Shown: positions 1-64,000, counted from the stretch's first letter. The stretch: 64,000 nt of DNA from Patescibacteria group bacterium (GCA_038078555.1 JBBTYQ010000003.1:397-64396), one strand, 5' to 3'. Translations and numbers: made by a program. The notes: a model not told the origin generated them from the letters alone.

Positions 1-435
1 ATCAAAAGTAACATTGGTACTGCCAGTTGCTAAGGCCTTAAAATTTACACTAGCCAGAACTCCTGTACCGGAATAAGTTAAACCAGTTCCAACGGTCTGA
101 GAAAATTGAATCCGACCGTTTATAACATCAACCGTATTAATATTGGTGATAGACATTAACGACCCGGGACTTATTTGAACGCCGGCTGACAGACTATTCG
201 CATCCTGAACTTCAAGTAGAGCGGGATTATAATTAAGATAGCGAATATCAGCGCCATCTACTTGAGCGCCTGAAGTATTCAAAATCAAGCTGACATTAAA
301 AATATTGCCAACCGTAATAGTGCTTGAAACCGAAGGCGACAACGAAAGCGTAGCCGCTTCGGCATGATAAACGAAAATAACGGCAAAAAACGCCGCTAAA
401 ATAAAAAATAATATTTTTTTACGATTACTTATCAT
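1..435 (-). CDS. Secreted cohesin-like beta-sandwich domain protein (3' end cut by window edge)
   Basis: The minus-strand frame is open from ATG 435-433 to position 1. It translates MISNRKKILFFILAAFFAVIFVYHAEAATLSLSPSVSSTITVGNIFNVSLILNTSG..., a signal peptide followed by a beta-rich domain. It is absent from the ORF track because no stop lies in the window. Its start overlaps the upstream stop by 1 nt. Confidence 0.6.
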   Translation of the reverse strand, partial: MISNRKKILFFILAAFFAVIFVYHAEAATLSLSPSVSSTITVGNIFNVSLILNTSGAQVDGADIRYLNYNPALLEVQDANSLSAGVQISPGSLMSITNINTVDVINGRIQFSQTVGTGLTYSGTGVLASVNFKALATGSTNVTFD

Positions 436-1088
436 TATTTAATAATTAATTTCAAATTTCGCACACCATCTAAAATATCTCTTCCAAGGGAAGAAACATT
501 GGAATCAAAGGTTGAATTTTCAGTAAAATCAATTTTTATTTCCGTTTCACCTTCTTCCAATGCTTGAAAACTAAGTGTTGCAATCCTGCCGTTTGTACCG
601 ACAAATTCTCTAAGTGGCCTCGACAAAGCGGAAAAAATTATTTTACCCATTTCTTCGTCAACTTTGAAATACGGGAAAATATCAAAAGCGGAAAATTCTG
701 TATTAAGATATCTTAACACGGAATCAGGACCGGAAGAGTTGCCTTCTCTTAATTCTAAAAATGAAGGGTCGTACTGAAGAAACACATCAACGCCGCCTAC
801 TTTTTTTAAAGGCGCGTCAAGCGCAACAACTACATTAATAGTATCTCCTATTTTGTAATTTTCCTGATAAAAGGGCTTCTCCGGAATTAGCGAAAGAACA
901 ACTCTTTTCGAGGAGGTATTGCTCTCAAAACTATTGCCAAGTTCTTCAATATTTAAAATTGTAAAAATATAAGCAAAATAAAGCAAAATCAAAACTCCGA
1001 TTCCTAAAAGCGCTACTAAGACAATAAAAAAAATATTAGCCGGCCCTTCGCTGATATGAATATGCCTTTTAAGCTGTTCTTTTATCAT
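435..1088 (-). CDS. Membrane-anchored cohesin-like domain protein
   Basis: 217 aa. It has an N-terminal TM helix (IFFIVLVALLGIGVLILLYFAYIF). The following beta-rich domain (INVVVALDAPLKKVGGVDVFLQYDPSFLEL) resembles the downstream partial gene. TATAAT at 1097-1102 lies 8 nt before the ATG. Confidence 0.6.
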   Translation of the reverse strand: MIKEQLKRHIHISEGPANIFFIVLVALLGIGVLILLYFAYIFTILNIEELGNSFESNTSSKRVVLSLIPEKPFYQENYKIGDTINVVVALDAPLKKVGGVDVFLQYDPSFLELREGNSSGPDSVLRYLNTEFSAFDIFPYFKVDEEMGKIIFSALSRPLREFVGTNGRIATLSFQALEEGETEIKIDFTENSTFDSNVSSLGRDILDGVRNLKLIIK

Positions 1089-1142
1089 TTGCTTTTATTA
1101 TAGACCAAAACGATACTTAAGCAAAATAACTTATCCCCAACT

Positions 1143-2252
1143 TTATTTTCCAAGTTCTTTCTTAAGTTCTTCCAGAAGATCCTTAACTTTAGAACTTATT
1201 TTCTTGGGTGTCTTAATTGACATTTCCACTATCAAACTGCCGCGGTCTTTGCCTCCAAAATGAAGCATGCCCTCATTGGGAATTTTTAAATTATGATGCA
1301 AGTCAAAATCATGAGGAATTTCCATACTTATTTTTTTTCCGGAAATAGTCGGCAACTCAATTTTACTGCCCAGCAACACATCCAGTAAATCAACCTCTTT
1401 TTTTATGTAAAGATCATTAAACTCCCTCTTAAATATAAGATGGGGTTTGACCCTAATTCTTACATAAAGGTCGCCCCCTTCAGCGCCGCGTTCGCCCGCT
1501 TCTCCGGCAGCCTTAATATGAATTATTTGATCGCTCTGAACGCCCGGCAGAATTTCCAATTTAATAACCCGCTCACCGCCAACTTTTCCTAATCCGCGAC
1601 ATTTTTCACAAGTTTTTTTCGGAATTTGACCCGTGCCAAAACATTCCTTGCATTGCCTGACTTGAGTAAAGTCCCCAAAAAATGTTTTTCGCGATTCTTT
1701 AATTTCTCCCTGGCCGCCGCAAGTTAAGCATTTTTCCAATCCGGCTTTAACATCATATCCCCTTCCTTCACACTTATCGCATTTTATTTCCGTTCGATAA
1801 CGCAATTCTTTAATTGTGCCGTAATAAGCTTCCTCCAAAGTAATTTCTTGGACTATTTCAATGTCAGCGCCTCGGCGGTAAGTTTTTCTTTTTTGCTTTA
1901 CGCCCATACCTTCAAAAAAAGCGTCAAAAATATCGCCTAAATCAGCCATGTCGCCAAAGGCTGTTGAGTCAAATTCAAAACCAAATCCCGAAGAAAACGG
2001 CTTTTGGGAAAAATCAAATCCTCCGGCTCCAGGACCAGCTGTTCCTTCAAAAACTTTGCCATATTTATCATATTGAGCTTTTTTTTCTTTATTCGATAGC
2101 ACCTGATAAGCCTCATTTATTTCTTTAAATTTTTTCTCGTCTCCGCCTGATTTATCCGGATGATATTTATGAGCCAATTTTCTGAAAGCCTTTTTTATTT
2201 CTTCTTCCGAGGCGCTCTTATTAATATCAAGAATTTTGTAATAATCTTTCAT
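1143..2252 (-). CDS. dnaJ: Chaperone DnaJ
   Basis: 369 aa. It has a J domain with HPD (KYHPDK), a G/F linker, and four CxxCxGxG zinc repeats (CDKCEGRG, CLTCGGQG, CKECFGTG, CEKCRGLG). Confidence 0.96.
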   Translation of the reverse strand: MKDYYKILDINKSASEEEIKKAFRKLAHKYHPDKSGGDEKKFKEINEAYQVLSNKEKKAQYDKYGKVFEGTAGPGAGGFDFSQKPFSSGFGFEFDSTAFGDMADLGDIFDAFFEGMGVKQKRKTYRRGADIEIVQEITLEEAYYGTIKELRYRTEIKCDKCEGRGYDVKAGLEKCLTCGGQGEIKESRKTFFGDFTQVRQCKECFGTGQIPKKTCEKCRGLGKVGGERVIKLEILPGVQSDQIIHIKAAGEAGERGAEGGDLYVRIRVKPHLIFKREFNDLYIKKEVDLLDVLLGSKIELPTISGKKISMEIPHDFDLHHNLKIPNEGMLHFGGKDRGSLIVEMSIKTPKKISSKVKDLLEELKKELGK

Positions 2253-2329
2253 AAAGCTTATTAGCTTGATAGCTTATTAGTTTGTAGCTTGGCAGAACTA
2301 AAAACCAATAAGACTAATGAACTAAAATA

Positions 2330-3334
2330 TTATTTAAGCACTATAATTTCCCTGCTTCTTCCCTCTAATATTACCACAGCAAAATCAATTGCTAAAAGTA
2401 TCTCAAAAATCACGTAAGCTAATAAGGAGATAACCCAGCGAATCGGTAAAGCAAAACCCTCTATAATTAAGAAGATAAGCATAGCCACTCCAAAAAGAAC
2501 AAGAGTTCTGGCGTTTTTGGGCAATTGACTGAATTTTTGGCTAAGCAAATCATAAACTGCATCGGAAATTTTAAGCTCCGAATTAAAGTTTTCACCGAAA
2601 TAAACGGCTAATCTTGCTTCAAATTCGCCGGCCGATTGATTAATAAGCCGATTTTTTTCTGATTCCGATAAAAGTTTAGCCTGAGGCAAATTATTAAGCT
2701 GGTCTTTGGCAGAATTAAAAGCAAATTCCTTAATTGAGTAGGACGGGTTAAAAGCCGGATAAAAATTTTTAACAATTGCTGAACTGGAGAAAAAAATATC
2801 TTCAAAATACGCTTTTGGAAAAACAAAGCCGCTACCAACCGTACTTACGTAAGAAAAACTGAAAAATATCGCTAAAGCAGCAATAGCCTTGGGCAAAACA
2901 ACTTTACTGACACGCCAAAAATTAATTTTAAGCATATTATCCATTTCTTTTTTTGCGCTCCAATAAGCCAGAAATAAAAGCAAAGTCGCAACTACTGCGC
3001 TTCCCGAAACAAATAAATTAATCTCTCCGTAAAATCCAGCTATTAAAATCAAACCCTCAATCGATATAATTAAAATTGACCGCCAAAAATCTTTTATAAA
3101 AATGCTTTGCAGAAGAACACTTATTGAAAACAAAAAAGCAGCTCCCGCGGAAATCGAAACAAACAATAAATTTCCGCGGGAAAAAAATAAATTCAAAAAA
3201 TAACTGAAAATCAGGGAAAAAACAATTCCAAAAATCGCTAAAACTATTATTTTGGAAAGCGACTGGTCAACTTCAGCGCCATCAGTGTGATGGCCGAGTA
3301 ATTCTCTATCATTTATCAGTCCCAGGGGTTCCAT
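2330..3334 (-). CDS. Polytopic membrane protein, unknown function, embedded in the dnaK operon
   Basis: 334 aa with many hydrophobic helices and no family I recognise. It overlaps the dnaK 3' end by 26 nt, so the true start may be an alternative codon further in. Confidence 0.6.
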
Positions 3335-5135
3335 CTTCCTTATTATACATTGATTGACCGATTTTTTGAAGCTCGGAGGAAAGTTCGTTTAATTTTAATT
3401 TAATGGCTTCTAAATCATTTCCGTCCTTGATGGATTTTAAAGCTTCTATTTTTTGATTTACGGAATCTTTTATTTCAGCGCTTATTTTTTCGCCGGCTTC
3501 GCGCAAAGATTTTTCCGCAAGATAAATTGATTGTTCCGCTTGATTTTTTATTTCCACAAGCTCTTTCTTCCTGCGATCTTCTTCCGCGTGAGCCAAAGCT
3601 TCATTTTTTAATTTTTCAACTTCTTCTTTGGAAATTTGAGTGGAGGCTTCAATATGCACCGATTGAATCTTATTTGTAGCTTTGTCTTTAGCGGAGACAT
3701 TTAAGATGCCGTTTGCGTCTATGTCAAACGTCACCTCAACCTGAGGCAAGCCGCGGGGCGACGGCGGAATGCCATCTAAAATAAACCGCCCCAAAGTTTT
3801 GTTATCTAAAGCCATGGGCCGTTCTCCTTGAAGAATATGAATTTCCACTGATGTCTGATTATCGCCGGCAGTAGAAAAAACTTGGGATTTGGCCGTAGGA
3901 ATAGTAGTGTTTTTTTCAATTAACGGAGTAAAAACTCCGCCTAATGTTTCTATGCCCAAAGAAAGCGGCGTAACATCCAAAAGCAAAATATCTTTTATTT
4001 CGCCCTGGAATATTCCCGCTTGCACTGCCGCGCCTATTGCCACAACTTCATCCGGATTAATTCCTTTATGAGGTTCTTTGCCGAAAAATTTTTTAACCGC
4101 TTCTTGGATAGCCGGCATTCTAGTTTGCCCTCCGACTAAAATAAATTCATTAATGTCGGAAACTTTAAGATGAGCCTCGTCAATGGTCTTTTTTATAAGC
4201 TCAATTGATTTAGCAATATAGTCAGTTACAAGCTCTTCAAGTTTTGCCCTCGTCATTTTCATTAAAAAGTGCTTTGGTCCGGCAGCATCAGAGCTGATAT
4301 AGGGAATGTTTATTTCTGTTTCAAACGCGGTAGAAAGTTCGTGTTTTGCCCGCTCAGCCGCTTCTTTAAGCCTTTGAATAGCCAATGGGTCTTTGGAAAT
4401 ATCTATGCCTTCCTGTTTTTTATATTCGGCAACAAGATATTCTATAATTCTTTTATCAAAATCATCTCCGCCTAAATGAGTATCGCCGCCCGTACCTTTG
4501 ACCTCAACCACATCATCGCCGATTTCTAAAATAGAAATATCAAAAGTTCCTCCGCCAAAATCATAAACAACGATTTTTTCGTTTTTCTGCTTGTTTAAGC
4601 CGTAAGCCAAAGCCGCGGCAGTAGGCTCATTGATAATCCGGCGCACTTTTAAGCCGGCAATTTCTCCGGCGTTTTTAGTTGCCTGCCTCTGAGAGTCATC
4701 AAAATAAGCCGGAACGGTAATAACCGCTTCTTCAATTTTCTCGCCCAATTTTGCCTCAGCATCTGTTTTAAGTTTTGCTAAGACCATCGCGGAAATTTCT
4801 TCGGGTTTATACCACCTATCGCCCATTTTCACATCCACTCCGCCCTGATCAGATTCTTTTATATCAAACGGAAACCAAACTTTGTCATGTTGAACTTCTG
4901 GGTCGGAAAATTTCCTACCGATTAATCTTTTTACGGAAAAAATCGTATTTTTCGGATTAACAACCGATTGGCGTTTAGCTAAAACTCCAGCCAACCGTTC
5001 ACCTGACTTGCTTAAAGCAACAACCGAAGGCGTGGTTCTGGCTCCTTCATGATTTTCCAAAATTTTCGGCTCGCCTGCTTCAATTACAGCCATTGCCGAA
5101 TTAGTTGTTCCTAAATCTATACCTAAAATTTTCAT
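3309..5135 (-). CDS. dnaK: Chaperone DnaK (Hsp70)
   Basis: 608 aa with Hsp70 signatures [17 protein letters not shown] and [10 protein letters not shown]. Confidence 0.98.
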
Positions 5136-5272
5136 TTTTTCTTTGAGGTGTCGGGTTTTGGCGTTAGGTGTTTAAAATTAGAAATTAAGTGTCGGGTTTT
5201 GGGCGTTGGGTTAAAACCTAAAACCTAAAAACTAAAACCTAAATAAAAAACCTAAAACCTACAACCTACAAC

Positions 5273-5779
5273 CTATTTACTAACTTTTACCCTCGCAGGT
5301 TTAATTAATTTACCATTTAGAAAATATCCCTTTTCAATTTCTTCAATAATAGTGCCGTGCGGCTTATCCGAATCAATTGACACAATTGCTTCATGATACT
5401 TAGGATTGAAAATTTCGCCAATTATAACATTCACTTTTTCCAATCCGTTTTGTTTCATTACGTCGTTTAACTGACTTAAAATTAAATAAATGCCTTTGTC
5501 AACATTGCCGTTCTTTTCTAAGGAACTCAAAGCCAAGTCAAAACTGTCTAAAACCAAAAGCAATTCTCTGATCAAGGATTCATTGGAAAATTTTGCAATC
5601 GTTTCAAAGCGCTTGGCTTCATCTTTTTTATAATTTATCAGTTCGGCTTTTGCCCTTTTCCAGCCATTAAGATATTCTTCGCGTTCTTTCTGACACCTCA
5701 AAAACTCATTTTCTTCTAAAGCTTCAACCGAAGTATCATTTTTCGCTTCTTCCTTGTCTTCATTTTTAACTTCGTCCAT
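5273..5779 (-). CDS. grpE: Nucleotide exchange factor GrpE
   Basis: 168 aa. It has an acidic N-terminus, a coiled-coil and a GrpE-like C-terminal beta domain (GTIIEEIEKGYFLNGKLIKPARVKVS). It lies directly upstream of dnaK. Confidence 0.9.
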   Translation of the reverse strand: MDEVKNEDKEEAKNDTSVEALEENEFLRCQKEREEYLNGWKRAKAELINYKKDEAKRFETIAKFSNESLIRELLLVLDSFDLALSSLEKNGNVDKGIYLILSQLNDVMKQNGLEKVNVIIGEIFNPKYHEAIVSIDSDKPHGTIIEEIEKGYFLNGKLIKPARVKVSK

Positions 5780-5785
5780 ACAATA

Positions 5786-5813
5786 ATTTTATATTTTAAA
5801 AATCTATTGTCAA
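5786..5813 (-). promoter_or_regulatory. Candidate sigma70-type promoter of grpE (TTGACA-N16-TAAAAT, 6 nt before ATG)
   Basis: On the minus strand, TTGACA is at 5813-5808 and TAAAAT at 5791-5786. The grpE ATG begins 6 nt after the -10 box, which implies a leaderless or near-leaderless mRNA. Confidence 0.5.
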
Positions 5814-5906
5814 GATGTTTTTTAAAAAAATTGAAAAAAAAATCCGCATTAACTATAATTAAATTAGCTACTTTACAAAAATTTTAATGCAAATTGGGAG
5901 GGTAAA

Positions 5907-6356
5907 ATGTGCAAAATAGTCAAAATCAAATCTTCTTTAGCGGTCGTTTTTTATGGAGAACTTGGCAATGAGAACAGATTGCTTGAAAAAAATTATAAAA
6001 CGCAAGCAACGATAGAACCTCAAGAAATATATCTTATAAACAGCGATAGAATGACCGATGTGGGAGTTTTTAACGGCAAAACATGTATTTTCCAATCATT
6101 TCACCTTAATTGCTGTTCTTGCCAAAGCTATTGCTCAGGAAAAAAGAACAAGGTCAAGGGCCATATAACAAAAAATAACAAATGGACTCTTTTTAACGTG
6201 CCTATTGTCGGACACAATACAAAGGCAAATTGTTACGCTTTTTTAGAATATCGCTTTATTGAAAAAAACGGACAGCGCGCCAATCACCATTACGGCCTTC
6301 CAATATTTTTCCATTCCTCCAAGCCCCCTCTTAGCTGGCCTCCAACAAATATTTAA
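5907..6356 (+). CDS. Hypothetical Cys-rich protein
   Basis: 149 aa containing CCSCQSYC. A strong SD (GGGAGGG) lies 4 nt upstream, and a hairpin with a T-run follows at about 6396-6432. I recognise no family. Confidence 0.55.
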   Translation: MCKIVKIKSSLAVVFYGELGNENRLLEKNYKTQATIEPQEIYLINSDRMTDVGVFNGKTCIFQSFHLNCCSCQSYCSGKKNKVKGHITKNNKWTLFNVPIVGHNTKANCYAFLEYRFIEKNGQRANHHYGLPIFFHSSKPPLSWPPTNI

Positions 6357-6477
6357 CCGAAATATTTAGCTCTATTTAGTTATAGCGCTAAAGCGCGATT
6401 CGTAAAATCCTCCCGCAATGCGAGAGGATTTTTTATGGACTTCATTTTCGTTTTCTGATAAAATAATGACGCTTAAA

Positions 6478-7836
6478 ATGATAAAATTATTCAATACAAT
6501 TACCGCTAAAAAAGAAATATTCAAGTCCTTAAAGAGAAACAGAGTAAGTATTTATACTTGCGGTCCGACTGTTTATTGGTATGCCCATTTAGGCAATTTT
6601 AAAACATATATTTTTGAGGATATCCTGCGCCGAACTTTAAAATATAACCGATATAAAATAAAACAAGTGATGAATATCACTGATGTTGAAGATAAAATCA
6701 TTAAAAAATCTCAAAGCGAGAGAAAAAGCATTTCTAGAATCACAGAACCTTATACAAAGATATTCTTTCATGATTTAAAAAAAATAAATATAGAAAAAGC
6801 CGAGTTTTTCCCCAAGGCAACCGACCATATCAAAGAAATGATTAATATCATTAAGACTCTCCTTAAAAAGGGCGTTGCTTATAAAGGGCTAGACGGTTCG
6901 ATTTATTTCAATGTTTCAAAATTTAAAAATTACGGCAAACTTTCTAAGCTTAATAAAAGAGAAATAATACTCGGCGCCCGAGTTTCGAGTGACGAATATA
7001 AAAAAGAGGAAGCGCAGGATTTTGTGCTTTGGAAATCAAAAAAACCAAATGAACCTTATTGGCCAAGCCCCTTTGGCGAAGGTCGTCCGGGCTGGCATAT
7101 TGAATGTTCGGCTATGGCTATAAAATATTTAGGAGCATCTTTTGATATTCACGCCGGGGCAGTTGATTTAATATTTCCGCATCATGAAAACGAAATTGCT
7201 CAGTCTGAGGCGGCTACCGGAAAGAAATTTGCCAACTATTGGATTCACGGAGAACATATTTTGGTTGACGGCCAAAAAATGTCAAAGTCATTGGGTAATT
7301 TTTATACTTTAAGAGATATAGAAAATAAAAAAATAAATCCTTTGGCTTTCAGATATTTTGTTCTCAATTCCCATTACAGATCCAAACTTAATTTTACCTG
7401 GCCAGCGCTCGAATCAGCTCAAAGCGCGCTAGATAATTTATATGAAATAATAAGCCAGTTAAAAAATACGGGCAAAAACAATAAAAAAATGGTAAATTTT
7501 TTTAAAGAAAACTTTTTAAAATCTATAAACGACGACTTAAATACTCCAAAAGCCTTGTCTGTTTTGTGGCAAATTATAAAAGAACCCCGTTTTTCAGATA
7601 AAGACAAAAAGCAATTAATTACGGAATTTGACAAGGTGCTTAGTCTCGGCTTATCCAGCATTAAACCGTTTAAAATACCTTTAAAAATCAAAGAATTAGC
7701 CGGGCAAAGGGAAATATTAAGAAATAATAAACAATTTATCCCCGCTGACACCTTGAGAAAAAAAATTGAGAGGTTAGGATACATCGTAGAGGATACCGAA
7801 AAAGGACCAAAAGTCCGAAAAATCATTAATCACTAA
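6478..7836 (+). CDS. cysS: Cysteinyl-tRNA synthetase
   Basis: Class I motifs are present: a HIGH variant (YAHLGNF) and KMSKS (QKMSKSLGN). The ORF track starts at 6418, but the CysRS-like N-terminus MIKLFNTITAKKEIF starts at ATG 6478, and a terminator hairpin overlaps 6396-6432. Confidence 0.93.
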   Translation: MIKLFNTITAKKEIFKSLKRNRVSIYTCGPTVYWYAHLGNFKTYIFEDILRRTLKYNRYKIKQVMNITDVEDKIIKKSQSERKSISRITEPYTKIFFHDLKKINIEKAEFFPKATDHIKEMINIIKTLLKKGVAYKGLDGSIYFNVSKFKNYGKLSKLNKREIILGARVSSDEYKKEEAQDFVLWKSKKPNEPYWPSPFGEGRPGWHIECSAMAIKYLGASFDIHAGAVDLIFPHHENEIAQSEAATGKKFANYWIHGEHILVDGQKMSKSLGNFYTLRDIENKKINPLAFRYFVLNSHYRSKLNFTWPALESAQSALDNLYEIISQLKNTGKNNKKMVNFFKENFLKSINDDLNTPKALSVLWQIIKEPRFSDKDKKQLITEFDKVLSLGLSSIKPFKIPLKIKELAGQREILRNNKQFIPADTLRKKIERLGYIVEDTEKGPKVRKIINH

Positions 7837-7888
7837 CTTTTATTTCCTAATCGTTAATCCCTATTTTCTATTCTCTATTTTTATTGCA

Positions 7889-9220
7889 ATGAACATTAAA
7901 CTTCCGCCCCAAGATTTAGAAGCAGAGCGCGCCGTATTAGGAGCGCTGATGATTGATAAAAGCGCCATTATTAAAGTGGCGGATTTAATTACGGCTGATG
8001 ATTTTTATCAGCCCGCTCATTCAAAAATCTATGACTGCGTGGTCGAGCTTTTTGAAAAAAACGAACCGATTGATATTTTAAGCATCACTAACCGGCTTAG
8101 ACACAAAAAACGGCTTGAAGAAGTCGGCGGTTCAAGTTATTTAACGGAACTTGTTAATTCAACAACCACCTCGGCCCATATTACTCATTTTTCCAAAATA
8201 ATCCGCAGCAAAAAAGTTTTGCGCGACCTGGTTGCCGCGTCATCAGACATCACTGACAAAGTTTTTGAAAATCCCGAAGATTCGGAATACTTACTTGATG
8301 AAATTGAACAAAAAATTTTATCTATCGCCCAAAAATCGAAACCTCAAAATGTTGTATTGATAAAAGACGAACTAAAAAGCGCTTATGAAAGAATTGAAAA
8401 GCTCCATCAAGGAGAGAAAAGACTAAGAGGCGTAACAAGCGGCTTTGAAGAGATCGACCACTATCTTTCCGGTTTTCAAAATTCTGACTTGGTGATTATA
8501 GGCGCCCGGCCATCGCTTGGAAAAACGACTTTTGCTTTGGACATTGCCAGAAATGCCGCAGAACACGGAAACGGAGTGGCTATATTTTCTTTAGAAATGT
8601 CACGCGAGCAAATCGTTGACCGCTTAATAGCAGCCGAAGCCCAAGTGCCTTTGTGGCAACTTAGAACCGGCCGATTAACCGATGAAATAGAATTTGAAAT
8701 GATTCAACAGGCGCTAGACCGATTGTCCCGATTGTCGATTTTAATCGATGATTCTCCTTCGCCGACAATTCTCCAGATTCGGGCAACAGCCAGAAGGCTT
8801 CAAGCGGAACATAAAAATTTAGGCCTTGTAATAGTTGATTATGTCCAATTAGTCATGCCAAGAACAAATTCAGAAAACACGGTTCAGCAATTTACCGAAG
8901 TAAGCCATGGCTTAAAATCTTTAGCCAGAGAGCTTAATTTGCCGGTAATTGCGGTATCCCAATTATCGCGGGCGGTTGACCAAAGAGAAGTTAAAATTCC
9001 CCGGCTTGCCGATTTAAGAGAAACCGGCGCGCTCGAACAAGATGCAGACGTAGTGATGTTTATTTACCGAAAAGACCGCGATAAACTAAACCCATCCTTG
9101 GAAGAAGAAAATACCGCTGAAATAATTATTGCCAAGCATAGAAACGGCCCCTTAGGAACCGTAACACTTAAATTCGACCCGGAAAAAGTAAGTTTTAAAT
9201 CAATCGACAAGGTTCATTAA
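7889..9220 (+). CDS. dnaB: Replicative DNA helicase DnaB
   Basis: 443 aa with the N-terminal PPQDLEAERAVLGALM, Walker A GARPSLGKT, and a RecA-like C-terminal domain. Confidence 0.96.
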   Translation: MNIKLPPQDLEAERAVLGALMIDKSAIIKVADLITADDFYQPAHSKIYDCVVELFEKNEPIDILSITNRLRHKKRLEEVGGSSYLTELVNSTTTSAHITHFSKIIRSKKVLRDLVAASSDITDKVFENPEDSEYLLDEIEQKILSIAQKSKPQNVVLIKDELKSAYERIEKLHQGEKRLRGVTSGFEEIDHYLSGFQNSDLVIIGARPSLGKTTFALDIARNAAEHGNGVAIFSLEMSREQIVDRLIAAEAQVPLWQLRTGRLTDEIEFEMIQQALDRLSRLSILIDDSPSPTILQIRATARRLQAEHKNLGLVIVDYVQLVMPRTNSENTVQQFTEVSHGLKSLARELNLPVIAVSQLSRAVDQREVKIPRLADLRETGALEQDADVVMFIYRKDRDKLNPSLEEENTAEIIIAKHRNGPLGTVTLKFDPEKVSFKSIDKVH

Positions 9221-9301
9221 TCTCAAATGCAATCTTTAATATATAATCTCTAATAATCGTTAATTACTTAATTGCCTAATTACTAAATTACTGATTTATT
9301 T

Positions 9302-9901
9302 ATGCTGCCTCAACAAATAAGAAATTTTATTGATATTTTTTCAAAGATGCCGTCAATCGGACCGAGACAAGCAACGCGGCTGGCTTTTAAATTGATCTCT
9401 ATCGGTAAAAATAAAATAGAAGAGACCAGTAAGGCAATTTCTGACTTAAAATATTTAAAAATTTGTTCAAATTGTTTTTTTGTGCATTCTAACCCTGAAA
9501 ATTTATGCAATATCTGCCTGGATAAACATCGCCGCCGAGATATTATCATGATAGTTGAAAAAGAGACTGATTTGATTTCTTTGGAGAAATCTAAAAAATT
9601 TAAGGGCCGGTATCTTGTTCTGGGAGAAATCATCAAGAGTGGCGTTTTAGAAAGCGCCCAAAAACTCCGCTTAAATAATCTAAAAACTTTTATTAAGAAA
9701 GAATCCGCCGGTCAAGTTGACGAAATTATTATCGCCATTAATCCCACGACCTACGGCGACCTTAATTCAATGATTATCGCCAAGGAGCTTGAAGGGCTTG
9801 CAAAAAAAATTACTCGTTTAGGCCGAGGTATTCCCACGGGCGGAGAAATTGAGTTTGCCGATGAAGAAACTTTAGCTCAAGCTCTCGAAAGAAGGATTTA
9901 A
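9302..9901 (+). CDS. recR: Recombination protein RecR
   Basis: 199 aa with an HhH N-terminus (PSIGPRQATRLAF), a C4 zinc finger (CSNC...CNIC) and a Toprim region. Confidence 0.94.
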   Translation: MLPQQIRNFIDIFSKMPSIGPRQATRLAFKLISIGKNKIEETSKAISDLKYLKICSNCFFVHSNPENLCNICLDKHRRRDIIMIVEKETDLISLEKSKKFKGRYLVLGEIIKSGVLESAQKLRLNNLKTFIKKESAGQVDEIIIAINPTTYGDLNSMIIAKELEGLAKKITRLGRGIPTGGEIEFADEETLAQALERRI

Positions 9902-9965
9902 AAACGGCTCAATAGCAAAAAGCACCTGAGCCGATTTCCTAAAAAGCCTAATGGATACTAATTAA

Positions 9966-10001
9966 AAATCGGCTCATCTAGAAAAACGCCTGAGCCGATT
10001 T
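9966..10001. terminator. Bidirectional hairpin built from TGAGCCGAT-family repeat copies
   Basis: AAATCGGCTCA (9966-9976) pairs with TGAGCCGATTT (9991-10001), giving an 11-bp stem between the convergent recR and dedA genes. A further copy is at 9927-9937. Confidence 0.6.
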
Positions 10002-10617
10002 AATCCGCTTTTTTAAAATACTTAAAATGCTTATACATCAGCCAAACGCCAACTGATAAAATGGCTATTACAATCAAATAATCAAATTGCCGGAAATAAA
10101 TATGAAGCGCTTCCCAGTTTTTTCCGAAAATTAAGCCCAAATAAGTCAGAAACAATGACCATAAAAAACTGCCGGAAAATGTCAAAATTGAAAAACGCCA
10201 AATTGATTTAAATCTTAAAATACCCAAAGGAAAAGAAATAAAAGTTCGCGCCACCGGCAAAATACGGGAAATAAATACAGCGTAATCTCCAAAACGGTCA
10301 ATCCAAGTTCTCGCCCGTTCCACTTCAGCGGAAATTTTGTGATTATTCCATTTCAAAATGCCATTTCTCACCAAACTTCCCAGCCAATAGGAAAAAAGAG
10401 AGCCAAATAAATTTCCAAAAGCGCCTACAAAAACCACCAGCCAAAAACTGAAAACGCCCGATGAAACCAAAAATCCCGAAAAAGGCATAATTACCTCCGA
10501 AGGAATCGGTAAATTAGCGGATTCCAGAAACATCAAAAAAAATACCCCCCAATAACCAGTATTGCTTATCAAAAGCAAAGCATAACCAGAAATAATGCTT
10601 AAAATTGAAAATGTCAT
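10000..10617 (-). CDS. DedA family membrane protein
   Basis: 205 aa with the DedA-type pattern FLESANLPIPSEVIMPFSGFLV and multiple TM helices. Confidence 0.85.
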   Translation of the reverse strand: MTFSILSIISGYALLLISNTGYWGVFFLMFLESANLPIPSEVIMPFSGFLVSSGVFSFWLVVFVGAFGNLFGSLFSYWLGSLVRNGILKWNNHKISAEVERARTWIDRFGDYAVFISRILPVARTFISFPLGILRFKSIWRFSILTFSGSFLWSLFLTYLGLIFGKNWEALHIYFRQFDYLIVIAILSVGVWLMYKHFKYFKKAD

Positions 10618-10633
10618 ATGTTGAAAAATAAAT

Positions 10634-11623
10634 TTATCTTTTCAGAATTTTTGCCGCTTCATCCGGATCAACAACCGTAATTTCAATGCCTGTACCCAGC
10701 TCAAAACCGGCCGAAATGCTGATTTTCGGCAGAATTTCAATATGCCAATGATAATGGCTGTGCTGTCGCTTGTCACTTACCGGCGCGGTGTGAATAAAAA
10801 AATTATAATCCGGATCTTTAAGCTTTTTTTCAATTTTTAACAGCGCTTTTTGCAAAGCATCAACCACAAAACTCATTTCTTTACTCGCGGTGTCCTCAAA
10901 ATAAGACAAATGATTTTTTGGAAATACTCTAAGTTCAAACGGCTCGCGCGAGACAAAAGGCGCAAAAACAATCGCGCCTTTATTTTCATAAATTATTCGG
11001 CGATTAATTTTTTTCTCCCATTCAATCATCACGCAATGAACACATTTTTTATTTTCATCAAAATATCGGGCTGAACCTAAAAGCGAATGTCCTACATCGG
11101 GCGGCACTACAGGAATAGCTGTCATCTGATAATGAGGGTGGTAAACAGAAGCGCCGGCTTTTGGCCCCCAATTGTGAAAAATTGAAACATAAGCCGAGCA
11201 ATCGCCTTTGGTTACCGACAGATAACGCTCTTTAAACGCTTGAAAAACCAAATTAGCCTCGCTCGCCGAAAGAGCGCCAAAATTTTTATTATGATCCCGC
11301 GTAATTATTAAATCATGGTGGCCAACGCCCTCAATTATCGGATAGGGCCCGTGATTAAAAGTTTTTGCGCAAACGTTTTTATGAATAAAAGCCGGATACT
11401 TATTTTCAATTCCCTGAACCAGCCAATCTTTGCTGTTTTTTTTATGATATAAAAGAAACGGCTGACTATGGCCGCTTTTTTGCGGATTTTCAAAAGGACA
11501 ATCTTTTGCTGAAACTTTTGTTCTTTTTTCTTTTCTAATCAATTGATCCGGCTTTTTGGCTCTTTTTGGCGCAATAACAATCCAATCGCCGGAAACAATA
11601 TCTTGTCTCAATTCGCTATTCAT
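10634..11623 (-). CDS. galT: Galactose-1-phosphate uridylyltransferase-like (GalT/HIT superfamily) nucleotidyltransferase
   Basis: 329 aa with the HxHxQ catalytic motif (VYHPHYQ) and a Cys/His metal site near the N-terminus (CPFEN...GHH). Confidence 0.8.
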   Translation of the reverse strand: MNSELRQDIVSGDWIVIAPKRAKKPDQLIRKEKRTKVSAKDCPFENPQKSGHSQPFLLYHKKNSKDWLVQGIENKYPAFIHKNVCAKTFNHGPYPIIEGVGHHDLIITRDHNKNFGALSASEANLVFQAFKERYLSVTKGDCSAYVSIFHNWGPKAGASVYHPHYQMTAIPVVPPDVGHSLLGSARYFDENKKCVHCVMIEWEKKINRRIIYENKGAIVFAPFVSREPFELRVFPKNHLSYFEDTASKEMSFVVDALQKALLKIEKKLKDPDYNFFIHTAPVSDKRQHSHYHWHIEILPKISISAGFELGTGIEITVVDPDEAAKILKR

Positions 11624-11679
11624 AAATGATTAGTAATTAGGTAATTGGCAATTTAGTAATTACTTTTTTGCTTAATTAC

Positions 11680-13551
11680 TCACTTACTTTTAATTCTATT
11701 TTCATAATACCATCTTAAAACATCGTTTGCCACTGGCACGGCATTAAGAGCGCCTTCTTTGGCATTTTCCACTAAAACTAAAATAGCGATTTCCTGATTA
11801 TTTGGAGAATTTAAAGTATAACCTACAAAAAACGCATTAATTTTAGTATTACCTTGAATCTGGGCAGTGCCGGTTTTTGCTGCTACTTTCAAAGGCAAAT
11901 TATTGAGCAAATAAGCGGTGCCGTAAGATTTTTCCACTGCATCAATCATGCCGCGCTCCACTTCTTTAAAATAATCGGCTGATTCCGCTTCCGAAAGGTC
12001 GTTAATCACTTCGAGTTTGATATCATTAATAGATTCTCCATTATCGGAAATTATGGCTTTTACCGCGTGCGGCTTATAAATTTTACCGTTATTGGCAACA
12101 GCGGTAATATAACTTAAAAGCTCGATTGGCGTAATTATAAAATCGCCTTGGCCTATGCTGACGTTATAGGTATCGCCTACTCTCCAAGGCTGACCAGTGC
12201 GCTTTTCTCTTTCTTCGGGGTCAGGCAAAAAACCGCTGCTTTCTCCCGATAAATCTACGCCAGTTTTATCGCTTAACCCGAATTCTTGCCAATATTTTTT
12301 CAACCTATAAATACCAAGGCCTTTAACGTTTTCAAATCCGCCTCCAATTGTATAAAAATAAACATTGCTGGAACGGGCAAGGGCAGAATGAAAATCAACC
12401 CAGCCATGAGCTTTCCAATCGACAAACCGGCTGGGATTATCCGGAAAATAAGGATTAGGAATTTCAATATAACCGCCGGAAAAAATCTTATCTTGAGTAT
12501 CAATAATTTTTTCTTTTAATGCCGCGTAGGCAACCAGCGGTTTAATGGTTGAACCGGGAGAATAAACTCCGGAGATGACACGGTTAAAAAATGGCTGATT
12601 AGGATTGTTAAGCGCTTCGGCGGTTATTTTATTGCTGTCAAAGCTCGGCAAGCTGACAAGCGCCAAAATCTCTCCGGTTTTAGGGTCAAGCGCGAGACCG
12701 GCGCCTGCCGAACTTCCTAAATTATTTAAAGCTAATTTCAAACGTTCGTAGAAATATTTTTGCAATTCTGAATCAATGGTTGTAATAATATTATTTCCTT
12801 TTTGAGAATCGCGCAAAAACTTATCGTCAATTATTTCACCCTTGACATTGCGATAATAAATTATCTGGCCTTCTTGGCCTCTTATTTTATCATCGTAATA
12901 ATTTTCCAAACCGGTTTTACCGATAGTATCGTTTAACGAGAAAGAATCATTTTCTTTTAAATCAGTTTTATTAACCGGACCGGTATAACCGAGAATATGG
13001 GAAAAAATATAAGAATCGAAATACTCACGTTTGAAATTTTCCTCTATTTGAACCGCGCTTAAATTAAGGTTTTTTATATTATTCGCCTGTTCTTCGTTAA
13101 GCTGAATATTAAGAATTATGGAATTTTGTTTTTCTAAATCAACGTTTTTAATCAATGCTTCAATTTCCTCAATTGAAATGCCGAGGATTTTATTAAGCGC
13201 CTCAAGAGTTTGGCTATGTTTACCTTCTTCTTTAAGAAGCTCCGGTAATTTTAAACTTAAGCGATAAACCGATAAATTTTTTACAAGCGGTTTATTAAAA
13301 CGGTCAAAAATTATTCCTCTTTCCGTGGGAATAGAAACCAAAAGACCCGCATTAATCAAGGCCCGATTTTTATAAAAATCCGCCTTTATGCCTCCCAAAA
13401 AAATCACCCTGCCAAAAACAAGAGTGATTACCAATAACACCGCAATTTTTACTAAATTAAAAGCTCTTTTTGAAAGCGGCACCTCCAATAAATCAAGCCC
13501 CTCGCCCAAATCGTCGAGAATAGCCTCTTCCAGCATCAAATCCTTAGGCAT
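11680..13551 (-). CDS. mrdA: Penicillin-binding protein 2 (elongation transpeptidase)
   Basis: 623 aa with an N-terminal TM helix and the motifs SxxK (STIKP), SSN and KTGTA. It lies directly downstream of mreB. Confidence 0.9.
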   Translation of the reverse strand: MPKDLMLEEAILDDLGEGLDLLEVPLSKRAFNLVKIAVLLVITLVFGRVIFLGGIKADFYKNRALINAGLLVSIPTERGIIFDRFNKPLVKNLSVYRLSLKLPELLKEEGKHSQTLEALNKILGISIEEIEALIKNVDLEKQNSIILNIQLNEEQANNIKNLNLSAVQIEENFKREYFDSYIFSHILGYTGPVNKTDLKENDSFSLNDTIGKTGLENYYDDKIRGQEGQIIYYRNVKGEIIDDKFLRDSQKGNNIITTIDSELQKYFYERLKLALNNLGSSAGAGLALDPKTGEILALVSLPSFDSNKITAEALNNPNQPFFNRVISGVYSPGSTIKPLVAYAALKEKIIDTQDKIFSGGYIEIPNPYFPDNPSRFVDWKAHGWVDFHSALARSSNVYFYTIGGGFENVKGLGIYRLKKYWQEFGLSDKTGVDLSGESSGFLPDPEEREKRTGQPWRVGDTYNVSIGQGDFIITPIELLSYITAVANNGKIYKPHAVKAIISDNGESINDIKLEVINDLSEAESADYFKEVERGMIDAVEKSYGTAYLLNNLPLKVAAKTGTAQIQGNTKINAFFVGYTLNSPNNQEIAILVLVENAKEGALNAVPVANDVLRWYYENRIKSK

Positions 13552-13558
13552 ATTTAAA

Positions 13559-14608
13559 TTAAATGTTTATTTCTAAAGGCCGTAATGGAGTGTTAAAAAT
13601 ATGAGAGAAATCAGGAATATTTTCCGCAATAATACCAGTGCCTCTTACAACGCAAGTAAGCGGGTCGTCAACAACCATAGTAGCCACGTTAATTTCCCGT
13701 TCAATTAATTCATCTATGCCTCTTAGCAAACTGCCGCCGCCGCAAAGATAAATACCGCGTTTTAAAATATCGCCTACCAGCTCCGGCGGAGCTGTTTCAA
13801 TGGTTTCTTTTATCGCGCTCACAATAGAATGAAGCGAACGAGAAATAGCCGCCCGAATTTGCGTGCCTTTAACTAACACTTCCCGAGGTAAGCCACTAGA
13901 CATATCTCTGCCTCTGATCGCCATTTCCAGTCTTTCATCTTGAGAAACCGCCGAACCGATATTTATTTTAAGCTCTTCAGCAGTAGGCTCTCCGATCATT
14001 AATTTAAATTCGTCCCGGATAAATCTGATAATATCATCGTTAAGCTTATCACCGGCAACTTTTAAGCTTTTAGCGGTAACAGTGCCAGCCATAGAAATTA
14101 TGGCGATTTCCGATGTCCCTCCGCCAATATCAATTATCATATTGGCTGATGGTTCATTAATGGGCAGACGGGCGCCCAAGGCCGCGGCAACCGGCTCTTC
14201 AACAAGATAAACTTTTGTCGCACCGCTCGATATCGCCGCATCTTCAACCGATTTTCTTTCCACTTCAGTAAGATTAGTGGGAATGCCGATAACCGCCCGA
14301 TGATAATTAAAGAACTTATTGCCGCTGATTTTACGGAAATAATGGCGCAGAATTTCCTGAGTTATTTCAAAATCGGAAATTACGCCGTTAGTAAGCGGCC
14401 TTATCACGGAAACATGGCTGGGCGCGCGACCCATCATTTTTTTGGCTTCATCTCCAATGGCTAAAACTTGATTGGTTTTTTTATTGATAGCGACGATAGA
14501 AGGCTCGTTTATCACAATGCCTTTGCCTTTTAAATAAACCAGGGAATTGGCTGTTCCAAGATCAATGCCTATGTCTTTTAAAAAATAATTAGAAATGCTG
14601 GATATCAT
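13559..14608 (-). CDS. mreB: Rod-shape protein MreB
   Basis: 349 aa with actin-fold motifs DLGTANS and DIGGGTSE. Confidence 0.96.
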   Translation of the reverse strand: MISSISNYFLKDIGIDLGTANSLVYLKGKGIVINEPSIVAINKKTNQVLAIGDEAKKMMGRAPSHVSVIRPLTNGVISDFEITQEILRHYFRKISGNKFFNYHRAVIGIPTNLTEVERKSVEDAAISSGATKVYLVEEPVAAALGARLPINEPSANMIIDIGGGTSEIAIISMAGTVTAKSLKVAGDKLNDDIIRFIRDEFKLMIGEPTAEELKINIGSAVSQDERLEMAIRGRDMSSGLPREVLVKGTQIRAAISRSLHSIVSAIKETIETAPPELVGDILKRGIYLCGGGSLLRGIDELIEREINVATMVVDDPLTCVVRGTGIIAENIPDFSHIFNTPLRPLEINI

Positions 14609-14612
14609 CGTT

Positions 14613-15857
14613 TTATTTTTTATTAAATAATTTAATTAATTCTTTTTCGTTTGCCAATTCTATTTTTTGCTTGCTTCTATTTTTAACCTCAATTTTATTG
14701 CCGGTTTTTTCACTGACAACCAACCTATAAGGAATGCCGATTAAATCCGCGTCGGCAAATTTCTCGCCAATACTAACATCGCTTCTGTCATCATACAATA
14801 CCTCGACTCCTAATTTTTGCAAATTTTTATAAACCGAATCGGCCAGTTTTTTTACACCGGTTTTTTCGCTTAATCTTAATAAGTGCACAGAATAAGGAGC
14901 CACTGTTTCTGGCCAAATAATGCCTTTATTATCATGATTAACTTCAACAATAGTGCCTAATAGCCTATTTAGACCGATGCCGTAGCAACCCATTACCACG
15001 CCTTTTTCATTACCGCTTTCGTCTTTATATTTTAAATCAAAAGGCTGGGAATATTTAAGCTTTAATTTAAAAATATTGCCGACTTCAACCGCTTTTTCTG
15101 TTTTTAAATTTTGATTGCCGCACTCCGGGCAAACTTTTTGCTCTTCAATAATCTCCTTATTTATCGCCACTTGGCACTTATCACAGATATAAATTATATC
15201 TTCGCCGGCCGGCGTAAGCGTCTGAAACTCATGGGAATACTTGGAAAATGTCCCGCCGGAGGCAAAGGTTAAATAAGTTGATTTTCCAATGCCGGCTTTT
15301 TTAAATATTTGAAAATAAGCTTTTATGGCTTTTTCATAATATTTATCCAAATCCGCCTCGTCTTTATGAAAGGAATACAAGTCTTTCATGAAAAATTCCC
15401 GGCCTCTTAATAACCCTGATTTTGCCCGAGATTCATCGCGAAATTTATTCTGAATCTGAAAAACATACTTTGGCAAATCCTTATGAGAAAATATGAATTT
15501 TGCCATTAAGGGCGACACTATTTCTTCATGAGTCGGGCCAAGCGCATAATCGGCTTTGGAATAAAAACTGGTAAATTTAAACAAAGAATCGTAAGTTTCC
15601 CAGCGGCCGGTGCGCTCCCAATTGGTTTTTGACTGAAGACTGGGCATTAAAATTTCCACTCCTCCTATGGCCTTAATTTCCTCCCGTATTATATTTTCTA
15701 TTTTTTTGAAAACCTTGAGACCTAAGGGCAAAAAAGTATAAACTCCTGCCATTGTTTTATCGATAAATCCGGCGCGGATTAAAAGCTGGGCGTTTATCGC
15801 TTCTTCGTCTCTTGGAGCTTCGCGCTTAGTTTTAGAAAAAAGTTCTGATTGAATCAT
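14613..15857 (-). CDS. proS: Prolyl-tRNA synthetase, short form without INS editing domain
   Basis: 414 aa with class II motif 2 (FRDESRAKSGLLRGREFFMKDLYSF) and motif 3 (GCYGIGLNRL). A C4 knuckle (CDKC-x16-CPEC) sits where bacterial ProRS carries the INS domain. Confidence 0.9.
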   Translation of the reverse strand: MIQSELFSKTKREAPRDEEAINAQLLIRAGFIDKTMAGVYTFLPLGLKVFKKIENIIREEIKAIGGVEILMPSLQSKTNWERTGRWETYDSLFKFTSFYSKADYALGPTHEEIVSPLMAKFIFSHKDLPKYVFQIQNKFRDESRAKSGLLRGREFFMKDLYSFHKDEADLDKYYEKAIKAYFQIFKKAGIGKSTYLTFASGGTFSKYSHEFQTLTPAGEDIIYICDKCQVAINKEIIEEQKVCPECGNQNLKTEKAVEVGNIFKLKLKYSQPFDLKYKDESGNEKGVVMGCYGIGLNRLLGTIVEVNHDNKGIIWPETVAPYSVHLLRLSEKTGVKKLADSVYKNLQKLGVEVLYDDRSDVSIGEKFADADLIGIPYRLVVSEKTGNKIEVKNRSKQKIELANEKELIKLFNKK

Positions 15858-15942
15858 CTCTTAAATCATATTAAAACAATTTGCTTGTGTCAAAAAAAAA
15901 CAGCCCCGCAATTCGGACTGTTTTTACAAAAATAATTTAAAA

Positions 15943-16500
15943 TTAAAACTTCACTTTTACCGGTTCTTTCGCCTCTTCAGCCTCAAGCTGGAAAAATTCT
16001 TCTTTATGGAATCTGAATACACCGGCAATTAAATTAGTGGGAAAAACTTCAGTCTTAGTATTATATTCCATCACATTGCCGTTATAAAATCGGCGAGCGG
16101 CCTGAATCTTATTTTCTGTATCGGAAAGCTCTTCTTGAAGCTTTACAAAACTTTCCACCGCGCGTAATTGAGGATATGCTTCAGCAATGGCAAAAATACT
16201 TTTCAAGGCGCTCGTAATCATATTTTCCGCTTCTTCTTTTTCGTGAACTGTCTGCGCTCCCAATGCTTTTGCCCGCGCATTTGTTACTTTTTCAAAAGCT
16301 TCTGTTTCGTGAGCCGCATAGCCCTTTACGGTTTCCACTAAATTAGGAATCAAGTCATATCGGCGCTTTAATTGCACATCAATATCAGCCCAGGATTCTT
16401 TGACTCTGTAACGCCACCTGACCAAAGAATTATAAGTTAAAACCAGCCATAAAATTATAACTATGGCTACAACAATAATGACATTAACTAAATTAACCAT
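15943..16500 (-). CDS. lemA: LemA family protein
   Basis: 185 aa with an N-terminal TM helix and the LemA pattern (WADIDVQLKRRYDLIPNLVETVKGYAAHE). Confidence 0.9.
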   Translation of the reverse strand: MVNLVNVIIVVAIVIILWLVLTYNSLVRWRYRVKESWADIDVQLKRRYDLIPNLVETVKGYAAHETEAFEKVTNARAKALGAQTVHEKEEAENMITSALKSIFAIAEAYPQLRAVESFVKLQEELSDTENKIQAARRFYNGNVMEYNTKTEVFPTNLIAGVFRFHKEEFFQLEAEEAKEPVKVKF

Positions 16501-16611
16501 AAAATTTAGCTTTAAAATCGCTTGCTTTGCGACCTTTGCTGTTTGTTTTATTTTAATTCAAAACAAAAAGAGGCGCAAGTTTAGATATTCTTAAATTTCA
16601 TAACTATAAAA

Positions 16612-16643
16612 CAAAAAGCCCCGATGGTATCCACCATCGGGGC
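16612..16643 (-). terminator. Rho-independent terminator of the 16667-17161 gene
   Basis: An 11-bp perfect stem (GCCCCGATGGT / ACCATCGGGGC) with loop ATCC is followed by a T-run on the minus strand. Confidence 0.75.
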
Positions 16644-16666
16644 TTGGTTGATTTACTTCTTCAACT

Positions 16667-17161
16667 TCAACTCGCTACTCGTTTATATATAAACATTGGC
16701 ATGTGGTTGAGTATCCACTCTCTTAAACACCAGTCTTTTTTGGAGCGAACACGCGCCTGAGTGGAATCAGGGCAGTACCATTCGTCTTCTGAATATTCAT
16801 CAATTCTCCCGCAAATTCCGACCTTGGGACTTATGCCCGCCTCACGACACGCGTATTTGAGATTTCGCAAACAGCGTTTGAGATGAGGCTTTGCGGCAAC
16901 TATCCAAAGCTCTCTTAAATCTTGCTCTTTTGCCCACTTAGCCGCTCCTCTGGCTATTCGAAGCGTTGGCGGAGGATTGCCTGGTTCCTCGTCAGTATAT
17001 TTCACTTTAATTCCCGGCTCTTTTATGCGAATATCGAGCTGAGTATAAATCGGGATGCTGAACTTTCGCGCTTTTTGCAAAGCAATTCTTGCAATGCGCA
17101 AGTTAGACAAGATGGTATCCGGAGTCCCAAAAGCAAATGCCACAACAGCCGCTTTTTTCAT
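16667..17161 (-). CDS. Hypothetical protein, compositionally atypical (about 50% GC)
   Basis: 164 aa. It has a strong SD (GGAGG, 8-nt spacer) and its own terminator. Sampled lines are 50-57% GC against about 30-40% in the surroundings. I recognise no family. Confidence 0.6.
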   Translation of the reverse strand: MKKAAVVAFAFGTPDTILSNLRIARIALQKARKFSIPIYTQLDIRIKEPGIKVKYTDEEPGNPPPTLRIARGAAKWAKEQDLRELWIVAAKPHLKRCLRNLKYACREAGISPKVGICGRIDEYSEDEWYCPDSTQARVRSKKDWCLREWILNHMPMFIYKRVAS

Positions 17162-17283
17162 CCCAATCGCCTCCTTCTATATTTTTTAGTTATGTAAATT
17201 TTCTTCCCTTATGATAACATAATAAAATTAATATGTCAATAATACGATAACATACAAAAAGTTTTTAAAGTTTAGCTATCACT

Positions 17284-17399
17284 GGCGCTCCCGCAAGGAA
17301 TCGAATCCGTCAGTAGGCGGAGTGAGCCTATCAACTGCTTAAAAAATTTTATCCGCCCACTGGCGGACCGGCTGGCGGATTTGCCATTAAGCTATGGGC
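17284..17399 (-). pseudogene. Degenerate tRNA-Lys-derived unit with two GC-rich insertions (chimeric 3' end ...GCGGGAGCGCCA)
   Basis: The minus strand keeps the blocks CCCATAGCTTAATGGCAAAT, TTTTAAGCAGTTGAT and TTCGATTCCTTG, which are shared with the adjacent tRNA-Lys. The acceptor strands do not pair, and the anticodon and T stems are broken. Confidence 0.55.
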
Positions 17400-17421
17400 T
17401 ATGGGTTGAAAAGATTTACTG

Positions 17422-17492
17422 TGCCCCCACAAGGAATCGAACCTTGATCAGCTGCTTAAAAGGCAGCTGCTTTGCCACTAAGCTATGGGGGC
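17422..17492 (-). tRNA. tRNA-Lys(UUU)
   Basis: A 71-nt cloverleaf: GCCCCCA/TGGGGGC acceptor, anticodon arm GCTGC-CTTTTAA-GCAGC, T arm CAAGG-TTCGATT-CCTTG. No CCA is encoded. Confidence 0.92.
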
Positions 17493-17511
17493 ACAGTAAA
17501 TCTTTTCAGAT

Positions 17512-17769
17512 TTATTTATTTGTTAATTTTCTAATAAATTCTCTTCCTTTAAAACTCTTTAACTCTTTTTCCCTAATCATCGCTTCTTTTCTAGTATCAA
17601 AACTTTCTTTATAAATCAATCTCCAAAAACCACTATTCTTACTTGTAAACGATTTTGCTTTATTTTTCAATAATCCGTTGTGCCTTTTTAGTCTTTCTTC
17701 CAAATTTGATGTATGACCGATATAGATTTTATCTCTTTCCTTGTTGTAAATGGCATAAATAAAAAACAT
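17512..17769 (-). CDS. GIY-YIG nuclease family protein (small, URI-domain only)
   Basis: MFFIYAIYNKERDKIYIGHTSNLEERLKRHN... is a GIY-YIG core. The ORF track extends it to 17829, but that extension (MANPPAGGLLSR...) is a read-through of a tRNA fragment. Confidence 0.85.
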   Translation of the reverse strand: MFFIYAIYNKERDKIYIGHTSNLEERLKRHNGLLKNKAKSFTSKNSGFWRLIYKESFDTRKEAMIREKELKSFKGREFIRKLTNK

Positions 17770-17794
17770 TCTTTTAATTTCTTTTCTGCTTATT

Positions 17795-17843
17795 CTGCTT
17801 AAAAGTCCGCCGGCCGGCGGATTTGCCACTAAGCTATGGGGGC
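17795..17843 (-). pseudogene. 5' fragment of tRNA-Lys with a palindromic GC insertion
   Basis: The first 22 nt and the block CTTTTAAGCAG are identical to tRNA-Lys. The anticodon-stem 5' strand is replaced by the palindrome CCGCCGGCCGGCGG, and there is no 3' half. Confidence 0.7.
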
Positions 17844-17852
17844 AAATTAACT

Positions 17853-18101
17853 CTATGTGTTTTCTAATAATTTTTTAATTTTAACGCCTCCTTTCTGTTT
17901 TTTTAACCATCTTTCAAACTCTAATGCAAATTTTTTACTTTCAAACTCGCGCCAATATATTAATTTAAAAGGTCTTCTACTTTTCGTTGATTTACTCTTG
18001 CCTTCGTTATGCCATTTTAACCTTTTTTCGATATTATAAGTTGAGCCAATATAATTTTTATTATCTTTTTCGCTTTTTATAATATACACAAAATGCTTCA
18101 T
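17853..18101 (-). CDS. GIY-YIG nuclease family protein
   Basis: 82 aa with MKHFVYIIKSEKDNKNYIGSTYNIEKRLKWHN, a GIY-YIG core. Confidence 0.85.
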   Translation of the reverse strand: MKHFVYIIKSEKDNKNYIGSTYNIEKRLKWHNEGKSKSTKSRRPFKLIYWREFESKKFALEFERWLKKQKGGVKIKKLLENT

Positions 18102-18209
18102 TGACCAATCTTTTTTGTGAAATTAACACCGAAAAATAATGCGTTTATTTTTATAAAATATAAACCCCGCAAAGCGGGGCAACCTTTCAGCTAAATTTTT
18201 CAAAATAAT

Positions 18210-18521
18210 TTAGCTGATTTTTACAATTTCCGCTTCGGTATAATGCTGGCGATGGCCTTTTTTCTTCCGATAACGGGTTTTGGAGTGATACCTAAAAACG
18301 ATTTTCTTTTTATCTCTCGCTTGTTTTAAAATTTTTGCCTCAGCTTTGGCGCCGTTTACATAAGGAGCGCCGATTTTAACGTTTTCCTTGTCAGCTATCA
18401 ATAAAACCTTGTCAAAAATAACACTGGCGCCTTCTTCGCCGTCTATTTTCTCTATTTTAATTTTTTGGCCGGGAGAAACCTTATATTGTTTACCCCCTGT
18501 TTCAATAATAATAAATTCCAT
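18210..18521 (-). CDS. rplU: Ribosomal protein L21
   Basis: 103 aa starting MEFIIIETGGKQYKVSPGQKIKIEKI, a typical L21 N-terminus. Confidence 0.95.
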   Translation of the reverse strand: MEFIIIETGGKQYKVSPGQKIKIEKIDGEEGASVIFDKVLLIADKENVKIGAPYVNGAKAEAKILKQARDKKKIVFRYHSKTRYRKKKGHRQHYTEAEIVKIS

Positions 18522-18531
18522 GTCTTTAAAA

Positions 18532-18876
18532 TTAATTAACGCTAATAATCACATAGATTGCCATTAAAATCAAGATGGCAATGCCTAAGCTGCAAAAAAC
18601 CAAAATATAGGAAAGAAAACGCTCTCTGTCATAAATAAAATCGGCAAGGAAAAAATTGACAAGTATTATCGCAAACGAAGAAACAGTAATCCCAAGAGCT
18701 TCAAATTTTCCGCCAAAAAAATCAACTCCGACATACTCATTAAAATGAATTACCAGCGGCAATGAAGCGTTTTTTAATTTAAAATAAACCATTGCTGACG
18801 ATAATAATACCAGAACAAGAGTTGTGCCGGAAACCAGCCTAAGATGTTTGTCTTTAATTATATTTGAAAAAATCAT
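18532..18876 (-). CDS. Small membrane protein, unknown function
   Basis: It has three hydrophobic helices. The ORF-track start at 18897 lies inside tRNA-Glu, so the internal ATG at 18876 (MIFSNII...) is more likely. Confidence 0.5.
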   Translation of the reverse strand: MIFSNIIKDKHLRLVSGTTLVLVLLSSAMVYFKLKNASLPLVIHFNEYVGVDFFGGKFEALGITVSSFAIILVNFFLADFIYDRERFLSYILVFCSLGIAILILMAIYVIISVN

Positions 18877-18889
18877 TTTTTTAAATTTG

Positions 18890-18962
18890 TAGCGCATACG
18901 GGAATCGAACCCGTGTTACGTGCTTGAGAAGCACGTGTCCTAGACCACTAGACGAATGCGCC
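18890..18962 (-). tRNA. tRNA-Glu(CUC)
   Basis: 73 nt with a Glu-type D region (GTCTAGTGGTCTAGGAC), anticodon arm CGTGC-TTCTCAA-GCACG, and T arm CGGGTTCGATTCCCG. Confidence 0.88.
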
Positions 18963-19013
18963 ATATATTTTAGCTTGATAGCTAATTAGATGGATAGCTC
19001 GTTAGTTAAAAAG

Positions 19014-20288
19014 CTAACCAGCTATTTTTATTTCTTCCACTATTTTATCCAAACCAACTGCATGCGATGCTTTAATTAAAATGATATCGTCTTTTTTTAA
19101 TAATTTCTTGATTGAATTTAAAGCTTCTTCCGCTGTGTCGAAAAACAAAACTTTATTTTTTTCTAATCCGCTAATTATAGCGGAATCAGCCATAAATTTT
19201 CCCCTAGGACCAACCGTAATCAAAATATCTGCGGATTGGGCCGCCAGTTTGCCGATTGATTCGTGAGCCTCAATAGAATACTTGCCCAATTCCAGCATAT
19301 CGCCCAGTATCGCAATTTTTCTTTCTCCTTCAAGCTCTTTTAAGGTTTCGAGCGCTGATTCCATTGAAAGAGGAGAGGCATTATAGCTATCGTCAATAAT
19401 ATAACTGTTTTTAATGCCGTAAATCAAATTCATCCTGGCTTTGGCCGGTTTATAATTAGCTGATAGAGCTTCGGCCGCTTCAACTAAATTAATCCCATAA
19501 ATAACGCCGACAAGCGCGCCAATTGCCGCGGCATAAGCATGCGCTTTGCCGAAAACGCCTCTTAAATTAACCGGCACAAAACTGCTTTCTTTTTCAAATT
19601 TAAAGGAAATACCGATCGGCTTGTTATTTTCGGAGCGGTTTTCAAAACTGGTAATTTTTAAATTTGAATCGCTGCTAAAACCGAAGGTCAGAATTTGAGC
19701 TCTTGTTTTTTCTTTCATCGCTAAAACTAAATTATCATCGTTATTTAAAACAGCCCAATTTAACGAAGACAAATCATCAATAAGTTTTGCTTTTTCTCTG
19801 GCTATGGCTTCTACGTCACTATAAAATTCAATATGCACCGGCACTTCGCCCACTGCAGTTACCACGGCAATTTTCGGCTGAGCAATTTCCAAAAGATATT
19901 TAATATCGCCCGGCTTAGATGCCCCGTATTCTAAAATCAAAATATCGGGATAATTAAAACGAGAAATAAAAGAAAACAGCAATTTTAACGCTGAAATAAC
20001 AATAATTTTTAGCCAGAAAAATATCAGCGGGCGCTCCACTTTCTGCCAAGAACCTAAAATAGTAAGCGGCACGCCAAGCTCATTATTAAAATTTTCGCTT
20101 GCTTTTCTTACATTTTTTTTGCCGTTTGCATTTGAATAACCGCTTAAAACAGCAAAAATCGCCTCTTTGGCCGATGTTTTACCAACACTTCCGGTAATAG
20201 CAATAATATCGGGCTCAAAACGCCAAATAGTCAAACGAGCAAGCTGTTTGAGAACGTATTTTAGAATGTTTAACGAGATTTGATGCAT
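19014..20288 (-). CDS. murF: UDP-MurNAc-tripeptide--D-Ala-D-Ala ligase (MurF-type Mur ligase)
   Basis: 424 aa with the P-loop ITGSVGKTS and the MurF-like NNELGVPLT. It lies in the dcw cluster after ftsI. Confidence 0.85.
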   Translation of the reverse strand: MHQISLNILKYVLKQLARLTIWRFEPDIIAITGSVGKTSAKEAIFAVLSGYSNANGKKNVRKASENFNNELGVPLTILGSWQKVERPLIFFWLKIIVISALKLLFSFISRFNYPDILILEYGASKPGDIKYLLEIAQPKIAVVTAVGEVPVHIEFYSDVEAIAREKAKLIDDLSSLNWAVLNNDDNLVLAMKEKTRAQILTFGFSSDSNLKITSFENRSENNKPIGISFKFEKESSFVPVNLRGVFGKAHAYAAAIGALVGVIYGINLVEAAEALSANYKPAKARMNLIYGIKNSYIIDDSYNASPLSMESALETLKELEGERKIAILGDMLELGKYSIEAHESIGKLAAQSADILITVGPRGKFMADSAIISGLEKNKVLFFDTAEEALNSIKKLLKKDDIILIKASHAVGLDKIVEEIKIAG

Positions 20289-20295
20289 TTTAATT

Positions 20296-21963
20296 TCATA
20301 GATTATCCGGTGCTATATTATAATAATTTATTATAAATTGCGCTAATTCTTTAAAAGCCGGCGCAACTGTCTGGCCGGCCAATGGAGCTCCGGATGCTTT
20401 ATCTAATTTTATCAGAATAATAAACCTTGGGTCTGAAGCGGATGCAAAACCGACATAAGTATTTATAACTTGGTCGGAATAGCCGCCGCGCTTTAAGTCG
20501 GGAACGAAAGCGGTTCCGGTTTTTCCACCAATTGAATAATTAGGGATATCGGCAACTTTATTAAGCCGAACAGCTGAAACCATTGTTTTTATCACTTTCT
20601 GAGCCGATTCTTCGCTAATCACTCGCGCAACTATTTGCGGATTTTCTTCGGCTGAAATAATAGGTTTCATTAAAACTCCGCCATTAGCAATAGCAGAAAC
20701 AGCGCTGATTAGTTGAAGCGGGGTAACTGAAACTCCCTGACCAAAAGACGCAGTGGCAAAATCAATATCCTTGCCTTTTTTTAAATTATTTATATTTCCC
20801 TTAACTTCGCCCGGTAAATTTACGCCGGTTAATTTGCCCAAACCGAATTTAATAAGATATTCCTTAAAAATATTATGGCCTATTTTTTTTTCCGCGAAAA
20901 CAGTGCCGACATTTAAGGAATGCTCGATAACACTGGTCATGGTCTGTTTTCCGTAAGCTTTTTTGTCCCAGTTTTCAATTTTCTTTCCGTTTAAAATAAC
21001 CGAACCAGTATCAATATATGTTGTGTCAGGAGTTATTTTTCCGCTGTCAAAACCGGCTGCCATGGTAATTACTTTAAAAACCGAACCCGGCTCATAAACC
21101 AATTCTACCGCAGGATTCATAAAATTTTTAATCTCCGACTTGGAATATTCATTGGGGTCAAAATCAGGAAAATTAACCATCGCAAGAATTTTTCCGGTCT
21201 TTGGCTCCTCGACAATAGCCGTACCTCCTTCGGCTTGCCAATCATTTATTAATTTTTTCAGAATTTCCTCGGCTTGAGTCTGAATATTTATATCAATCGT
21301 TAAAATAACATCTGAGCCGTTTTGAGCTTTAATAAATTTATTATCTTTTTCTTCACCGGGCTGGCCAGCTAAAGACAAATTACGCTCAAGTTCAATTCCA
21401 TAACGGCCCATTTCCACATCGCCGTATTTTTTCATTTCGGCTTCATTGGCTGAAGCGACAAATCCCAAAACATGAGAAGCTAAATTTTTAAAGGGATAAG
21501 AGCGAAGTTTTTGCTGGTCAATATAAATTCCTTTAAAATTATTTTCTTTTAAGTTGTCTATTTGTTCGCTATCCGCTTTCTGGACAATCAATTCATAAGA
21601 ATCTTCTCGCTTATTCAATTTTCTTTCCAAAATTGGTCCGGAAATTTTTATCGCTTGATTTAATTCCTCTACTGATTCATTAAATTTTTTATTTTCTTCA
21701 AAAAGGCCTTCCCAAAATTTCTTGGGATCAGCGAAAATTACAGGATAATCCTTGTTTAAGGCCGCGGGAATCAAATTATTATTTTTATCGGTAAAGTAAA
21801 TATTGCCTCTTAACGGCTCTAAAATTCCACTGGCTTTTCGCTGAGCAACGGCTCTATCATAATAAGCATTGCCATTTTTTATCTGAATATTAAAAAAATT
21901 GGATATTAAAAATAAGTAAGAAATAATAATAACTACAAAGACCAGGGGAAAACGCCATCTCAT
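20296..21963 (-). CDS. ftsI: Division transpeptidase FtsI / PBP (class B)
   Basis: 555 aa with an N-terminal TM helix and the motifs SxxK (SVFK), SLN and KTGTA. It is in dcw cluster context. Confidence 0.9.
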   Translation of the reverse strand: MRWRFPLVFVVIIISYLFLISNFFNIQIKNGNAYYDRAVAQRKASGILEPLRGNIYFTDKNNNLIPAALNKDYPVIFADPKKFWEGLFEENKKFNESVEELNQAIKISGPILERKLNKREDSYELIVQKADSEQIDNLKENNFKGIYIDQQKLRSYPFKNLASHVLGFVASANEAEMKKYGDVEMGRYGIELERNLSLAGQPGEEKDNKFIKAQNGSDVILTIDINIQTQAEEILKKLINDWQAEGGTAIVEEPKTGKILAMVNFPDFDPNEYSKSEIKNFMNPAVELVYEPGSVFKVITMAAGFDSGKITPDTTYIDTGSVILNGKKIENWDKKAYGKQTMTSVIEHSLNVGTVFAEKKIGHNIFKEYLIKFGLGKLTGVNLPGEVKGNINNLKKGKDIDFATASFGQGVSVTPLQLISAVSAIANGGVLMKPIISAEENPQIVARVISEESAQKVIKTMVSAVRLNKVADIPNYSIGGKTGTAFVPDLKRGGYSDQVINTYVGFASASDPRFIILIKLDKASGAPLAGQTVAPAFKELAQFIINYYNIAPDNL

Positions 21964-21975
21964 AAATTTCTAAAT

Positions 21976-22290
21976 TTAATTGCTAATAGTAAGCTGTTTA
22001 TTGATTGCTCTTATATATTCCGGATGTTCGTCTAAAACCAGCGATTGATTATTTTTAAACGATTCTAAATTCTTTAAATCCGTCATTTGATATAAAGTGT
22101 TCTTAAATTCGGCATTTTTTGTCTCTAAATTTCTGATATTTGATTCCATTTTACTTATTTCATGCCGAAAATTGACGGATTGATTATAAATAAAAATTCC
22201 CCACGCTACAGAGGCAATTAGAACCAGCATTAAAAAAGATATAACAAAATTTATTTTATTTTTATTTTTATTGGGTTGAATAATAGTCAT
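21976..22290 (-). CDS. FtsL-like small bitopic division protein
   Basis: 104 aa with one TM helix and then a coiled-coil. It sits between rsmH and ftsI, as ftsL does. Confidence 0.6.
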   Translation of the reverse strand: MTIIQPNKNKNKINFVISFLMLVLIASVAWGIFIYNQSVNFRHEISKMESNIRNLETKNAEFKNTLYQMTDLKNLESFKNNQSLVLDEHPEYIRAINKQLTISN

Positions 22291-22291
22291 T

Positions 22292-23188
22292 TTAATTTAA
22301 TTTAATGGCTCTTAATTTTGCAGAACGGCTCCTTGAGTTTTCTCTAATTTCTTCATCGCTCGGCCTGATTGGCTTTTTAGTCAAAATTTCCGCTTTGGCT
22401 TCATTTTTTAATTTCCGGAAATTAGTTTTTACCAGACGATCTTCCAAGGAATGAAAAGAAATTATTGCTATTCGACCTTTTGGTTTAATTATTTTTTCTA
22501 AATCGCTTGAAATTTTTTCCAGATTTTCCAGCTCATGATTTACATAAATCCTTAGCGCCTGAAAAACCCTTGTAGCCGGATGAATTCTGCCTCTTTCGTA
22601 ATTTCCAGGCACCGCTTTTTTAATAACTTCGACTAAATCAAAAGCGGTTATTATTTTTTTCTTTCGCCTTTCTTCAAAAATTTTTTTAGCTATCTGCCGG
22701 GAAAATTTTTCTTCTCCGTATAGCCAAAAAATATCGGCCAGCTCTTTATCGCTAAAACTATTTACAATCTCGCTCGCTGTCATATCTTCGGATTCTGTGT
22801 TATATCTCATATCCAAAATCTCGTTTTTTAAAAAACTAAATCCTCTGCCTGATTTTTCCAGTTGCTCCGACGAAAACCCCAAATCAAGAATCAAACCGTC
22901 GGCTTTTGGCAAATCACATTTTTTTAAAATTTCCGGCAGATTTACATTATTTTCATTTACAAAAATCACATTTTCAAAATTTTTAAAAATTCCATTTTTT
23001 AGCGATTCAATATTTTTTTTATCCCAATCAATCACCAATAATTTCCCTTCAGGGCCGATTCTTTCCAGAATTTTGACGCTGTGCCCTCCGCTTCCGGCTG
23101 TGCCATCTATAAAAAATTCTCCGGTTTTAGGATTTAAAATATCTATTGTTTCTTTTAAAAGAACTGGAACGTGAACCATAATTTTCAA
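22292..23188 (-). CDS. rsmH: 16S rRNA m4C1402 methyltransferase RsmH (MraW)
   Basis: 298 aa with HVPVLLKE, the SAM motif DGTAGSGGHS, and DLGFSS. Confidence 0.95.
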   Translation of the reverse strand: MKIMVHVPVLLKETIDILNPKTGEFFIDGTAGSGGHSVKILERIGPEGKLLVIDWDKKNIESLKNGIFKNFENVIFVNENNVNLPEILKKCDLPKADGLILDLGFSSEQLEKSGRGFSFLKNEILDMRYNTESEDMTASEIVNSFSDKELADIFWLYGEEKFSRQIAKKIFEERRKKKIITAFDLVEVIKKAVPGNYERGRIHPATRVFQALRIYVNHELENLEKISSDLEKIIKPKGRIAIISFHSLEDRLVKTNFRKLKNEAKAEILTKKPIRPSDEEIRENSRSRSAKLRAIKLN

Positions 23189-23280
23189 TTTCTAATTCTC
23201 AATTTTCCAATCAATTTTCAATTATTTAATTTCTAATTTATTTCTTATTATCTTTTGAAAATTGATAATTGAAAATTAAT

Positions 23281-23733
23281 TTAAATTCCCAACTCCGACA
23301 GTTTCTCCGCTATTTCATCGGACGCGCTTTCTGTTTTAGCTTTATATTCTTTCCATGCCAGACTGTCCCAAATTTCAATTCTGTTATACAAACCGGCTAT
23401 CACTGCTTCTTTTTTTAATCCGGCATATTCTCTTAAATAATCCGGTATTAAAATTCTGCCTTGCTTGTCTATTTCAACATCCATTGCACCGGCAAGCATA
23501 AGCCTTGCAAAAGCTCGCGAATTGGCTTGAACCAAAGGTAAAGCAATAAGCTTTTGAGCTAAAATTTCCCAATCTTTAGCGCCAAAAGCAAATAAACAAT
23601 GGTCTAAACCTCTGGTAATAATTGCTCCGCCTGAAAGGTTTGGCCTAAATTTTGCCGGCAAAGCAATTCTGCCTTTAGAGTCTAAATTATGTTGGTATTC
23701 GCCTAATAGCATGCGAATTTTTTCTACAAGCAA
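23281..23733 (-). CDS. mraZ: Transcriptional regulator MraZ
   Basis: It has two SpoVT/AbrB-like halves with DSKGRIALP and DKQGRILIP. A MraZ-like N-terminus (MLLGEYQH) suggests the start at 23712 rather than 23733. Confidence 0.93.
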   Translation of the reverse strand: MLVEKIRMLLGEYQHNLDSKGRIALPAKFRPNLSGGAIITRGLDHCLFAFGAKDWEILAQKLIALPLVQANSRAFARLMLAGAMDVEIDKQGRILIPDYLREYAGLKKEAVIAGLYNRIEIWDSLAWKEYKAKTESASDEIAEKLSELGI

Positions 23734-23756
23734 GGCGAGTAGCTGAAAAATTCAGC

Positions 23757-24010
23757 ACCCCGCCCTCTATGCATTAATTCTTTTTTTGAGCGCTCGCCAA
23801 GCGCTACCATAATATTTAAGTTTTTTCTCTCTGCTTCTCGCATCTTGTTCGTATAAATAAGCTTCATAATAAATATATTTATCTTCTGGGAAATTTAGTT
23901 TATGTTCTTTTATCCGCCTTTCTAAATCATTTGTATAGCCAATATATAATTCGTCATTCTTTCGATTTTTGATTACGTAAACAAAATACATAACGCTTAG
24001 AGGGCGGGGT
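23757..24010. repeat. 13-bp perfect inverted repeat bracketing the GIY-YIG ORF
   Basis: ACCCCGCCCTCTA at 23757-23769 overlaps the stop codon. Its reverse complement TAGAGGGCGGGGT is at 23998-24010, 6 nt upstream of the start codon. Confidence 0.85.
23767..23991 (-). CDS. GIY-YIG nuclease family protein
   Basis: 74 aa with MYFVYVIKNRKNDELYIGYTNDLERRIKEH. Confidence 0.85.
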   Translation of the reverse strand: MYFVYVIKNRKNDELYIGYTNDLERRIKEHKLNFPEDKYIYYEAYLYEQDARSREKKLKYYGSAWRALKKRINA

Positions 24011-24081
24011 AACTCGATTTTGTAAATTCGCTCTGCTCATACAAAATCGGTTATCCCCCATTTATTGACTTTTCCCCATAC

Positions 24082-24127
24082 TTATCCACAATTCCCCACT
24101 TCTATTTAATTTTGCTCCACTTATAAT
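24082..24127 (+). promoter_or_regulatory. TTATCCACA-N31-TATAAT promoter-like module (plus strand, no downstream gene)
   Basis: TTATCCACA is at 24082-24090 and TATAAT at 24122-24127. It has the same architecture as the sites upstream of the genes starting at 29684 and 63687. Confidence 0.45.
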
Positions 24128-24163
24128 AATGAGTCAAGCGATTAAAAAATTTTAAGAGCAACT

Positions 24164-24192
24164 AAAAAGCCCGCTATTTAAGCGGGCTTTTT
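24164..24192. terminator. Bidirectional terminator (giant gene / candidate short plus-strand transcript)
   Basis: An 8-bp stem (AGCCCGCT / AGCGGGCT) with loop ATTTA is flanked by an A-run and a T-run. Confidence 0.75.
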
Positions 24193-24227
24193 AAAATTAA
24201 TTCAAAATTTATTCACAGCTTATCCCC

Positions 24228-27200
24228 TTATCTTACTTTCTTCAAAAACTGGAATGTTTCCTCGAAGTTTTTAACAATAACATCAACGATTGATTCTGAT
24301 TGGCGCGGCGTAATAATTGTTCTAATCGGAGAAATCGTCTTATTTCCGGCATCGTCAACTGAAGCAACTCTCATTCTATAAAGGCTGCCTGGTTTTAATT
24401 TTGTGATAATTACATTATGCGTCTCGCTGAAATTATCGCTAATCTCTACTCTATTATTAAGCGGGTCGTCAGCCGAACCGGAACCTTCGGCATATTCTAC
24501 GAGCGAGGTTGACGGCTCATCGCTCTTCCAACTCACGATTGTCTGAACTCTGTCATTTCTGCCAGGAATCATGGCGCTGTCAATCTTAAGATTGGAAATC
24601 ACCGGAGCAGCCACGTCTCTGCTGGTTTTTGCAGTAAGCGTTTCTTGAGACTCAATCAGACTGCCTGCTTCGCTATAACCGGAAACTTTAATCTCGTAAG
24701 AAGTGTCTGGCGTAAGATTTTCAATTTTAATGTTGTGGTCAACGATTTTTTCTTCCCTGATTTTCTGTCCGATTTCTCCGGTTCTTAAATTCTTGTACTC
24801 CACAATGGAACTGGCTGGCTGTTCCGTAAACCAAACTACCACAATAGCGTCGTTATCAATATCAGAAACGCGAGAATTTATTTTTCCGGCTTTAGTGGAA
24901 AAAGTTAGGTCAGCGCTCTTGCCTACTGCCTGAGGCAGGCTAAAAGACTTTGTCATATAGTGATATTTGGCGTTTGGCGCTAAACCGCTTAATGTAATTT
25001 CATGACTGGCGCTTTTAATTTCAATATTAGAAACTTCCGAAATATAAGGATTTGTTTTAGAAATATCGTAATCTTTTTCCAAAGCATAAGCCACAACCGA
25101 ATAAGCCGGAATATTAGTTTTCCATTTTACAATCGCGGAGTTTTCGGTAATATCAACAACTCTCGGTTCTTCAATAAAAGGTGGAAGAATTGAAGGCAAA
25201 ATTGACTCAATTGATTTTTCTATCGCTTCCTGGAATTGCGAAGCTCTTTCGAGAGTCACTAAGTCTCTTACAGATTCGGCAAAAAACTTGGTGCTGAAAG
25301 TTTGATCAGGAGAAGAGCCGGAATTTCCCGCTTTATCAATTGCTTTTACTTTAAAATGATAATCCGTGCCCATTCTAAGATTGGAAAGTTTAATACTATG
25401 AGTCGTGCGAAAATCCGAAGAAGCGGAGTTTAAGCCGTATTCAGCATTTTCTCCGTAATCAACAAAAACTGTGGAATCCTCATTAGTGGTTAAGTTTACA
25501 ATTGCGCTGAATGCGCCAATGCTTGAAACTTCAATATTGCCTATCGTCGGTCCTGACGTATCATTTGCTCCAGCGCCTCCTCCGCCGCTTACCACATAAA
25601 CCGTTATTGTTTCTTTTTCCGAAGCGGAAGTGAAATTTTGCTCGTCAGAAACAGCTGTGGCGCTGTCGGGATTCATATCGTAAGATTTAACCCGGAAATA
25701 ATATTGAGTAACCGCGCTTAGGCCGCTAATCGTGACAATATGGCCGGTGGTCAAAGTATTATCGCGCGTGGTGGTAGTGGCATAATTTCCGGTTGAAGCT
25801 GAACTTGGGCCGTATTCCACTTGAGAAGTTGACGGCTCGTCAGTTGACCAAGTAATGACTGCGTGCGTGTTTGTAATAAGCGGAGTTATGATATTGGAAA
25901 TTACCGGCGGTTTGGTATCAAGAGTTGTCCGGCACTGATAAAAATTTCCGCTGTTGTTCTCTATGGCGGCGTTATTATTTGAATCATTGGATTGAACCCG
26001 CAAGTAATAATTTGTTCCCTGAGACAAACCGGTTAAATTAACACTGTGCTGATATAATCCGCCGGCCAAAGCGCCGGAACCAACCATGCCGCTTGAGACA
26101 GAACTGGTGGCGTTTGTTAAAGTGGAATTCACCGAATAATCAACTCTGGAGTTAGAATCAACATTGGTATTCCATGAAACCGTAAAAGAGGTGCCAACAA
26201 TATTAGTACAGGAAACACTTGTAATCGCCGGACCGCCAACAGTCGTAAAGCTATAACCGACGCCGCTATTATCGTCTGTTCGGGTGTTGTTTAAAATGTC
26301 TGTTGATTTTACGCGGAAATAATAAGTGGCGCTGGGAGTAAGCCCGGTAATATAGACCGTATGAGGCGTAGAAGACGCGAGTAGTGTTTCAACATAAACA
26401 GAGGAAGTATATGAGCCTTGAGTGGCGGAATATTCAACCCGCGAATCGGCGTATTCGTCGGTCTCCCAAGTGATTTTTGCCCAAGTTGACTGCACTTCAG
26501 TGCTTGAAGCGTTGGAAATTATCGGCGCGGTATTATCCGTGCCTCCTTGGCCGTCAACATAGTCATTAGCTACTGCGGAAAATTCCGACTTATCGCCGTC
26601 AGTGTCAACAAATTTAACTTTATAATAATAAGTAGTTGAAGAAGAAACGCTGGAATCAGTGTAATAATTAGTTGAAGAACTTGTAATAGTAGAAATCTGG
26701 CTGTAATTCGAATTGTCGGTGGAGCGAAAAACTTGATAAGAAGCATATGTAGCGCCGGAAGTGGCGGTATAAGGCACCCAGGAAATAAATTCCCGCCATT
26801 GGCTGGTATCAGCATTAGAAACATCCTTAATGTTTAAGCCGGTTGAATTTTGACTGCCGATGGCCGGCGCAACAACCGAACCGGAAGAAGTGTTTCCATA
26901 AACATCTCTAACCTCATAATAAACTGATTCTGAATTAGGCGCGGCGCTGATTGCCCAAGTTGTTGAGGAATTTATAGAAGTAGCACCAACGCTTTGCCAC
27001 TGGCCGCTTGTGCCGTTTGAGCCGTCAGCTGATAGATTGCTGTTATTGGAAAATCTGTAAGAGATATTAGAATCATCGGAAAAATTAAAGCTTAAAATAT
27101 TACCGGTTGAACCGCCGGCGCTGGAATCAAAAGTTACGGTCGCGGTCGGAACTTTTGTATCAAGAGTAAAAACCGCGCTGGTGGAAGAAGTAATGGAATT

Positions 27201-29684
27201 AGCGGCTTCGTTATCATTAGCGGTTACTCTGATTTGAGTAGTGGTGGAAAAAATACTTGTGCCTAGTTGAGAAGCGGCATCCCAGATAGCTGAAGTGGAA
27301 GTGGAAGTGACTGTGGTGGAAGTTGAAGAATATGTAAGCTCCTGAACCGGCTTATTGCTTAAAGCTCCGCTGTTTAAATAGCCGCTGGTTATCGAAGTCC
27401 AAGCCGCGCCGCTATTTAATCGATATTCCAAGGACGGTGTAATATAGCCCGGATTAGTAGTGCCGGTTAAAGAATCAGTATCTCTAGCACTATAAATCAA
27501 TAAAGTTTTGCCCCAATTGGAATCGGCGCTGTCTGATATTTGAGACACAGAAACGCCATTTGTACCATAAGCGCTGTCAAAGCTCGGTGGCGCGTTTACC
27601 ACATAAGTAACAACTACATTATCAACAGTAGCCGAAGATCCTCCTCCGGAATCTAAAGTAACTTTATATTGAAACCATCTGTCATTTGCCCCGTTCATTA
27701 AAGCGTGCGTACTGCTCGAAACGCTAAAAGAAATTCCATTATCATTAGAATCAAAATAATCGCTGTTATCGCAAGCCGTTGGTCCGCACCAATTAGACCA
27801 AGCGGAACCGTCAGGCGAAGACCGAACCTGAAATTTAACTGTTTCCGTAGTGGAGGTGCCGGTTTCTATCCAGCTTATTTTTGAAACTAAGGTTGTGTTG
27901 TCTCCCGCGTCATAAGCCGAAGAAATTAAACTTCCCGGAGGACTGGAAGTCTGCGGATAAACAATGGTAACGTCGTTTAATATCGGAGTGGAACTGGAAA
28001 CTGTTGATGAAAGATAAGCTTTATAACGAAAATAACGGTTATTATACAAAGAAGAAGGTATGTCCGTGCCGGAAGTCGTGAAATATGTTCCCGAAGTCCC
28101 GTCAGTACCAACATAGCTCCAGCCAGAACCGGTATTATTCGCCGCTACTTGAAATTGCAGAGTTGTTCCCGCGGTTGTTGTGGCATTCCAGGAAAAAGCG
28201 CCGAAAGTTGCCCTATTAACTAAATCAATTGTCGCTGATTCAAAAGTGCCGGAGGTATTATACGGATTCATACTTACCATTAAATCATTAGTTCCGGCAG
28301 AATTTGCATAATAACTTACAAACACATTATTAGCATCAATTCCGTGAATATCATTGTAAGATGCACCTGTATTAAGAAAAGAGGTTGACCAGCTTGTGCC
28401 GCCATTAGTTGAAGTAGCAAATTTAACGTCATAATTACTTGATTCCAAATAACTCACAAACAATGTATTAACATCAGCGGCAAATAACGATTTCTCTCCT
28501 CTTGAAGCTGGCACGGTATCTATATTAGAAATCGTCCAGCTTGTGCCGTTATATTTAGCCAACTGAACATCACTACTAAGACTTCCGTCGTCATAAGCTA
28601 TTAAAATATTATTGGCATCAATAACCTCAAGCGATGTCTTATTTGGAGCGGCGCCCATAGAAGCGTCAATGGTTGAAGTTGCCCAGCTTGTGCCGCCATT
28701 AGTTGATGAAGCAAACATTAGGGCAACACCACTTTCCACATAACTCACAAATAATGTATTAGCGTTAATCGCTTCAATTGAAGGGAAAAGACCGCCTCCA
28801 ACTGTTGCTCGAGCGTCAATAATTGAAGTTGTCCAATCCGTGCCGCCGTTGGTTGATTTGGCAAATTTTACATCAACATTAGTTGTGTCTTGATAAGCAA
28901 TAAATATAGTGCTTGAATCAACCGCTGAAATTGAAGTCAATGTTCCAACAATTGTGGCTGATGAATCAACAGTTGCAAGCGTCCAGCTGGCTCCGCCGTT
29001 GGTTGATTTGGCAAATTTCAAATCATCGCTAGTATCATCATAATAACTTATAAATATTGTATTAGCGTCAACCGCGTAAATTGATGTCCATAAACCGGTA
29101 ACACCCGTAGAATCAACAGTTGAAGTTGCCCAAGTTGCTCCGCCATCTGTTGATTTGGCAAAAAGAAGATCCGAAGAACCTCCCTGATAACTTATAAATA
29201 TAGTATTAGAATTTACAGCATAAACTGAATTATACGGACCAACATTTCCATTTGTATCCACGGCTTTAGTGGTTAAGTCATTGATGGAATTAAAAGAAGT
29301 TTTGGTGGAAACTATACTTGACGCAGTGGTACTTGTTCCGGTTACCACAACCGTAGAAGTTGAACCGCTTAAAAATCCTCCGCCAGTTGCTACGCCACTG
29401 GTGCTTGTCGCTCCATCATCTGTAAAAGAAAATGAAGTGGTGGCTAATTGCAAGTTGGTTGAAATTGACATTCCCGCGGTTGAAGAAGAATACTCGGTCC
29501 AGCCGGTTTGATTGCTCGCGTGGCTGGCGGTATTGGCCGTTACTCCCCCGCTCCAATTGCTTTGGCTGAAAGTATAGGTTGCGGCATAGGCTTCTTTAGG
29601 CTGATAATAAAAAGTGCCGGCAATAATTGCGGCAATCAAAAACAACGCGGTCAGCTCATGAAAAAGTTTTTTATATCTTGACAT
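24228..29684 (-). CDS. Giant surface protein: signal anchor, BNR/Asp-box propeller-like region, then many FN3/PAP-N-like repeats
   Basis: 1818 aa with an N-terminal hydrophobic anchor. It has at least five Asp-box motifs (STDGGATW, STNGGASW, STNGGTDW, STNGGTSW x2). It also has at least eight repeats of the type W.T.E..DSRVEYS....YYFRVKS.D. Confidence 0.85.
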   Translation of the reverse strand: MSRYKKLFHELTALFLIAAIIAGTFYYQPKEAYAATYTFSQSNWSGGVTANTASHASNQTGWTEYSSSTAGMSISTNLQLATTSFSFTDDGATSTSGVATGGGFLSGSTSTVVVTGTSTTASSIVSTKTSFNSINDLTTKAVDTNGNVGPYNSVYAVNSNTIFISYQGGSSDLLFAKSTDGGATWATSTVDSTGVTGLWTSIYAVDANTIFISYYDDTSDDLKFAKSTNGGASWTLATVDSSATIVGTLTSISAVDSSTIFIAYQDTTNVDVKFAKSTNGGTDWTTSIIDARATVGGGLFPSIEAINANTLFVSYVESGVALMFASSTNGGTSWATSTIDASMGAAPNKTSLEVIDANNILIAYDDGSLSSDVQLAKYNGTSWTISNIDTVPASRGEKSLFAADVNTLFVSYLESSNYDVKFATSTNGGTSWSTSFLNTGASYNDIHGIDANNVFVSYYANSAGTNDLMVSMNPYNTSGTFESATIDLVNRATFGAFSWNATTTAGTTLQFQVAANNTGSGWSYVGTDGTSGTYFTTSGTDIPSSLYNNRYFRYKAYLSSTVSSSTPILNDVTIVYPQTSSPPGSLISSAYDAGDNTTLVSKISWIETGTSTTETVKFQVRSSPDGSAWSNWCGPTACDNSDYFDSNDNGISFSVSSSTHALMNGANDRWFQYKVTLDSGGGSSATVDNVVVTYVVNAPPSFDSAYGTNGVSVSQISDSADSNWGKTLLIYSARDTDSLTGTTNPGYITPSLEYRLNSGAAWTSITSGYLNSGALSNKPVQELTYSSTSTTVTSTSTSAIWDAASQLGTSIFSTTTQIRVTANDNEAANSITSSTSAVFTLDTKVPTATVTFDSSAGGSTGNILSFNFSDDSNISYRFSNNSNLSADGSNGTSGQWQSVGATSINSSTTWAISAAPNSESVYYEVRDVYGNTSSGSVVAPAIGSQNSTGLNIKDVSNADTSQWREFISWVPYTATSGATYASYQVFRSTDNSNYSQISTITSSSTNYYTDSSVSSSTTYYYKVKFVDTDGDKSEFSAVANDYVDGQGGTDNTAPIISNASSTEVQSTWAKITWETDEYADSRVEYSATQGSYTSSVYVETLLASSTPHTVYITGLTPSATYYFRVKSTDILNNTRTDDNSGVGYSFTTVGGPAITSVSCTNIVGTSFTVSWNTNVDSNSRVDYSVNSTLTNATSSVSSGMVGSGALAGGLYQHSVNLTGLSQGTNYYLRVQSNDSNNNAAIENNSGNFYQCRTTLDTKPPVISNIITPLITNTHAVITWSTDEPSTSQVEYGPSSASTGNYATTTTRDNTLTTGHIVTISGLSAVTQYYFRVKSYDMNPDSATAVSDEQNFTSASEKETITVYVVSGGGGAGANDTSGPTIGNIEVSSIGAFSAIVNLTTNEDSTVFVDYGENAEYGLNSASSDFRTTHSIKLSNLRMGTDYHFKVKAIDKAGNSGSSPDQTFSTKFFAESVRDLVTLERASQFQEAIEKSIESILPSILPPFIEEPRVVDITENSAIVKWKTNIPAYSVVAYALEKDYDISKTNPYISEVSNIEIKSASHEITLSGLAPNAKYHYMTKSFSLPQAVGKSADLTFSTKAGKINSRVSDIDNDAIVVVWFTEQPASSIVEYKNLRTGEIGQKIREEKIVDHNIKIENLTPDTSYEIKVSGYSEAGSLIESQETLTAKTSRDVAAPVISNLKIDSAMIPGRNDRVQTIVSWKSDEPSTSLVEYAEGSGSADDPLNNRVEISDNFSETHNVIITKLKPGSLYRMRVASVDDAGNKTISPIRTIITPRQSESIVDVIVKNFEETFQFLKKVR

Positions 29685-29695
29685 CTTTAGCTTAA

Positions 29696-29741
29696 ATTAT
29701 ACCAAGAAATCTCTTAAATTGCCTATTTATATTGTGGATAA
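29696..29741 (-). promoter_or_regulatory. TTATCCACA-N31-TGGTATAAT promoter of the giant surface-protein gene
   Basis: On the minus strand, TTATCCACA is at 29741-29733 and the extended -10 TGGTATAAT at 29704-29696. The ATG follows 11 nt later. Confidence 0.55.
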
Positions 29742-29823
29742 CTATTGCGGCTATTCTTATCATTGTCTTATTATTATACTATAATAAAATGATTAAGTTA
29801 TTTGAATTACTTAAAAATTCAAA

Positions 29824-29847
29824 TAGCATTATTTGCGATTACTCTAA
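29824..29847 (+). promoter_or_regulatory. Conserved pre-ATG element, copy E1 (TAGCATTATTTGCGATTACTCTAA)
   Basis: It directly abuts the ATG of the response-regulator gene. Related copies abut the starts at 30777, 35683, 40492 and 44729. Confidence 0.5.
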
Positions 29848-30282
29848 ATGTTTGACCCTTCCAATAAAATTAAAATCCTTCTGGTTGACGACGACGAGAT
29901 GATAAGAATTTATTTCCGGGATATTTTCTGGATTCACGGCTTGGATAATAAATACGATCTAACCACCGTGGAATCTCCCCAAAAAGCCGAAGCAATAATT
30001 TCAGACCCAAAAACAAGGCCTCATATAATCTTCACCGACCTGGTGATGCCTGCGGAAAAAGACGGCCGAATAATCACCTCGCCAGAGGCGGGTTTAAATT
30101 TTCTTAAAAAGATCAAAACCGACCCGGAGCTTAAAGATGTCAAGGTTATCGTTTTTTCCGGCCACAGCGAAGACACGCTTAAAAAACAAGTAAAAGAATT
30201 AGGCGCGGAAAATTATATGATTAAAAGCGATAATCTGCCTAAAGATTTAATTGAATATGTGGAAAAAATGATTGGAAAGTAA
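29848..30282 (+). CDS. Stand-alone response-regulator receiver domain (CheY-like)
   Basis: 144 aa with the acidic pocket LLVDDDE, a phospho-acceptor-type D in IIFTDLVMP, and no output domain. Confidence 0.85.
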   Translation: MFDPSNKIKILLVDDDEMIRIYFRDIFWIHGLDNKYDLTTVESPQKAEAIISDPKTRPHIIFTDLVMPAEKDGRIITSPEAGLNFLKKIKTDPELKDVKVIVFSGHSEDTLKKQVKELGAENYMIKSDNLPKDLIEYVEKMIGK

Positions 30283-30316
30283 TCGCAAATAATGCGAATT
30301 TAAAAAAATAAAAATA

Positions 30317-30727
30317 ATGCGAATCAATAAAACAAGTACAAGATCAGCGGAAAAAATAATTTTCCCGGAATTAAGTTATAAAATTGTTGGCGCATCATTT
30401 AATATATTCAATGAATTAGGTTGGGGATTGCCGGAAAAAGATTATCAAAAAGCTCTTAAGGAAGAACTAGATGAGTTGGGATTGTCATACAAACAAGAAG
30501 CTTATATTCCATTGCAATACAAAGCGATAAATATTGGCCGATATTTTGCCGATTTTATTGTTGATGATAAAATTTTAATCGAAATAAAAGTAGTATCAAA
30601 ATTAGGTTATGCCCATGTTAAACAAATACTAACTTATCTTAAAGCGGCTAATCTAAAATTGGGAATTTTAATTTATTTTACTAAAGAAGGTATAAAATAT
30701 CGTCGCATTTTAAATTCTCAATTTTAA
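30317..30727 (+). CDS. GxxExxY protein (PD-(D/E)XK nuclease-like superfamily)
   Basis: 136 aa. It carries the signature G-LP-E-KD-Y (GLPEKDY) and the core DFIVDDKILIEIK. The start codon lies inside an AATAATGCGAAT repeat. Confidence 0.8.
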   Translation: MRINKTSTRSAEKIIFPELSYKIVGASFNIFNELGWGLPEKDYQKALKEELDELGLSYKQEAYIPLQYKAINIGRYFADFIVDDKILIEIKVVSKLGYAHVKQILTYLKAANLKLGILIYFTKEGIKYRRILNSQF

Positions 30728-30754
30728 TTTATTCGCATTATTTAGAAATTTTAT

Positions 30755-30776
30755 TAGCATTATTCGCGATCACTCT
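30755..30776 (+). promoter_or_regulatory. Conserved pre-ATG element, copy E2 (TAGCATTATTCGCGATCACTCT)
   Basis: It directly abuts the ATG of the ABC ATPase gene. Confidence 0.5.
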
Positions 30777-32075
30777 ATGGAGTCTATTATAAAATTACAA
30801 AATGTAAATCTCTGGTATGACCGAGGCAAGCCCTCGGAAGTTTGGGCATTGAAAAATATTGATTTAGATATTAATCGGGGCGAGTATGTCGCTTTTTTCG
30901 GACCATCAGGTTGCGGAAAAACAACTTTGCTTTACACTATTGCCGGAATCGACCAGGTTAATGACGGAAAAATTTTGATTAATAACCGGGATATTTCTAA
31001 TTTTTCGCGGCGCGAACTGGCAATTTACAGGCAAATCGGGGTTGGCATAGTATTCCAACAATTTAACTTAATCCCCTCGCTTACGGTAATCAATAACGTT
31101 GCTTTGCCAATGGCATTTCTGGGCGTATCCGAAGAAAAAAGAAAATCCGAAGCAATGAAACTTTTAGAAAGACTGGATATAAAACATTTGGCTGAAAGAT
31201 ATCCTTATGAATTATCAGGCGGCCAACAGCAAAGAGTCGGCATTGCGAGAGCCCTAGCCAATAATCCGCCGATTATTGTCGCGGACGAACCTTTGGGAAA
31301 CCTCGATTCAGTTAACGCGCAAAAAGTTTTAGAATTTTTGAAAGAATTAAACGAAAAAGACGGCCGGACAATCATTATGGTAACGCACGAAGCCTGGAGT
31401 TTACGCGATGCCAAAAAAATTTTTTACATGAAAGACGGCACTATTTTGAAAACCGAGGAATCAAAGCCGAAAACCGTTGCCGAATCGGTATCCAAGCATC
31501 TTTATCAGGAACTTTCACAGCAAATGTCAGCTGCTGAAATCGCGGCCAGCGCGCTCGCCAATATGCTGCTGCGCGGATACTCAATTGACGAAGTAAAAAG
31601 ATTTGAATTTTTTTTAAAACAGCACTTGGAAAATAAAATCGATTCGGAGATTTTTCGAAACGTGCTTGACCGGCCGTTTGCCGAGGGCGGTATCGGCTTA
31701 TGGAAACAAAAAGCCAAAAAAATCGCCGATTACGTTAATGACGTAATTGAAGAAAGAAAAGAGGTGGATGAAGTTTATATGGAATTGGAAAAAAATCCAG
31801 AGTCTCCGCTCAAAGACGAAGTGGAAAAAATAAGAATGTGGCTGTTAAAAGATTACCGCGGAAAATTGTCGGAATTGCAAAAAATTCAGATGGAAGAAAT
31901 TATTTCCGAACGGCTCCGCTCTATTATCGGCGCACCTGATTTCTTGAAAACCGTCAGCTTATCCAAAAAACAATTCGGCATCGGCTTTTCTTACCGCACC
32001 AGCCAAAAAATTTCCGAAAAAATGGAAATGGTTTTGAAAAATAATAATAATTTAAATACTCTTAAAGCAGTATGA
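30777..32075 (+). CDS. ABC transporter ATP-binding protein (MacB/LolD-like) with about 200-aa C-terminal extension
   Basis: 432 aa with Walker A GPSGCGKTT, signature LSGGQQQR, and Walker B IIVADEP. The C-terminal half has no family I recognise. Confidence 0.9.
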   Translation: MESIIKLQNVNLWYDRGKPSEVWALKNIDLDINRGEYVAFFGPSGCGKTTLLYTIAGIDQVNDGKILINNRDISNFSRRELAIYRQIGVGIVFQQFNLIPSLTVINNVALPMAFLGVSEEKRKSEAMKLLERLDIKHLAERYPYELSGGQQQRVGIARALANNPPIIVADEPLGNLDSVNAQKVLEFLKELNEKDGRTIIMVTHEAWSLRDAKKIFYMKDGTILKTEESKPKTVAESVSKHLYQELSQQMSAAEIAASALANMLLRGYSIDEVKRFEFFLKQHLENKIDSEIFRNVLDRPFAEGGIGLWKQKAKKIADYVNDVIEERKEVDEVYMELEKNPESPLKDEVEKIRMWLLKDYRGKLSELQKIQMEEIISERLRSIIGAPDFLKTVSLSKKQFGIGFSYRTSQKISEKMEMVLKNNNNLNTLKAV

Positions 32076-33322
32076 GTTTAGATTTCAGCTCTAAATTAGG
32101 CCATGGCTTAAAATTAATCGACCTTTTAAAACTCTCCTTAAGAGTCTTTAAAACTAAACCCTTGCGGACAGGTTTGACGATTTTGGGCATGTCGTTCGGC
32201 ATCGGAACAGTTTTGTTTCTTGTTTCTCTGGGCTATGGATTGCAATACGTTCTTATAGGAAAATTGGTGGCAACTGAAGATTCTTTAATTTCCGTTGAAG
32301 CTTATTACCCATCTGAAGCAGAGCGCAATATCACCTATGAGGATTTAAAAATGATTTCAGAAATACCTGAAGCCGCAGAGATTTCTCCGGTAGCAGAATT
32401 TACCGGAGAAATAAAATATGAAAAATCCTCGGGCCTTATTATCGTCAAAATAATAAAGCCGAGTTATTTCCGATTATCAGGGCAACTTCCCGATCTGGGA
32501 ACAAGCTTCGCAAAGCTTGAACCGACAACGATTTTATCCAACTCCGCTCTTCAATTAACCGGTCTTTCAGCCGATTATTTAAATTTTACCAACGCAAAAT
32601 CTAATGCTGCTCCGAAATTTTCATTCAAAATATTTTATCAAAGCGAAGAAAAAATAGACGTTGAAGAAGCGGAAACAAAAGAACTGCTGACGCTTAAAGG
32701 AATAATGACCGATGAATTACAGCCGCCTTTTGCTTTTATTCCCGACGAATATATTTCCAAAAAACCGCCTTTTTTTAAAAAGGTTTTGGTTAAAGCCAAA
32801 GACATAAACAGCGTAGAAGGATTGCGCGATAAAATGATAGAAAAAGGTTTCCTTATTTCCGCCAGAATTGATTTAGTCAATCAAGCCGGAAAAGTAATGA
32901 ACATCATTACCATGGTTTTGGGCGTTTTCGGAGTTACGGCTTTAATCGTCGCCGCTGTTGGAATGTTCAACACAATGATTATCAGTTTTATGGAACGTAT
33001 TTTCGAAGTGGGTATTATTAAATCTCTGGGCGCAACCGATAAAGATGTAAGAAATTTATTTCTAATGGAATCTTTTGTAATGGGATTATTAGGAGGCGTT
33101 GGCGGGATAACTTTGGGAGTAGGCGCCGGAGAATTATCTAATTTAGGTTTAAATATTTTAGCTCAAAGATTCGGCGGCAAGCCATTTGATTTATTTATTA
33201 CGCCTTTATGGTTTGTCGGCTTGATTCTTGGCTCATCAAGCTTAATCGGATTGGTTTCCGGATTTTGGCCGGCCCGGCGCGCTTCTTATCTTTCTCCTAA
33301 AGAGGCGTTTATCAGGAAATAA
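32072..33322 (+). CDS. ABC transporter permease, FtsX/MacB type
   Basis: 416 aa with an N-terminal TM helix, a large extracytoplasmic domain and a C-terminal FtsX-type 3-TM bundle. It overlaps the ATPase gene by 4 nt. Confidence 0.88.
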   Translation: MSLDFSSKLGHGLKLIDLLKLSLRVFKTKPLRTGLTILGMSFGIGTVLFLVSLGYGLQYVLIGKLVATEDSLISVEAYYPSEAERNITYEDLKMISEIPEAAEISPVAEFTGEIKYEKSSGLIIVKIIKPSYFRLSGQLPDLGTSFAKLEPTTILSNSALQLTGLSADYLNFTNAKSNAAPKFSFKIFYQSEEKIDVEEAETKELLTLKGIMTDELQPPFAFIPDEYISKKPPFFKKVLVKAKDINSVEGLRDKMIEKGFLISARIDLVNQAGKVMNIITMVLGVFGVTALIVAAVGMFNTMIISFMERIFEVGIIKSLGATDKDVRNLFLMESFVMGLLGGVGGITLGVGAGELSNLGLNILAQRFGGKPFDLFITPLWFVGLILGSSSLIGLVSGFWPARRASYLSPKEAFIRK

Positions 33323-33407
33323 AACTGCAAAGACCTGCCACTATCTTTATAATTGTTATTTATATCAATGAGCCGATTCTTTGAAAATGCGCATAATTAT
33401 TGAATAA

Positions 33408-33445
33408 AAATCGGCTCATCGATCAATTCATAGATGAGCCGATTT
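33408..33445. terminator. 13-bp perfect hairpin made of TGAGCCGAT-family repeat copies
   Basis: AAATCGGCTCATC (33408-33420) pairs with GATGAGCCGATTT (33433-33445). It lies between the convergent ABC permease and GC-rich orphan genes. A further copy is at 33369-33378. Confidence 0.6.
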
Positions 33446-33583
33446 GGTGCAGTATTCTTGAATTAGTCCGAACGCATTTTTCCGGAAAATTCCCCCCGCG
33501 AAAATTCGGAAAGGCGGCGGAGCCGCACGAATGACAATTTCAAGTTTTTCTTTGACGGCAAATTCTTTGTTCTTTGAATTTAT

Positions 33584-33622
33584 AAAAAAGAAAAGGGACG
33601 GGGAGATTTCTCTACCCGTCCC
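33584..33622 (-). terminator. Rho-independent terminator of the GC-rich orphan gene
   Basis: The stem GGGACGGG / CCCGTCCC (33595-33602 / 33615-33622) is followed on the minus strand by TTTTCTTTTTT. Confidence 0.7.
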
Positions 33623-33662
33623 GATGTAGTGTTCAGCGAGGACATTTCGTCTACGCCGAAAC

Positions 33663-34298
33663 TTAAACGAACTTGGAAGCGAGAACCTGCCTCAACTCTC
33701 CGTAGGTCTCGATCTCCTTCGGGAACAGAACTCGCAGGTGGCAACCGCGGCATACGATTGCGTCGTGCGTCTTGGTGGCTCGCGTGCGATCTATCCAGCA
33801 GTTGCAGAAATCATGGATGCCCACGCAAGAACTAAGTTCGCGGTCATCTCTGGTGTGGTCCACGAAGTAATCGCCGGAAGGCGGGTACTCTCGCAGAAAA
33901 TCGCCATCAGAGGTCAACTGGATCGGCTTGAGCGGGACACTACGCTCGATCTCGTGCTGGATTGCCTTGATACGCTCTTGGCGATCTGTTTCTCTACTGG
34001 CGAAGTACAGAGCACGATTGAGCCATCCCGATGCGCGGTAGTGATCGTCGCCATCTCGGCTGATCACCTTGTAGGGGCAGTAGCCGTTGATTGGATAGGT
34101 TTCGCCTGTACTGCTCCCATCTTGGTCGCGATAGTGTCCGACGAGCTTTCCGGGGACAACCTTCGTTGGCTCGAATCCAGCGGCAAAGACGGTCGCGAAG
34201 AGAATCTGCACTTCATCGGCGGAAAGTTCCTTGACCTTGCTCCAGTCATGCTTGAGAGCCAAATTAACAAACGATGCAGCAATTTCGGTCGTTTTCAT
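33663..34298 (-). CDS. Orphan GC-rich hypothetical protein with C-terminal Cys/His cluster
   Basis: 211 aa. It has SD AAAGGAG 6 nt before the ATG and its own terminator. Sampled lines are 53-60% GC. The C-terminus reads CVGIHDFCNCW...VCRGCH. The overlapping plus-strand ORF has no start signals. Confidence 0.65.
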   Translation of the reverse strand: MKTTEIAASFVNLALKHDWSKVKELSADEVQILFATVFAAGFEPTKVVPGKLVGHYRDQDGSSTGETYPINGYCPYKVISRDGDDHYRASGWLNRALYFASRETDRQERIKAIQHEIERSVPLKPIQLTSDGDFLREYPPSGDYFVDHTRDDRELSSCVGIHDFCNCWIDRTRATKTHDAIVCRGCHLRVLFPKEIETYGELRQVLASKFV

Positions 34299-34525
34299 CA
34301 GTCGCTCCTTTCTTTTGTCAATGTGCTAACTAATTAATCAACAGTCTTGCATTAAACCCACAAAAAGTCAAGAAGCAGCAATTGCCGCTTCTTGGAAACA
34401 ATCTTATGAAAATTTTTCTTTTCTGCTTCTAACGGAATCGGGAATTTCTTTTTGCCCTGAAAAATCCGTACGATTTGGTCGCCGAGCGAAGCGAGGCGAC
34501 ATCTGAATCTTTGACATTTCCAATG

Positions 34526-34600
34526 TGGTGCGCCTTGTAGGGATCGAACCTACGGCCTTTCGAATGTGAATCGAACGCTCTACCACTGAGCTAAAGGCGC
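34526..34600 (-). tRNA. tRNA-Val(CAC), CCA encoded
   Basis: 75 nt with acceptor GCGCCTT/AAGGCGC, anticodon arm TTCGA-TTCACAT-TCGAA, and T arm GTAGG-TTCGATC-CCTAC. Confidence 0.92.
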
Positions 34601-34706
34601 ATAAAATTTGCAATAGAGTAAATGAAATATTTTACCGTCAAATTAACTATCTTTAAAAATTAATTATAAACAAAAAAGACGCCTTTTCAATCAGCGTCTT
34701 TTTTGT

Positions 34707-35072
34707 TTAAGCCAATTCCACGGTTGCTCCAACTTCCTCCAGTTTCTTTTTAAGCTCTTCTGCTTCTTCTTTTTTCAATCCTTGTTTTACCGGCTTAGGC
34801 GCGCCTTCAACTAAATCTTTAGCTTCTTTGAGCCCAAGGCCAGTGGCTTCCTTAACAGCTTTAATAACATTTATTTTCTGCTCTCCGACTGCTTTAAGAA
34901 CAACGTCATATGAAGTTTTTTCTTCAGCAGAAGCGGCAGCGGCTCCGGCTCCAGAAGCCATAGGCATAGCGGCAGAAACGCCGAATTTTTCTTCCAATGC
35001 TTTAATTAATTCTGCCAACTCCACCACGGTTAATTTTTCAATTTTTTCAATTATATCGTTAAATTTTTCCAT
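34707..35072 (-). CDS. rplL: Ribosomal protein L7/L12
   Basis: 121 aa with an Ala-rich hinge and the C-terminal domain ...[24 protein letters not shown]... Confidence 0.97.
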
Positions 35073-35179
35073 ATATATAATCCCAATCTACTAATTTATC
35101 CGAATGCTTCAAATCTTGCAAATATAAGTTTATTAATAAGATTTGTAAATTCGGATGTTATTTGTATATTTGGATTGCT

Positions 35180-35683
35180 TTATTTTTCGACCGTTTGTTT
35201 TGATTTTTGATCCAGCACATATAAAAACATCTTCATGGGCGCGGAAAGCATGCCAGCCAATTGAGCGAGCAATACTTCTCGGGAAGGCAATTGACCGATT
35301 TTTTTAACCATATCGCCATCGCAAAAATTCTTGGCCAATAAATCATAGGCGCCTAAAATCTTGAAATTTTTACTTTTGGTTTCTTTGGAAAACTTATAAA
35401 TAGGACCAGCAGCCTCGGAAATTTCGACAGGCGAAAATATCGCGCCAGCCTGTAAATCAAACTGTTCCGGAGTAAAATCATAACCGCTTTCATTCAAAAT
35501 TATCCTTAATAATCTTTTTTTAAAAACTTTCATTTTAGCTCCAAAATTAAGAAGCGCTATCCTTAATTTTTTCAAATCTTCAACAGTAGTTCCGCTAAAA
35601 TCAACAAAAAGCAAAACCTTGCTGTTTTTAAGCAATTTCTTTCCTTCTTCTATTTGCTGTTTTTTTTGCTCTTTTGTAAGCAT
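35180..35683 (-). CDS. rplJ: Ribosomal protein L10
   Basis: 167 aa with an L10-like N-terminus (LFVDFSGTTVEDLKKLR). It lies directly upstream of rplL. Confidence 0.93.
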   Translation of the reverse strand: MLTKEQKKQQIEEGKKLLKNSKVLLFVDFSGTTVEDLKKLRIALLNFGAKMKVFKKRLLRIILNESGYDFTPEQFDLQAGAIFSPVEISEAAGPIYKFSKETKSKNFKILGAYDLLAKNFCDGDMVKKIGQLPSREVLLAQLAGMLSAPMKMFLYVLDQKSKQTVEK

Positions 35684-35705
35684 ATAATGTTCGCGAATAA
35701 TGCTA
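35684..35705 (-). promoter_or_regulatory. Conserved pre-ATG element, copy E3 (TAGCATTATTCGCGAACATTAT)
   Basis: It directly abuts the rplJ ATG on the minus strand. Confidence 0.5.
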
Positions 35706-35928
35706 ATTTCAGCAATTAATTTTCGTTGTTAGCGATTACTTTAAATAAAAATGCGCCTATTTGCAGACGCACTTAAGAGAAACTAAATTTACCAGTTCCT
35801 CAACAGGATTTATCTCCGCTTTGCGGAGCACCTGTCTCCCGACGTTACGTCGGGAGATCCCTCGACGTAACGTCGGGAGATGGTCTGCGGAATTTTTATA
35901 ATATTATCAGACTGATTTAAAAAGTCAA
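35706..35928 (-). promoter_or_regulatory. Structured rplJ leader: promoter, twin GC hairpins, terminator-like hairpin
   Basis: TTGACT is at 35928-35923. Two near-identical hairpins lie at 35880-35858 and 35857-35835. A 7-bp stem plus T-run lies at 35771-35743. The 5' segment CCGCAGAC (35890-35883) can pair with the terminator strand GTCTGC. Confidence 0.5.
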
Positions 35929-35941
35929 TATCTTGGCCGAT

Positions 35942-36247
35942 TTAAACGCTTTTCGTAAAATCAACGCTCTCTTTTTTAAATCTCTCTACTTCACTTTTAA
36001 TAATTTCTTCAAGGTTAGCAACTTTTGCGCGCAAAAAATTCAATATTGCGGCTTCATCGTCAGATTTTTCTGCAAGTAATTTTTCAAGTTCATCCTTGTC
36101 TTTATCATTAAGCTCATCAAGCACTTTTATCAAAACTCCCTGGAAAATTATCCGTCCAATGCTCAAAAGCGCGCTTTCTTGCTCTTCTTGGGGCAAAGTA
36201 TCAAGCCCTATTTCTTTAATTAAATTTTGTTTTAAAATATTGTCCAT
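35942..36247 (-). CDS. Small acidic helical protein, unknown function (resembles a short CPR-restricted family)
   Basis: 101 aa, E/D/K/L-rich and all-helical in character. It is the last gene of a three-gene minus-strand unit. Confidence 0.6.
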   Translation of the reverse strand: MDNILKQNLIKEIGLDTLPQEEQESALLSIGRIIFQGVLIKVLDELNDKDKDELEKLLAEKSDDEAAILNFLRAKVANLEEIIKSEVERFKKESVDFTKSV

Positions 36248-36300
36248 TTTTTCTGTAATTTATCTTCAATTTATTTTCGACCTTGATAAATCATTGATAA

Positions 36301-39216
36301 TCAACGATTGCCGCTGATTTTGCTTTTTATTATCTGCTCAATCGTAAAAAATCCTTTATCGCTTTCAGAAATCCCCAAAGAATTTATTATTTCCGCCAAA
36401 TTCTCATAATGCTTTTGTTTGCCCCAAGATAACCAGCTGCCCTTATTTTCCTCTAAAAATTTATCTACCTTGATTCCCTTAATCGCTTCATATTCATTGC
36501 CAGTTAGGCCTATTTTTCTTTCCAAAAACCCGAGATAAGCAGAATAAATTTGTCGGCTGTCTTCAAATTTTCTATTGCTCATCAGAGCATCTCTTATGTC
36601 TTTTAACCTATCTATTTCTTCCTCACTGCCAAGACCATTAGCTAAATTACCTTCCATGGCTTCAATGTCAGAATTATAAAGATTGACCAGTCTTTCTTTT
36701 TCCGCCAAATTCTGATTATTGAAATTTTCCAAGATTTTATCTAGGTTTTTTTCATTACTGATTTCCGTTACTTCTGATATTTCCGGCTTTTTCCAAACAT
36801 AAGTCGATTCTCCCGCGTCTTTAATGTTAATTTCATTATTATCGCCAAGCAAAACCTCCACTCCCGGCTTTGCGATTCTTATTTCCGTTCCATCGACTTT
36901 AATATAACCCTGTTCAACAAGAAGCTGATTGGTTTGGCGATTTAAAACACTTTTTATTTTTTCGGCATTCGTCAGATCTTCCTGACTTAAACCGAATTTT
37001 TTAGGATCATCATAAAGCCGGTCTTCTAACTGCCGATAAACCGCATGCCAAACGCCCTCGCCCTGCTTAATGGTCGCCAAATCTGCTTGATGTCCGGCTC
37101 TTATTTCTGCCGAAATTTCTGCAACTTTGGTTTTGACGTCTGGGCTATAAGCTTCAGATAAAGGATGTTCAATTTCTACTCCAGATTCTACTTCGGGTTT
37201 TTTCCCCAGCAACCACTCTCCGGCAGTTAACTTAATCGAAGGCATTGCCTGCTCAAGCATATTCAAACCAATTGACGCGCCAGCGCCTGAAGCAATCATA
37301 GCTGCGGCTTTAATAATAAGTTTTTTTCTCTGTGCTCCGACTGATTCTTCTAATATCTTATGGTAATCATTTTCAACTTCAGCTAATTTTTCTACCGAGA
37401 ATCCGGTTTTTAATTTGGAAATCGCTTTTTCTTTGTCAAAAGAGCCAAGTTTTGAATAAATCCAATCAACACCTTTGCCGACATACTGGCCAATGCCGAC
37501 TGACAAAGCTCCTTTAACATATCTTTGTCCGGCAAACATAAGCGCAGCAGCCGGAACAGCAGAAAATCCGCCTGAAAGCGCCACAGCACCGGTAACCAAA
37601 GCAGTGGAAATTGCAATTCTGGTGTACTTGCCTTGATTCAAATACCAGTCCAGCATATTTCTGGCAATATTCTTTTCTTTGGGCGGAAATTGTTCAATCT
37701 GCTCTTTTTGCAAAACCAAGTTTTCATTAACCACTAATTCTTTAAAAACTGGCCACTTTTCGTATCTTTCCAATATTTTTGACAATTTTTCGCCGGAAAC
37801 TCCTTTTCCCTCTAATCTTTGTTTTGCATTAGAAAGCAACTCTCTGCCGTACTTAATTTTTGATTCATCGTATTCCTCTTTCGATTGGCGCATTTTCAGT
37901 AATAAATCACTAATCCCAACACCTTCTTTTTTTGCTTCTTTTAATTTTTTATAAACCTCGAGATAAGCCGCTCTTTTTTCATTGACTAAGAAATTTTCCG
38001 CCTTTTTTTCTTTTTTATTTGCGCCTTCGGGGCTTTCAAAAAGCCCGTCTATTTCACTATCATCTAATGTAGCCGCTCTTGGCGCTTCCTTGGATTCTTC
38101 TGATGGTTCGAATATGACTTTTGGCTTGATTTTTTCTTTAATTTCTTCTCCGACTTCACCAATAACTTCAGCTTCTGGTAAGTCCTCTTCTCTGACTTCT
38201 CCAATCACTTCAGCTTCGGGCAAATCTTCTTCTCTGATTTCTTTTTCGGCAACAGAAGCCGGTTCAATAACTTTATTAATCCCGCTTTTTTCAATAACCG
38301 CGGATAGTTCTTCCGGCGCCTCGATAATTTTCGGCTTAACAGCCGTTTCTTTTTCTTTTTTTTCTGCCTTAATTTTTTCCTTTAATTCTATTTCGTCTCT
38401 CTTTTCTTTGGCTTTGTTAAATTCTTCCTGAAAAAAAGCGACTCTTTTTTCAAAATAATCTTTATTTTTATTCTTGCCGTTTTTTTGCGCTTCTTTAAGC
38501 TTTCTCTTGACTATCGCTAATTCATTGCCGAGCCTGTCTTTCTCCGAATAAACATAAGTTTTTTCTTTTTTTATTTTTGGTTTTTTATCAATTTTAACCG
38601 AAGATTTCTTTTTTAAATCTTTTTCTGATTTTTCGGAATTAGTTAATTGCTTTGATTCCAAATTTTCTTTTGTTTCTTCTATTTCTTCTTCTGCTTCCAG
38701 CGCGCCTTCTTCGATTTCAAATTGTTCTTGTTCCTCTTTTGATGAATTTTCTGCTTGAGCAATTGACTCTCCGGGCGCTTTAATTTTGATATCGCTTATT
38801 TTTTTATTATATGTCCCTTGCAACAACCCGCTGAATTTATTCCTTATTGATTTTACTTCTTTCAAAATATCGCCTTTAAATTCTCCGGCTTCAAAATTGT
38901 CTAATAATTGTTTCAGTTTTTGATCCAGCTTTACATAATATTTTCGGTCGCTTAACGTAAAAAAATTGCCGTCGCGCTCGTTTAAAACAATAAATTCGTC
39001 TTTTAAGCTGTCGATTTGGCTAAGTTGAAACTTTATTTTTGAAGATTCTTCGATTCCTTTTACTAATTCTTTTTTAGATGCCGCGGCACCCAAATCTTTT
39101 GGCTCTTTTTTTAATTCCGGCAATGACTTTTTAAAATCACGCAGAGCGTTTGATGTTTTTTCCAAGTCTTTTTCGGAAGCCTCTGCGCCGCCCAATTTAA
39201 ACTTTTCAGACCTCAT
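36301..39216 (-). CDS. Large coiled-coil membrane protein, unknown function
   Basis: 971 aa. The K/E-rich N-terminal half has the tandem repeat REEDLPEAEVIGEV x2. Hydrophobic Gly/Ala-rich helices lie around residues 530-650. The C-terminal domain of about 330 aa is unassigned. Confidence 0.7.
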   Translation of the reverse strand: MRSEKFKLGGAEASEKDLEKTSNALRDFKKSLPELKKEPKDLGAAASKKELVKGIEESSKIKFQLSQIDSLKDEFIVLNERDGNFFTLSDRKYYVKLDQKLKQLLDNFEAGEFKGDILKEVKSIRNKFSGLLQGTYNKKISDIKIKAPGESIAQAENSSKEEQEQFEIEEGALEAEEEIEETKENLESKQLTNSEKSEKDLKKKSSVKIDKKPKIKKEKTYVYSEKDRLGNELAIVKRKLKEAQKNGKNKNKDYFEKRVAFFQEEFNKAKEKRDEIELKEKIKAEKKEKETAVKPKIIEAPEELSAVIEKSGINKVIEPASVAEKEIREEDLPEAEVIGEVREEDLPEAEVIGEVGEEIKEKIKPKVIFEPSEESKEAPRAATLDDSEIDGLFESPEGANKKEKKAENFLVNEKRAAYLEVYKKLKEAKKEGVGISDLLLKMRQSKEEYDESKIKYGRELLSNAKQRLEGKGVSGEKLSKILERYEKWPVFKELVVNENLVLQKEQIEQFPPKEKNIARNMLDWYLNQGKYTRIAISTALVTGAVALSGGFSAVPAAALMFAGQRYVKGALSVGIGQYVGKGVDWIYSKLGSFDKEKAISKLKTGFSVEKLAEVENDYHKILEESVGAQRKKLIIKAAAMIASGAGASIGLNMLEQAMPSIKLTAGEWLLGKKPEVESGVEIEHPLSEAYSPDVKTKVAEISAEIRAGHQADLATIKQGEGVWHAVYRQLEDRLYDDPKKFGLSQEDLTNAEKIKSVLNRQTNQLLVEQGYIKVDGTEIRIAKPGVEVLLGDNNEINIKDAGESTYVWKKPEISEVTEISNEKNLDKILENFNNQNLAEKERLVNLYNSDIEAMEGNLANGLGSEEEIDRLKDIRDALMSNRKFEDSRQIYSAYLGFLERKIGLTGNEYEAIKGIKVDKFLEENKGSWLSWGKQKHYENLAEIINSLGISESDKGFFTIEQIIKSKISGNR

Positions 39217-39238
39217 AATTTATGAATAATTATTACTG

Positions 39239-40492
39239 CTATATTTCAAAATATCCTTTAACTAAATTCTTTCGTGAAATTTCTTCAAGTTTTTCTTTGC
39301 CAAAATATTCAATGAAAATTTTGTTCCATAATGATTCCTGGTGATGATATAAGTATTTTTCCAGTTCTTTTTCCCTGATTAAAGACATAATGGAATCAAC
39401 TAAATTGAAACTTACCAGAACTTCCACGCCGGTAGCGGTTTTAAAATAATCGCCTACCCAATCCAAGCCGCCCCAGAAATTAAAGTCAACAAAAACATCC
39501 TTAAAAATTTTATTAATATTGGTTAAGGCCTCCTCTGCCTGAACCCAATAAAGCGCCTCCGGAGAAACATGGGGCTCAAGCAATCGCCAGTCGTTTTCGT
39601 CGTATTTCGCCAAGTATCTTGGAAGAACCAGCCAGCGAAGCTTATCGGTTTCCGGAGGCCTTTTTTCAATGATTTCCACTTTCACAATGGAGCCTAAATT
39701 TTTTCCAAAATTTAACGGGTCATTGGCAAATTCCTTAAAAAGTTCGGAATAAGCCTTAACTTCATAAAAATAATGGAGCGCTAAAGAAAAAGCTCTGGTC
39801 ACTTCCCCGAGCATGCCCAGCTCAATGGGCACTACGAAAATAAACCCCAATTCTTTCAAGTGGGAAATGTTTTGATATCTTTTTTTCAAAAAAGACTGGG
39901 CAACTCCGACCCACTTTTGAGTTAAAGATTTTATTTCTATTTCCCTTTCTTCAAAATCGCTGGGAGTCAAACCATCGTATTGTTTGACAAAAACTTCATT
40001 AAACCATTTCGGGTCTTCAAACAAGCGAATGGCAGCGTAAATTTCAAAAATATGTTCCCGGTCAATTAATTCATTAACATCGCGATAACCAAGATAGCTA
40101 ATAACTTTTTGAGGCGGTTCTTTTTTAATTAAATCAACCGCTTTTTCTTTTTTTAAAAACAAACCTTTAAAAGGCGGCATTAATTGCCTGGTTTTTTCTA
40201 AAACTCCGTCAACGTCTTCTTTTAACATAAAAGACGGCTTGCCTAAGGCTTTAAACAATTGCAAATCATCTTGTCTGATTTTTTCTATTAAGGCGTTATA
40301 AATTTCTTCCGCTTTGATATTTTTATCCAGCTCTTTTAATTGAAGCCGATTTTTAATAAGAGCTTCGTTCTCTTCGATAATCTTGTCAAAAACATCGGTT
40401 TTACCGGTAAGCGCTTCGGCTTTATCTCTAATAACGGTAATGGTATTTTTATCAACCCTAAGAATTTTCGCAATTTTTTCTAAAGAAGTCAT
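39239..40492 (-). CDS. Hypothetical protein, 417 aa
   Basis: A long ORF with normal codon texture and no motif I recognise. It is preceded directly by pre-ATG element E4. Confidence 0.7.
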   Translation of the reverse strand: MTSLEKIAKILRVDKNTITVIRDKAEALTGKTDVFDKIIEENEALIKNRLQLKELDKNIKAEEIYNALIEKIRQDDLQLFKALGKPSFMLKEDVDGVLEKTRQLMPPFKGLFLKKEKAVDLIKKEPPQKVISYLGYRDVNELIDREHIFEIYAAIRLFEDPKWFNEVFVKQYDGLTPSDFEEREIEIKSLTQKWVGVAQSFLKKRYQNISHLKELGFIFVVPIELGMLGEVTRAFSLALHYFYEVKAYSELFKEFANDPLNFGKNLGSIVKVEIIEKRPPETDKLRWLVLPRYLAKYDENDWRLLEPHVSPEALYWVQAEEALTNINKIFKDVFVDFNFWGGLDWVGDYFKTATGVEVLVSFNLVDSIMSLIREKELEKYLYHHQESLWNKIFIEYFGKEKLEEISRKNLVKGYFEI

Positions 40493-40515
40493 AATAGTGT
40501 TCGCGAATAATGCTA
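40493..40515 (-). promoter_or_regulatory. Conserved pre-ATG element, copy E4 (TAGCATTATTCGCGAACACTATT)
   Basis: It directly abuts the ATG of the 417-aa gene on the minus strand. Confidence 0.5.
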
Positions 40516-40580
40516 ATCAACAGCAAATAATGCCGATGTATCTAACTCGCATTATTTAAAAAATTTTGCATTATTAGTAA

Positions 40581-41333
40581 TTACTCTTTTATTAACGGCA
40601 CAAAACTGAAACCAAAATACTCTTTTTGAGAATATTCATTTTTAGCCAGCTTGTCAATTACAACAATCGAATTATCAACCGGCGCGACTATTCGGCCGCC
40701 GATTTTTAATTGTTTTCGCCATTCGCCAGGCACATCGCCAGAACTAGCGGCTCCACAAATAATTTTATCATAAAACTCCGCAGGTTTATAGCCCTTAGAA
40801 CCATCTGCCAAAATAACGCTAGTGATGCCTTTTTCAATAAAATTATACTTTGAAACATTCTTCTCGGCCATTTCTTTAAGCTCGGGAATGCGCTCTATAG
40901 CTATTACTTTTGGCGCCGGTTTTTCAGAATTAACAGAATTTTCTGCTTCTGAAATATCGTTTTTTTCAAGGATATTTTTATCGCTATCCTTATCTGCCAA
41001 ATAAGATAAAATCGCCGTCTGCCAGCCGCTGCCTGCGCCAATTTCCAATATATGCTCTCCGGATTTAGGTCCTAAAAGCTCAATCATAAAAGCAACCGTT
41101 AAGGGTTGGGAAATGGTTTGGCCAAAACCGATGGGTAAAGGCGCATTAATATAAGCTTCGTTTTTATATTCTTCGGATACGAAATTAATTCTATCAACTG
41201 CCCTAAATGCTTCAATTATTTCCAGTGTTTTTAAATAACCATCCTGGATTAAAGAATCAATTAGATTTTCGTATTCCTGATTGACTATACTATTCATTAA
41301 TACTATAATAATATAAATTGACTTAATTGCCAA
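40581..41333 (-). CDS. pcm: Protein-L-isoaspartate O-methyltransferase with about 40-aa acidic insertion
   Basis: It has GFGQTISQPLTVAFMIELL and the SAM motif ILEIGAGSGWQTA. The likely start is ATG 41297 (MNSIVNQEY...) rather than 41333. Confidence 0.88.
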   Translation of the reverse strand: MAIKSIYIIIVLMNSIVNQEYENLIDSLIQDGYLKTLEIIEAFRAVDRINFVSEEYKNEAYINAPLPIGFGQTISQPLTVAFMIELLGPKSGEHILEIGAGSGWQTAILSYLADKDSDKNILEKNDISEAENSVNSEKPAPKVIAIERIPELKEMAEKNVSKYNFIEKGITSVILADGSKGYKPAEFYDKIICGAASSGDVPGEWRKQLKIGGRIVAPVDNSIVVIDKLAKNEYSQKEYFGFSFVPLIKE

Positions 41334-41369
41334 TTTTTTGAAATTTTAAAACTCAAAAAGGAGGTCTTA

Positions 41370-41525
41370 ATGAAAGAAAGGGAAGAAAAAAAACAATTTC
41401 TTAAGCCTGAATTGGAAAAAAATAAAATATTGCCCAGCGCCAATAAACCGCGAGATAATTTGTGCCATTTTAGCAACTGCGCCGAAAAAAAGTGCAAGAG
41501 GCTTAGAAACGAAGGAAATATCTAG
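41370..41525 (+). CDS. Small ORF (51 aa), basic, C-x4-C-x4-C
   Basis: It was not in the ORF track because it is under 60 aa. AGGAGG lies 5 nt before the ATG. It translates MKEREEKKQFLKPELEKNKILPSANKPRDNLCHFSNCAEKKCKRLRNEGNI. Confidence 0.45.
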   Translation: MKEREEKKQFLKPELEKNKILPSANKPRDNLCHFSNCAEKKCKRLRNEGNI

Positions 41526-41550
41526 AACCCAAACAAAAAGGAACAAGAAA

Positions 41551-41736
41551 ATGAATGATAAGAAAAATCTGCAAGGAAAAGATTGGACTATTAGATGGGA
41601 AAAAAGCAATAACGGCTCAGAAAAACACGACAGCGGAGAACAACACTGTTGTCAAGACGAAGCCATCAACATAGCCGATAAAATGCTTGCTAAGGGCTAC
41701 GGAATAACAATAATAAAAAGAAAGGAGAAAAAATAA
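41551..41736 (+). CDS. Small ORF (61 aa), unknown function
   Basis: It follows the 51-aa ORF after 25 nt, and a strong terminator follows directly. The antisense ORFs in this region are F/L-rich and look spurious. Confidence 0.5.
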   Translation: MNDKKNLQGKDWTIRWEKSNNGSEKHDSGEQHCCQDEAINIADKMLAKGYGITIIKRKEKK

Positions 41737-41754
41737 GAAAAAGGAATATCAAAA

Positions 41755-41790
41755 ACCCCTTGATGTAATCAAGGGGTTTTATTTATTTTA
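41755..41790 (+). terminator. Rho-independent terminator
   Basis: A 10-bp stem (ACCCCTTGAT / ATCAAGGGGT) with loop GTA is followed by TTTTATTTATTTT. Confidence 0.8.
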
Positions 41791-41831
41791 AAATTTGCTA
41801 GAAAACCAAAAAAATTATTTTTCGCGTTTTG

Positions 41832-41902
41832 CGGGCCCACGAGGATTTGAACCTCGATCAACGGTTTTGGAGACCGTCATTCTGCCATTGAACTATAGGC
41901 CC
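41832..41902 (-). tRNA. tRNA-Trp(CCA)
   Basis: 71 nt with acceptor GGGCCTA/TGGGCCC, anticodon arm ACGGT-CTCCAAA-ACCGT, and T arm CGAGG-TTCAAAT-CCTCG. Confidence 0.9.
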
Positions 41903-41948
41903 ATTTAAAAATTCCAAATATTTTATATTCGGGATTTTTATAAAGAAA

Positions 41949-42116
41949 TTATACCTTGGCCTGTTTATGGGTTGTGCGCTTCTTGCACCACTTGCAATAC
42001 TTTTGATATTCCAACTTCCGCTCTAAAGATTTTTTCTTGCGCGTATAATAATTATTTCTCTTGCAAATTGTACATTTAAGCTTTATTAAATTTTCTGAAA
42101 ATTTTGATTTAGCCAT
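41949..42116 (-). CDS. rpmG: Ribosomal protein L33
   Basis: MAKSKFSENLIKLKCTICKRNNYYTRKKKSLERKLEYQKYCKWCKKRTTHKQAKV (55 aa with a CxxC...CxxC pattern). The ORF-track extension to 42176 reads through a structured non-coding element. Confidence 0.93.
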   Translation of the reverse strand: MAKSKFSENLIKLKCTICKRNNYYTRKKKSLERKLEYQKYCKWCKKRTTHKQAKV

Positions 42117-42142
42117 AATCGTTGAAACTTTAAACAATTCCA

Positions 42143-42220
42143 CCCCCGCGCCTATAAACTGCATAAAACTATGCAATTAAATGGCTTGCGCCATTCCTCA
42201 CGCGCTCATAGGCACAGGGG
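42143..42220 (-). ncRNA. Candidate structured RNA (three-way junction) upstream of rpmG
   Basis: P1 has 13 bp (42220-42208 with 42155-42143) and is complete only on the minus-strand RNA, through two G-U pairs. P2 is ATGGC-GCAA-GCCAT with a GNRA loop. P3 is TGCATA-GTTT-TATGCA. Confidence 0.4.
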
Positions 42221-42286
42221 TTTATTTTATTTTAAACATTAATATTAAAAAAACAATAGCTGATAATTAAATATAACTACATTTTG

Positions 42287-42358
42287 AGCCGATGGGGAGA
42301 ATCGAACTCCCGACCTCTTTCTTACCATGAAAGCGTTCTGCCACTGAACTACATCGGC
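42287..42358 (-). tRNA. tRNA-Thr(GGU)
   Basis: 72 nt with acceptor GCCGATG/CATCGGC, anticodon arm CTTTC-ATGGTAA-GAAAG, and T arm GGGAG-TTCGATT-CTCCC. Confidence 0.92.
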
Positions 42359-42363
42359 ATAAA

Positions 42364-42394
42364 TGGTGGCGTTCTGCCACTAAACTACTCTGGC
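42364..42394 (-). pseudogene. tRNA-Thr(GGU)-like 5' fragment ending in CCACCA
   Basis: GCCAGAGTAGTTTAGTGGCAGAACGCCACCA contains an acceptor 5' strand and a D arm that closely match tRNA-Thr(GGU). It then jumps directly to a CCA-like end. Confidence 0.55.
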
Positions 42395-42405
42395 ATCTAA
42401 CCGGG

Positions 42406-42586
42406 AGCCGGAGAGAGGAGTCGAACCTCCAACCGAAGTTTACCCCGTTAGATATGCCGATAAGCCGGCGGAGGGATTCGAACCCACGACCTACGGTTTA
42501 CAAAACCGTTGCTCTGCCCCTGAGCTACGCCGGCATATCTAACGGGGCTTCGCAAAAGCATTGCTCTACCATTGAGCTACCCCGGC
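42406..42586 (-). other. Interrupted tRNA-like gene (anticodon-loop UGC) whose halves flank tRNA-Thr(UGU)
   Basis: The 5' part (42586-42548) and the T arm plus acceptor 3' strand (42430-42406) have acceptor strands that pair 7/7. They are separated by 117 nt containing a 13-bp inverted repeat and a complete tRNA. Confidence 0.55.
42463..42534 (-). tRNA. tRNA-Thr(UGU)
   Basis: 72 nt with acceptor GCCGGCG/CGCCGGC and anticodon arm ACGGT-TTTGTAA-ACCGT. The T arm GTGGG-TTCGAAT-CCCTC has one U-U mismatch. Confidence 0.88.
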
Positions 42587-42599
42587 AACGCAAACAATC

Positions 42600-43715
42600 T
42601 TAACTTTTTTTTATTAATTCTTCAAGCTCTTCCAGCATTATTTTAGGTTCGCCTTTGCTAAAATATTCTCTGGCAGGATTTAATAATTCAATCAAATATT
42701 CGGCTACAAATTTTTTAAGGTCTTCTGGATGAAGTCCGCCACTTTTAAAAATTTTTTCCAATTCTTCAATCGAAAAAATTTCAAGATTTCCGCCGTGCTC
42801 CGCCTTCCGAGAAATTGTGATTTTATTTTCCCGGCTGAAAATTAAATATCTCGCCCAATCAATAATAGGATTAAATTCAATATCTTTCTCCGGACAATAA
42901 GCTTTTTTAATTTTTCTCAAAATATCTTCTTCGCTATCGTGAATAAAAATCGCGCTGTCCGGCTTAGATTTAGACATTTTCATCGATGTTTGCAAATCTT
43001 CGCCTGAAGCGCCGTTATTCGGCTTATTTAGCCCCAAGAGCAGATGATGATGCACTGCCACCGGTTTTATAATCTTATCGCCGATTTTAAGCGGAGAAAA
43101 TTTCAATTGGTTTGCGACATCGCGTGCTATAACGTTGGCTTTTCGCTGGTCAAGACCGGCATGAGAAAAATTAAAGCCGCCGGCAAAAATATCTGCCACC
43201 TGCATTGCCGGATAAAGAAGTTTGGCAAAATCAACTTCTATCCCCTCGCGCCTGCCCATAATCGTTATGCTTCTTTGCATTCTTGCCAAACTCGTATTTT
43301 TGCTGACATCAATCAAGGTTTGCCAGTATAAATCGTTATTATGATAAAAATCCGAAGCTAAAATGAAATTTAAATCATTAGGATTGCCGCCTAAACATTT
43401 ATAAGAAATTTTTAAGCCTTCTTCAAAATAACCAACCGCTGTTTTTTTTATCGCGTCGAGATTGCCGCCCAGCTTATCATTTATCCAGGTATGATAATCT
43501 GCCAAAAAAATATGCGTTTTAACTCCGGCATCGAAAAAATCTTTAACTTTTTGCATGCAAATCAATCCGGTGCCTAAATGAATTTTTCCGGAAATCTCTA
43601 AGCCGATATAATGCTTTAAAGGAGTATTTTGAGAAAACAAAAACTCCAGCTCATCGCTTTCAATAACCTCCTCGGTTAAACGGGATATTAAATTGATTTT
43701 TTCTTTTATATCCAT
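42600..43715 (-). CDS. tyrS: Tyrosyl-tRNA synthetase, archaeal/eukaryal type (no S4-like C-terminal domain)
   Basis: 371 aa. It has YIGLEISGKIHLGT (HIGH region), KMSKS, YPAMQVADI, KIKKAYCPEKDIEFNPI and GGLHPEDLKKFVAEYLIELLNP. These blocks closely parallel the Methanocaldococcus jannaschii TyrRS sequence as I remember it. Confidence 0.85.
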   Translation of the reverse strand: MDIKEKINLISRLTEEVIESDELEFLFSQNTPLKHYIGLEISGKIHLGTGLICMQKVKDFFDAGVKTHIFLADYHTWINDKLGGNLDAIKKTAVGYFEEGLKISYKCLGGNPNDLNFILASDFYHNNDLYWQTLIDVSKNTSLARMQRSITIMGRREGIEVDFAKLLYPAMQVADIFAGGFNFSHAGLDQRKANVIARDVANQLKFSPLKIGDKIIKPVAVHHHLLLGLNKPNNGASGEDLQTSMKMSKSKPDSAIFIHDSEEDILRKIKKAYCPEKDIEFNPIIDWARYLIFSRENKITISRKAEHGGNLEIFSIEELEKIFKSGGLHPEDLKKFVAEYLIELLNPAREYFSKGEPKIMLEELEELIKKS

Positions 43716-43756
43716 ATATTTATAAAAATCTTAGCAGATTCTAGGCTTAGGAGCAA

Positions 43757-43792
43757 ACAAAAATCCCCCAAAGTGAGGGGGGATTTTTATTT
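43757..43792. terminator. Bidirectional hairpin between tRNA-Tyr and tyrS
   Basis: A 9-bp stem (AAATCCCCC / GGGGGATTT) with an 8-nt loop is flanked by an A-run and a T-run. Confidence 0.65.
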
Positions 43793-43824
43793 TGTGCCAT
43801 TTTACTAATTTGCCCTTTAAGATG

Positions 43825-43908
43825 TCCAGGGGGCAGGATTTGAACCTGCGAAGGGACATGCCCGCGGGTTTTACAGACCCGTGTAATTGACCGCTCTACC
43901 ACCCCTGG
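43825..43908 (-). tRNA. tRNA-Tyr(GUA) with C1:G72 and long variable arm
   Basis: 84 nt with acceptor CCAGGGG/CCCCTGG, discriminator A, anticodon arm CGGGT-CTGTAAA-ACCCG, a 15-nt variable region CGGGCATGTCCCTTC, and T arm GCAGG-TTCAAAT-CCTGC. Confidence 0.85.
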
Positions 43909-43931
43909 ATTTTAATTTACTATCTATATTA

Positions 43932-44303
43932 TTATATTAAATATTTTTGATATTTTTCATCTTCTAATGATATTACATTCCTTGCGCTTATTTCTTGCCA
44001 TTTTATTAAATAACAACGATTATCAGCGGTATAAATAAATAAATAATCAAAATCGTCATCTCTATATTTTTTAGCATAATTAAAACTTTGATTACCTCCA
44101 GTAATTCTAAGATTGGCGCAATGTGCTCCTCGACTACTTTTACCTGCAAATTTTATTTGTACTTTATTTAATTTTTTACCATCATCAAATACTAAATCAT
44201 ATCGCTTTCTATCTCCTAAGGGAAGTAAAACTTCATAGCCAAACGCTGTTAATTTAGCAATACATTGAGAAACGGCTAATGATCCTTTGTCTTTACTATT
44301 CAT
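43932..44303 (-). CDS. PD-(D/E)XK endonuclease-like protein (intron-associated-type small nuclease family)
   Basis: 123 aa. It has KGSLAVSQCIAKLTAFGYEVLLPLGDRKRYDLVFDDGKKLNKVQIK, the GD...D-x-V...Q-x-K pattern of this family. Confidence 0.7.
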   Translation of the reverse strand: MNSKDKGSLAVSQCIAKLTAFGYEVLLPLGDRKRYDLVFDDGKKLNKVQIKFAGKSSRGAHCANLRITGGNQSFNYAKKYRDDDFDYLFIYTADNRCYLIKWQEISARNVISLEDEKYQKYLI

Positions 44304-44378
44304 AACAACAGTCTACTACCCTGTTTAATTTTGTCAATTCTTATTTTAAAGTTGCCGTTCAGCCACCGCCGGATTAAA

Positions 44379-44729
44379 TTAATTTTCTGGAGTTTTGTCA
44401 GTTTCACTTTGTTCCTCGATATTATCAAATAAAGCAGGTTTCTCGCCATTGCCGTTGGTTTTTTTTACTTTTTTAAGATGGTGAGTTACCAAATTATCCC
44501 ACTTCATCAATATAAGCTTGATTTTTCTTAAAGCTTTTTCCAGCTGAGTGCTTAAAGTAACATCCAACCTTTCAAGCGGCAAAAAGGAAATCAATTTATC
44601 GATTTTGGCATAAGGCGTCCTTTCAAAGTCTTCTCTGATATCGCTAACTCTGGGCACTGCCCGGGCAATTAAATAAATCATCGCTCCGAGGCTAAACATT
44701 ATAATGGTTTGAAGAATAAAGTTATACAT
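44379..44729 (-). CDS. Small single-pass membrane protein, unknown function
   Basis: 116 aa with one N-terminal TM helix and a charged C-terminal tail. It is preceded by pre-ATG element E5. Confidence 0.55.
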   Translation of the reverse strand: MYNFILQTIIMFSLGAMIYLIARAVPRVSDIREDFERTPYAKIDKLISFLPLERLDVTLSTQLEKALRKIKLILMKWDNLVTHHLKKVKKTNGNGEKPALFDNIEEQSETDKTPEN

Positions 44730-44753
44730 GGAGTATTCACTAATAATGCGAAT
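44730..44753 (-). promoter_or_regulatory. Conserved pre-ATG element, divergent copy E5 (ATTCGCATTATTAGTGAATACTCC)
   Basis: It directly abuts the ATG at 44729. It shares the CGCATTATT core and the A-T-ACT tail with E1-E4. Confidence 0.35.
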
Positions 44754-44808
44754 TTTTAGCGAATAACGCTAGTCGCATTATTAAATTTTATTAGTATTAT
44801 TGTAATTA

Positions 44809-45249
44809 CTATATTTCGTATCGGCAAAATCTTTCCACTTTGATATTTTCACCCAGTTTGGCGACTGTTTGTTTTATTAAGGATTCAATATTTAATGATT
44901 CGTCTTTGACATAATTTTGAGCCAATAATTCCTCGCTGTCCTTTGGATTCATTGCGGCAACATGCATTGCCAGATTATGGGCAAGTTCCTTAAATACGGG
45001 ATTGCGCGCCACAAAATCAGTTTCACATCTAAGCTCAAGCAATACGCCGACTCTTTCGTTGTGGATATAAGACTGCAAAAGTCCGGCGCCGGTAGCCCGC
45101 TCGCTCTTTTTTTCAGCTTTAACTAAACCTCTTTCGTGAATGATAGTTATGGCTTTTTCAAGGTCGCCGCCTGCGTCTTCAAGCGCTTTTTTGCACTCCA
45201 TCACGCCGGCGCTCGTAATATCCCTAAGTTTTTGAACTTGCTCTTTCAT
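44809..45249 (-). CDS. tsf: Elongation factor Ts, minimal form
   Basis: 146 aa with the UBA-like N-terminus [26 protein letters not shown] and the core TDFVARN. TATAAT at 45258-45263 lies 8 nt before the ATG. Confidence 0.9.
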
Positions 45250-45303
45250 AAATTTAAATTATAAAACAATCTTAAAAAGATAAGCAAATCGATAACTGCC
45301 CTA

Positions 45304-46086
45304 TTAATTATCAGAGGAAATTTTTCCCACTATTTTATTGATTATCCATTCAATGCTTGCTTTAGCGTGATCATTGGCTGGAATCGGATAATCAATCAAA
45401 TCAGGGTTATCATCGCTATCAATAATTGCCACCACGGGAACTTTCATTCGGCGCGCTTCTCTAATCGCGGTATTGTGGCCTTTAATATCCAAATCAACGA
45501 CAAACATTGCCTCCGGCACTCTGGTTAAATTTTCCAAACCTCCGAATAAAATTCTCATTTTTTCAATCTGCTTGTTAATGACTGACCTCTCTTTTTTTGT
45601 ATATTTCTCGTATTCTCCTTTTGCCATGTCAGCCTGAATCTTCTTAAAATGTTCTACTCTTAAAGACAGAATTTTAAAGTTAGTAATCAATCCGCCAATC
45701 CAGCGATTTTTGACATAAGGCAAATCAAATTTTTTTGCCAAAACTTCGGCTACATCCCAAGCCGCGGGTTGCGTTGCCACAATAATAACCATTTTTTTAT
45801 TTTTTATCTGCTGACTAAGAAACTCAGCGGCTGAATCGATAGCAGATAATGTTTTGGCTAAATCAATAATTTCCATGCCATTTCTGGCCAAAGCAATATA
45901 AGGCCTAAATTTAGGATTGGTTTTGCTGGTTTTGTGGCCGTACATTAAGCCGGCGCTCATCATTTCCTTAAGCACTTCAATATCCGCTTCAGACTCAATA
46001 ACCTCGTTTTCCTTCAATTCCTCTTCAGCTACAATCATTTGAATTTTATTATTTTTTTCTTCTTTTTTCATAATAAAAATTGCCAT
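45304..46086 (-). CDS. rpsB: Ribosomal protein S2 with acidic N-terminal extension
   Basis: It has LMYGHKTSKTNPKFRPYI and the S2 core. The exact start is uncertain. Confidence 0.93.
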   Translation of the reverse strand: MAIFIMKKEEKNNKIQMIVAEEELKENEVIESEADIEVLKEMMSAGLMYGHKTSKTNPKFRPYIALARNGMEIIDLAKTLSAIDSAAEFLSQQIKNKKMVIIVATQPAAWDVAEVLAKKFDLPYVKNRWIGGLITNFKILSLRVEHFKKIQADMAKGEYEKYTKKERSVINKQIEKMRILFGGLENLTRVPEAMFVVDLDIKGHNTAIREARRMKVPVVAIIDSDDNPDLIDYPIPANDHAKASIEWIINKIVGKISSDN

Positions 46087-46195
46087 TTACGGCATTAGTT
46101 ATAATAGAAAATAATAATTGTCTTGTCAATAAACAAAAAGCGCCAAAGAATTTCTCTTGGCGCTAATTTAACTTTTTAAGACTTATCATTATCAC

Positions 46196-46372
46196 CTATT
46201 CTTTGAGCAATACCACGTTCATTAAGAATTTTCCGCAATTGGCGCAAATTTTACGCGCTACTATATGTCCTTTCCCGCATTCATTTACAGAAATAAAAAT
46301 ACTGCAGATTCTTTTAATGTGATGGCAATAATTTTCGTCGCATCCGCATTCTTTCGTTTCAGTTTTTTTCAC
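46196..46372 (-). CDS. Small Cys-rich protein (58 aa), paralog 1
   Basis: It has a GTG start 5 nt after AAGGAGG. It translates MKKTETKECGCDENYCHHIKRICSIFISVNECGKGHIVARKICANCGKFLMNVVLLKE. A terminator hairpin follows at about 46143-46170. Confidence 0.5.
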   Translation of the reverse strand: MKKTETKECGCDENYCHHIKRICSIFISVNECGKGHIVARKICANCGKFLMNVVLLKE

Positions 46373-46447
46373 ATCAGCCTCCTTAACTTTTTATAAGTTA
46401 GGTCAAGCTTATATAAAATGAGATTGGTTGCAATTGCTCATGGACTT

Positions 46448-46624
46448 TCAACTCCGTTGTTTTCTTTTGTTTTTTGCAATATTCCTTTCGATTGATACTT
46501 TATTTGATAAAAATTTTTTGCAATTAGAACAAAATACTCTAAACTTCATTTTTTCTGAAACAGGCATTCTTTGAAAATAATACGAATGTGAACACACAAT
46601 CCTTATGATTCTTGTAATGCTCAT
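46448..46624 (-). CDS. Small Cys-rich protein (58 aa), paralog 2
   Basis: It has an ATG 5 nt after AAGGAGG. It translates MSITRIIRIVCSHSYYFQRMPVSEKMKFRVFCSNCKKFLSNKVSIERNIAKNKRKQRS. It shares the C-S...C-x-N-C-x-K-F-L core with paralog 1. Confidence 0.5.
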   Translation of the reverse strand: MSITRIIRIVCSHSYYFQRMPVSEKMKFRVFCSNCKKFLSNKVSIERNIAKNKRKQRS

Positions 46625-46755
46625 ACTAGCCTCCTTATTATATTTTCATGATCTTTATAAAATTTAATGCAATTTTTAAAAATTGTCAAATAAAAAATTC
46701 CCCCGCAAAGCGGGGGAATTTTTAAACTAACCAGCTAATTAGCTAACGAGCTAAA

Positions 46756-48414
<1,659 letters not shown>

Positions 48415-48431
48415 TTACTTTTTTATAATTT

Positions 48432-48722
48432 CTATTCAATTATCGCTAAAATATCTTCTTCTTCGGCCACTAAATATTTTTTACCTTCAATTTCAATCTC
48501 ATCCGGCCCGTATTTTTTAAACAAAACTGTATCTCCTACTTTAACAGACATCGGCATTCTTTCGCCTTTATCGCTTAACTTTCCCGGACCAGCAGAAATA
48601 ACCTTGCCCTTAATGGGCTTTTCACGCTCCGCAGTCTCGGGCAGAACAATTCCTGATTTAGTGGTTTTTTCTTCTTCAATAGGCTCGATGAAAAGGCGGT
48701 TGGAAAGAGGCTTGAGATTCAT
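48432..48722 (-). CDS. groS: Co-chaperonin GroES
   Basis: MNLKPLSNRLFIEPIEEEKTTKSGIVLPETA... (96 aa). The ORF-track start at 48776 lies upstream of a TTGACA-N16-TAAAAT promoter, which favours ATG 48722. Confidence 0.93.
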   Translation of the reverse strand: MNLKPLSNRLFIEPIEEEKTTKSGIVLPETAEREKPIKGKVISAGPGKLSDKGERMPMSVKVGDTVLFKKYGPDEIEIEGKKYLVAEEEDILAIIE

Positions 48723-48730
48723 ATCTACAT

Positions 48731-48758
48731 ATTTTATTTTTAAAAAAATTTTTGTCAA
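48731..48758 (-). promoter_or_regulatory. Candidate groES-groEL promoter (TTGACA-N16-TAAAAT)
   Basis: On the minus strand, TTGACA is at 48758-48753 and TAAAAT at 48736-48731. The ATG follows 8 nt later. No CIRCE-like inverted repeat was seen. Confidence 0.5.
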
Positions 48759-48956
48759 GCTTTGAAACGCTGACATGCCCGTTTTGAAATAAAATTCAAA
48801 ACAGGCCAGCCCCGCAACAAACTTTATTTGTTGCGGGGCTTTTTTATTTTTAAAAATAAAATTTCTAGGATTTTTATAAACCTAAAAATTGACATTTTAG
48901 AAATATTTTCTTATTCTATTTTCAGCTTAATTTAAAACTTAAATAAGGAGACTGTT

Positions 48957-50354
48957 ATGATCAAAGTAGAGCTGATAAACCACGGCGCAATAAACGACGC
49001 AAAACTCATATCTTTTTCTGCAAAAGGTTGTTATCAACCGGAAAAACCGATAATGGGAGAAACCATGGATATTGTCGGAAAATTATTCAAAACCGGCCAC
49101 CACACCACGTTTCAACACGGTTATTTCACTTTCTGGATAGAAGACATTGCCATTTCAGATGTCACTTTCGGCCTGCATCTGGTAAACCCGTTTTACAATA
49201 CGAGCCAGCGCTCCGGAAGATTCTGCGGAAAAATGTTTCAAAATCCCGATTACGAAGAAATTAGCAGTTATATCAAAACATACTGGCCCGAACTCGACGA
49301 AGAACAATTAACTCTAGCTATACATTTTGTCAGAGACGGCATAGTCATATACCAAAAAAATCTTTCTAAGGCCGTTGATTTCGCCAAAGAATTAATCAGG
49401 GAAGAAAGGCCTTTTGCCAGCGAAAAATATATAGACCAAAATGCGCCTAAGTTTGCCCAAGAGCAATTAAGAGTATTCATTCCGACAATATTTCCCACAG
49501 CTCTTACTTATACGGCTAATCTTTCCGCTATCATTGCAATGCACTGCTCCAGCTGGTCTCCGGCTTTAATAGATATCAGCCGAAAAATGATGGATGCCGT
49601 AATTTCGCTTTATCCGGAAACGCTGGAATTAAAGAAGATACTCGAGATTGTAAACGAAGTGAAGCATTCCTCTAAAAACCTCAAGTGGCTTCCGGCAGAA
49701 GATATTTTTCATTTAACCAGCGCTATCCGCTACAACCCTTCCGCAATTCTGTCGCCGAAAGACAAAGATTACAGTTCGAAATTCCGCGATGCAATAATTC
49801 CGCCTCCGGAATTCATGCACCCGATAGACTTATTGCACTTCCATCCGGCTTTTATGGAAAATTCTGTAAGTCGGCTGGAATCAGTTGTAAATATTTCCGT
49901 AGCAACAATGGGTCAAGATCAAAGGCATCGAATGATTTCCCGAGGCAAACCGAGATTTACCGGTGAATTTTATCTGCCACCGATTCCAAGAATGTGCGGT
50001 TTAACCGGCGAAGCGATTGCTTTAATAACAGCGTGGAAATGTCTCTTCAAACAATTGCCAAAATCTCTTGCTTTGGCGCTCGTGCCTTATGGAGCTATGG
50101 TTTCTTACAAAAAATCCGGCTCGCTTAACGCAGTAGCTCATGAATTAAACAAACGCCTCTGCTGGACTGCCCAAGAAGAGATATATCACTCCGCGCTTAA
50201 TTTACGCAAAGAAATATCCGAAAAATGCGGAGCTGACTCGCCTCTGCTTGCGATATTTCCTCCCAGTTGCGTAAGAACCGGCAAATGCGGCGAAGGAGAT
50301 AGATATTGCGGTAGAGATATGAAGAAAGATTGTTTTATTGAAAGAAAAATCTAA
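48957..50354 (+). CDS. thyX: Long ThyX-like (flavin-dependent thymidylate synthase family) protein with two ThyX-like halves and a C-terminal Cys cluster
   Basis: 465 aa. The N half has GHHTTFQHGYFTFWIE...SQRSGRF (the RHR is replaced by LHL). The C half has HFHPAFMEN...QRHRMISRGKPRF. The tail reads CVRTGKCGEGDRYCGRDMKKDC. SD AAGGAG is present. Confidence 0.7.
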   Translation: MIKVELINHGAINDAKLISFSAKGCYQPEKPIMGETMDIVGKLFKTGHHTTFQHGYFTFWIEDIAISDVTFGLHLVNPFYNTSQRSGRFCGKMFQNPDYEEISSYIKTYWPELDEEQLTLAIHFVRDGIVIYQKNLSKAVDFAKELIREERPFASEKYIDQNAPKFAQEQLRVFIPTIFPTALTYTANLSAIIAMHCSSWSPALIDISRKMMDAVISLYPETLELKKILEIVNEVKHSSKNLKWLPAEDIFHLTSAIRYNPSAILSPKDKDYSSKFRDAIIPPPEFMHPIDLLHFHPAFMENSVSRLESVVNISVATMGQDQRHRMISRGKPRFTGEFYLPPIPRMCGLTGEAIALITAWKCLFKQLPKSLALALVPYGAMVSYKKSGSLNAVAHELNKRLCWTAQEEIYHSALNLRKEISEKCGADSPLLAIFPPSCVRTGKCGEGDRYCGRDMKKDCFIERKI

Positions 50355-50495
50355 TCCTAAATCTAAATCGTGCCCGTTTTGAGGTCAAACTTAATCGGGC
50401 ATTTTTATTTAAAGTTATTTGACTTTTTGTAATATTAAAAATAAATTAAAAGCAGCTGATATTTAAAACTTAATAAAAAGAAAGCGGGAGGAAAA

Positions 50496-51602
50496 ATGAA
50501 AAATCGTTTTGGCGCGTTGCCTGACACCGACATTAAATCTTTAATAAGGGCGGGCTTTATAAAGGGAGCCAGAGAAGAAAATATCAATCCGGCCTCATTA
50601 GATCTGGCTGTTTCTGAAGAAACTTACAGACTGGAAGGATTATTTTTGCCGAGAGCCGGAGAAAAAGTTAAAGACCTTTTAAAAGGCGCTGGCGCGAGCC
50701 CTCATGATCTTGAACAGCCTTTGGAACGCAACGTCACCTATTTAGCTAAACTTTATGAAACTCTTGAATTGCCCCAAGGTATTTACGGCTACTGCAATCC
50801 AAAATCGTCAACCGGCAGAAATCACATTCACGCCCGGCTACTGGCTGACGGAGTGCCTCGCTACGACGCCTTAACACCTGCGGGTTATTGCGGAGAACTC
50901 TGGATAGCAATAACGCCGAAATCTTTTTCTATAAAAATAAGCAAAGGATTAACTTTAAACCAGCTAAGACTTTTTAACGGAGATACAAGGCTCGATGAGC
51001 TGGAAATTCAGATAGCGCTAAAAGCCAACGAGCTTCTTTGGGACTATCTGAAGAAAAAACCGATTTTTTATGAGGAGATAAAAATAAAAGACAATGACGG
51101 ATCGCTGATTCTTACTCCTGACCTTAATTCGGAAATTGTCGGGTATGAATGCCGCGGCTCAAATAAAGTTCTGGATTTTTCCAAAAAAGAATTTTACCGA
51201 GCTGATGATTTCTTTGAGCCGATTTTTAAGAAAAATGATTGCATTTATCTTAAAGAGGGTGGCTTTTATATAATCTCCACCAAAGAAGCGGTAGTAGTGC
51301 CGCCTGAATTCGCCTGCGAAATGTGGCCAACAGACCACCGTAGCGGTGAATTCAGAGTGCATTACGCAGGATTCGTCGACCCTGGCTGGGGTTTTTTCAA
51401 AAACGGCGAAATTAAGGGAAATCCCCTAACTCTTGAAGTAAAAGCATACGAAGACTTAATCGTACGCGAAGGACAACCGATAGCTAAAATAAAGTTTGAG
51501 CGCATGATTAGCGCTCCGGAAAAACATTACGGCGAAAAACTTTATTCCAACTATACTCTTCAAAACGGCCCGACGCTTTCCAAACATTTTCTCAGAACTT
51601 AA
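50496..51602 (+). CDS. dcd: Long-form dCTP deaminase-like protein (dUTPase-fold, DCD family)
   Basis: 368 aa with NPKSSTGRN and HYAGFVDPGWG, motifs typical of dCTP deaminase/dUTPase-fold enzymes. SD GGGAGG is present. Confidence 0.7.
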   Translation: MKNRFGALPDTDIKSLIRAGFIKGAREENINPASLDLAVSEETYRLEGLFLPRAGEKVKDLLKGAGASPHDLEQPLERNVTYLAKLYETLELPQGIYGYCNPKSSTGRNHIHARLLADGVPRYDALTPAGYCGELWIAITPKSFSIKISKGLTLNQLRLFNGDTRLDELEIQIALKANELLWDYLKKKPIFYEEIKIKDNDGSLILTPDLNSEIVGYECRGSNKVLDFSKKEFYRADDFFEPIFKKNDCIYLKEGGFYIISTKEAVVVPPEFACEMWPTDHRSGEFRVHYAGFVDPGWGFFKNGEIKGNPLTLEVKAYEDLIVREGQPIAKIKFERMISAPEKHYGEKLYSNYTLQNGPTLSKHFLRT

Positions 51603-51609
51603 ACCTAAG

Positions 51610-51634
51610 GCGGCGCTCTTGCGCCGCTTTTTTT
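51610..51634 (+). terminator. Rho-independent terminator after dcd-like gene
   Basis: A 7-bp GC stem (GCGGCGC / GCGCCGC) with loop TCTT is followed by a T7 run. Confidence 0.8.
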
Positions 51635-51761
51635 AATTATTTTTTCTGAAAACCTAAAAAAATAAATCAGCGAATAAATTTTCAATTGACTTTTTTGTTT
51701 TCTGGGGGCAAACTATTTAATAGTTGATTAATAACTTAATAAAAAGCCTGGGGAGGAAAAA

Positions 51762-52136
51762 ATGAATAAAATTCTTGTTCTATTAAAAACTTTTTTTAAG
51801 AAAAAAAAGCTTAAAATAGTTTTAAGAAAAGAAAGAGGAACATGCCCTTTTTACGGATTTGCCCACGCATCCGGAACCACCAAGTTTTTTGACCAAGGCG
51901 GAAGCCAGTGCGCTCTTATCTTAAAAAGATATGTTTCTTGCAGAATGGAAGGCAAAAGCGATGTCCCGGATTGGAAAAAATGTCATCTTAATAGGGCGAG
52001 AAACCAGAAGACAGTAGAAGATATCATGCAATTTTCTACTATTTTCCCGCAAGAATTCATGCCCGAAAAAAACCATTCTTGGCCAGGCATGAAATTTAAA
52101 ACATGGGTGCGCTATGTAATGAATAACAAAATTTAA
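51762..52136 (+). CDS. Hypothetical 124-aa protein with four Cys
   Basis: SD GGGGAGG is present. The sequence contains ...RGTCPFYGF...GGSQCALILKRYVSCRMEGKSDVPDWKKCHLN.... I recognise no family. It has its own terminator. Confidence 0.6.
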   Translation: MNKILVLLKTFFKKKKLKIVLRKERGTCPFYGFAHASGTTKFFDQGGSQCALILKRYVSCRMEGKSDVPDWKKCHLNRARNQKTVEDIMQFSTIFPQEFMPEKNHSWPGMKFKTWVRYVMNNKI

Positions 52137-52138
52137 CC

Positions 52139-52168
52139 GATTGGGTTGCAATAGCAACCCAATTTTTT
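52139..52168 (+). terminator. Rho-independent terminator
   Basis: A 10-bp stem (ATTGGGTTGC / GCAACCCAAT) with loop AATA is followed by a T7 run. Confidence 0.8.
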
Positions 52169-52277
52169 TAGCGCTTTATTGAATTTTGAAATATTATATA
52201 GAGTCATATTATTGACTTTTGTTTTAATTTTGTATATCCTATCCACTAATTACCAATAACTGATTAACTAAATTATT

Positions 52278-52475
52278 ATGGGTGGCGTACCGGTAAAACA
52301 TCATACGAAATCAAAAGTTGGGAGACGCAGGTCTCATTTAGCCTTGAAACCGGCTCAAATTCACGTTTGCCAAAACTGCCAAAATCCTATTGTTCCTCAT
52401 CGATATTGCGCTAATTGCGGAAATTATAAAAATAAAATCGTTAAAGAACAGAAAATTAAAATAAAGAAGATATGA
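52278..52475 (+). CDS. rpmF: Ribosomal protein L32
   Basis: 65 aa starting GVPVKHHTKSKVGRRRSH, with the CxxC...CxxC zinc-ribbon form. Confidence 0.93.
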   Translation: MGGVPVKHHTKSKVGRRRSHLALKPAQIHVCQNCQNPIVPHRYCANCGNYKNKIVKEQKIKIKKI

Positions 52476-52544
52476 GAAAGAAGATATGAGAAAAGAGGCG
52501 CTTAAAACCTAGTTTCTCATTTCTGATTTTTCAATTCTAACTAA

Positions 52545-52967
52545 TTGGCTACCCGGCATCTTGCTCGTTCCATCGTTCTCCAATCGCTTTACGAATGGGA
52601 TTTTTATAATCAAAAAGAAGATCTGACAAAAGTCGTAGAGCGTAATATTAATGAATTTGGTTCGGGAATTGACGAGCCGGAATTCGTTTGGCGCATAGTT
52701 AAAGGCGTTATTGATAATATTGACCAAATTGATAAAATAATCGGCGCATCCGCGCCTCATTGGCCGATAAACCAAATTTCCATAGTCGACAGGAACATTC
52801 TGCGTATTGGAATTTTTGAACTGCTTTATGCAGACAAGGCGGAGGTGCCGGAAAAAGTTGCAATTAACGAAGCAATTGAGCTGGCAAAAAATTACGGGGG
52901 CCAGAATTCCAGAAAATTTATTAACGGAGTCTTGGGAACAATATATAAAGAAATGGCAGCAAAATAG
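52545..52967 (+). CDS. nusB: Transcription antitermination factor NusB
   Basis: 140 aa with a TTG start. It has [17 protein letters not shown] and an all-helical NusB pattern. Confidence 0.88.
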
Positions 52968-53049
52968 AACTTCGAAATTGGAATTTATAATGTAGACATT
53001 TAATTTTTGCCTAAATCATAAATTCTAAATCCTAAGTTCTTTAATTTTA

Positions 53050-53748
53050 GTGGATTTATCAGTCTTAGAAAAAAAAATAAGCGTCCAGTTTAAAAATATC
53101 AACCTTCTTAAGGAGGCTCTTACTCACCGATCTTATCTTAATGAAAATTCTGCTTGGGGCTTGTCTAATAATGAACGGCTGGAATTTTTAGGCGATGCTA
53201 TTTTAGAACTCATAGTTACCGAAGAGTTATTTAACCTTTACCCGAAATCAACAGAAGGAGAACTCACAAGCATCAGAGCCGCATTGGTTAATTATCAAAT
53301 GCTCTCGGAAGCGGCAAAAAATATCGACCTTAATGAATTTATTTTGCTTTCCCGCGGAGAATCAAAAGACATGGGCAAAGCCCGAGATGTTATTTTAGCA
53401 AACGCTTTTGAAGCGCTCTTAGGCGCTATTTATTTGGACGGCGGATACAAATCAGCCGAAGCTTTTATAAAAAACCACTTAATAAAATACCTTGCTAAAA
53501 TAATCGAAGAAAAACTTTACAAAGACCCGAAAAGTTTGCTTCAGGAAATAGCCCAGGAAAAATTCAAGGTAACTCCGACTTATTTGGTTATTTCAGAAAG
53601 CGGTCTGGATCACGCTAAAATTTTCAATATTGGTGTTTATTTTAGCGATAAGCTTATTGCCGAAGGCGAAGGTTCATCAAAGCAAGAAGCCGAAGTAGAA
53701 GCGGCAAGAAAAGCGCTGGAAAATAAAGATTTGCTTAAAAAATCTTAA
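53050..53748 (+). CDS. rnc: Ribonuclease III
   Basis: 232 aa with a GTG start. It has the signature NERLEFLGDAILE and a C-terminal dsRBD. Confidence 0.95.
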   Translation: MDLSVLEKKISVQFKNINLLKEALTHRSYLNENSAWGLSNNERLEFLGDAILELIVTEELFNLYPKSTEGELTSIRAALVNYQMLSEAAKNIDLNEFILLSRGESKDMGKARDVILANAFEALLGAIYLDGGYKSAEAFIKNHLIKYLAKIIEEKLYKDPKSLLQEIAQEKFKVTPTYLVISESGLDHAKIFNIGVYFSDKLIAEGEGSSKQEAEVEAARKALENKDLLKKS

Positions 53749-53766
53749 ATTCTTAATTTTCAAAAT

Positions 53767-55920
53767 ATGTTTCTAAAATCATTAGAGCTTAACGGATTCA
53801 AGTCATTTGCTTCCAAAACAACTTTGGAATTTCCTCGAGGAATTACCGCAATTGTCGGTCCAAACGGTTCTGGTAAATCAAATATTATCGACGCCATAAG
53901 ATGGCTTTTAGGCGAACGAGAAGCAAAAAATTTAAGAGGCTCAAAAATTGAAAATCTTATTTTTGCCGGCACGCCCAAACGGCCGCGCACCGCCATGGCT
54001 CAAGTCGGTCTTTTTTTTGAAAATAATTCAAAACTAGCATCTTTTGATTTCAATGAAATTTCCGTGGTAAGGCGGGCTACTCGAGACGGCAATTCCCAAT
54101 ATTTTATCAATAAATCCGAAACCAGGTTGAAAGATTTGATAGATTTTTTCGCTCGCGCGCGCTTGGGTACCAAAGGATTAACAATCATAAATCAAGGTTC
54201 CAGCGATTTATTCGTCAAAGCAACGCCAGAAGAAAGGAAAACAATGATTGAAGAGGTGCTGGGACTAAGAGAGTTTCAAATAAAAAAATCGGAAGCAGAG
54301 CGAAAACTTGGCAATACAAATATTAATTTGGAAAAAGCCAAAGCGCTGGTTGAAGAAGTCATTCCCCGTTTGCGAATGCTTAAAAGACAAACTGCTAAGT
54401 GGGAAAAACGGCAAGATATCGAAAACGAGCTTCGCGAGCTGGAAAATAATTATTTTTCCAATAAATTCGGCGAAATTGAAATTGAAAGCCGAAAATTAGA
54501 GTCCCCGCTCAATGAATTGCTGAGCGCCTCAAAAATAAAATCAAACGAGTTAAAACAACTGGAAGAAGATATTAAAAAACTTGAAGAAAAATCCGAAAAA
54601 TATAGTCTCAGAGAAATTAAGGAGAAAAAGAATCAATCCACGGAAAATCACCTTAAAATCCAAAAAGAACTTGCCCGAATTGAAGCCACATTGGAATTAA
54701 TAAGCATACGAGAAACCGACGATAATATATTCGACAAAGAAGAACTTTTAATGCTTCTTAATGAAATCAAAAATGACCTTGAAGCAAATTCAAAAAATGA
54801 AAACGCTTCCCTGCTCCTTGAAACAGCAAAAAATTTGGTAGAAAAAATAAATAAATTTTTAAATCAGCCTAATATCCAAAAATCGGAAAAAATCAGAGAG
54901 TTAGAAGATTCTAAAAATCGCCTGCTTAAGGAAATCCAATCAACAGAAGCAGAGCTTAAACATCTGGAAGAGATAGAAAACAAAACAACCGATGAACTTG
55001 AAGGTTTTAATAAAAATTTTCAAAAAGCTTACGAGCTTCTTGAGGCGAAAAAAGAAGAGATTTCTAAATTGGAAAATCAAAAACAAAAAATTGCCTTTGA
55101 AAAAGAAAAGCTCGGTCTTAAATTTCAGGATATTAAAAATTACTGCTATCAGATTGGCCGTCAAATTGACGAATTTAAATCAATAATTCCCGAAGCAATG
55201 GAAAATCCTCTGGAAATTGAGAGAAAAATGCTTAAGCTTCGCGCTGAACTTTCGAGCATCGGCGAGATAGACCAATCCTTGATAAAAGAAGCGACTGAAA
55301 CGGAAAACCACTATACTTTTTTGCTTAGCCAATCAGGCGATTTGGAAAAAGCAATTGAGGATTTAAAAAACCTGATTGAAGAGTTAAGGAAAAAAATCAA
55401 TTTTGAATTTGATTCTTCTCTAAAACTTATAAATGACAAATTCGATGATTTCTTCCGGCTGATGTTTGAAGGCGGCCACGCCAAGCTTAAAATCCAAAGC
55501 TTAAAGCCTAAAATTCAAAATAACGAAGAGCCGGAAATTGAGGCTGATGAAAATGATAAGGCAGAAGAAAAAAATGAATTTTCCGCTGGTATTGATATCG
55601 AGCTTAATCTGCCAAAAAAACGCATTACTAGCTTAGAAATGCTTTCTGGCGGAGAAAAAAGCCTGGTTTCAATTGCCGCGCTTTTTGCTTTAATTTCGGT
55701 AAGTCCTCCGCCTTTTTTAGTGCTTGATGAAATTGACGCGCCTTTAGACGAAAAAAATTCAACAAGATTTGCCAATTTAATCAAAGAATTTTCGCATCAA
55801 ACGCAATTTATCATAGTTACCCACAACCGATCGGTTATGGAATCAGCTAATGTGCTTTACGGCGTTACAATGAACGACGACGGCACCTCAAAAGTAATTT
55901 CTTTGAAACTTGACAACTAG
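53767..55920 (+). CDS. smc: SMC-type chromosome condensation ATPase, shortened and without recognisable hinge
   Basis: 717 aa. It has the N-terminal FKSFASKT...GPNGSGKSN, and the C-terminal LSGGEKS signature and LVLDEIDAPLD Walker B. It sits in the rnc-smc position. The middle of about 390 aa is coiled-coil-like only. Confidence 0.85.
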   Translation: MFLKSLELNGFKSFASKTTLEFPRGITAIVGPNGSGKSNIIDAIRWLLGEREAKNLRGSKIENLIFAGTPKRPRTAMAQVGLFFENNSKLASFDFNEISVVRRATRDGNSQYFINKSETRLKDLIDFFARARLGTKGLTIINQGSSDLFVKATPEERKTMIEEVLGLREFQIKKSEAERKLGNTNINLEKAKALVEEVIPRLRMLKRQTAKWEKRQDIENELRELENNYFSNKFGEIEIESRKLESPLNELLSASKIKSNELKQLEEDIKKLEEKSEKYSLREIKEKKNQSTENHLKIQKELARIEATLELISIRETDDNIFDKEELLMLLNEIKNDLEANSKNENASLLLETAKNLVEKINKFLNQPNIQKSEKIRELEDSKNRLLKEIQSTEAELKHLEEIENKTTDELEGFNKNFQKAYELLEAKKEEISKLENQKQKIAFEKEKLGLKFQDIKNYCYQIGRQIDEFKSIIPEAMENPLEIERKMLKLRAELSSIGEIDQSLIKEATETENHYTFLLSQSGDLEKAIEDLKNLIEELRKKINFEFDSSLKLINDKFDDFFRLMFEGGHAKLKIQSLKPKIQNNEEPEIEADENDKAEEKNEFSAGIDIELNLPKKRITSLEMLSGGEKSLVSIAALFALISVSPPPFLVLDEIDAPLDEKNSTRFANLIKEFSHQTQFIIVTHNRSVMESANVLYGVTMNDDGTSKVISLKLDN

Positions 55921-55949
55921 GGACTGAAAACTGTAAACTAAAAACCATT

Positions 55950-56270
55950 ATGTTAGCAATCAAGCTTAAAAGAATAGGTAAAAGAGGCCAAGCAAGCTTC
56001 AGAATAGTTGTTCAGGAAAAGCGCTCAAAATTGGGCGGACGCTATGTTGAAGATTTGGGCTGGCTTAATCCGCACAATAATAAATCAAGCATTAAAAAAG
56101 ATCGGATAGAATATTGGATTAAAACCGGAGCGCAGCCGACTGATAGCGTTTATAATATGCTCGTAAAAAACAGCATTATTAAGGGTCCTAAAAAACCGGT
56201 TCATAAAATTTCTAAGAAAAAAATCGAGGGTCAAGCCAATAAACAACCAGAAACGCCAGTCGCTGCCTAA
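55950..56270 (+). CDS. rpsP: Ribosomal protein S16
   Basis: 106 aa starting MLAIKLKRIGKRGQASFRIVV. Confidence 0.95.
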   Translation: MLAIKLKRIGKRGQASFRIVVQEKRSKLGGRYVEDLGWLNPHNNKSSIKKDRIEYWIKTGAQPTDSVYNMLVKNSIIKGPKKPVHKISKKKIEGQANKQPETPVAA

Positions 56271-56357
56271 CCGGCAAAACGGATTGACTTTTCTTAATTT
56301 TAAAGTTATTTTACCAATAATAAAAGGTCGATAGAAAATCAGATTTTATACAAAGAA

Positions 56358-56663
56358 ATGGAAGCAAAAGATCAGGAATTTCTGGAATTTCTCGTCAAAT
56401 CCATTGTTGATCATCCAGACGATGTCAAAGTTGATCGCAAAGTGGATGAGATGGGCGTTCTCCTTGTTCTTAATGTTCATCAAATGGACATGGGACAAGT
56501 GGTTGGAAAGCGCGGCTCAACAGCCCAATCAATCCGTTCGCTACTTCGAATTGTAGGCATCAAAAATAATGCTAGAGTCAATTTGAAAATTGCCGAACCG
56601 GAAGGATCCACCAGAAGAACAGAATCTGCAGTTGATAGAACTGTAGAAGACTTAAATCTTTAA
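56358..56663 (+). CDS. KH-domain RNA-binding protein (YlqC/UPF0109-like)
   Basis: 101 aa with GxxG-type VVGKRGSTAQSIRSLL. It lies between rpsP and trmD, the conserved position. Confidence 0.85.
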   Translation: MEAKDQEFLEFLVKSIVDHPDDVKVDRKVDEMGVLLVLNVHQMDMGQVVGKRGSTAQSIRSLLRIVGIKNNARVNLKIAEPEGSTRRTESAVDRTVEDLNL

Positions 56664-56717
56664 ACTCGCAAAAAACCCCGCACAAAAACGCGGGGTTTTA
56701 GATTGTATTTTAAACCT

Positions 56718-57410
56718 ATGATATTTAATATCATCACGATATTTCCAAAAATGTTTTCCGGCCCAAATAGCTACTTGAACGAATCTATTTTAAAACGCGC
56801 CCAGAAAAAAAATCTTATTAAAATTAAAATCCATGATTTGCGCGACTTCACAACTGACAAACATAAAAAAGTCGATGACCGGCCTTATGGAGGCGGTCCG
56901 GGAATGGTTTTAAAAATCGAACCGCTTGCAAAAACGATTTTGTTTTTAAAATCGAAACTTAATCCGACAATCGGCGAAAAAAAATTAAAAGTCATTTTAT
57001 TTTCTCCGGCTGGCCGGCAATTTGATAATAAAATAGCGGCTAAATTAGCAAAATACGACCAGCTTATTTTAATAGCCGGCCGCTACGAAGGCATCGACGA
57101 AAGGATAAAAAAAATTATTAGAGATCAAAAATTAGAAATTCAAGAATTGAGTATCGGTTCTTATGTTTTGACCGGCGGAGAAATTCCGGCTATGGTTTTA
57201 ATCGACGCAGTGTCCCGTCAAATTCCAAAAGTTTTGGGTAAAACCGAATCGCTTGAGGAAAAACGGCTAGGCATCGGAATACCGACTTACACTAGACCGG
57301 AAATTTTTATTCATAAAGGGAAAAAATACAAAGTGCCTAAGATTTTATTATCGGGAAACGCTAAAAAAATAGAGGAATGGAGGAAAAAATATGAAAAAAC
57401 CCCTGCTTAA
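56718..57410 (+). CDS. trmD: tRNA (guanine37-N1)-methyltransferase TrmD
   Basis: It has [13 protein letters not shown]..., [13 protein letters not shown], and the SPOUT-knot GRYEGIDER. The ORF track begins at TTG 56703, but ATG 56718 gives the canonical N-terminus. Confidence 0.94.
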
Positions 57411-57448
57411 AAGCAGGGGTTTTTTATTAATTAAAAAATATTCAGCAG

Positions 57449-58504
57449 CTATTCCTCGTCCTCTTCTTTTGGTTTTTCTATAGACATCGGCTCAATATCA
57501 GCCGCAACTCCGGAAATTCGCAAAACATCTTTATCTATTTTGCCTAATTCTTTATAAGCATTGTTGTACATGCCAACCGTGGTTCCCAAATGAACCCCTA
57601 ATTTTTTCATATAGTTTTCATAACTGGACAAATGGCGTCCCAGTTCCTCCACTCTTTTTCTGATTTCCTTGGCAGATTCTTCAATTTGCAAAGCTTTCAA
57701 CCCCTGAAGAACGGTTTGAAGATAAGCCAAAAAAGTGGTGGGCGAAACAATCATCACTTTTTTCTCGCCAGCCGCATATTGAATAAGATCGCGAGTGTTG
57801 CTTTTTACTGCGCCAATTTTATTAATCAGTAAATCATAATAAACCGCTTCTGAAGGAATAAACATAAAAGCAAACTCCATGGTGCCTTCCGCAGGCTTAA
57901 TGTATTTTGAAGTTTCGTCTATCCTGCTTTTCAAATCATCTCTAAAAGCCGATTCAAATCTCACGCGCTCCGCCTCGTCTTTAGTTTCTAAAATACGGTT
58001 ATAATTTTCCAAGGAAAATTTAGAATCAACCGGAATAATGCGTTCCTTGATAAAAATTGCCGCGTCAACAATTGTGCCGTCTTTAAATTCGTATTGCATC
58101 TGAAAAGTGCCTGGCGGCAAAACATTTTTAAGAACTGCCTCCAGATAATATTCGCCCAAAATTCCTCTTTGCTTGGGATTTTTTAAAATATCCTGAAGAT
58201 TTTCCAATTGTTTGGCAATATCAACCACCTGTTTTTGCCCCTCGCCTACCCGAGTAAGCTCTGCGGTAATTTCTTTAATTATTCTTGAGCTTTCACCAAA
58301 CTGATGCTGAAGCATCCGCGTTGATTGGTCCAGCTTTAAATCAAGAGTACGGCTGATTTCCTGAATCTGATTTTGAATCAAAAGAAATGGCTGATTATCG
58401 CCTTCAATTGCTTTCTGAAAACCTGATTTTCTAAAAAACAAAAAAATGGCTGCTATGCCAATTACTAAAATTGATAAGATAATAATTAAAAAAATTACTT
58501 CCAT
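57449..58504 (-). CDS. rmuC: DNA recombination protein RmuC
   Basis: 351 aa with an N-terminal TM helix, a coiled-coil, and a C-terminal RmuC nuclease-like core (FAFMFIPSEAVYY...). Confidence 0.85.
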   Translation of the reverse strand: MEVIFLIIILSILVIGIAAIFLFFRKSGFQKAIEGDNQPFLLIQNQIQEISRTLDLKLDQSTRMLQHQFGESSRIIKEITAELTRVGEGQKQVVDIAKQLENLQDILKNPKQRGILGEYYLEAVLKNVLPPGTFQMQYEFKDGTIVDAAIFIKERIIPVDSKFSLENYNRILETKDEAERVRFESAFRDDLKSRIDETSKYIKPAEGTMEFAFMFIPSEAVYYDLLINKIGAVKSNTRDLIQYAAGEKKVMIVSPTTFLAYLQTVLQGLKALQIEESAKEIRKRVEELGRHLSSYENYMKKLGVHLGTTVGMYNNAYKELGKIDKDVLRISGVAADIEPMSIEKPKEEDEE

Positions 58505-58821
58505 AATACTTCAAAAATATAAAATCCAAAAATTGCAAAAAATCCAAAAATCAAAACTCCGGATAACAACATTAAAATTTTGCCGGTTTTTTCCTGATTG
58601 GAACTAATTGGCAAAAATCTCGCTAAAATGCTTACTATAACTAATACTACTATCGATAAAATGCCTTTGCCTACCCAGTGATGATAAAAATTATTTTTCA
58701 TCCAGTCTTTCAAGGGCAGATATAAATCCGCGGTAATGGTAATGGCAATAATAAATAATACGGCGGTAGTTGCTCCGATTATTATAGAATTAATAAGTTT
58801 TGTTTTTTTTAAAGTATCCAT
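58495..58821 (-). CDS. Small polytopic membrane protein, unknown function
   Basis: 108 aa with three hydrophobic helices. It overlaps rmuC by 10 nt. Confidence 0.55.
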   Translation of the reverse strand: MDTLKKTKLINSIIIGATTAVLFIIAITITADLYLPLKDWMKNNFYHHWVGKGILSIVVLVIVSILARFLPISSNQEKTGKILMLLSGVLIFGFFAIFGFYIFEVLWK

Positions 58822-58847
58822 TTAAATTAAAACTATTTTTAAAATTC

Positions 58848-59312
58848 CTATTTTACAACCGCTCCGGAAATTGCCATGCCCATTAAAGTTATTGCCGTGC
58901 CGATAAATACAATTGTCGTGGCCAGCCAAATGCCGGCATTTTTTATTTTAGGCTGATTCTCAAAATCTTCGCCGAATAAATATACCACCAAAACCATTAT
59001 CAGCGCCGCAAACGGCAAAAACAAGAAAACATGCTCTTTAACTTCCATTAAAATTGAATGAGCCCACGGATAAGGGCCGGCTTTAATAATCGGCTTAACT
59101 AATGCGCCGTAATAATATACATAATAATAGCCGCCGGTTATCCAAGACAATAAAAATCCGATCAGTCCCCAAAGCGAAGTTAGGCGGAGAAATTTAATTC
59201 TTTTAGAATCTAATTTCTTAATTAAAACAAATAAAACCGCGGAAAAAAGAATAATGCCTAGCATGCCCGAAAAAACATGGCTAATCAGCAAAAATTTAAA
59301 TAATAAGCTCAT
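58848..59312 (-). CDS. Polytopic membrane protein, unknown function
   Basis: 154 aa with four hydrophobic helices. It has a 4-nt overlap with the upstream gene. Confidence 0.55.
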   Translation of the reverse strand: MSLLFKFLLISHVFSGMLGIILFSAVLFVLIKKLDSKRIKFLRLTSLWGLIGFLLSWITGGYYYVYYYGALVKPIIKAGPYPWAHSILMEVKEHVFLFLPFAALIMVLVVYLFGEDFENQPKIKNAGIWLATTIVFIGTAITLMGMAISGAVVK

Positions 59313-59833
59313 ACTTTTTGTATTTTTTCATGGATAAACTTTAGAACAAATGCCGTTATAACTATTGCCACAAAATAACCAAGCATAATAATCAAATACG
59401 AAATCTTATTGGAAAAAGGCAACTCGAAAAATTCTTCGGTTAATTTGCCCAAACCCGCTGCCCCATACCAAGAAACAAGAGAGATTGCGCCGCCCAGCCA
59501 AATGGGAATTTTTCTGGCATGCATTAATGATACGCCGAGCAAAAGAATTAAAATGGCGGAAAATTTCGCCAGAAGCACTGGATTATAAAAATATTCCGGA
59601 CCTTTTAATTCCCAGCGCCAGCCAAGCATCATACCCAGACCGGTAAAAATTAAAATAATCAAACTTAAGCGCATTACCTTATATGTGATTTTGAGCTCTT
59701 TTGATTCTGATTCGTCAACTATGCCGTCTCTTATGGCTTTAAGGTAAAAAATTTCCGCCAAAGTAGCGGCGCCCACTCCGGAAATCGCAGTTAAAATATG
59801 CAATCCCTTATTGATAAAGAAAAACAATTCCAT
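59309..59833 (-). CDS. Polytopic membrane protein, unknown function
   Basis: 174 aa with about five helices. It is divergent from the GT2 gene. Confidence 0.55.
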   Translation of the reverse strand: MELFFFINKGLHILTAISGVGAATLAEIFYLKAIRDGIVDESESKELKITYKVMRLSLIILIFTGLGMMLGWRWELKGPEYFYNPVLLAKFSAILILLLGVSLMHARKIPIWLGGAISLVSWYGAAGLGKLTEEFFELPFSNKISYLIIMLGYFVAIVITAFVLKFIHEKIQKV

Positions 59834-59854
59834 CTTTATAATTATATTAAAATC

Positions 59855-61489
59855 ATGTTAAGATGGCAAATACAGATGCCTCTGCCTCGAGAATACTATT
59901 ATTTGAATATCGGCCAAGCCGCTGACCTGGAAAATCCCAGAGAACGCAAAATATACCGCACTCTGGAAATGATTCCGGGATTTTTAGCTTGGGCGACTCT
60001 TTTGGGCGTTATTGGATTATCTTATTTCTCTCCGCTTATTACGGCTTTTTTTATAATTGTTTTTGACACTTATTGGCTATTAAAAACCATTTATCTCAGC
60101 CTTCATTTGCGCATGGCTTTTAAAAAAATACAGCAAAATTTAAAAATTGATTGGCTCCGACGCCTCAATGAATTATCATCGGGGGTTGGAGCTTCGACCT
60201 TCGACACTTCGCTCAAAGCGTCGGAGCTACAAAACCACGACTGGAAAGATATATATCATTTGATACTTTTGCCTTTTTATAAAGAAGATTATGAAACTAT
60301 TTATCAATCCATAGCCAGCTTGGAGCAAGCTAATTATTCAAAAAACAAAATGATAATTGTTTTGGCGGCCGAAGAAAGAGCCGGAAATTCTGTTTTAGAA
60401 ATTGCCGAAAAAATTAAAAATGAATTTGGAGATAAGTTTTTTCAATTTTTAATAACTATCCATCCTCAAAATTTAACCGGAGAAATTCCGGGCAAAGGTT
60501 CAAATATCGCCTGGGCCGGTAAAAAAGCCAAAGAAAAAATAATCGATACTCTTAAAATTTCTTATGACAAAATCATTGTTTCGGCTTTCGACATTGACAC
60601 GATAATTTATCCTGATTATTTTAGCCGCCTGACTTATGTTTATTTAAACACTAAAAATCCTCAAAATTACAGCTATCAGCCGGTGCCTTATTACATTAAT
60701 AACATCTGGCAAACACCGGCGCTCGCCCGAGTAGTGGCGTTTTCCGCCACTTTTTGGCATAGTCTCCAGCAAGAACGGGCGGAGCGACTAACTACTTTTT
60801 CGTCTCATTCAATGCCGTTTCAGGCTTTAGTTAATGTAAATTTTTGGCAGAAAAATATGGTTAGCGAAGACTCGAGAATTTTCTGGCAATGTTTGTTAAG
60901 GCATAACGGAAATTACGGCGTAGTGCCGCTTTATTATCCGGTAAAAATGGATGCTAATACGGCGCCGACTTTCTGGCAAACAATGAAAAATTTATACAAA
61001 CAGCAAAGGCGCTGGGGCTGGGGAGTCGAAAATATCCCTTATATTCTTTTTGGCTTCTGGAAAAATAAAGAAATTTCAGTTCGACAAAAATGGTATTTTT
61101 CCTGGATCTACATTGAGGGCTTTTGGTCGTGGTCAACCAACGCTTTGATAATTTTTATGCTCGGCTGGTTGCCGATAATTTTAGGCGGAGAATATTTCCG
61201 GCAGACTATTTTGGCTTATAACCTGCCGCAAATTACTCGGTGGCTGATGACACTTTCCGCCATTGGTATTATCACTTCAGCTTATTTGACAATGGTAATT
61301 TTACCGCCTAAGCCTAATGAATACGGAAAACGCAAATACTTACTGATGATTATTCAGTGGCCTTTGCTTTTGGTAACAATGATTATTTTCGGCGCTTTTC
61401 CCGGCTTGGAAGCTCAAACTCGCTTGATGCTTTCCGGAAAATCAAGACTGGGATTCTGGGTTACACCTAAACAAAACCTTAAGATATAA
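59855..61489 (+). CDS. Membrane-embedded family-2 glycosyltransferase, processive (cellulose/chitin-synthase-like) type
   Basis: It has the DxD-like FDIDT and the Q-x-x-R-W motif (KQQRRWGWG), with flanking TM helices. The ORF-track start at 59798 overlaps the divergent gene. ATG 59855 lies 12 nt after TATAAT (59837-59842). Confidence 0.8.
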   Translation: MLRWQIQMPLPREYYYLNIGQAADLENPRERKIYRTLEMIPGFLAWATLLGVIGLSYFSPLITAFFIIVFDTYWLLKTIYLSLHLRMAFKKIQQNLKIDWLRRLNELSSGVGASTFDTSLKASELQNHDWKDIYHLILLPFYKEDYETIYQSIASLEQANYSKNKMIIVLAAEERAGNSVLEIAEKIKNEFGDKFFQFLITIHPQNLTGEIPGKGSNIAWAGKKAKEKIIDTLKISYDKIIVSAFDIDTIIYPDYFSRLTYVYLNTKNPQNYSYQPVPYYINNIWQTPALARVVAFSATFWHSLQQERAERLTTFSSHSMPFQALVNVNFWQKNMVSEDSRIFWQCLLRHNGNYGVVPLYYPVKMDANTAPTFWQTMKNLYKQQRRWGWGVENIPYILFGFWKNKEISVRQKWYFSWIYIEGFWSWSTNALIIFMLGWLPIILGGEYFRQTILAYNLPQITRWLMTLSAIGIITSAYLTMVILPPKPNEYGKRKYLLMIIQWPLLLVTMIIFGAFPGLEAQTRLMLSGKSRLGFWVTPKQNLKI

Positions 61490-61640
61490 TTAATTTTATT
61501 TATTTAATAAAAATTCGCCATTGTTTATCTAATAAATTTTTAGTGAGTTTTAAAAATCTCCAATTAAAAAGAGCGGCACAGACCGCTCTTTTATATCTCT
61601 TATATCTCTTTAAATATTTTAAAAAATCTCAAAAAATCTA

Positions 61641-62591
61641 TCAATATTCCCGAACCATAACAAATCCTGAACCACCATTACCACCAGTATCAGGCCCAAC
61701 GCTACCTCCGCCACCACTACCACGACTACCGTTACCACCAATTCTATTTCCACCTACTACTCCCCCAGAACCACCACTAATACCACTTCCACTAGGACCA
61801 CCAGAACTATTGCCGTTATTGACCCATCTACCATTAAAATAATCATAATACCTACCGCCTGCTCCAGAACCACCATTAGACCCATTAAAAGCATTAGGCC
61901 CCGAAAAAGACCCTCCTATTCCGGGATAATTATAACTCCGTCCACCAGCACCTCCGGTTGCAACTACAAAACTGCCAAAAGATGAACTTCCTCCATTGCC
62001 GCCTGAAATATTCCAAACTGCAGAACCTGCACCACCAGTACCTACTGTAACAGGTACCGAGGATATACTTGAAACATCAATAATCCCCTCTACGTATCCG
62101 CCCCCGCCACCGCCACTTCCTACGCCACCTTGATAACTACCGCCGCCTCCGCCTCCGCCAGCTACCTGAACATAAACTGTATTCACCCCAGATGGTTTTG
62201 TCCATGTTCCACTCGCTTGAAAAAGCTTCATATTTCCCGCGCTTCCACCTCCTCCCCCGCCAATACATCCATTAACATCACAAATTGTGCCTGATGCTTT
62301 TATGTTTCCTGTTACATCTAATTTTTCTGACGGACTTGCTACTCCGATTCCCACGTTACCGTCAAAAATAGCATTGGAATAAGCTCTAAAAGCTCCGCCT
62401 ATGCCTAAAGAACCGGCTTTATACTGAACACCGGAACCAGTGTTAATCGGAGCGTCGCAACCAGGATTTCCAACAATGCAAATGGGCGGAGTTGATACAG
62501 GCGGAGTCCAATCAGCGTAGACAAAAGCAATACCGATGAATAAACTCAATATAATGACTGATGAGATTTGAAGAAGATTTATTTTTTTCAT
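61641..62591 (-). CDS. Secreted glycine-rich protein with tail-fibre-like N-terminal motif
   Basis: A signal peptide (MKKINLLQISSVIILSLFIGIAFVYA) is obtained from ATG 62591. It has GNVGIGVASPSEKLDVTGNIKASG and then ASGTWTKPSGVNTVYVQVAGGGGGGG plus a Gly/Ser/Asn-rich region. The ORF-track start at 62663 overlaps the upstream gene. Confidence 0.7.
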   Translation of the reverse strand: MKKINLLQISSVIILSLFIGIAFVYADWTPPVSTPPICIVGNPGCDAPINTGSGVQYKAGSLGIGGAFRAYSNAIFDGNVGIGVASPSEKLDVTGNIKASGTICDVNGCIGGGGGGSAGNMKLFQASGTWTKPSGVNTVYVQVAGGGGGGGSYQGGVGSGGGGGGYVEGIIDVSSISSVPVTVGTGGAGSAVWNISGGNGGSSSFGSFVVATGGAGGRSYNYPGIGGSFSGPNAFNGSNGGSGAGGRYYDYFNGRWVNNGNSSGGPSGSGISGGSGGVVGGNRIGGNGSRGSGGGGSVGPDTGGNGGSGFVMVREY

Positions 62592-62628
62592 TTTTTTTAA
62601 ATTATAATTAGCGACTTTTTGTTTTAAA

Positions 62629-63006
62629 TTATTGTAATTGTTTGAATTTATCCAGCTCTTCAAGTTGTTTCTGAATTTCTTCTTGAGTCAACGGTTTAGC
62701 GCTGGTTTTTTTGCGATATGCGTCTATAGAATTAAACTGTTTATTTAATTCTGTTTCTGAAAGCGGTTGAGCGCTGGTACTGAATTCTTTTCTCAATTTA
62801 TCAATTTCACTTAATTGCCCTTCTATTATTTCTTGCTTCTGAATTTCCAAAGAAGGCGCGCCTGTCGGCTGAAAATCTGTTTGTGCAATATATTTATAAT
62901 AATTGTACCAGCCTATTATCGCAATAGCCAGCAAAACGACAGCCACTAATCCGGCTATTATAACTAAAATGATTTTCTTATTTCCAGCTATCAATTCTTC
63001 TAACAT
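62629..63006 (-). CDS. Bitopic membrane protein with repeated coiled-coil segments
   Basis: 125 aa with one TM helix (IILVIIAGLVAVVLLAIAIIGW). This is followed by repeated ...PL(S/T).(E)E(L/I).KQ... segments. Confidence 0.6.
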   Translation of the reverse strand: MLEELIAGNKKIILVIIAGLVAVVLLAIAIIGWYNYYKYIAQTDFQPTGAPSLEIQKQEIIEGQLSEIDKLRKEFSTSAQPLSETELNKQFNSIDAYRKKTSAKPLTQEEIQKQLEELDKFKQLQ

Positions 63007-63033
63007 AATAATTATATTTTTTAATATTTTGTT

Positions 63034-63687
63034 TTATCTTGACGGAACTTCAATCCTGTCGCCTGGCGCAACCGGAGGAGGCGGCGGTGGTAACGGTAAG
63101 CTTGATATTGTTTTTACAACATTAGAAAAATTCAGCCAACCAACAACGTCAGCTCCCCAAGCCCAACCGCCGTAAGAAGTGCCGGCGCCAAGAGAATCAT
63201 CTATTTTATTACTAATAAGCTTAGCATCAGTAATTTTAATCCAGCCGTTCCAATCGCCCCGCTCCAAGTTATTTTTTAATGCGCCGCTGCAACCAGACGC
63301 AAAAACATTACACGCCCTTAGCCAGCCGGAAATATCGCCGGTAGCAACATCAATAACAACCGGAGTGTTTGGGTTTTCCGGATAAGGACCAACCGGATTA
63401 AAATTAATCCAGCCAATATTGGAAGACCAAGCATAACCTCTTAACTCTTCTTTGCCTCCTGATGCAGGAACAATACTTACTTTATAATCCGAACTAGCGC
63501 AAACTCCCCTGTCTTCACAGTTAACGCTTACCCAGCCGATATTAGAAGACCACATCCAACCACTCAAAACATTGCCACTAACTTGAGCTTCAGCAGAATA
63601 AAAATTTTCAAATCCGTAAAAATAAGTAGCTCCGGCTAAAAGCAAAAATATTGTCACGAAGATAATAAATTTAGGTAATTGTTTCAT
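63034..63687 (-). CDS. Secreted GW-repeat protein with poly-Pro C-terminal tail
   Basis: 217 aa with a signal peptide. It has four repeats of type G(W/Y)xWSSNIGW(V/I)xxN. The C-terminus is PLPPPPPPVAPGDRIEVPSR. Confidence 0.75.
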   Translation of the reverse strand: MKQLPKFIIFVTIFLLLAGATYFYGFENFYSAEAQVSGNVLSGWMWSSNIGWVSVNCEDRGVCASSDYKVSIVPASGGKEELRGYAWSSNIGWINFNPVGPYPENPNTPVVIDVATGDISGWLRACNVFASGCSGALKNNLERGDWNGWIKITDAKLISNKIDDSLGAGTSYGGWAWGADVVGWLNFSNVVKTISSLPLPPPPPPVAPGDRIEVPSR

Positions 63688-63695
63688 TAGTTTTA

Positions 63696-63740
63696 ATTAT
63701 AGCATTAATAGAAAAAGAATGGCGTTGTTTCTGTGGATAA
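63696..63740 (-). promoter_or_regulatory. TTATCCACA-N30-TGCTATAAT promoter of the GW-repeat protein gene
   Basis: On the minus strand, TTATCCACA is at 63740-63732 and the extended -10 TGCTATAAT at 63704-63696. The ATG follows 8 nt later. Confidence 0.55.
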
Positions 63741-63745
63741 CCGAG

Positions 63746-64000
63746 TTATCTCGGAATAATTTCTATCAAACCGCCTGGCGGGCCAACTGGTGGCGGCGGT
63801 GGTGGCGGCAGTATAATAATATAGTTTCCGGAAAAAGTGATTATTCCGCCACCGGATAAAGTCTGAGAAATTGAAACTGGAGTATTATAGCCAGCCACAC
63901 TATTCCATGTGATGGTATAAACGCCGAGTGGCATACTGGGATAAGAAGCAGAAACGCCTGAACCGGTTCTAGTGGAAGGTCCGGTGATTGTCCAGGAGGC
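63746..64000 (-). CDS. Secreted protein, 5' end outside window, same poly-Pro C-terminal tail
   Basis: The frame is open to the window edge and continues upstream of the ORF-track Met at 63934. The C-terminus is ILPPPPPPPVGPPGGLIEIIPR, homologous at DNA level to the end of the 63034-63687 gene. Confidence 0.7.
   Translation of the reverse strand, partial: ASWTITGPSTRTGSGVSASYPSMPLGVYTITWNSVAGYNTPVSISQTLSGGGIITFSGNYIIILPPPPPPPVGPPGGLIEIIPR

Follow-up and report, generated by a model that had tools for sequence, protein, structure and literature searches.

A two-domain ThyX-like gene, a dcd-like gene and a four-cysteine protein gene with similar leaders on a Patescibacteria chromosome

Three adjacent plus-strand genes on the chromosome of a Patescibacteria group bacterium, here called thyX-long, dcd-long, and the 124-aa gene, have leaders that resemble each other, which raises the question of whether they belong together functionally or are simply neighbors. 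A preliminary description had read them as a co-regulated, possibly imported module for making thymidylate from dCTP. The sequence features on which this was built (ORFs, TTGAC(A/T) boxes, Shine-Dalgarno (SD) sites, terminators, a repeated 14-mer and a repeated 12-mer) were all found in place within the window, meaning the whole 64-kb stretch that was analyzed, and the observation is partly confirmed and its interpretation partly supported. The reading preferred here, with a little better than even confidence, is that the locus consists of three separately transcribed housekeeping-type genes with a functional leader element at the translation-initiation region, and is not a conserved three-gene module. 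The ORFs are as follows.

48957-50354, plus strand: thyX-long, 465 aa; flavin-dependent thymidylate-synthase-like, with two Thy1-like halves
50496-51602, plus strand: dcd-long, 368 aa; two-domain 2'-deoxycytidine 5'-triphosphate deaminase by homology
51762-52136, plus strand: 124-aa gene; unannotated four-Cys family

The description of the first gene as thyX-like is borne out by profile, fold, and structure comparisons. The full-length protein scores 62.2 bits against Pfam Thy1 (PF02511; gathering score 24.8), and its AlphaFold model (pLDDT 80, pTM 0.82) has a ThyX fold: among the best 50 Foldseek matches listed from the PDB, 50/50 are ThyX structures, with probability 1.0 and TM-scores (target) of 0.46-0.58. 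No close relative was found, the nearest ThyX sequence being 56% identical, and sequences of solved ThyX structures match thyX-long only at an E of about 0.006. Scored in isolation, the N-terminal half reaches 42.3 bits against Thy1 and the C-terminal half 23.8 bits, just under the threshold. The two-domain reading follows from these matches of each half to Thy1 and not from a profile-profile comparison of the N- and C-terminal halves, which gave no similarity.

Conserved thyX-long motifs include GHHTxxxH, SQRSGR(F/Y), AQEQxR, QDQRHR, and KRxCWxAQEEIY. The ThyX signature is RHRxxS...SxRY within one domain. In thyX-long, RHR is found at positions 323-325, in the C-terminal half only, with LHL at the corresponding place in the N-terminal half, while SQRSGRF is found at 83-89 and the Ser/Arg/Tyr part of the signature is confined to the N-terminal half; conservation of each part is 95% or higher among 71 thyX-long sequences. 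Four cysteines (C402, C438, C444, and C451) are invariant in 71/71 of these, and equivalents are not known from classical ThyX. By homology and predicted fold, the gene would encode a two-domain ThyX-type thymidylate synthase. Its exact chemistry is not certain, because the score against the NCBIfam equivalog TIGR02170 (50.2 bits) is below the cut-off of 87.9 and because the signature is divided between the halves. The family, with more than 800 sequences, seems to provide the thymidylate synthase in many Patescibacteria and in uncultured Rickettsiales-like bacteria.

For the second gene, the label dcd-like also holds: the protein has the Pfam domains DCD_N (PF06559, E 1.2e-39) and DCD_C (PF22569, E 1.4e-42), passes NCBIfam NF005734 marginally (283.7, cut-off 283), and is matched over its full length by the Agrobacterium structure PDB 2R9Q (E 2.7e-56). 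It is a putative two-domain dCTP deaminase related to 2R9Q. An E. coli dcd mutant is complemented by Dictyostelium Dcd2, a protein whose domain structure is not stated and whose relatives among prokaryotes come mostly from CPR bacteria (PMC10733785).

The proposed dCTP to dUMP to dTMP route fits the neighborhoods of thyX-long elsewhere. Neighbors in 80 other thyX-long loci include genes for tmk (32), dCMP deaminase (25), a P-loop kinase (20), glyA (11), and dcd-long (4), and L037 carries a tmk-thyX-dcd-glyA operon. If the activities predicted from sequence are correct, dcd-long would deaminate dCTP and so supply a deoxyuridine nucleotide, either dUTP or, as in the bifunctional type, dUMP, thyX-long would methylate dUMP to dTMP (with predicted dependence on FAD and CH2-THF), and the two would make up a de novo thymidylate route; most relatives would run the same route with dCMP deaminase replacing Dcd. 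None of tmk, glyA, and dCMP deaminase was found within the whole 64-kb window, nor was any rRNA gene. Upstream of thyX-long is the divergent gene groES, and groEL is also a neighbor.

A module of three genes is another matter. The 124-aa gene is beside thyX-long in 0/80 loci, with dcd-long nearby in just four, and 18 loci (114.7 kb) with homologues of the 124-aa gene contain neither thyX nor dcd nor tmk. Given this lack of co-occurrence, and the pathway neighbors that thyX-long does have, the thyX–dcd link is therefore regarded as functional and the three-gene module as genome-specific. The arrangement is specific to the source genome, where the 124-aa gene merely adjoins the other two.

The 124-aa gene had been called uncharacterized, which stands in that no known profile or fold matches it, but it is not an orphan. 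Searches with the protein found no family match in Pfam, NCBIfam, or PHROGs and no sequence match in the PDB, and Foldseek found no match to its confident AlphaFold model (best E 4.4 in PDB, 2.6 in BFVD). A word-indexed homology search, which returned only the protein itself, had suggested an orphan gene; this was overturned by a full HMMER scan, which gave 381 representatives. The family occurs in CPR bacteria, DPANN archaea, and one phage contig. The family motif is RxxCPFYGF...GNQCAL...SPCxME...PxWxxC, with the four cysteines strictly conserved, and the protein is small, conserved, and probably metal-binding. Its adjacency to thyX-long and dcd-long, the shared leader in the source genome, and the strictly conserved four-Cys sets of both thyX-long and the 124-aa protein might together suggest a true functional module, with the 124-aa protein as a pathway accessory, for instance as metal or redox partner to ThyX-long with its Cys cluster. 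The neighborhood counts above speak against this, as does the finding that its homologues stand alone as monocistronic genes in a variety of contexts, DPANN archaea included, and we consider it very improbable.

Signals for transcription and translation were mapped around each gene.

48777..48840, plus strand: two adjacent hairpins, groES/thyX intergenic region (dG -37 kcal/mol, z -8.0)
48808-48840, plus strand: second groES/thyX hairpin, a bidirectional terminator-like stem, then a T run
48889..48917, plus strand: thyX promoter-like site, TTGACA at 48889, 17-nt spacer, TATTCT; consensus match only (10/12)
48945-48950, plus strand: thyX SD, AAGGAG
50370..50410, plus strand: thyX intrinsic terminator, hairpin 50370-50402 (dG -16.5, z -4.6), then a U run
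50419..50447, plus strand: dcd promoter-like site, TTGACT, 17-nt spacer, TAAATT; consensus match
50486-50491, plus strand: dcd SD, GGGAGG
51607-51630, plus strand: dcd intrinsic terminator, hairpin
51686..51696, plus strand: 124-aa gene TTGACTTTTTT(G) box, 76 nt 5' of ATG
51750-51756, plus strand: 124-aa gene SD, GGGGAGG
52139-52164, plus strand: 124-aa gene intrinsic terminator, hairpin

Since there is a promoter-like site and a terminator at each gene, the three are probably separate transcription units, with start sites predicted from consensus matches. Each gene does have its own TTGAC(A/T) box, SD, and terminator, as had been noted. The word TTGACTTTTT, starting at 50419 and 51686, at distances of 77 nt from the dcd-long ATG and 76 nt from that of the 124-aa gene, has four exact copies in the 64-kb window and 39 within one mismatch; it is a generic -35-like word and not beyond chance. 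The 124-aa gene box has no good -10 hexamer at 17±1 nt (CAAACT or AAACTA).

The suggestion of import rested on a 12-mer direct repeat, TGCCCGTTTTGA, on both sides of thyX-long, and on GC content. The repeat is real, with one copy in the first groES/thyX hairpin and the other in the thyX terminator, but it is not distinctive: the copies are the 5' arms of two different, ordinary hairpins, and 12-mers repeated between intergenic regions are frequent in the source genome (119 observed, 14 expected). Likewise, GC is above the window mean (37.7%) for thyX-dcd (41-42.5%), but equal to that of the neighboring groEL (41.6%), with the 124-aa gene at 34-38%. An integrase or other mobility ORF was not found anywhere in the window, and thyX-long occurs widely in Patescibacteria, where vertical inheritance is plausible. 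That the thyX unit, or even the whole block, came in by horizontal transfer as an island with the repeat at its borders is hardly credible, and the idea was rejected on GC and on the frequency of repeated 12-mers.

What the three genes do share is a stretch of the leader just upstream of the SD.

48923..48946, plus strand: thyX leader copy, CAGCTTAATTTAAAACTTAAATAA, from about the predicted transcription start to the SD (a related version is at 48931-48950)
50453..50480, plus strand: dcd leader copy, CAGCTGATATTTAAAACTTAATAAAAAG, 5' of the SD GGGAGG
51722..51746, plus strand: 124-aa gene leader copy, AGTTGATTAATAACTTAATAAAAAG, 5' of the SD GGGGAGG

The consensus, AG(C/T)T..TTTAAAACTTAATAAAAAG, covers about 25 nt, is AU-rich, and lies just 5' of a strong SD. 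The 14-mer AACTTAATAAAAAG has exactly two copies in the 64-kb window. They lie at 50467 and 51733, and each runs into GGGAGGAAAAATG or GGGGAGGAAAAAATG. On the plus strand of the window a degenerate 12-mer, TTWAWAACTTAA, occurs only in these three leaders. When 100-nt upstream regions were compared by local alignment over 1,891 gene pairs, the dcd/124-aa pair ranked 2/1,891, with a score reached by 0/2,000 shuffles, and the thyX/dcd pair was among the top eight. The similarity of the three leaders is beyond chance.

It had been proposed that this leader could be a regulatory RNA or an operator. Structured RNA is the part that found no support: fold z-scores are no better than shuffles (-0.58, +0.79, +0.80, and +1.26) and no leader match in Rfam reached its gathering score, and a riboswitch or attenuator was rejected. 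An operator or protein-binding site is possible. A non-random element in all three leaders is compatible with common control. Conservation of the module does not extend to the 124-aa gene.

Other genomes contain traces of the element. The 17-mer TTTAAAACTTAATAAAA is found as an exact match upstream of thyX in the distant genome L015, where ThyX is 46% identical; this region, with a score of 39 (z 6.7), ranks first of 926 upstream regions, the next scoring 29. In L015 the element sits between two cistrons, in a gap of 59 nt that has no TTGAC promoter, which points to action on RNA. Weaker copies precede thyX in L009 and the operon in L037. Two patterns are found in 6/79 thyX leaders each, compared with 1/745 other leaders for CTTTAAAA and 6/745 for AGYT..TTTAAA, the latter pattern having been chosen after the data had been seen. 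In genomes other than L015 the signal does not rise above noise, and most thyX-long loci do not have the element. A sequence-only covariance model found only weak matches outside its training set. An 18-mer of the leader is common in AT-rich metagenomic DNA, so that the word alone is not diagnostic, and no thymidylate gene was seen near its metagenome matches among approximately 120 sampled from those listed, a result that does not bear on specificity.

Taken together, an AU-rich element at the translation-initiation region is the most likely reading of the shared leader. It may act as a ribosome-loading or enhancer stretch, or it may bind a regulator of translation or transcription, and would give all three genes similar expression. 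The dcd and 124-aa copies match so closely, also in SD and spacing, that one is probably a copy of the other. A general enhancer would be expected at the ribosomal-protein and chaperone genes of the window, yet the element is absent from them.

A more specific version would assign the leader to a dedicated regulator, which would recognize it either as a DNA operator where transcription starts or, in the mRNA, as the target of a translational repressor, possibly ThyX itself. The leader would then mark a small thymidylate regulon that has recruited the 124-aa gene in the source genome. For thyX and dcd the element begins where their promoters predict +1; it is restricted to three genes within the window, is kept at the L015 thyX and more weakly ahead of thyX in L009 and of the operon in L037, and has k-mers enriched at thyX leaders. 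Against this, it shows no dyad symmetry, no palindrome, and no repeat in helical phase, the neighborhood offers no candidate for a regulator gene, and the element is missing from most thyX-long loci. In another Patescibacterium, L083, the 124-aa homologue has a similar AU-rich leader with no thymidylate gene nearby, which suggests that the motif is not pathway-specific. A dedicated regulator is accordingly held to be unlikely, though with appreciable weight.

The similarity could also have no function of its own, as a trace of local duplication of a promoter and ribosome-binding-site cassette combined with the constraints on AT-rich leaders ending in a strong SD. The dcd and 124-aa leader copies share the -35 word at 77/76 nt and 29/34 positions including the SD, as expected of a copied cassette. 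Repeated intergenic 14-mers are common in the source genome (35 observed, 1.2 expected), and the frequency of the 18-mer in AT-rich metagenomes fits as well. However, the two leaders are unrelated over the stretch of some 35 nt that separates the conserved blocks, which is not as expected of simple duplication, and without selection it would be hard to account for the near-exact copy upstream of the L015 thyX, whose product shares only 46% identity. Similarity without function is judged rather unlikely, and the functional element remains the preferred reading.

At the far end of the range would be genuine co-regulation through the leader, with the 124-aa protein as a lineage-specific metal or redox accessory of the fused ThyX, and C402, C438, C444, and C451 binding a metal or Fe-S center. 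This is a long shot; if true, these ultra-small bacteria would have a thymidylate cofactor arrangement not described for ThyX. In a milder version, the leader would serve as operator or RNA site in a Patescibacteria thymidylate regulon not known until now.

The thyX/dcd pair is already named in public annotation, with the third gene as a hypothetical protein, and the finding is largely an ordinary one. Three points nevertheless seem worth further work. ThyX is a drug target whose mechanism is still debated, and the fused family is large, its catalytic signature split and four of its cysteines invariant; no paper was found that deals with a fused ThyX or with Patescibacteria thymidylate genes. 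The four-Cys family is confidently folded, without a known structural relative, and common to CPR bacteria and DPANN archaea. A leader motif recurring before thyX across distant genomes would be one of few candidate regulatory or translational signals for these uncultured organisms.

Among known systems, the leader can be compared to the "epsilon" leader of phage T7 gene 10 (TTAACTTTAAGAAGGAG), an AU-rich translational enhancer 5' of the SD. The leader here is likewise unstructured, AU-rich, and directly 5' of a strong SD, and TTTAAAACTTAAATAAGGAG of thyX is similar to the T7 sequence, but the word is not identical and the element is missing from other highly expressed genes of the window. Compared with two-domain dCTP deaminases (NF005734, 2R9Q), dcd-long has the same length and domain order, but is barely at the equivalog cut-off. 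As in the Patescibacteria dTMP/dTTP clusters L015, L009, L037, and L024, thyX-long adjoins a supplier of deoxyuridine nucleotide; here, however, this is the rare dcd-long (4/80), each gene has its own terminator, and an unrelated 124-aa gene lies 3'. Finally, relative to classical ThyX (PF02511; TIGR02170; PDB 1O26, 2AF6, 3N3Y), thyX-long has the same Thy1 domain, predicted fold, and motifs and a similar neighborhood (tmk, glyA, and dC(M/T)P deaminase genes), but it differs in its TIGR02170 score below the cut-off, in a signature split between halves, and in being roughly double the usual length, a single chain carrying both Thy1-like halves.

The three genes under study are consecutive, and as a block they are flanked by the divergent groES/groEL genes and by rpmF-nusB-rnc-smc:

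48957-50354, plus strand: ORF 1, thyX-long (465 aa)
50496-51602, plus strand: ORF 2, dcd-long (368 aa)
51762-52136, plus strand: ORF 3, the 124-aa gene

As stated in the preliminary description, each has a TTGAC(A/T) word (at 68, 77, and 76 nt before its ATG, respectively), a strong Shine-Dalgarno (SD) site, and a hairpin followed by a T run on its 3' side; the three would be monocistronic units. The thyX-long hairpin (50370-50402; -16.5 kcal/mol, z -4.6) was found by folding, a pattern scan having passed over it. NCBI protein names here derive from the "Patescibacteria group bacterium" source genome (MAG). No tmk, glyA, or dCMP deaminase gene was found in the 64-kb window.

Several other features lie nearby. 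Between groES and thyX-long is a very stable double hairpin (48777-48840; dG -37, z -8), whose second stem has a plus-strand T run; a weak promoter-like site is present at 48712-40. The structure may represent a small antisense RNA or serve as an insulator; its sole Rfam match, Srn266, was below threshold (30 bits vs. 63). A 14-nt tandem duplication (AAGAAGATATGAGA x2) is found at the rpmF end (52463-52490), and two 58-aa minus-strand ORFs with CxxC-type cysteine pairs (46196-46372 and 46448-46624) lie between rpsB and groEL, each near a minus-strand TTGACA promoter-like site (46129 and 46689).

The calls made earlier for the first two genes hold. ORF 1 is a long ThyX-like protein: it matches Pfam Thy1 (62 bits), misses the TIGR02170 equivalog cut-off (50 vs. 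88), and gives an AlphaFold model (pLDDT 80, pTM 0.82) whose 50 best PDB matches are all ThyX structures (probability 1.0), while the sequences of solved ThyX proteins match it weakly (E about 0.006). Its more than 800 homologues (440-485 aa), from Patescibacteria and Rickettsiales-like or alphaproteobacterial MAGs, are mostly unnamed, with some annotated as "FAD-dependent thymidylate synthase"; a literature search found no paper on this family. Both halves match Thy1 separately (residues 13-194, E 9e-11; C-terminal half, E 4.5e-5), and hhalign did not see them as alike. The ThyX signature, as seen in 71 full-length sequences of Patescibacteria and Rickettsiales-like MAGs, is split between the halves, the N-terminal one having GHHT..H, SQRSGR(F/Y), and AQEQxR, with LHL replacing the expected RHR, and the C-terminal one QDQRHR and KRxCWxAQEEIY. 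Cysteines 402, 438, 444, and 451 (C402, plus a C-terminal motif, PxCxxxGxCxEGxRYCGR) are invariant in 71 of 71, which suggests, from conservation, a metal or Fe-S site. ORF 2 is a two-domain dCTP deaminase (DCD_N plus DCD_C), scoring 283.7 against 283 for NF005734 and matching PDB 2R9Q over its full length (E 2.7e-56).

Neighboring genes were surveyed within 4 kb of thyX-long at 80 loci in other genomes. Thymidylate kinase (tmk) was present at 32, dCMP deaminase at 25, a P-loop kinase at 20, glyA at 11, dcd-long and deoC at four each, and the 124-aa gene at none. Gene orders include tmk-thyX-dcd-glyA (locus L037), dCMP deaminase-thyX-...-tmk (L015), and dCMP deaminase-kinase-tmk-thyX-deoC (L009). 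Judged by gene context, these neighbors support a predicted thymidylate role for thyX-long and make functional sense of its pairing with a deoxycytidine deaminase. The counts also mark dCMP deaminase as its customary partner and the three-gene arrangement as peculiar to this genome; of the trio proposed earlier, the pairing with dcd-long makes functional sense, but a conserved three-gene module is not supported. In L015, thyX-long and tmk are separated by an inserted ORF (3394-3831) that carries a GIY-YIG-like motif (YIYVLESLKDQKRYIGYTNNLKKRIEEH).

For the 124-aa protein, described earlier as uncharacterized, an indexed search returned only itself, and neither a PDB sequence nor a Pfam, NCBIfam, or PHROG family matched. 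The predicted structure is of high confidence (pLDDT 87.7, pTM 0.79), and Foldseek found nothing similar in PDB (best E 4.4) or BFVD (best E 2.6). An exhaustive HMMER scan gave 381 cluster representatives (118 under 1e-10) with the pattern RxxCPFYGF...GNQCAL...SPCxME...PxWxxC...FPxEFxP...W..Y, invariant at C28, C60, and C74 and almost so at C50. Homologues occur in Patescibacteria, DPANN archaea, and one phage contig, mainly as single genes in unrelated contexts, and thyX, dcd, and tmk are absent from all 18 loci (114.7 kb) containing them. The protein is thus real and conserved, but not as a partner of the thymidylate pathway. That the genes form a true module with this protein as an accessory is very improbable given these counts, and the idea that it is co-regulated and serves a ThyX bearing a metal centre as a metal or redox accessory is hardly less so, even with conserved cysteines in both proteins.

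Transcription proteins are a weak recurring theme near these homologues (L082 5454-6249; L089, L095, L219; L090/L091; L217/L218): a TFIIS-type zinc ribbon at three loci, RNA polymerase subunit Rpb5/H at one, and sigma factors at two. In the phage contig the homologue and the stop codon of an ECF-sigma-like ORF overlap, an instance of translational coupling; in DPANN archaea it adjoins a TFIIS-type zinc-ribbon protein or an Rpb5/H operon; and in a Patescibacterium it is two genes away from rpoD. This hints, weakly, at a transcription-linked role.

The 14-mer reported to be shared by two of the leaders, AACTTAATAAAAAG, has exactly two copies in the window, at the reported positions. When all pairs of 100-nt upstream regions of 62 crudely called genes were compared, the dcd/124-aa pair scored 39 (rank 2 of 1,891; mean 16.6, sd 3.3), a value reached in none of 2,000 shuffles, and the thyX/dcd pair scored 31, within the top eight; the likeness is above chance. 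A degenerate word, TTWAWAACTTAA, is found on the plus strand of the window only at the three leaders, 15-23 nt upstream of the start codons. The genes therefore have in common a roughly 25-nt element, CAGCT(T/G)A..TTTAAAACTTAA(A)TAA(AAAG), immediately upstream of the SD; its beginning coincides, in the thyX and dcd leaders, with the transcript start predicted from TTGAC-17-(-10) promoters. Of the dcd and 124-aa copies, one probably gave rise to the other. TTGACTTTTT is a generic -35-like word and not distinctive. A structured regulatory RNA, one form of a role suggested for the leader, is not borne out, as the leaders fold no better than background (z -0.6 to +1.3) and have no Rfam family match.

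A second repeated intergenic word, (T)TCGCGAATAATGC, has seven sites in the window in both orientations (29826, 30282, 30757, 35690, 40500, 44736, and 44756) vs. 1.2 expected. Two are 20-nt identical copies, several have small genes downstream, and a Wolfebacteria locus has a similar word (L040, around (-)4398). It appears to be a further operator or promoter-associated motif.

The suggestion that the thyX unit or the whole block was imported rested partly on GC content and a 12-bp direct repeat. GC in thyX-dcd (41-42.5%) is indeed above the window mean (37.7%), but equal to that of groEL (41.6%). The repeat, TGCCCGTTTTGA, does have two copies, but it is not distinctive: repeated 12-mers between intergenic regions are frequent here (119 vs. 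14 in shuffles), and both copies are 5' arms of two different hairpins. An imported island is accordingly hard to credit.

Across genomes, the 17-mer TTTAAAACTTAATAAAA is matched exactly at only two places in 1.14 Mb (both strands), the dcd leader here and the thyX leader of L015 (46% identity in ThyX). Among 926 upstream regions of the 80 loci, that leader scored 39 (z 6.7), with the next at 29. Weaker copies are found upstream of thyX in L009 and of the L037 operon. In an unbiased k-mer count, CTTTAAAA occurred in 6 of 79 thyX leaders vs. 1 of 745 others; AGYT..TTTAAA, a pattern chosen post hoc, was in 6 of 79 vs. 6 of 745. This recurrence would fit a thymidylate regulon defined by a site for a dedicated regulator, a possibility we consider distinctly less probable than the reading given below. 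Against a wide claim, the majority of thyX-long loci have no element, none of about 120 AT-rich metagenome matches listed for an 18-mer was near thymidylate genes, and a 124-aa homologue of another Patescibacterium has an AU-rich leader of similar kind. A cassette duplicated within AT-rich sequence, leaving a similarity that has no function, would suit the likely derivation of one leader copy from another and seems slightly less likely still beside the L015 match. The L015 copy lies within a 59-nt gap 3' of the dCMP deaminase gene, with no TTGAC box, which suggests that the element acts on mRNA. SDs of thyX-long appear unusually strong (60-nt upstream regions, L001-L080), with AAAGGAG in 24 of 79 leaders vs. 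26 of 745 for other genes, the latter biased by crude start-codon calls.

On balance, a reading somewhat better than even is that of three monocistronic units in which Dcd-long and ThyX-long, by their predicted activities, would jointly supply dTMP de novo, and in which the shared AU-rich element, which is unstructured, would have a function within the translation-initiation region, as a ribosome-loading or enhancer stretch resembling the T7 gene-10 leader or as a putative protein-binding site. The alternatives overlap with it in part, and the likelihoods attached to them are not meant to sum to one. The unusual by-products are the fused ThyX with its split signature and four invariant cysteines, a fold-orphan four-Cys family common to CPR and DPANN, and a thyX leader word that recurs. 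Both enzymes are from known families and already named in public annotation, and the arrangement here is a minor variant of the thymidylate clusters of Patescibacteria.
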